Positions 1-45,131 of a stretch of 45,131 bases of DNA are shown one piece after another. The notes beneath the pieces were generated by a model that saw only the letters and a program-made list of their open reading frames with translations, searched no databases and was not told the origin of the DNA. This DNA comes from Octopus bimaculoides (Eukaryota), in contig NC_069001.1 in assembly GCF_001194135.2 (NCBI RefSeq), positions 1,385,601-1,430,731 on the forward strand, in the 5' to 3' direction. The position numbers and the translations under genes were made by a program. The number at the start of each line of letters is the position of its first letter. The first letter of the stretch is position 1.

Positions 1-1517
1 GAGTTGGAAAGCGAGCTGGTTATGTTTGTGTTTGCACGCGAGTCAAAGAGGAAATGGTGGAAGAAGTGGTGATTCAGAGAGAGAGAGAGAGAGAGAGATC
101 GAATACAATAGGGAGGGAGAGGGAGAGGGAGAGGGAGAACCGGCAGCAGTACATCATGCTGGTCAAATTCGTTAGGTTTTTAGAAAAAAAGTTGAAAGAA
201 ACACAACAGTGTTTAAACGTGAGATTAAATGTTTAAATCGGTAACAGAAATGAGAGTTAAAAATCGTAATTTTTAAAGGGGGTTAGAGACAAATTTCAGT
301 CAGGTTTGGGCTAAGGAGCAAAACTTTGACAAGTAGAGGCGAAGACGATAGATCGCGTGAGATAGAGAAAAAATACATAAATAATCATGAATTCAAGACA
401 TAAATGTATAGTTAGAGAAAACGAAGTGGGGTGGTGGAAGGGGAGCGCATCAGAAGGGATAATATATGAAAAATAGGAATGACTTAGCTATTGTTCATGT
501 CTTGGTGAGCTTCGTCGTGGGTTCTATTAGCATAGAGATTCCAAATTCCACCCATGCCCATCCAGTGTTGCATGTCCTTCCTTTTGTATTTTTAAGACAG
601 TAGGATGTAATCTAAAGAAAATCTAGCTGCTATTTCTAACAGGCAAGTCAAGTGACTATATAGGGCAGAGGTTCTCAATCGGGGTCCATATGACTTTTAG
701 GGGTCCACATAAGGTTTGGTTAAAGTCCAGGAGCAAAAATTTGGTTATACTTGTACAATACACAAAATATTTCAACAACTGTTTTTTTTTATACAATTCC
801 TAAAACTATAATAGGATTTTAATCAGTAACCCTGTAATTCATTCTATTCCTCATCCTCGTTTAATGTTTGTTTCCCATGCTGGCATGGGTTGGGTGGTTA
901 AAACAGGATCTAATGGGGGTAAGGATCATGTTGTGCTCCCCTGTCTATTATAGCATCATTTCTATGGTTGGGTGCCCTTCCTAGCAGCAACCCATTATAG
1001 CATGTACAGGGTCCTTTTTACTGTGACCCTGGCACTAGTACGGGCACCATACAGTTTACAGGAGTATGAAACCCAAAGGGTGTTATGGGAGAATCCTGAA
1101 CACCCCCACGTGACTGAAGGTGGACTAACCGATTACAATAAATAAGTACTGAGTGAACTGTCGGATGGGGAGGAGCTGATGGTGTTAGTTCAACTGTATT
1201 GGTTTAACAGTAATACAGGGTATCGTACCCACGCTCAAGTCGTACGGAGTGCGTTCTATGTTAAGTATTTCTACAATAGGTTATTTTTAGATAACCACAA
1301 CCAACTATTTGTCTAATACCATTTTACACCAGACGTGTACACCCACGTCATAACAGAGGGATAGGGCTTTATGCTAGGGGACGACGGTTAAGGGATGTGA
1401 GAAGAGATGGTGGACCTGGTTCCTGTTGCATGGCTACAATTACTGTGAAATTAGGACAAAAATAATAAATTTAAAATGATATAATGAAGAGGAGGTATCA
1501 GATTCCTTTTCACTTAC

Positions 1518-1752
1518 TTGTCAAGGACATGGTAGGCTGTTATTTGGACAGCGTAGAGTTTCGATAAGAGCATTGGGCAGAACTGGTCAAGAATGGTTTC
1601 CAGCTTCTCGCTGGACGACAGACTGGTAGAGCTGGTTTCCTTCAGAGGTGTGTTTAATAGTCGGTCTTGTGGGCAGTGGGTTAGAACCTGCCCTAGCCAA
1701 GCAACAACAGGGTGTTGTACGTCAGAATCCTTCTCTGATGACAATACACTTT
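1518..1752 (-). CDS. LTN1: LTN1 exon 23 (last one I can place in the window)
   Basis: actccag|AA..AA|gtaagt; MLLSKLYAVQITAYHVLDK. Confidence 0.88.
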
Positions 1753-4700
1753 CTGGAGTGATAGAGAAATAATAATAATAATAATAATGGTTTCTTTTAT
1801 TGGCCACAAGGGCTAATATATACAAACATAAAAGAACATACAATAACATTAAAAAACAAAACAACGGACTATACAATGGGTTTTCATGTTTGTGTACACA
1901 GTAAATAACAAAAAAATTAATCAATATAAATCTCCCAATAGGTGCTTTAAAGGTTACTCATGGAAAAACTCACAAAAGCCATAAATAGCTTGAAGAATAG
2001 AAAAAGAAGAGACCCACCTGCTGTTTGGATGTAGAGTGGAATAACGAGAGCGTAAACGGCTTCACTGAAGAATTCATTCCATTCCGAGATGACATTGTCA
2101 GGGATGTTGGTGTGTGAGTCTTGCAGGCTGGCAGCCATCTTGTAGAGCAGCTCACATATTCCTACCATAAATAGTTGCACCTGTACAGGTGAGCCACTCA
2201 GGCATTTCGTCTCACTGGCGCTCTGGGAACAAGAAATAAATTAAGATAGGAAGGTACGGAGACAGGTATGCAATTAGGTAGATATTCGGTTCAGGTTCAG
2301 CCCTGTTGTGCAGTACCTTGGGGGCAAGGGTCCTCTATAGCCCCAGGCTGGCCAATGCTTTGTGAGTGAATTCAATAGAAACTGCATGGAAAGCCAGTGA
2401 CTGCAGCCATGCTGGAGCACTGCCTTGAAGAATATTAGTCAAACAAATCAATGCCAAGATTTATTTGTTGAACTGCTAAGTCATGGGGGACATAAATACA
2501 CCAACACCATTGTCAAGCAGTGATAGGGGACAAACTCACATTCATATGACAGGCTTCTGTGTGCATGTGTGTTCCCCACCCACTGCTCGACAACTAGTGT
2601 CCTCTGCAACAGCATTTCAGCAAAAGGGACCAACGTCCTTGGGTTGATTCATTTGATTAAAACCCTTCAAGGCGATGCTCCAGTATGGCCACAGTCGAAT
2701 GACAAACAAAATCAAAAAATAAGATCATCATCATCATCGTTTTAACGTCCACTTTCCATGCTGTATGTATGCTGGTGTATTTATGACCCCCTGTAACTTA
2801 GCAGTTCAGCAAAATTGACCGATAGAATAAGTATCAGGCTTAAAAAAAAAGTACTGAGGTTGATTCCTTTGACTAACATTCTTCAAGGCAGTGCTCCAGC
2901 ATGGCCACAGTCTAATGATTGAAACATGAGACACACACACAATGGGCTTCTCGCTGTCTTCATCTGCAAAACTCTCTCACAAGGCAATGGTCAGCCTGGG
3001 GCTCAAGCCAAAAGATATTTGACCAAGGTTCCACACAGTGACTGAACACTAAAAAATGCAGCTGACTGCCAGCATGTAACGAAAGGTCACATCTTACCTG
3101 AAGCCATGAAACAGCACTGCAGAGAATGAAATCACACTGGTCATTGTCGAGGACTGACAGCTGTGACCACATCAGCTTGAGGAAGTTCATCACCTCCACA
3201 TTAAAATGAACAGCATGAGGAGATGCTGAGGTGATGTTGCTGTAATCAAAACAAATAACTTGAGATTACTGATTGGAAACCAGAGACGATGTGGTCGAGA
3301 AACAAAGTTCCAAACCACACAGCCATGCTTGTCCACACACACACACACACACAGAGGGACTAAACGTGAGTATAGTGGGTGAAGGGGATTTAGGGACTCA
3401 ATGCATTTGTTTTGGGGAGGGGAAAAGGACATGGATGTCTGGTGGACAGGTGTTAGCAGGGTGAGAAGTGGAGGTGAGGTGGGTGAATTGATTGCAACAA
3501 CAACTATTAGCACAGTAAACCTTACAAATAAAAGAGAAAGTCATCCCCAGTGAGGAGACAAGAACCACCATAACATACATCACGTACTTACATGTGGAAA
3601 AGGAAATGGTCCCCAGAGTGACGCCATTCACTCAGAGTATTTAAGAGGTCAATGAAGATCGACTGCTTGTCAGGGTCTTCGTGGAACTTCCATTTACCTG
3701 TTGCCATGGTGATAAGGGGCAGTAGACCTACAGCACCTTGAAGGTGAAAAAGGAGAGAGAGAGAGAACATTACAATTTATCAAAGACATATCCTAATTTT
3801 ATACTATGATGATGCTGATAATGCCTTAACCAAGGAAAGACACCATAGATGATGTAATCCTGCAAGTATTGTGTTTAGGGAAAAGATGAGGTAGGCAAGG
3901 GTGGAATACTTTTGATCACTGGTCTGAGTGGTTTAAACTGGCCTGGGGTTAAATAACAACAAAAACCAAGCTGACAAGAGAGGCAATGGGAAGTCATTGC
4001 CTGAAAACAAAAGGAGATGGTCATGGCTGGAACAGCTTTGATCAATAACTGTACTCAGTAGTGGCTGACCTGGGGTTAAACAAGTACAAATGTGTAACAA
4101 GCTGATGAGGAAGCCTCTATGAGAAGTCATTGCCTGAAAATGAGATGGGATGGTCATGACTGGAATAGCTTTGATCACGAGTGTATTCTCAGTTCTGGGT
4201 TGACCTGGGGCTAAAAGGTTACAAAGAAAGCGAGAGAGAGGGTTTACTTACAGCTGAGAGAGAAGAGGTTGTCACTGGGTAACGAGAGCAGCTTTGTGAC
4301 GAGGACTTGTGTAATGTTCCAAGAAGCAGACGAGGTGCAGTGCTGTATCAACATGCGTAACATCTGCAGGTGTTTCTCTGTGAATTCTTCTTCAAAATAG
4401 GAACCAATTCTTAGAAAGTAGAAAAAAAAAAACATGGAAATAAATAAGTATAATTGAAGGGGAACAAATTAAATTAATCCTTTAGCATTTTAGATTATTT
4501 TGCCAAATGCAATGGTTATTCATTCCCGTTGTTTCAGAATTAGTCAGACATTATCTTTGTTCCAAAGGCAGTGAAATGCTGAGCAGTATTTTGCCTGTCT
4601 TTATGTTCTGAGTTCAAATTCCACTGAGGTTGACTTTGCCTTTCATCCTTTCAGGGGTTGAGAAATTAAGTACCAGTCGCATACTGGGGTCGATCTAATC

Positions 4701-7700
4701 GACTGGCTCCCTCCCCAACAAAAAACTTCCGGCCTTGTGCCTAGAGTAGAAAAGATTATCTTGCAGTTCCAACAAGATTCTGATAATGTGATTGTTTATT
4801 TTCAGAATGACATTGTAGGGTAGGTATGAGAAGCTGGATCTAGCTAGTATGAACACTGTGGCCATGCTGAGGCACCGCCTTGAAGAAGTTGAATAACTCG
4901 ACCCCAGGATTTAGTTTTAAGCCTAGTACTATTGGTCCCTTTTAACCAAACTGCCAAGTTACAGGGACATAAACAAACCAACACTAGTTGTCAAGTGGTG
5001 AGGGCGGGACAAACACACACAAAAACATGCACACAGATATATGTATATGTGATGGGCTTCATTCAGTTTCCATCTACCAAATCAACCACCCACAAGGCTT
5101 TGGTCAGCCTGAGACTATGACTGAAGATCCTTGCCCAAGGTACCACACAGCAGGACTGAACCTGGAACCATGTGGTTAGGAAGCAAACTTCTTACCACAC
5201 AACCAAACCTGTGCCTGTGATATGAATTTTTTTTGAAAAAGTAAGAAGTTCCAATAACACTAATGGAGGAAGTTATATGTTTTATGTTTTTGTAAATAAT
5301 AAAAAATAGATTTAAAAGAAAACAGAATTTCTTATTGTTTATATCTTTGATGCTTTTTTTAAAGATTGATTTGTATTTACCTGTTTTCGGAGAGTTTTTC
5401 ATGGAATTTTTGTTCCAACAGAAACTGCAAGCCCATAGCTTGCCAATGGCCATCAGATAAGACACTGTGAAAGAGGGAAAAGAAGACATCAAAAGTCATA
5501 TATGTGTTTGTGTGTGTGTGTATAAATACATATTTGGTATTAATTATTAGAGCGAACAAAAGTACAATTCCAAAAGTACTTTCCATGTATGTATAATTGC
5601 TTCTACACATAAACCAGTGTTTGAGGTGGGGAGGAAATGAGTGCATCATAATTGTATAAATATCTCTTAAAAATATAACATTGCAGCTCTGAGTAGACAA
5701 TCTGTAGCGAAAGGCATTTCAGTCATGACCATCCTATCTGAATATAATCTAACATAGGCCGCCTCTTTTGAAGTGGAGAGAGTGGAATGTGAAGGAAATT
5801 TGGTTGCAATTTCTAATGAGTCGAGCAACGATGGAGAAGTTCTAATGAAGTGGTCGTTATAGTAGTAGTAGCAATATTAAATAGATGTTGTAGTAGTAGT
5901 AGTAAAAAGATGTGAGATAGCGAGCAGCCACTGACCGTTGTGTGAAAAGGTCCAGTAATGTATCGGTCTGTTGATCGTCCAGGTTATCAAGGTGTTTGGT
6001 CATCTGCTTGTGTAATGTCGTCACAAACTTCTTCAGTTCACTATTCTGCAAAAGAAACACAACAACAACAATAATAATAATGGTTTCAAATTTTGGCACA
6101 TGGCCAGTAATTTTAGGGGTTGGGGTTAGTCAGTACTTGACTGGTCCTTCATTGATCTTGAAAGGATGAGAAGCCAAGCTGGCCTCAGAAGGAATTGAAC
6201 ACAGAACGTTAAGGGCTGGAAAGAATGCAACAAAAGCATAATTTCCAAGACTCTAAAGATTCTACCAGCTCTGTGCATTAGATGAAAGGAGGCATTGAAC
6301 TACAAATAGTCAAGAATTACTGGTCTAACCCAAGCCGGTATGGAAAAATAGACATAAAAATGAATGCAAAACAAAAAATATAAATAAAGTGACAGTTTTT
6401 ACCGTATTGTAGGTATCGACCCAACATTCAGAAACAGCGACTGAACAGAGCAAGTTGTAAAGGACATCAAGAAATTGGGGTGGGTTAAGTAAGCTGGTCA
6501 AGTGGTCAGTAGAATTCTCTGATAGACCATCTTGCAAGAAATCTAACAGAGATGTATGGAAGAGGCTAGTGAAGACTGTGGAAGTAGGGAAGTCTCCAGG
6601 TGGGACCTCAGGGTTTGGCTTATTGTGTCTTTGACAATCCCAGTAAGTAGCACTCAGCTGTCCAGTTATCATGAGATATTCCTCAAACTGAAAGACAAAA
6701 ACAAAAAAAAATTTTTAATTAAAATAAAATAAATATAAAAGTAAAATAAAGTTTCAGATTTCAGCACAAGGCCAGCAATTTTAGGGGGAAGAGAAAGTCT
6801 ATTACATCAACCCCAATAGATGACTGGTATCTTATTTTATCAACCTAGAAAGGATGACAGGCAAAGCTGACAATGACAGAATTTGAAAAGAACATGAATA
6901 GCTGGATTAAACGCACCAGACATTTTGTCTGATGCTCTACCAATTTTGCTAGTTTGCAATCTTAATTGTTTCTCATTTCGAAACACCTGAACAGAAACGG
7001 AGATCCTTACCTGTTTTGGTGGCAACACGTGTTCTGTCACAGTGAACAGGTGACTAAAGTGCTCAATCAAAAATGGACTGGTCAAACCATCATCTACTTC
7101 TGCAAACACTGTGTTTAACAAAGTCTTCACTTCTCCAAAGACAGTTTGTAACCTGCAAAGAAGCAGAAAAAATTAAAAATGGGAGAGGGTCAATGTAACA
7201 AGAAGAGGAGAGGGGGGGGGGGGAGTTGAGAAAAAGCAGATGTCGTCATCATTTTAATGTTTGCTTTTCACTGCTCTCAGGAGTCACATGCAATTTGTTG
7301 AGGCACAGATCCTGCGGCTGGATGCCCTTCCTGTTGCTTACCCTCATCTGTTTCCAAGTAAGATAATTTTCTGAAGATTAGATATGTCTTGGAGGAAATG
7401 AAGGACACTGCTTGCATGATGACAACATCTGTTTACAACTATTGATGATGATGATGACGATGTAAAGGCAAGGAGACAGCAATGCATGCACGCACATACA
7501 TGATGGGCTTCTTTTAGTCTCCATCAACCGAATCTACTCACAAGGCTTCAATCACCCACCTATAGTAAAAACACTTGTCCAAGGTGCCAAGCAGCAGGAC
7601 AGAACCCAGAACAATGTGGTTGGGGAAGCAAACTTCTTCCCATAAATTAATATATTAATTATCATCCATGCCAGCATGGAAAGCGGACGTTAAACGATGA

Positions 7701-8463
7701 TGATTACTATGAACATTCTCCTCCTCCTAATTGCTGCCATCACCATCCTAATCGTCGTCGTCATCGTCATCACCATCATAATCGTTGTTGTCACTACCAC
7801 CACCATCATTATCACCATACCTCATTTTTTATGTGGTCCAATTACAAAGAGGAAGCCACACAATTAGAAAGTTAACGAATTTACTAAACGAGGGACTCAC
7901 TGTTCTGTTGTGGCCACTTTGTACATGACTGTGTCTCGAACTGCCTGGAAAATGTTGAGGAAAAACCTGCTGATGCCCTTCGATGTTGAAGGCTGGCGAC
8001 GGTAGAGAGTCTGCATCCCATTGATGCAAACTTGACGAACTTCCTTTCGAGTGTGTTCTGTGGGACGAAGACAAAATATAACAAACATCGGTTAATGCGA
8101 GAAAGCAGACACAGAAGTCTGGTGCAGGCTTCTGCCTGGCTGGCTCCTATCAAACCACATCCAGCCCAAGCCAGTATGGAAGGCAGACATTAAACAATGA
8201 TCATATATACACACACATATATATATATATATATATCTAAATATATAAAATTCTTAAGGTCCACTTTTTCCATGCTAGTTAGCATGAGTCAGATGGAATT
8301 CATAGAGGCAGGTTTTTCTACAGCTGGATACTCTTTCTGTTGCCAATCCTCACCTGTTTCCATCTAAGGTAATATTTCCCCATGACCAGACATGTTTTCA
8401 AATGACTCCACTTGTATGACAGAGATGCTTAGTTAAAACCATTACATGATGTTAAGACAAGGA

Positions 8464-8500
<37 letters not shown>

Positions 8501-11500
8501 GCTTCTTCCAGTTTCCATCCACCCAAATCCACTGTCAAGGCTCTGGTTGGCTCAAGTCTATATAAGAAAATACCTGTCTGAAGTACCATGCAGTGGGACT
8601 GAACCTGAAACCATGTGGATGGGAGGTCAACTTCTGGTTGGTGAACCAGTGCCGCAAAAGAAAAAAAAAACAGATAATAGTTTAAGAATGTGAGGGAATT
8701 TACCTGAAACAGTCAAATCAGTTTCCAGAACAAATTTGTACAAAATGAGGATTAAATCTTCAGCAGAGTTGCTTAGCGAACAATCCTGCAAAAAAGAAAG
8801 AACAGAAAAATGATCACATACAACAACAACAACAGTAGTAGGAACTATCACAGAATTTGTAATTGTATAAATAGTAGGTGTGGTTGTGTGGTAAGAAGCT
8901 TGCTTCCTAACACAACATGGTTCTGGGTTCAGTCCCATCGCCTGACACCTTAGGCAAGTGTCTTCTGCTACAACCTTGATAGATGGAAACTGAAAGAAGC
9001 CCATCATATGTGTGTGTGTGTGTGTGTGTGTGTCATTGTGTACATATTTGTCCCCCACTACCACTTGACACCAGTGTTGGTTTGTGTATGTCCCCATAAC
9101 TTAGCAGTCCAGCAAAAGAGATGGATAGAAGAAGCACTAGGCATAAAAAAAAGTCTTTTTTATAGCTGGATGCCCTCATCATCATCATCAATACCCTTCC
9201 GGCTTAATCCTTTGGCATTCACATTACTCTGTCAAATGTAATGCTTTTTTCATCTGCATTGTTTTGAATCCATCCTGCATCACCTCGTGCTATTGTTTAT
9301 TTTTTAAGAATGACATTGTAGGGTAAGTGTGAGGGGCTGGATCTGGCCAGTTTGAACATAGAACAGGTAGAACCTTGTGGCCTGACATGGCTGGTAAATT
9401 CTCACCTCTAGTCCCTGGAAGAAACTAGCCAACACTTTGGCAACAAACTGCATCGAGAGGTCAGTCTTATGGTTGTCCTTGCACAGTTTTAACTTCTTCA
9501 ATGTTGAGTGAATGACAAAAAATATCTTTTCAATATATTTCATCTGAAGAAGTGGTTCTGAAACAAAACGAAAAAGAATTTAAAACATTTTTTGCATCCT
9601 CTTATTATTTTATAACAAAATTAAATACTCTGATCTTGTTTCAATTTTGATTTCATATTTTAGCACAAGGCCAGCAAGTTCGGGGGAGGGCGTAAGTTGA
9701 TTATACCGACACCCAGTACATGACTGGTACTTTATTTTATTGACCTTGAAAGGATGGAAGGTAAAGTTAACCTCGATAGAATTTGAACTCAGATCATAAA
9801 GACAGATAAAATGCTGCCCCGCATTCTGGTGGTTTTGTCAGCTTGCCGCCTTTTTGTTTCAATAAATTTCGAAAATAATGAAGAAGAATTTAGTAAAACA
9901 AAAAGTTTGTATCATAGGACCCGGCCGAGTGGTTTCAAAAGGGTTCAACCTACCTGATTGAGAATTTGATGACAAAGCCACAGTGAGGACAGACCAGTTG
10001 TGCTCAACATCGGAAAGTTCAACCCCAGCAGCTGGTGGCACAAGAGCCTGGGCACACACGTCTTCAGTGATGGACACCAGCAGCTCACCAAGAGTAGACG
10101 TTTCCAGCCACTTGGATATGGCTGAGACCTTCCGACGCGACGACAGCAGCTCCAGCAAGAACACTTTCAGCAAATGTCTGTCACCGTTGAGATTCTGTTG
10201 AAGGAAATGGGAAAATGTCAGAGACAACACCAAAATAGTTTTGAAGGTACATACCCCAGATTATTCTCAAGGACTCAAAAATGTCTCATGGCTTGAGCAC
10301 AAGACCAAAAGGGACGATTTATGACCTCATTCCACCAATTTCTAATGTTGACAGGATTTGCTAGTCACTGCCATTGTGGACAAAGACCATTCAATTATAT
10401 TGCGGGTATAACTGGCAGCCCCGTTGGTTATGATGGTGAGGGTTCCAGTTGGTCTGATCAACGGAACAGTCAGCTCATGAAATTAACATACAAGTAGCTG
10501 AGCACTCCACAGACACATGAAGGCCACATCAACAGGTGACATTACTAGGAGCTCAGAAGCATTAGACTAAACAATGAGATGATAGCAATGAGTTGAGTGT
10601 GTGAGTGCATGTGAAGGAATTTTCTGGAAAAAACGAGTTAACTTACATGGCACAGGTGGTCCAAGAAGGTGACAATATGGCCAGTATCATTAAACAATGG
10701 TAACAACATAAAGATGGCATTAAACAGATAGACATCACTTTGTCGTTGTTGTTGCTGCTTTTCAGAATGGTGCATTTTGTGGAGCCAATTTAGAAGCATG
10801 TCAGTGGCAAAACTCCTGAAGATATTCCCATCCTCGTGATTGTCTTTCGCAGGACCAAGTTGTTTGATGATGCTTTCTGATGGATAGAGTCGCAGGTATT
10901 TGACAAAAAGGTAAAGGCGCCACTCTTCAAGGTTGTCATTGACGAGTGAGAAGGCCTTGTGGATTAATTTTGATATATACTGCTCCTGGAATTGGGTTAG
11001 TGATGCAGTGCTGCTAACTGAAGTTGACATGGATCGTTCATCAATGGAGAGGTCCAACATTGGTGAACTTGAGAACTTAACAGAGGATGCCTTACCAGAT
11101 GGGTTCGTAGGAGATTTCTTTGAGTAAAGCAAAAGTTCGGCAAGTTGAGTGAGTCTCTCTGGTAAATAATTCCTTGAAGAACAGTTTTCTTCGGTCAAGG
11201 AATCGATACATTTTAATGTGATCCCTGTGACGCTGGCCCAGCATTTGTGCGCAATGCTGTCGCTGATATCATTGTCAGCGTCCTTCGCAGAGGTGTTCTC
11301 TGCACCTGAGGAATGAAGTTCAGTTAAGGAGCTGAGCAGAGTGCCTAGCTGACTGTAAAGGGTAGATTTCGAAAGGGTTCCTCTCCGTTCCACAAGAGAT
11401 TCTAACAACAAGGGTTCAAGCTGCAACAGTAAAACAGAAATATAATGGTTTTGAATCTTGACACAAGACCAGGAATTTCATGGGGAGGAAGTCGATTAGA

Positions 11501-12644
11501 TTGACCCCAGTGCATAACCGGTACTTATTTTATTGACCCTGAAAGGATGAAAGGCAAAGTTAACCATGGAGGAATTATAAACCCAGAAGAAATGCTGTTA
11601 AGACTATTTTCTAGTGTGCAAATGATCCTGCCTAACAAGGACAATTAAGTATTTACATATTTCTTATACACAGGGTACCCAATTCTATTTTCATAGTTTC
11701 CCAGATTATTTTGGCTTCATTAGCAATCGCACAGTTATATATAGCTTAAACGAAAGAGAAAAGGATAGACAAAAGATATGGAAGTCAGATCTCTGCAGAA
11801 AAATCAAAATATTGTGCTTTGGAAGATCTGTTGTTGTATGGAACAGGGAGATGGACCCTGACTCAAGCAGTTGAGAAGAAACTGGACACTTAAATGCTTA
11901 GGGTTGTACGAAACATAAACTGGGGTCAATGCATAACAAATGAAAGTTTAACTGGAAACTTGCTCAAGATAACAACTACAATTGCTCAAAGATGGTTACA
12001 ATTTGCAGGACATTGCTGGAGAAGTAAGCAGGAAATGATACACAAACTACTGTTGTGGGAACCAGCTTGTGGGAGACACATCAGAGGAAGACCTGCTTGA
12101 AGATTCATCGATCAGTTCTCTGAGGATACAAACCTCAGTGAGGGGCAGTAGCCAGGAGCAATGGAAAATAGCGAATTGTGGAGAGACTTTGGCAAGAATG
12201 TTCGACCATGGTCACAAGAGGGATAAACTAAAGACCACCAGAAAGAAAGATAGCAAAAACGGATGTGAAAACGGAATGTTAGATTATATATCAAAGCACT
12301 AACCTGGTCCATGAATACACGATGACAAGTGTTTAAATCCCCATCTCTCAAGTCCATCTTCACCATGTAGTGGACACATTCCATAAAGGAAGTGACCATG
12401 GCTGAACACTCACTACCACTCCGCTGGACACTGTCTTTACAAATGCTGGAAAGGACAATAATGGGAAAAAGAATAACAAAATAGTTATAAGGGTGGAGGG
12501 GTCTGATGCAGATCATTAAGTACCAGGCAGCAGTCAAAAGAATTTCATTTCTATTCTATTTCACTATCACAATCTGCAAGGTGTTTTAGCATTATATACA
12601 TATTAAATAGGCATATGTGCAGGAATGGCCATGTAGATGAGAAG

Positions 12645-12704
<60 letters not shown>

Positions 12705-13147
12705 GATAGATAGATAGATAAGTTATAGATTATGCACCTTATTGCATTTTGTTAAGTGTGATTCCCCCACTTCTGTAAAAAAAAGCTATCTTACATGAAA
12801 GCATACTGTAGTAAAAAATACAGTTGAAAACCACATTTCTAAGACATATACACACACACATTACACAAATGCACACGACACATGCATAAACACATACAAT
12901 CCATACACACACATATATATACATACAATACTAACCCAGTTTTGAAGCAGGAGAAGAACTGCTCATAGAATTGTAGAGATTGTCCATTAAAGTCTGTGGG
13001 GAATTTGCTGAGTAATGGCAGAATACTAGGACTGATAACTGCAGCGTTTCCATGGCAACCTTCAGTCAGCACATTTCTGAATTTAGGCCACACAGCTTTC
13101 GGCACACTTACAAACTGCCAACATTCCTGGAAAATAGAATTACGTTT

Positions 13148-13187
<40 letters not shown>

Positions 13188-14597
13188 ATAAAAACGCACA
13201 CTAAGACACACAGACAGATAAATAACCTGTGAAGTTAGATGAGTAAAACACAGAAAAACAGCACAAAAATATAAAGCAAAATCAATAGCAATCAAAGAAT
13301 AGGTACAATGAAAATAAATGGAAGGGGACATCTATCACTTACTTGCTTCAGTCACTGGACTGTAGCCATGCTGGAGCACTGCACCTTGAAGGGTTTAGCT
13401 GATCAAATCAACCCTGAGCATTTATTTTTCATATTTATTCTATTCTTTTCTCAAGCCACAGTCATGGGGACATAAACAAACCAACACTGGTTGCCAAGTG
13501 GTGGAATTACAGATATAAAGATATGCACACAAACATATACACACACACATAAACACACACACGACAGGCTTTTTCAGTTTCTTTCTACCAAATCCACTCA
13601 CAAGCCTTTTGGTTGGTTCTGGGTCAAAGACATTTGGTTGGTTCTGCAGTCAAAGACATTTGTCCAAGGTGCTACGCAGTGAGACAGAAGAGGATCAAAC
13701 ATTTTAGGTTATACTCTTTATCAAAAAGAAGAGAAAGAAACTGACACAGGGGAGAGGATAAATGATGAAGACGACACTTACTGATGAAATATTGATGAGG
13801 GAGAGTACAGCTTCCCAAACCGAGCCACTGACAACGACCTCATTCTCATCGAGGTTTAGTAGAATGCAAGGACTAAGTTTCTTCATATTGTCAATAGCAA
13901 CATCTGGAAGAACTTGGCAAAGACTGGCCAGGAACAGGTAAGATGAGCTGCGTATCTGCAAGAGAAATTGGAAACAGATCTTGGTTCTTGGAAAACAGAA
14001 ATCACAAATTTGTATCTATGCATCATCATCATCATCGTTTTAACAGCTATTATTCTCTATTTGCATAGGTTGGATGGAATTTACTGAGGCAGATTTCCTA
14101 TGGCTGGATGCCCTTCCTGTCACCAACTTCTCGTTTCCAAACAAGGTAATATTTCCCCCATGGCCAGACTTTTTTTTGTCACAGGAAATGAAGGACATCA
14201 CTTCTATGACAGCACAGCCACACACATCCTTCAACAAAGGATTCTTTCAGTTTTCATCTACCAAACCCACACACACATAATTCGAAGAGAGTTAGAGGCT
14301 GTGAATCCAACTAAGGGATTATATCTATCCAATATACTGCTGGTAGAGCACCCAATTATTAATGCAGTGTTTTTTTCATTGCATGGCAATTACACTACTG
14401 AATGTAATAAATGGGTGAGGGTAAAAAGTTGTTTTACCCTTAATTTATATTGCAATAAGAAAATGGTATTTTTATATATGTAAAGCACAATATGTTATAC
14501 ATGTATGTATATTGTTATAATTGTTTTTTTTTTTAAATAGACATAATATGTCTAAAAGTTGATGAATACCACCTCTTGATCCCCTCCATTTTCTTAT

Positions 14598-14661
<64 letters not shown>

Positions 14662-17600
14662 AGTACTTCAACAGCACGCCCTGGAACATTGCCTCACTGA
14701 CTCTCACTGACTGTAGTATCTCCTCTACTGCAAGAGACCTGTTTCTGTCCCTCTATTGGATTTTAACCTCTCTCACCTGGTGGCACAAAACCACCTCACT
14801 CAAAACCACACCTTGTCTCAGTCAAGGGTTCTATTTCTTGCAAGTTACTTGCTGATCTTACAGGTGCCATGTAAAAGCACCCAGCACACTCTCAGAGTGG
14901 TTGGCATTAGGAAGGGCATCCAGATGTAGAAATCTGGTCAAAACTGCCATTGGAGCTTGATGCAGTCTTGTGGGTAACTGGACCCACTCAAACTTGTTCA
15001 AACCCCAGCATGGGAAACTGACATTACTAATGATGATGGTAACAATGACATCAAGACTGAGATCTGATTCTAAATCAGGAATTACCTCCCTAATTTCTTG
15101 AGGACACTGGAAAACATATTCCTTACCGAATTAACTGTCGATTTTGGTAACTTCCAGAATTTTGAAGATTCCAAAAGCTGAGAGATTTTCTCCTTTGATA
15201 TATTTTTAGAATTATCAGTAAATGCTTTCAGAAGTTTGCAGATGGACAACAGAGATGAAGAAACGACTCTGTGGTATTTGTTTGTTAACTCATCTGGAGA
15301 CGACACTCTGAAGAGAGACAAAAAAAATATAATAAAACAGTAGGGAAGAAGACATATAAAAGTATAAAAATGAAAGACTAACAAGAGGTGCGTATGCATT
15401 TCGGTCAAACTACATGGCACTTTGGGCAAATATTTTTTTTTTATCTTTTTACTATAGCCTGGGAATGGATTTGGTAGGCAGAAAATGAAAGAAACCTATC
15501 AGTGCAGGAAAGGCTTTTAAACACAGGCATGGATGTGTGGTTAAGAATTTTGCTTCTCAGCCACATGGTTTTGAGTTCAATCCCAATGTATGGCACCTTG
15601 GACAAGTGCCTTGTATCATAGCCCTGGGATGACCAAAGCCTTGTGGGTGGGTTTTGCAGATAAAAACTGAAAACACCTAGTGTGTGTGTGTGTGTGTCCT
15701 TGACATCATGTGATAGTTGTAAACAAGCCTCACTGTTATACAGGCAGCATAGTTCATTTGTAATCTCCTCTGAAAATCTGTCCAACCATGGGAAATATTG
15801 CTTAGCTTGTAAACAGGTGAGGGTTAGTGACAGGAAGGGTATCCGGTCATAGAAAATCTACCTCAATGAATTCCATCTGACCCATGCAAATATGAGACAG
15901 TAAAATGATGATGATGATGCATCATGTGGTAAAGCAACTGTGACACTAGGTCACTAACAAACTGGAAATGCTTAGAATGCTGTTTTTATTGTACACCAAT
16001 GTTTTCGAACGAATATCCTTATCTTGGGTGTTAGTGTCCTAATATGACTATAATTCAAGAGAACTCCAATGCACAGCTTTCAAAATATTTTGCTTTTAAC
16101 CCTTTTTTCCTTTACAAAAAATTGGAATACTAAATTAAGGGCTTCTTTCAGTTTCTGTCTCCCAAATTTGCTCACAAGGCATTGGTCACTTGCTCAAGGT
16201 GCCATGCAGTAGGACTGAACCTTAGACCACATGGTCAAGAAGCAAGCTTCTTAGCTACACAGCCATACTGGCACCTACAGTCACACTAATGGGGTTCCTC
16301 TTGAAATTTTGTGGGAAATTCACAAGCAACAGGGGTAAGGGTTCCAAGGCCCTGACATTGAAAGAAGGAAGGGCTGTGCATAGAAAGAATTAGTGCAAAG
16401 CTTGGGGTGGGCGACACAATAAGGCTGATGGGACGAGGAAGAAAGCCGAGTCGGGGATACCTGATATATTAAGGTAGAAAATGACTACTTACTTAGGGTC
16501 ACTAAGTGTTTCAGGTTTTTGGTTGAGTAAATTATCAATTGTGAACTGGGAAAAAGAAAAAACAAACAAAACATTTTTAATAAACTTCACAGGGTGTGTG
16601 AGTGTTTATACAGTCTAAACTGACAGAATAGTTTGGCTGGATATGGCTGGTTCAAAAGTTAATCTTAAGGATACACATATTTTTATAATACTTACATCCA
16701 ATATGGCTTCTTGGCAAAAGCTCAACGCTTGAGCTTGTTTTGCTGCAGGAAATGCAATATTGAAGGCCTGTTGTGCAGCAGTTGCAACTGTTGGATAGGG
16801 ATCACACATACCAAGCAACCAGCTTGCCATTAGCTTCTTGAGATGCGGTGCCAACTCCCGGTGTAAAGAACCAGCCAAGACCGCCATGGACTGCTGGGCA
16901 GCTTCACGTACCCTGTGGTTGTCATCCTACAAGAAATAAAGAAGGGTAAGTCGGGTGAAGGAAATAGTTTAGACAGTCTTGGAGAGGGTAAAAAGAAAAA
17001 GAGAGACACATCTATCCTCACTCCAAGACACCTACCCTCACTACAGGCCATCTACCTTCACTACCACAAACATTATAGTCACTCCTGGCCCCTACATTAA
17101 CCATACAGTCACTGCAAGTCCCTACAAACACTCACCAAACAACCACATTACTGTCATTAACAAATACACAATACAGTTAGTAAAAGTCTCTTGTAAACTG
17201 TTTGGGATTTGCAGTTTAGATATTTCATAATTTGTGTCTCTGAGTGTTGAGTCCATCATAAAAGAATGACACCCCCCACCACCACCACCACTTCAACAAT
17301 CATCTTCACTGCTCCCTCTTCAAAAGAATACAGAAATAAAAAGTAAAACAAAAAACAGCATGGGTTACCATTGATATTTTGGAGTAGATTCGGGGCCAAT
17401 ATGGAAGTACTGCTTTAGCATCTTTGCATTCCTTGTCTTTGATCAAAGCATTGAACTCTTGTAATGCCTGAAAGGAAGAACAGAAATGAAAACCCAGAAA
17501 CTAAACACAACGAGTATTTGGTAATCTTAGTTTGGTTAAAATTCAGAATGCATTACAAGAAGACACTATCAGCTGATGTGCCTTACAACAGAGTTAAGAA

Positions 17601-19939
17601 ACACACAAGGATAAAAAAGGCAGTGGCCTCAGCTATGATTATTAAGACACAAACAAACTAAATAGATCAGGAACTACATTGAAATACAGATAAACTAGCA
17701 GAGGCACCGGGCATTGCCTGAGAATGAAATTTTTCCTGATATATTGGAAGAAAAAAGCAAAATATGTTGTATCAATATTCTTTAATTTTAATAAAAAAAA
17801 TTAAATGAAGACCCTATTATTTGTCCGAAGTGGAATTATTCATGCATCACAAGTATGGAAGTAATTGGTGAAGCCGTTATCACGTGAAAAGCAAACATAC
17901 ACACACACATCTCTATTTTACATATTAGATTTACCTTGATTTTAGTGATGCTGTCTTTCTTGGAGAGCTTCCTGAGGACCAAACGCAAGTCCGCATCGAG
18001 GGCCGCATCAGCAGAGTGATCCAGATCCACGACAGGTACATAACCCATATCTGCTGTGGTGGATCCGAAGCCAATGAAACCTTGAGTTGTTGTTCCAGAT
18101 TCACTGAGGAGTTGAGCTGCTTGGCTGCTGTTTGAAGGCTGCAGTGGTGCAGAAGAGGACGAGTATCAGTCTATCATATTCTTTTACTTGTTTCAATCTG
18201 TGGCCATGCTGGGGCGCTGGCATGAAGAATTTTTAGTCAAACGAACTGACCCCAGGACTTATAATTTTTTTTTTAGCACGGTACTTATTCTATTGGTTGA
18301 ACCACTAACTTACAGCGACATAAACACACCAACACCGGTCGTCAAGCGATGGTGAAGGACAAACATTGATGCAAACACACACAGATATATATATATATAT
18401 ANNNNNNNNNNNNNNNNNNNNNNNNNNNNNNNNNTTTCACCACCAAGGACCCCTTTTATTTAAATGAGTTTTCCCATGGACCCCCAGGGTCATTGAAAGG
18501 TCTGTTAACTTAGGGGTTACTGGCATCGGCCACATTTGGATGGTGCTTTTTATGTGCCACTGGCACAGAGCCAGTCAGTTGGCATGGTTGTGTAGTAAGA
18601 AGTTTGCTTCTAGGTTCATGCCCCCACTGTGTGGCCTCTCGGCACGTATCTCCTATTGCCTCAGGTTGACCTAAGCCTTGTGAGTGGATTTGATAGACAG
18701 AAACTGAAAGAAGCCCATCGTGTGTGTGTCGTTGTCCCCCACCATCGCTTGACAAGACAAGTGTTGATATGTTTGTGCCTCCATATCTTAGAAGTTCAGC
18801 AAAAGAGACCAGGCTTTAAACGATGAGGTCGATTCTTCAAGGCCTCAGTCTAATGACCAAAACAAGCAATGGAAACAAAAGAAATATATATACATATAGC
18901 TCCGAGGAAGTTGTAAGATGTTGCACAAGCACTCAGCTCCGAGTGCAAGCTTCTTATGCTAGAAACAGCAGTAACCTAATGGAAGGTGATCATATAACTT
19001 CTGTTCTTCTATGCTCCGTACTTTCCGGACTATTTCATACCACCCAAACGGGACTTTTCTTAAAAACATTTTCTTTTAACAAAATATTCGTTATCATGGG
19101 TGTAAGTGCATGACTATCATAAAATTTGGAAGCAAGAAAAAAAAAAAGATGTAAGAATTTAATCGTAATTTATATCTTCGAAAACTTATCTCCGGGAAAT
19201 CTCGCAAAAACAATTACGCATTTAACAAAGTCCGAGGTGAAGCGGAAGTGGNNNNNNNNNNNNNNNNNNNNNNNNNNNNNNNNNNNNNNNNNNNNNNNNN
19301 NNNNNNNNNNNNNNNNNNNNNNNNNNNNNNNNNNNNNNNNNNNNNNNNNNNNNNNNNNNNNNGATCCTCTGAGAGAAAAGAAAATGTTTCTTTCAAGTTT
19401 CATTAAAATTAAATATTAATCTTTAAGAAAGTTATCGGAAAGCAAAGTCTTGATTGGTGAAGGACATACTTTAGTAGTTGTGGCTTAAATACAATAAGCT
19501 GGTCACGGTTGGAAAGTCAGTCTTTTAATCATGATAAATCTTGACCAGGGGTTAAAAAAAAAAAAAAAACATCGACAACTGTCATTGAATCAGCACAGAG
19601 TCACTCGAACCAACAATAGGATTTCCATACGGTCGCTCAGCCTGCCAGAAATAGTAGCCAATAACACTCAAATGACACTTTAGTGGTTTTAGAAAAGAAA
19701 GACAGGTTGGATAACGTGGAGATTGGTGCAATGTGTCTGAGTAAAAGACGTGACACTCGTGGCTGGAACGTCTTGGACCATAGGTCTGTTGTTTATATCA
19801 GGGCTGACATATGGTTAAACAAAGATAACAACAACATTTGATGGGGGTAAATAAATCGGGGACAGAGATAAAGAAAACTACTCACGCGAACGTTGCCTTT
19901 GGTTCTCTGTGACTGTTTCTTGTTTGGACGACCAGGCAT
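1518..19939 (-). CDS. LTN1: E3 ubiquitin-protein ligase listerin (LTN1), 5' 23 exons (~1413 aa); gene continues beyond the left edge
   Basis: Hand-spliced complement join: 19886-19939, 17935-18138, 17369-17467, 16696-16926, 16493-16545, 15127-15307, 13782-13955, 12936-13126, 12304-12445, 10647-11420, 9954-10194, 9406-9557, 8704-8785, 7901-8057, 7011-7152, 6403-6687, 5936-6045, 5381-5464, 4252-4409, 3592-3736, 3098-3239, 2018-2222, 1518-1752 (4241 nt, all GT-AG, phases compatible, no stops). The N-terminus [91 protein letters not shown] matches the conserved listerin N-terminal HEAT domain as I recall it. Later segments (WNEFFSE, VQITAYHVLDK) also fit. The RING domain is not in the window. Confidence 0.95.
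2018..2222 (-). CDS. LTN1: LTN1 exon 22
   Basis: ttcccag|AGC..G|gtgggt; EWNEFFSEAVYALVIPLY. Confidence 0.9.
3098..3239 (-). CDS. LTN1: LTN1 exon 21
   Basis: attacag|C..CAG|gtaaga; FNVEVMNFL..DFILCSAVSWLQ resembles listerin FNIEMIRYL..DFIMCSMLAWLE. Confidence 0.9.
3592..3736 (-). CDS. LTN1: LTN1 exon 20
   Basis: cttcaag|GT GCT..AT|gtaagt; LLNTLSEWRHSGDHFLF. Confidence 0.87.
3902..4215. repeat. Diverged ~130-bp tandem repeat (~2.3 copies) in LTN1 intron 19
   Basis: Recurring GGAAYAGCTTTGATCA..GACCTGGGGTTAAA and GAAGTCATTGCCTGAAAA blocks. Confidence 0.6.
4252..4409 (-). CDS. LTN1: LTN1 exon 19
   Basis: ttctaag|A ATT..T|gtaagt. Confidence 0.85.
4850..5216 (-). mobile_element. tRNA-derived SINE family 2 with an internal (TG)n tract, representative copy
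   Basis: Head ..GTGTGGTAAGAAGTTTGCTTCC..GGTTCAGTCC.., internal (TG)n, tail ..CAGCATGGCCACAG. Related copies at about 2290-2960, 7480-7640, 8440-8630, 8870-9150, 13345-13685, 15523-15700, 16140-16270, 18160-18380, 18575-18880, 21815-21980, 23378-23735, 39655-39720 and 43448-43700. Confidence 0.7.
5381..5464 (-). CDS. LTN1: LTN1 exon 18
   Basis: ttcacag|T GTC..AG|gtaaat; VLSDGHWQAMGL. Confidence 0.85.
5936..6045 (-). CDS. LTN1: LTN1 exon 17
   Basis: tttgcag|AAT..CG|gtcagt. Confidence 0.82.
6403..6687 (-). CDS. LTN1: LTN1 exon 16
   Basis: ctttcag|TTT..ACG|gtaaaa; 95 open codons. Confidence 0.85.
7011..7152 (-). CDS. LTN1: LTN1 exon 15
   Basis: tttgcag|G TTA..CAG|gtaagg. Confidence 0.87.
7901..8057 (-). 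CDS. LTN1: LTN1 exon 14
   Basis: ttttgtcttcgtcccacag|AA CAC ACT..CA|gtgagt; EHTRKEVRQVCINGMQTLY; phase fits exons 13 and 15. Confidence 0.8.
8704..8785 (-). CDS. LTN1: LTN1 exon 13
   Basis: tttgcag|GAT..G|gtaaat; DCSLSNSAEDLILILYKFVL. Confidence 0.85.
9406..9557 (-). CDS. LTN1: LTN1 exon 12
   Basis: gtttcag|AA CCA CTT..GAG|gtgaga; phase-1 start fits exon 11. Confidence 0.85.
9954..10194 (-). CDS. LTN1: LTN1 exon 11
   Basis: caacag|AAT..G|gtaggt; inside ORF 9859..10233. Confidence 0.88.
10647..11420 (-). CDS. LTN1: LTN1 exon 10 (large internal exon)
   Basis: 774-nt open frame (ORF 10638..11426), ttgcag|CTT..CAT|gtaagt. Confidence 0.92.
11790..12200 (+). mobile_element. RTE-clade LINE 3' fragment (decayed) in LTN1 intron 9
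   Basis: MLRVVRNINW..ITNESL..RWLQFAGHCWRSKQEMIHKLLLWEP..RGRPA is the typical RTE RT C-terminal region; in-frame stops; boundaries approximate. Confidence 0.7.
12304..12445 (-). CDS. LTN1: LTN1 exon 9
   Basis: ttccag|C..CAG|gttagt; phase fits exons 8 and 10; AMVTSFMECVHY. Confidence 0.88.
12936..13126 (-). CDS. LTN1: LTN1 exon 8
   Basis: ttccag|GAA..GG|gttagt; ECWQFVSVPKAVWPKF..GCHGNA..ILPLLSKFP. Confidence 0.92.
13782..13955 (-). CDS. LTN1: LTN1 exon 7
   Basis: ttgcag|ATA..TCA|gtaagt; IRSSSYLFLASLCQ..VWEAVL. Confidence 0.92.
15127..15307 (-). CDS. LTN1: LTN1 exon 6
   Basis: cttcag|A..TCG|gtaagg; KYHRVVSSSLL..SSKFWK. Confidence 0.92.
16493..16545 (-). CDS. LTN1: LTN1 exon 5
   Basis: tcccag|TTC..AA|gtaagt; FTIDNLLNQKPETLSDP. 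Confidence 0.9.
16696..16926 (-). CDS. LTN1: LTN1 exon 4
   Basis: ttgtag|GAT..GAT|gtaagt; [28 protein letters not shown]..AFP. Confidence 0.95.
17369..17467 (-). CDS. LTN1: LTN1 exon 3
   Basis: ctttcag|GCA..ATG|gtaacc; ALQEF..[14 protein letters not shown]. Confidence 0.95.
17935..18138 (-). CDS. LTN1: LTN1 exon 2
   Basis: cag|CCT..AAG|gtaaat; [31 protein letters not shown]. Confidence 0.95.
19886..19939 (-). CDS. LTN1: LTN1 exon 1 ([18 protein letters not shown])
   Basis: ATG at 19939; QRTKGNxR listerin signature; donor CGC|gtgagt. Confidence 0.92.
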
Positions 19940-20059
19940 GTTTGTTGCTCGTCGCTAATGAAAACTTATAACTTTATTTAAATACAACAGTGGTGTTGTG
20001 AAATGTATAAATAGTTTTTTAAAAAAATGACGGTGAAGTCAAGAAATACCAGCTGGAAC

Positions 20060-20190
20060 TAAAGCAGAACTTGGTCCCAAACTTCAGCATGAGCCGACGC
20101 AATGGTGGACGTCAAGTTGTTACAAGACGTGACGTCAGACATGACCGGTGCAGGCCGGGATAGAGTCTCTCGTTTGCATAACTTCCGTTT
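20060..20190. promoter_or_regulatory. CpG-retaining LTN1 promoter region, possibly bidirectional, with a CRE and an ETS-like motif
   Basis: Perfect TGACGTCA at 20130-20137, further ACGTC half-sites, and ACTTCCG (CGGAAGT on minus) at 20181-20187. These lie 190-250 bp upstream of the LTN1 ATG in locally CpG-rich DNA. Function is inferred only. Confidence 0.5.
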
Positions 20191-20463
20191 TATTTATTTA
20201 TTTATTTATTTTTCTGGCGTTGTTGTTTCACCATTGTCACCATCCAGTTGATCTATGTCGACATACAATGCGAGAATTGTGTAACTGCGCGATTATTTCA
20301 TCATCACAAAGTAATCTAGTAGAGGGTGGGGTAAAGTAGAGTCTTATGCTGCTAATATCAGACAATGTCCGATAGTTTTATTTATCTATTTCTATTATAA
20401 AGTGCTTCTTCGTTTCTAGAACCCCATCAAAATGAAAAGTATTTTTTACTTAGTCAAAAGAAA

Positions 20464-22645
20464 ATGTTTCCCCACAGTAGCATAGTCGGTGGAGGCGATA
20501 GGGCAGTCCACCCCAGGCGGCACTTTTGGATCTTCTGTATAAACCCGAATAAGGTGCTGCAAGTAATAGTGGTGGTGGTGGTGGTGGCTGTGAACTCGGG
20601 GCTGCTCCAGGTGAGACACACGCTCTCGAGACGCAACTTGTCAGCCAGGGCGCAAAGTGAAAATGTTTTTCATGGGCTAAATGTGAAAGGTTTCTTCTTT
20701 TTCTTCTTATTATTATTAAAGCATAAAGGCAGAGACTTTCCTCTTTGGTGGAGTTCTCATCGACTTTTTCAAGTTTCACTTGAAAAGGAAAGTGAGGAGG
20801 GAGAAGGAGGTGCTGTCCTACAGTGGATTTATTAAAAGGCGAGTGAAAGTTGCGAAAATGGCAAAAGTGAATGGTACCACTCTAAGGGATTGAAGAGAGC
20901 ATTTGCCCTTGATGTTCAGGGAGATGTTGGACGGTAGGGTTCCTCGATTATCCCTAGAGGTCCTTCTGTGTCAGGAGGTCCACATTACTATCCTCATTCT
21001 CCCCGCTTCCTTTTAATTTATTTTTTAAATTTCATTTTATTTTTACTATGCTATCCTATGTATCCTTCCTTTCTCTGTCTTATTGTATACTTTCTACAAA
21101 TTTACATATTTTTTTCTTTCGTTTTATTATATGTAAACTTCCACATTTGATGTCTGTCTCTGTTCTGTCCCCCTCATCCTTCGCCCTGGTGGCAAATAAA
21201 GGAAATTATCATCATCATCGTCGTTATTATTATCATTATTATTATTTTCTCTTTATCACAGGTTTTGTTGGGGCTCCTGGAGTCCTGCATGCGTAGCGGG
21301 CTTACTACCTGCAGCCTACGGTACCATGCTGTTCTTTGTTTTCAGCCATCCAATACTTTCCTGATTATTCTGGCCGTGCGACGAAAATATTTTGACAAAT
21401 TAAATTTAAATGTTGAATTGAATCTAACGGTCTTTGTGCGGTAGTTTAAATGGCTTATGAACACCTTCCACGCTGCAGTTGTGATAAAGAAAAATAAGCC
21501 ATCAAGTAGTTACGCAAACAGAGAGAGAGAGAGTGTGTGCGTGCGTGCGTGCGCGATAGAATAATAAAGGGGAACAACTTTGGCAGGCGCGGTGGTGTGA
21601 TTAAGAAGTTAGATCTCTTTGTATTCCTCCAGGAATTCCGATTTTGGTCCTTCTATTCGATATCTACGAGCATTTATGCTGCCATTTAATTCTCATCAAA
21701 ATTTCCTGTCAGCAACAAAAAAAATAATAAATTGGTGAATTTTTACAATTACACCCGTTTCACAAGACAGGTGTAACAGTAAATATATTATAGTAATAAT
21801 ATGTATGCATGCAGGTATGTGGAACCCGGAACCATGTTGGCTCTTCAACAACACAGTTCCGGTTTCAATCCCACTGCGTGGTACCTTGAGCAAGTGTCTT
21901 CTACTGTAGCCACGAACCGACCAAAGCTTTCGCGAGTGGCTTCTGGTAGACACAAACTAAAAGGAGCTTGTCGTGTGAGTGTGGATTTTCTTGTCTTAAT
22001 TAAATTCACCCTGGAGGGAAGGAGCTGGCTTTTAATAAAGATAGCAGATAACAAAAACAATGTCACATTTTAAACTTGAGAAAAGTCTTGTATATTTTTT
22101 ACTGTTCCACTTACAGATTGTATCTATAATGAGTGTTTGTCTGTCTCCTGGCCTTTACATATGTATATACACACGCACTTATATACCCATACATATACAC
22201 ATATATTCATACACATGCAGACATATATTTATTCACACACACACACATGAACATGCATGGACTAGCGTAGCTAGAGTGTGCCACCCAGGGTGGACCTTTC
22301 ATTTGCCGCCCCCAGACCCCCATAAAACCACATATTGCCTACAGCAAACCCCAAAGCGGTGCCCTTTTAAAAGTGCCACATACCCTGAACATGGTTCTCA
22401 GGGTTATTCTGCACGACATACTGTATGTGGCAAGGTTGGCCCTTTGAATGGACTGGAGCAACATGAAACAAAGTGAGAGTATGTTGTCAACTTAATGTGA
22501 CAGTCCCTTGAAAGGGAAGAATGCTACTGTTATTTAGCCCTTGCAAACACCGTTTCCTGTTGGCCTTGACACATTTCCCGTGTCCTTATGTTTTCATAGG
22601 GGAGATAAGCACCTCCACCCAGCAAAGCCAGCATCCAGAGACTAG
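20464..22645 (+). other. Candidate spliced transcript divergent from LTN1 (lncRNA or 83-aa micropeptide)
   Basis: Donor CAG|gtgaga at 20610/11; acceptor ttttctctttatcacag| at 21262; donor CG|gtacca at 21320; acceptor ttatgttttcatag| at 22600. The three pieces join into one open frame. No family recognised. Confidence 0.22.
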
Positions 22646-24536
22646 TTTCAGAGTCATTGCTCATTATCAGTCTGGAGCAGCATGGCTTGCTAGCTGCCGA
22701 TGCCTATCTGCCTTTGAAAACATATTTCAAGTGAAATACATTCACTGATTTTTGAAAATAGAAATAAAGTGTCTTGCTCAAGGACACAACATGCCACCAG
22801 GAATCGACAACCTTACAATTCTGAGCCAAATCCCNNNNNNNNNNNNNNNNNNNNNNNNNNNNNNNNNNNNNNNNNNNNNNNNNNNNNNNNNNNNNNNNNN
22901 NNNNNNNNNNNNNNNNNNNNNNNNNNNNNNNNNNNNNNNNNNNNNNNNNNNNNNNNNNNNNNNNNNNNNNNNNNNNNNNNNNNNNNNNNNNNNNNNNNNN
23001 NNNNNNNNNNNNNNNNCTTGAACCTAAAACTACGGATTTGCAATTCAGTGATAAACTTATTTTAATTCTGTGTCTGCATGACAAACATGAATAATAATAA
23101 TAATAATCCTTTCTACTATAGGCACAAAGCCTGAAATTTGTGGGGAGGGGAATACGCGATTACATTGACTCCAGTGCATAACTGGTACCTATTTAATTGA
23201 CCCTGAAAGGATGAAAGGCAAAGTCGACCTTGGTGGAATTTAAACTCAGAACATAAAGACAGATGAAATACTGCTAAGCATTTCACCTGGTGTGCTAACG
23301 ATTCTGCCAGTTAGCCACCTTAATAATAATGATAATGATTATGATGATAATAATGATTATGATGATAATAATGATAAGGCTGTAGTAGAAGACACTTGCC
23401 CAAGGTGCCACACAGTGGGACTGAACCCAGAACCATGTGGTTGGGAAGCAAGCTACTTACCACACAGCCACACCTGCACCTATGTATGTATATCTATCTA
23501 TGTGTATGTGTGTGTCTTTCTCTCCGTGTTTGTTCCCCACCACCAACACCACCACCATCATCACTACCACTTGACAACCAGTGTTGGTGTGCTTACATCC
23601 CTGTAACTTGGCAGTTTGGCAAAAGAAACTGATAGAATAAATACCAGGCTTAAAAAATAGGTTGATTCATTTAACTAAAACATCTAGGTGGTGCCCCAGC
23701 ATGGCCACAGTCTAATGAATGAGACAAGTAAAAGATAAACACAATCCAGATGAAGTGATGATTGCAGTGGAGACAGGCTCAAGCAAAAATGATAAAATAT
23801 TCTTTTCTACTCTAGGCACAATGCCCAAATTTTAGATTGACCCCCAGTACGCAACTGGTACTTAATTTATCGACCCTGAAAGGATGAGAGGCAGAGTTGA
23901 CCTGAGCGGAATTTGAACTCAGAATGTAAAGGCAGATGAAATATCGCTAAGCATTTTGCCTTGTGTCTATAGCAGAAAGGATTATTATTATTATTATTAT
24001 TATTATTATCATTATTATTATTATTGTTATTATGAAAGTGGTATTTCAGCAGAAACATTAGAACACAAGAAAATAAAAGGGGTTTTGCAGTGTTTGTTTT
24101 CATCATCGTCCCTATGTTGTTTTTTTTTGTTTTTTTTTCATGTTTAGAATTCAAATGAAACCCAAGACAGCTTTACCTTCCATTCTTTTCTAGTGTGGTG
24201 GTGGTGGTTGATAAGATAAAACAGTAGTCATATAATTGACTAACTTCCATTCTTTAAAACTTACAGTCTTGCATCTAAAGCATCAGCATCACCAACACCA
24301 TCATCATCAACAATTTCAAGGCAACCATCATTGTCATCATCATCATCATCATAATCATCGTCGTCATTGTTGTTGTCATTCTTATTATATATGAGGTATA
24401 ACAGTGATAGAGCTGTGTGTGCATGTGTTTATTTGTGTGTGTGTGTATGTGCTGTGCCTGTGTGTGTGTGTGCCTGTGTGTGCATGCATGTGTGTGTGTG
24501 TGTGTGTGCGTGTGTGCAGGTCAGCAGTGTAGTTGT

Positions 24537-24673
24537 TTAACCTTCTTCTGCATTCGTACAATAACCGGCAGCCAAGAAGAAAGTCGATGCCGAAATCGAG
24601 GACAAGATGTAACACGCATACATCGTTAATTCGTTTGTGCCGTAGATAAATATTCCAGTCAGTATTGCAAATC
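24537..24673 (-). CDS. Paralogue A exon 3 (end of TM3, TM4, stop)
   Basis: 137 nt; tatttccag|GA..TAA. Confidence 0.85.
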
Positions 24674-35826: not shown

Positions 35827-37093
35827 TATTGTTTTGAGCTGATTGGGGGTGCTAGATTCCTTTGTTCAAAAATATAAGGACACAGATCGTGTCGTATAGC
35901 CAGTTGGGGACGATGTCTCCTGGGGCTAAATTACAGCAACATTCGTCCTAAACCAGGACTACCATGTGATGTTGGCAAACAATCTTTACTCCAAAGTACT
36001 GTTGCTGAATATCTCTCGTTGTGAGATTTAAGAATAGTAATTTTCTAATTCCAGAAGCTGTTTTAAAGAAATCCTTGGTCATATGACTCAGGTACTTGAC
36101 TGGTACTTCATCTTATCAACTCCAGAAGGAGGAAAGATATATTTAACCCTGGTGAGATTTGAAATCAAATATTAAAGAACCAGAACAAATACTAGATTTT
36201 CTGGCAATGCAGTACCAGGCAGTAACTCTCATGGGTTCTCATCTTAACTGATTGGAAGTGTTATCATGTACATTGTTTTGTCTTGGTATAAAAGATGGGA
36301 TACACCGAATATTTTGCTCAATACCATAGGTTTCCTTGTCAGTTGTTTGACCTTAACCAGTTGAGCATGTCTCTTGGTGGCTGACAATATGGTGTAGTTA
36401 TCAAATGCATCAGTAAAATGATGTATTGGGTAAAAAGTAAAAAAGAGACACAGGAATCAACTGCAAAAAAGATTTGTGGAGAGCAAACCCAAGAGGTTGG
36501 GGGAACCAATGAAATGGTTGTAGGATATGTTCCAAGTACCAATGCTACTGCAGGTAACTGAACCCAAGTGTACAAGTGGGAGGAAAAGAAAACATACAGT
36601 GTTCCTGAAAATAGATGCCAAGTGCCAAAAATATTAAACTGTATGAAAAAATAAAACTCAAAAAAGGGAGGTGGGGTGAATAAGAAAATTATTGCTAAAT
36701 AAAATGACACTTTGCAAGAAAAACTTAAAAGGGGAGAAGTTGTAGGGAATTAGTAATAATAGTACATCCCTCCTACGTGACGAATGGAATAACCTAGTCA
36801 CTATAAGTGAAGAGAAGTACATGAAGTATGAGAGTAGGTTGTAGGGGGTCAGAGATAGTCATGTCTTTACTGGTTTTACTAAGTATGCTGTATACTGAAG
36901 TGAGTGTTATAACAATCCAACAATGTAAGGATATAACAGATTTACCTGTTCAAACAAAGACGCTATGCACAAAACCAAATATATGGCACCCTAGGCATAA
37001 CATCAACATGAACTTCTAACTTGTTGTCTCTTGAGGTCTCTGGGTGAGACTTGGAGCCAACTTGTACAGATGCAAAGCAAAAGTCAAACATAA

Positions 37094-37129
<36 letters not shown>

Positions 37130-37952
37130 GCAATGTGAAAAAAAAAGGAAAAGCAAAAACTATTAACACTTCAATATTTATCATTTAATGCCAAAAACTT
37201 TCATACTTTCAAATGACTTCTATGTGTCTTTTGCACAGCAATTGTGTAAGTTCCAACACACGGTCTCAGATAAATTCATTTGCAAGGTAAGGACATCTCT
37301 GAGATAATAATGGTTTCAAATTTTGGCACAGAGCAGCAATTTTAAGGGAGTCGGTAATTACATTGACTCTTTGACTCAATACATACTTGTTTTGTTGATC
37401 CTGATTAAAATTTAGTTCCAAACAAAGGATTTAACCAGGGTCCAACACAATATCATTGATAACATATCTTATCTTTTGGTTCAAATCATGGCTGCTGGGA
37501 CAAAATGAAGCCAATTCAATCATTATCAGAGTTTCTATGTACCGAGAGCGAGGTCAGTCGACAAGCAAAACAGTGACATGATTCACTTTTATTTTTATCT
37601 TTTTTTTTGCAGAAAAAATAAAACAAAGACAAAAACAAACTCCCCAAGCATGGAACGAATGATGCATTTATGGGGTCACATAGAAACTTACTGTTGGCTA
37701 CCCTGAACAAGACTGGTGGGGACCCATACATACTCCAGCCTGGCCTGGCAACCTTGGATATATGTATATTATATATATGTGTGTGTGTATATATATATAT
37801 ATATATAACCCATGCTTCGTCCAACCCATGCTAGCATGGAAAGCGGACGTTAAACGATGATGATGATGATATATATATAGAGAGAGATACATATATATAT
37901 ACATATATATACAAGATGTATATCTCATATGTGTGTATGTATGTATATATGT

Positions 37953-37987
<35 letters not shown>

Positions 37988-38120
37988 CATACACACACAC
38001 ACATTCGTTATCTCTCTCCTCACCCACCTCTCTCTCTCTCCCTGGGGTGACGTATAGGACAACAATTTCCATTTTTAAACAGAAGCCACTTTTATTTATT
38101 TATTTTTCTGTTTATTTAAA

Positions 38121-38226
38121 TATAAACAAACGGAAACCTTCGCAAATGTTCTACAACCACGTCGAACAATTCAGAGAAACCGCGTTCGAGAGACTGAAGG
38201 ATACATTCGAAAAAAAAAATCAACAA
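38121..38226 (+). promoter_or_regulatory. Conserved upstream motif, copy C, preceded by TATAAA
   Basis: TATAAA at 38121-38126; TGTTCTA..GTCGAACAATTCAGAGAAACCGCGTTCGAGAGACTGAA, 31/38 identical to copy B. Confidence 0.6.
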
Positions 38227-38830
38227 TAACAACTACAACAACAACAAAAGTAATTTTTTTTTTCTTTTCGAAATTTGATACAAGGCCAGTAAATTTCGAA
38301 GCGGGAAGTCGATCATATCGATCCCTGTGCTCTACTGGTACTTACTTAACCGGCCCCGAAAGGATTAAAAGCTGAATCGATCTCGGCAGGATTTGAACTC
38401 GGAATAACTATATAACTATATCTTCGTTGTCTACAAGACTGAAGAAAAAGAAAATAACAACAAAAAAAAAAGAGAACAAAACAAAACCCAAAACGTTTCG
38501 ACATGGGGCCGTTGCGATTTTCCCTTTAATATAACCGCATAAACAATCAAAGACAAACAAATATAATTCTTTCTTCATTGACCTCAAGGAACAGGTAACG
38601 AAACGGCCAGAGTAAGGACAATAGAAAAACAAAACGGTGTGGATTTATAAATGAACGTGTAATTATTAAGAAATAATAAATAATTCTTTATTGGTCACGA
38701 GGGCCACAAAAGAAAAAAAAACCCAGAACCTCAAAGATTTTGGATGCTACGAAGACAAGGGAATCGTGCAGTTTTAGACATATAACGGGATAAACAATAA
38801 AAGAAATTACAAATTATCATAACAGTAATA

Positions 38831-38993
38831 ATGGCGAGTACAGCGGCAGTGGCGGTGGTGGCTCTAAGCCTAGCTGCCGTGTTAATGCACTTTATATCTG
38901 TTGCGATTCCATACTGGGATAAAATTGGCAATTTAAAATTTGGTCTTTGGCAGGTTTGCTACGAGGAATGTGAAAGGCGGAAATCTGGAGACG
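38831..38993 (+). CDS. Paralogue C exon 1
   Basis: aataATG; PYW..GLWQVC...C; donor G|gtaaga. Confidence 0.88.
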
Positions 38994-41687
38994 GTAAGAG
39001 CAATAGAAGAGACAAGGAGCTGTTGTGAAGTTTCATTCATTTCGTGATTGTCTTGTTAATGTTGTTGTTGTTGATGATTGGTGGTTTAAAGGCGGATCGA
39101 CTAAGGTTTCGACCGAAGCTTTAACTCGTTTCTGGATCAGTGTCTGTTGGCTTGTTTTTGTTGGTTACTTTGTTTCTTTCATTCTATTTCATTCTTTCAC
39201 TCTCTTTCTTTCTCTCTATCTATCTTACTTTCTTTTTTTTTCCTCATTCACTTCTTTTCTCTCTCCTGTCTCTTCCTTCGTTCTTTCCTTCCTCTCACTC
39301 GTGTTTTGGTGTCTCTCTCTGTCTTTCTCTATGCCTCTCTTTCTCCCCCTCTCTCTTTTTCTCTCTATTTGCTTTTTCCCCACCTCTTTCCGTCTAAAAC
39401 TAAAAAAGTGTGATACGATAGAGATTTGGCTGTTATGTTTAGCAGCTCGTACAAACCATACGCCCTTCCATTATTCGTCATATGATGAGCAACTTTGGAA
39501 GTGTGCTTTGGCTATCAGAAGTAGCACCAGAATATGTGGCATGCATACAGTAATTCTAAGTTAGCTTTTATCAAGTTTCTTGGTTCTTATCCAAAATGAT
39601 AAAATAAATGCTAATTAAAAAAAAAAAAATATATATATATATATATATACATACAAAGGTGCAGACATGACTGTAGTAAGAAGCTTGCTTCCCAACCTCA
39701 TGGTTCTAGGTTCAGTCCCACTCTCTCTCTCTTTTCCTGCTTCTCTCTCCTCCAACTGCCTCTCTCCCTCTTTCTCCTCCCTCTCTCTCCTCCTCCCTAT
39801 CCACCTTCTTTCTCTCTTTATGATCTAAAGCAGTTAAGGGCAACATCCAGCAGCCTGTGACCCATGTACCACATGAGGAGCATAGGATTTCTGAATGGCA
39901 CACCAAATGAAAATGAAAAGTGACCCTGCCATTTTGAAACTAGTGTGGCCCACCTGATGACGATGGGCTGTGTCTTCTGTGGTCTGTCTCTCAAAGAAGA
40001 AAGGTTGCCAATACCTGAACTGAAGTGTGCTGGAGACCAGCCAACCAACCAGCCAACCTACCAGCCAACCAACCAGCCAACCAACCAGCCAACCTACCAG
40101 CCAACCAACCAACCAACCGATTGACTGACCAAGCAGCCATATTTTGGCTATTATTATATAAAGGTTGTTTTTTCCTTTTCAGAATCTTTCCTGATTTTCC
40201 AGTGTCTGGAAGTAATTGGACTGATCACTGCCCTGACTACGTGTGTTGTCTCCATTTTGAGTACTTGTAAAAATGTTCCTTTTCCATACGAACAGATATT
40301 GATTCCATGTTTAAGCATGTTATCAGGTAAGTCGGTCAACTATACATCTGTATCTACACAGAAATCTGTATATGCGTGTGTGTGTGTGTGTATTTGTATA
40401 TATATATAAGTAAAAAAGTATATATATAAGTAAAAAAGTAATGCCATTTTGTTTAAGACAGGTATAATTACCAACACAGGAACATGTATCATACATCAAA
40501 ATGAAGCTGGTCCTCTGTGGATCACATCCCTACTTCTCAACATTGTCACCGTTTCTCTCAATAGCAATGTTCCACCTTCGAATGAGAGCATGTATCCCTG
40601 CCCTGTAAAATTCTGTTGACTGTTCTTTGAGCCACTTCTTCACTACAGTTTTCACTTCCTCGTCACTGGAATAATGTTTGCCTCTCAAACCCTCTTTCAT
40701 GGGGCCGAAGAGATGGTAGTCTGAAGGCACTAAATTATTCCAGTGACGAGGAAGTGAAAACTGTAGTGAAGAAGTGGCTCAAAGAACAGTCAACAGAATT
40801 TTACGGGGCAGGGATACATGCTCTCATTCAAAGGTGGAACATTGCTATTGAGAGAAACGGTGACTATGTTGAGAAGTAGGGATGTGATCCACAGAGGACC
40901 AGCTTCATTTTGATGTATGATACATGTTCCTGTGTTGGTAATTATACCTGTCCTAAACAAAATGGCATTACTTTTTGACTCACCCTCGTATGTGTGTGTG
41001 TGTGTATGTATGACAGAGTGTAAGCATCTTGAGAGAACAGTTGGGTATAAGAGGCAGCAGATGTGGTGTGCAAGGGAGACAACTGCACTGGTGTGGTCAT
41101 GTGATGTATATGGACATGCCGATCTCTAACTGTGGAGGGAACCTGTGGAAGAGGTAGACCCAAGAAGACATGAGACAAGGTAGTGAAGCATGGTCTTCAA
41201 ACTTTGAGCTGCACAGAAGCAATGACTAATGTCCGAGACCTTCGGTGATATGCTGTGCTTGAGAGGACCCATGAAGCCAAGTGAAATTGTAGCTGTGGCT
41301 GATGCTGGTGTCACATAACTGGCACCTGTGCCAGTGGCACATAAGAAGCACCTTTTGAGATTTGGGCCTCACAGAGTAAAAAGTGGTCGATGCTGGTGGC
41401 ATGTGAAAAGGACCTTTCAAAAGTTGGACATCACAGTGTGTATGTGAATATAATAATAATAATAATAATGATGATTATGATGATGATGATGATGGTGATA
41501 ATAATGTTTGTTTCTTCTACTTCCAGCTGCTACGATACTGATTGGAATTATGATATACTGTGTTGAAGAATTTACGCTGCATGTCTGTTTTGTCTTTTCC
41601 TTATGTTCAGCGGCATTTTTTTTCTTTTTTGCGGGTTATACCCTTTCGTCATCCAATTCCTCGTCATCACTCGAATTGCGTTCCTGA
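38831..41687 (+). CDS. PMP22/EMP/claudin-superfamily tetraspan protein, paralogue C (155 aa, 3 exons)
   Basis: join 38831-38993, 40183-40326, 41527-41687: [158 protein letters not shown], phases 1,1, exon 2 again 144 nt. Confidence 0.88.
40038..40100. repeat. (CCAA/CCAG)n tetranucleotide repeat
   Basis: Directly visible just upstream of exon 2 of paralogue C. Confidence 0.9.
40183..40326 (+). CDS. Paralogue C exon 2
   Basis: 144 nt; ttttttccttttcag|AA..G|gtaagt. Confidence 0.88.
40433..40990. mobile_element. Mariner-derived foldback element (two inverted copies of a transposase 3' end) in intron 2 of paralogue C
   Basis: Arms 40433-40675 and 40734-40976 (243 bp, 4 differences counted). The minus strand reads (L)[66 protein letters not shown], the mariner YSPDLAPxDY-to-C-terminus region. 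The right end is a TIR ..TACTTTTTGACTCACCCTCG followed by TA (40989-40990). Confidence 0.88.
41030..41280 (+). mobile_element. RTE-like LINE 3' fragment (decayed)
   Basis: Translates with frameshifts to ..[31 protein letters not shown].., the LRWFGHV/GRGRP motif; boundaries approximate. Confidence 0.65.
41527..41687 (+). CDS. Paralogue C exon 3
   Basis: tttcttctacttccag|CT..TGA. Confidence 0.85.
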
Positions 41688-42104
41688 TCATACCATCCTG
41701 GTGCTCTTACCAATTCTTCCATAACCCACCTTTATAATAATGATGATAATAATAATAATAATAATGATGATGATGATAATCCTTTCAGGTATAGGCACAA
41801 AGCTGAAATTTTGAGGGCAGTGGGGGTGGGGAGTAGCTGATTACATTGACCCCAGTTCTTGAGTGGTACTGTATTTAATTAANNNNNNNNNNACATTGAC
41901 CCCAGTTCTTGAGTGGTACTGTATTTAATTAACCCCCCCCCCCCAAAAAAAAACGATGAAAAGCAAAATCAATCATGACAGAATTTGACTTCACAATGTA
42001 AAGAGCTGGAAGGAATGTTGCTAAACCTTTTCTCTCAGGTGCTAACGATTCTGTCAGCTTTTGCTGACCTTAAAGAATATTAATAAAACTAATACTTCTA
42101 CTCC

Positions 42105-42138
<34 letters not shown>

Positions 42139-42859
42139 CCTTTCTACTATGAAAGTTTTGTTGGATTGAGCTGGTTGATTACATCAACCCCATTTGCTCA
42201 CCTGGTACTTATAATTTTGACCTGAAAGGAGTAAATGTAAAGTCGGCCTTGGCGGAATTTGAACTCAGAATGCAAAAACCAGAAGAAATGTCATCAAGCA
42301 CTTTGTTTGGCATTCTAACGATCCTGCTAATGATTTGTTTATTAGCCACAAGGGCTTAAAAAAAACATTTAGGACCATGCATATACAAAGGACTGGGGAT
42401 TTACATAAATGCGTGTAAGCAATAAAACAATAACAATTAACAAGACGGTTCTCTGGTAGATGGAAAGTACCACCGAGGGGTAACCAAGAAATATCACTAT
42501 TGTGGATTATCCCTACCACAGAGGACACCAAAGGGAAGCTTCCCTCTCCCATCCTACAGGTTCAAGCTCAAGCCCTCCTTGCTACACCCATGCATCTTTC
42601 AACAAATTTTCTAGGGACCAGAACTTCTGTTGCTACCCTCACCTTCCTTTTTAACCCTTTGGGGTTCAGATTATTCTGCCAAAAGCAATCCTTATTTAAT
42701 CACATTGCTTAGAATTAATCATGGATTAACTCATCACTTTGAGACTCCAATGTTGTCATTATATATTTTTACAATGACATTATAGGGTATGTGTAAGTTT
42801 GAACATAAAACCAAGATAGTATTTGGGGCTGGATACATCCCATTCGAATACTAAAGAGT

Positions 42860-43320
42860 TAAATGGAACTTAAAAAGAAGTCAATGAGGGTTTCACTGGA
42901 GAAGAAAGTGTTTGTCTTCTGTCCTTTGAGTCTTGTCTGCCAGGCAATCTCTTTTACCATTGCTACCAGGCAGAGGAGAACTGCCTGGCTTTCCTGGCCA
43001 CCAGATGGCACTGGGATGATCTTCATGATGGAATCAGCAGTTAATAGCCAGATCCATCCGACACCTGATGGCAACTGTCCAACATAATTCCATTGAGTCA
43101 GTAATGCTTGGATAATGTACAAGAATTTACTGAACACTTTTATTATTCCACACACATCTCGGACAGGCCTGGATGATGGCATTAACATGAAACAAAATAA
43201 GTCTATCTGTGAATTGTGAAACCATGGTTTTAGGTTTAAGTTCAGTAAGAATTTTAAGTCTTTTTTTCACTCCCTCTCTCCTATCGACACCCTCCTGACA
43301 TGTATCCTGAATAATGATTA
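42860..43320 (-). mobile_element. L1/Tx1-like LINE ORF2 C-terminal fragment (decayed)
   Basis: Degenerate CPRC..H zinc-knuckle (ACPRCVWNNKSV) followed by ..AVLLCLVAMVKEIAWQTRLKG..LIDFF; frameshifted. Family call from memory of this motif. Confidence 0.5.
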
Positions 43321-44399
43321 ACGACAAATAAAAAGAAAATATCTACTCCAAAAAAGAATTGCCTCAGACTTTTTCATTTACTTTTTTCCTACTCAAACCC
43401 CCTTTTTTTTTCCTGCATTTTTTATTCTTATCTTTCATCTTTTATCTGTTTGAAGCATTGGACTGTGGCCATGCTGGAGCACCACTTTGAAGAATTTCAT
43501 TTGAACAACTTGACCCCAAGACTTATGCTTATTTTTTTTTAAAGTCCGCCAGTCTCTTTGCCAAACCACTGAGTTATAGAGATGTAAACAAACCAACACC
43601 AATCGTCAGGCACTGGGTTGGGGGGGGGGGAGAACAGAGACACAAAGACACACACCAATGTAAATATTATATACAATGGGCTTCTACACAGTTTCCATTT
43701 TCCAAATTCACTTACGTGTCACTGGCATAGGAGCCATTTACACGTCACCAGCACAATTACGATTTCACTTAGCTTGACGTGTCATTTCAAGCATAGCAAA
43801 TCGCCAAAAGTCTTGGTCACTTGTCATCGACTACATGGGACTCAACTTCCGAAGATCATCTTTCACCGCCTCCTTACAAAACCGAAAAGCAAAGCAACAC
43901 AGCAGGTTTGGAAATATTTTTCCATGTTCAAAATTGTAGGAGCAAGGAATAAACTACTCACATCAGTTGTCAGGACACTGCATCCTTCTGCAATTCCTTG
44001 TTTCCTGATATATTTTCCCGTTAAATAAATCAAAGCGAGGTAATCCATACAGCACTAAATAATTTCTACTCTGTTTAATGTCGAGAAGAAAAATCGGAAG
44101 AGTAAATGATACAAGGGAGGTAACTCATTTAAGGGTAATCTCATTCATAGTTTATTTGATTGTTTTTCACACAATTTTTTCTTCTATGGCAACAGTCCGG
44201 ATACTAATTGATTAAAACTATATATATATATATACATACATATATATATATGTATATATATATACATACATATAGAAGTGTGACGAAAGAACTCTGGCCG
44301 AAATAAGATTAAGATTAATGTAATATAAAGCTGAAGCAAGTTAACACCAAATATACAGTGCGTGTGTTTTTATTGGCTAAACTGGCAATATGACCATCC

Positions 44400-44614
44400 C
44401 CATATATATATACATACATATATATAAATACATTTATATATAAATACATATATATATATATATACATTTATATATAAATACATATATATATATATATAAA
44501 TACATATATATATAAATACATATATATATATATATATAAATACATATATATATAAATACATATATATATATATATATAAATACANNNNNNNNNNNNNNNN
44601 NNNNNNNNNNNNNN

Positions 44615-44684
<70 letters not shown>

Positions 44685-44718
44685 GCATACATATATAAAT
44701 ACATATACATATATATGT

Positions 44719-44749
<31 letters not shown>

Positions 44750-44800
44750 AATACACACACACACACATATATATGTATATAAATACATATATATATATTT
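44400..44800. repeat. (TA)n / TATAAATACA compound microsatellite spanning a gap
   Basis: Directly visible. Confidence 0.9.
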
Positions 44801-44889
44801 TTTATTTTATTTATTTATAGTTTCAGCTTAGAGCTGCGGCCATGCTGATGTACCGCTGTGTTGCTACACTGTTATTACAGGGAGCCTCC

Positions 44890-45131
44890 TACAATATGTG
44901 GCACTTGGTGAAGAATGGAGTTTGATTTAGCAACCCTCATTTGCACCTACTGCCACGAGGTAGGTTCATCTGGGACTCTCGACAGGAAGAGGTCCAGCTT
45001 TGATTAAAAACCCCTACATCTACTTTGTGTAGGTTCCTCAGGCTCTTTGGGAGAATCTTAAAAAGCTGTGGGCCCCTGAAACCCAAACTGTTGCAGTAAC
45101 TGGTCCTGAAGCGCGATGGCATTGCTGGGTG
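44890..45131 (-). mobile_element. CR1-like LINE 3' fragment, runs off the right edge
   Basis: PSRFRTSYCNSLGFRGPQLFKILPKSLRNL..(FK)..LDLFLSRVPDEP across a frameshift; CR1-type ORF2 tail. Confidence 0.7.

Follow-up and report, generated by a model that had tools for sequence, protein, structure and literature searches.

Gene models at the locus

The window analysed here, the whole stretch of 45,131 nucleotides from Octopus bimaculoides, contains three neighbouring 3-exon genes between positions 24537 and 41687. Gene A lies on the minus strand, genes B and C on the plus strand, and all models were rebuilt from the sequence. The features are as follows, with a slash marking the start-codon or splice boundary.

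24537..28670, minus strand: coding span of gene A (RefSeq LOC106880284), 149 aa
28502..28670, minus strand: exon 1 of A, 169 nt; start codon (AAAATA/ATG), TM1 and extracellular loop 1 with PYW-x8-GLW-x2-C-x4-C; donor CAG/GTACAA
26155..26298, minus strand: exon 2 of A, 144 nt; TM2 and the first half of TM3; donor GTAAGTCG
24537..24673, minus strand: exon 3 of A, 137 nt including the TAA stop; remaining TM3, a 5-residue loop and TM4; acceptor TTATTTCCAG/
28671..31171, no strand: head-to-head spacer between A and B, containing the 752-N gap
31172..34820, plus strand: coding span of the 149-aa model of gene B (RefSeq LOC106880282)
31172..31340, plus strand: exon 1 of B, 169 nt; start AAAATA/ATG, donor TAG/GTAAAA
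33115..33258, plus strand: exon 2 of B, 144 nt
34684..34820, plus strand: exon 3 of B, 137 nt including the TGA stop
38831..41687, plus strand: gene C (RefSeq LOC106880283), 155 aa, free of internal assembly gaps
38831..38993, plus strand: exon 1 of C, 163 nt
40183..40326, plus strand: exon 2 of C, 144 nt
41527..41687, plus strand: exon 3 of C, 161 nt including the TGA stop
25244-25763: assembly gap of 520 N in intron 2 of A
29179-29930: assembly gap of 752 N between A and B
33820-34413: assembly gap of 594 N in intron 2 of B

All six introns have GT-AG boundaries and the intron phases are 1,1 in each gene. The sequence GTAAGTCG serves as the exon-2 donor in all three genes, and AATA directly precedes every ATG. 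Exon 2 of A is the sole open 144-nt AG...GT exon in phase. The rebuilt models agree with an earlier note on this DNA, which had claimed three intact 3-exon genes with these phases and exon lengths. A search of the window for a fourth copy or an additional exon found none. Intron 2 of C contains a mariner-like peptide, for which Pfam returned no match.

The same note had described the cluster as hidden; RefSeq already carries all three genes, as the uncharacterized loci LOC106880284, LOC106880282 and LOC106880283. The RefSeq model of C (P0001) is identical to ours, with annotated gene bounds that match exactly. For A, the public annotation has a 149-residue minus-strand product whose end coordinate agrees, a comparison made on length and end coordinate. 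The RefSeq model of B (P0002, 203 aa) consists of the rebuilt 149-aa protein plus 54 N-terminal residues. We rejected this extension as the likely start, as it emerges from a CA-repeat and O. sinensis does not conserve its methionine. RefSeq also lists an isoform X2 of B, in which splicing from an in-phase alternative donor at 33192 removes 22 aa of TM3. Literature searches on five LOC identifiers and on the three SRA runs from which the transcript homologues P0008, P0009 and P0012 stem returned no mention. The suggestion that more copies may exist elsewhere found no backing among annotated proteins, where a search for additional copies turned up none. A word-indexed protein search returned few relatives, and transcript-derived octopus copies were absent from its results.

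None of the exons is touched by the three assembly gaps in the window. The chromosome-scale O. bimaculoides assembly contains identical Ns at these gaps and therefore provides no independent check. Because of the gaps in intron 2, the joins between exons 2 and 3 of A and B rest on scaffolding and on synteny with the sister species rather than on contiguous reads from the species itself. In O. sinensis the assembly is free of Ns here, and collinearity with the window extends over the three gaps. All nine exons are retained in unchanged order and orientation, with equal exon-1 and exon-2 lengths and GT-AG sites, while the A/B head-to-head interval is about 1.1 kb longer than in the window. The synteny with LTN1, which had been proposed as a check, holds in O. 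sinensis. The orthologue of A in that species (P0004) is 78% identical.

These data bear on whether the models could be chance open reading frames or an artefact of scaffolding across the gaps. Such a suspicion could draw on the two genes out of three that have a gap between exons 2 and 3, and on the persistence of the same gaps in the newer assembly. The gap-free O. sinensis sequence, however, conserves all exons, splice sites and gene order with intact frames. RefSeq models exist for all three genes, homologous spliced transcripts occur in other species, and cuttlefish and mussel loci have the same exon structure. In addition, the orthologous reading frames of O. bimaculoides and O. sinensis differ by no indel, against 0.013 gap openings per bp in neighbouring non-coding DNA. 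At this local rate an indel-free frame has a probability of about 0.003 per gene, and hence the gene pattern is not a product of chance. An artefact is hardly credible, and A, B and C are real genes.

Protein family and predicted fold

The three proteins contain the sequence features described earlier: PYW-x8-GLW-x2-C-x4-C in A and B, with C-x3-C in C, EVxG in TM2 and FF..AG in TM4. The gapless alignment of A and B with 52/149 identical residues was likewise reproduced. Each protein has four hydrophobic segments. Extracellular loop 1 comprises about 27 residues and carries two conserved cysteines, which probably form a disulfide; the tryptophan, the GLW and both cysteines are invariant in all six octopus proteins of the A, B and C orthologue pairs. 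Extracellular loop 2 has only about 5 residues and the tails 5-13. The C-terminal endings (...AEEG, ...YNSF, ...ELRS) provide neither a PDZ ligand nor a TTPV-type ending. Calling the proteins miniature overstates a modest reduction in size, 149-155 aa compared to 160 aa for PMP22; the real shortening is in loop 2.

Single-protein Pfam searches yield only matches that are below threshold or irrelevant. A scores 23 bits compared to a PF00822 gathering cut-off of 26.7, B and C have no PF00822 match, and none of the three matches PF10242 (L_HMGIC_fpl) at E <= 10. The O. sinensis orthologue of A has a precomputed PF00822 match marked 'weak'. Profiles reach further. An octopus profile searched against 1.84 billion proteins retrieved 69 proteins at E <= 1e-3, and the profile relatives number about 65, with all 30 named ones from molluscs or one brachiopod. 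We built a family alignment of 56 proteins from 52 of the 69 profile matches and four octopus rows. PF00822 is matched by 46 of these 56 proteins (best E 1.4e-15), PF10242 in 15 distant relatives only. Comparison of the cephalopod profile with the profile of the other molluscs by hhalign yields a probability of 99.8 and an E of 2.5e-28.

Linking the proteins to solved structures required the wider cephalopod and family profiles, as the 5-sequence octopus profile matched nothing relevant among them. With the cephalopod-only profile, human MP20 ranks first (E 8.8e-5, 25.7 bits) among solved-structure entries, which include no PMP22 or EMP; the best gamma subunit is gamma-1 with 12 bits (E 1.4). 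The wider family profile matches MP20 at E 1.8e-19, TARP gamma-2 at 2e-15, claudin-3 at 1.5e-11 and LHFPL4 at 7e-11.

This is complemented by structure prediction. AF2 models of C and B (pLDDT 92.2, pTM 0.85) show four helices and, predicted for loop 1, four short strands, with helices at residues 4-25, 55-83, 91-116 and 122-149 in C and equivalent helices in B. The predicted structures conform to the claudin fold, a left-handed four-helix bundle bearing a loop-1 beta-sheet, and by analogy with the family both termini would be cytosolic. All PDB matches listed by Foldseek are superfamily members, with TMq up to 0.80. MP20 is found at TMq 0.80, beside claudin-3, -4, -15 and -19, TARPs, GARLH4 and LHFPL proteins at TM values of about 0.8. 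The previously suggested identity as four-TM proteins of the PMP22/EMP/claudin superfamily is thus supported by the profiles and the predicted fold. More specifically, the predicted membership of A, B and C in the PMP22/EMP/MP20 branch of the claudin superfamily holds, through profiles and predicted fold only.

True homologues outside the cephalopods are uncharacterized mollusc and brachiopod PF00822 proteins, including Sinanodonta woodiana KAL3891546.1 (P0014), Haliotis 'peripheral myelin protein 22-like', Liolophura 'claudin domain-containing protein 2-like' and Lingula LOC106176435. They share the pattern P-Y-W ... GLW-x2-C-x3-5-C ... QA.E.LG with the octopus proteins. With 150-180 aa, these homologues have 10-20 residues in loop 2, and PF00822 detects most of them singly; in the cephalopod branch loop 2 has largely been lost and identity has fallen to 20-30%.

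Among solved structures the lens fibre membrane protein MP20/LIM2 (PDB 9cbv) is the best sequence match and the highest or near-highest match by fold. It resembles the octopus proteins in its four TM helices, its short tails and a GLW followed by C-x4-C, as in A and B, although the identity amounts to only 9-13%. MP20 has 173 aa; W and GLW are further apart in it, and its extracellular loop 2 comprises about 20 residues. The octopus, moreover, does not have a vertebrate-type lens of crystallin fibres.

PMP22 and EMP1-3 share topology and size class with the octopus proteins. PMP22 exon 4 encodes TM2 and half of TM3 and exon 5 the remainder, and EMP1 has an exon of 0.14 kb (PMC9552464). The octopus 144-nt exon 2, ending in the middle of TM3, parallels these exons when compared by description rather than by codon positions. 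Unlike in octopus, an extra intron separates TM1 from loop 1 in vertebrate PMP22/EMP genes. PMP22 and the EMPs also carry an N-glycosylation site in loop 1 (PMC9552464). In contrast, no N-x-S/T was found in the extracellular loops of A, B or C, the sole such site lying in the C-terminal tail of C; this glycosylation is characteristic of the vertebrate proteins rather than a defining feature.

Duplication history and divergence

In the freshwater mussel Sinanodonta, the sole non-cephalopod locus looked at (P0076), the exons measure 190/144/161 nt with phases 1,1. The first two cuttlefish exons have 154/147 nt and the same phases as in octopus. Since a bivalve shares it, the three-exon layout with its middle exon of 144 nt is ancestral in molluscs. 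The matching architecture pointed out earlier is therefore present in A, B and C, while as a mark of recent local expansion it fails, the mussel and cuttlefish loci being alike.

A, B and C have no one-to-one ancient orthologues; they are mutually about 35% identical and closer to each other than to any non-Octopus protein in the 1.84-billion-protein library. The transcript-derived protein P0008 is nearly as near to C (32-33% identity) as A and B are (35%). A second transcript-derived protein (P0009) is 67% identical to a cuttlefish protein. In a bootstrapped neighbour-joining tree of 27 sequences the orthologue pairs are recovered at 100% and a clade of A, B and C at 65%. No cuttlefish paralogue was found within 10 kb on either side of the single locus looked at. 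The triplication thus looks octopod-specific, with modest support. Of the lineage-specific expansion of a small subfamily proposed earlier, this triplication stands (65% bootstrap); the subfamily itself is mollusc-wide and reaches the brachiopod Lingula. Most likely, the triplet goes back to local duplication, accompanied by one inversion, in an octopod ancestor common to O. bimaculoides and O. sinensis.

The three genes differ in how strongly their proteins are constrained. Their dN/dS values range from 0.28 to 0.88 with intact frames. Purifying selection on C is clear (pN/pS 0.33, p = 3e-6), the signal for A is marginal (pN/pS 0.64, p = 0.045) and B is statistically indistinguishable from neutral (pN/pS 0.89, p = 0.39). 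The dN of A and B is 0.13-0.15, compared to a divergence of 0.09-0.13 in well-aligned intron windows. In the first loop of B, 12 of 28 residues differ between the two Octopus species. Outside a small invariant core, the amino-acid sequence of A and B evolves at a nearly neutral rate.

Such values raise the question whether one or two of the duplicates, most of all B, are redundant and drift toward loss without a function of their own. The pN/pS of B, the changes in its first loop and a dN of A and B close to intron-window divergence are all compatible with decay, as is isoform X2 of B, which removes most of TM3. Against this, B retains in both species an intact 149-codon frame, its four splice sites and all residues that are invariant in the family, and has acquired no indel, an outcome with a chance of about 0.003 at the local non-coding rate. 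Moreover, a fragment of B from O. vulgaris shows no difference from its O. sinensis counterpart across exon 2. We consider drift toward loss quite improbable.

Possible role of the proteins

The reading we favour, at a probability of roughly 0.75, is that A, B and C are three intact, octopod-duplicated paralogues, minimal claudin-fold tetraspans of a mollusc-wide PMP22/EMP/MP20-like family that would act as MP20-like membrane organisers. MP20 tetramers adhere head-to-head and form thin junctions (PMC11947226). By analogy, lateral and head-to-head membrane adhesion or organisation is the most likely role of the octopus proteins. They would be located in the plasma membrane, with small-residue faces of the TM helices allowing lateral packing, and the sheet of extracellular loop 1 may provide head-to-head or partner contacts. 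In this way close membrane appositions or junctional domains could be organised, as by MP20 and PMP22/EMPs.

The predicted fold by itself does not discriminate between functional classes, since Foldseek does not separate adhesion-type members (MP20, claudins) from channel-auxiliary ones (TARPs, GARLH4, Cav gamma-1, LHFPL5). The triplet could accordingly encode auxiliary subunits of ion channels or receptors, as do TARPs, GARLH/LHFPL4, LHFPL5 and Cav gamma-1, or might even be the three octopus-specific 'TARP-B' paralogues. The Foldseek scores of TARP gamma-2, GARLH4, Cav gamma-1 and LHFPL5 nearly equal that of MP20, and the family profile also detects TARP gamma-2. Orvis et al. 2022 (PMC9282427) describe four TARP-B genes in octopuses, three of which arose after the split from squid, on that account the same number as in the triplet. 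The cephalopod-only profile, however, favours MP20 by 25.7 to 12 bits over the best gamma subunit. TARPs, Cav gamma and LHFPL proteins (GARLH4, TMHS) have the fold and superfamily in common with the octopus proteins, yet their loop 1 and cytosolic tails are much longer. The octopus proteins possess neither the long first loop nor the cytosolic tail of TARPs, given tails of 5-13 residues and endings unlike TTPV, and RefSeq labels them 'uncharacterized' rather than gamma-subunit-like. An auxiliary role is unlikely, even though it is the most credible of the alternatives.

A variant reading combines the rapid divergence with the ambiguity of the fold. The three copies would form a set that is specific to octopods and under positive selection, minimal claudin folds with loop 2 virtually gone. 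Their fast-changing loop 1 would serve species-specific contact, in gamete or cell-cell recognition, or the proteins would be lineage-specific auxiliary subunits of cephalopod-expanded receptors, as TARPs, GARLH4 and TMHS are for their channels. Limited evidence speaks for it: the dN of A and B approximates intron divergence, 12 of 28 loop-1 residues of B have changed and the fold does not separate the classes. We judge it more improbable than drift toward loss.

MP20-like organisation must also be weighed against a sealing role. Like Drosophila Sinuous, Megatrachea and Kune-kune, the three proteins could be claudins of septate junctions and close the paracellular path in epithelia or glia of the octopus. 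Superfamily and fold are shared, and invertebrate claudin-family proteins act at junctions (PMC3879130). The classical claudins (-3, -4, -15, -19) match the predicted fold with TM values of 0.7-0.8 and have the W-GLW-C-C logic of loop 1 in common with the octopus proteins. The claudin loop-1 motif is W-(x>8)-GLW-x2-C-(x8-10)-C (PMC3879130), whereas the octopus proteins have x8 between W and GLW and a cysteine spacing of x3-4, as in MP20 (x4). Claudins further have a longer loop 1, a fifth strand supplied by loop 2 and, in most cases, a C-terminal PDZ ligand. Their loop 2 takes part in the extracellular sheet and in trans contacts. As loop 2 is nearly absent from the octopus proteins, a claudin-type strand is disfavoured. 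In sequence the proteins are nearer to MP20 than to claudins, and a dN/dS of 0.6-0.9 would be unexpected for core barrier genes. A sealing function therefore appears improbable and ranks behind an auxiliary role.

Invertebrate PF00822 proteins are well known and tandem duplicates are common. For this reason, and with the function being inferred, the result comes as no surprise: these are ordinary local duplicates that evolve fast within a mollusc-wide family and that public annotation had predicted before. What sets them apart is near-neutral protein divergence alongside a strictly kept frame, splice sites and small invariant core. The analysis assigns three uncharacterized octopus genes, together with about 65 equally unnamed relatives, to the PMP22/EMP/MP20 branch. 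Molluscs and vertebrate PMP22/EMP genes have in common that an intron interrupts TM3 and that the penultimate exon measures about 144 nt. The value of the finding lies in annotation and in the history of the PMP22/EMP/MP20 family.

The three-gene cluster and its conservation in Octopus sinensis

Gene models were re-derived directly from the window sequence (G+C 38.6%, eight runs of N), which returned exactly the positions and exon structure proposed in the earlier note for three neighbouring small genes, here A, B and C. The rebuilt genes are:

Gene A (minus strand): exons 28502-28670, 26155-26298, 24537-24673 (169/144/137 nt)
Gene B (plus strand): exons 31172-31340, 33115-33258, 34684-34820 (169/144/137 nt)
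Gene C (plus strand): exons 38831-38993, 40183-40326, 41527-41687 (163/144/161 nt)

Introns are in phases 1,1 in each gene with GT-AG boundaries in 6/6, the exon-2 donor is GTAAGTCG in A, B and C alike, and AATA directly precedes each ATG. Each product (149, 149 and 155 aa) contains four hydrophobic segments; the gap-free alignment of A with B has 52/149 identical residues. A tblastn search of the entire window with the three proteins found nothing beyond these nine exons.

The cluster had been described as hidden, while RefSeq already has models for all three genes, and a profile search recovers its O. bimaculoides proteins. LOC106880283 equals model C exactly and LOC106880284 is gene A; for LOC106880282, isoform X1 is model B with 54 additional N-terminal residues and isoform X2 is spliced from an alternative, in-phase donor at 33192. 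The AATA-ATG, which is conserved, is the better start for B: the extension emerges from a CA-repeat, and O. sinensis does not share its Met. In the public annotation gene A (149 residues) runs from 24537 to beyond 44820 on the minus strand. This span places the start of the transcript model upstream of C, and B and C then sit within its first intron on the opposite strand; the far-upstream start may reflect either a genuine distant 5' exon or an artefact of the model.

Assembly gaps lie inside intron 2 of A (520 N), between A and B, which point away from each other (752 N), and inside intron 2 of B (594 N). The chromosome-scale O. bimaculoides record to which the window belongs (GCA_001194135.2, CM046621.1) has identical gaps and thus provides no independent check. 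Microsatellites and low-complexity runs are dense at 24230-24540, 32800-33060 and 34520-34640 and near all gaps; repeats beside exons and every gap include CA/TG, TA-rich 'YIYI' runs and ATG/ATC-type triplets. Such sequence borders each gap and is the probable reason for the breaks in the assembly.

The O. sinensis assembly has zero N across ~50 kb of this locus and runs collinear to window 17189-44183, on either side of every gap as well. There 9/9 exons are kept in unchanged order and orientation with their GT-AG sites, and exon-1 and exon-2 lengths are equal. LTN1, A(-), B(+) and C(+) thus stand in conserved order, which bears out the linkage to LTN1 that the earlier note had suggested checking. 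The exon 2-exon 3 joins of A and B are supported by synteny, not by contiguous O. bimaculoides reads. Exons of LTN1 (E3 ligase listerin) occupy window 1-21000 on the minus strand. An ORF at 16615-16887 weakly matches Ltn1_1st (E 0.0035), and in O. sinensis the A orthologue adjoins an annotated LTN1 gene (1813 aa), with the flank collinear from window 17189 on.

Annotated O. sinensis orthologues are 78% (A) and 81% (C) identical. No B orthologue was found among the annotated proteins returned by the search; our model built from genomic sequence (CM016879.1, about 10.657-10.663 Mb) is intact, with 149 aa, three exons, GT-AG introns and 111/149 identical residues. The O. sinensis A orthologue P0004 (172 aa) extends 23 residues beyond the O. 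bimaculoides stop, in a tail with repeated IEG(P/S) units. In the O. vulgaris entry P0007, B exon 2 is fused to unrelated sequence.

Two foldback structures lie in and between the genes:

40429-40980, intron 2 of C: foldback inverted repeat, arms 40429-40675 and 40734-40980, 98% complementary, 58-nt spacer
35406-35993, between B and C: second foldback, arms 35406-35673 and 35726-35993 (268 nt each), 90% complementary, 52-nt spacer

Both arms of the former encode one peptide, which we take to be the C-terminus of mariner-type transposases; a Pfam search of this peptide gave no match. The latter is probably a foldback or MITE-like element. A short interspersed repeat (~150-300 nt) occurs at 23090-23377, 24933-25243, 28291-28446 and elsewhere in the window, one copy overlapping the stretch just downstream of A exon 1, and matches at least 8 sites across the 50-kb locus of O. 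sinensis (73-85%).

Family assignment and gene structure

As single proteins they barely match Pfam: A reaches 23 bits on PF00822, below the cut-off of 26.7, and neither B nor C matches it. A HMMER search with an octopus-protein profile against 1.84 billion representatives yields 69 matches at E <= 1e-3, nearly all of 150-180 aa. Among 56 aligned family proteins, 46 match PF00822 (best E 1.4e-15), 25 Claudin_2 and 15 L_HMGIC_fpl. The named matches are without exception from molluscs (cuttlefish, chiton, limpets, abalone, Physella, Elysia, mussels, scallops, clams, oysters) or the brachiopod Lingula, and are mostly labelled 'uncharacterized', with one 'peripheral myelin protein 22-like' and one 'claudin domain-containing protein 2-like'. 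The ten cephalopod-type sequences and 27 others, compared profile to profile, match along their full length with 99.8% probability.

In searches of the sequences with solved structures, the profile built from cephalopods only ranks human MP20 first (E 8.8e-5), followed by claudin-19 (5.5e-3), and the family profile puts MP20 (1.8e-19) before TARP gamma-2 (2e-15), claudin-3 (1.5e-11) and LHFPL4 (7e-11). AlphaFold2 models of C and B (pLDDT 92.2, pTM 0.85) have four helices, four short strands in the first extracellular loop (loop 1) and a second loop (loop 2) of ~5 residues. Among the matches listed by Foldseek against the PDB only claudin-superfamily chains appear: MP20 (TMq 0.80), claudin-3, -4, -15 and -19, TARPs, GARLH4, Cav gamma-1 and LHFPL5. 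The predicted fold sets the superfamily but not the branch, for which the sequence comparisons point to PMP22/EMP/MP20. The family originally proposed is thus right, on the basis of family profiles, with MP20 best, and the predicted claudin fold.

The exon layout agrees with this family. The 144-nt exon codes for TM2 and the first half of TM3, the remainder lying in the last exon, like the division between PMP22 exons 4 and 5 and the 0.14-kb EMP1 exon at this place (PMC9552464). The first two exons of the cuttlefish homologue measure 154 and 147 nt (phases 1,1, TM3 intron at the same place), and the three exons of a Sinanodonta homologue 190/144/161 nt (phases 1,1). The architecture is thus an old family character and no sign of recent duplication. 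In the Sepia pharaonis locus (L007 10154-10156), intron 1 has a GC-AG donor, CAAG/GCAAGT. The deposited protein P0010 (200 aa) has its last exon mis-joined into low-complexity sequence; the true cuttlefish C-terminus resembles that of the transcript-derived homologue P0009.

Duplication history and constraint

Identity is ~35% among A, B and C and 19-33% to everything outside Octopus. Neighbour joining on 27 sequences recovers every bimaculoides-sinensis pair at 100% bootstrap, the A+B+C clade at 65%, its sister grouping with cuttlefish and transcript sequences at 57%, and all ten cephalopod-type sequences together at 52%. The triplication is older than the split of O. bimaculoides and O. sinensis and, with only moderate support, probably younger than that from decapodiforms. 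The lineage-specific expansion put forward in the earlier note is broadly upheld by the A+B+C clade; its argument from shared architecture falls with the comparable exons and phases in cuttlefish and Sinanodonta.

A, B and C have dN/dS values of 0.61, 0.88 and 0.28 between the two octopuses, with pN < pS at p = 0.045, 0.39 and 3e-6, respectively. Intron windows that align well diverge by 0.09-0.13, similar to the dN of A (0.13) and B (0.15). The three reading frames carry no indels between the species; at 0.013 gap openings per bp in flanking DNA, about six would be expected per gene (P ~0.003 of none). W, GLW, Cys, TM2 Glu-Val-x-Gly and TM4 FF..AG are invariant in 6/6 octopus proteins, and the largest change is in loop 1 of B (12/28 residues different). 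Each protein thus combines a small fixed core with quick change elsewhere.

Putative function

A, B and C are intact, conserved genes with a predicted claudin fold and closest similarity to MP20, whose tetramers adhere head-to-head and so build thin junctions (PMC11947226). By analogy, their products would be plasma-membrane tetraspans that may associate laterally, with loop 1 making close contacts. A role as classical claudins is argued against by the Cys spacing of x3-4, versus x8-10 in the claudin motif (PMC3879130), by the near absence of loop 2 and by the lack of a PDZ-type ending. A TARP-type auxiliary-subunit role is compatible with the predicted fold, and three octopus-specific 'TARP-B' genes have been reported in one paper (PMC9282427); however, the short loop 1 and tails and the absence of a significant sequence match to gamma subunits argue against it. 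A, B and C are new, fast-evolving members of a known family, for which we favour a putative MP20-like function.
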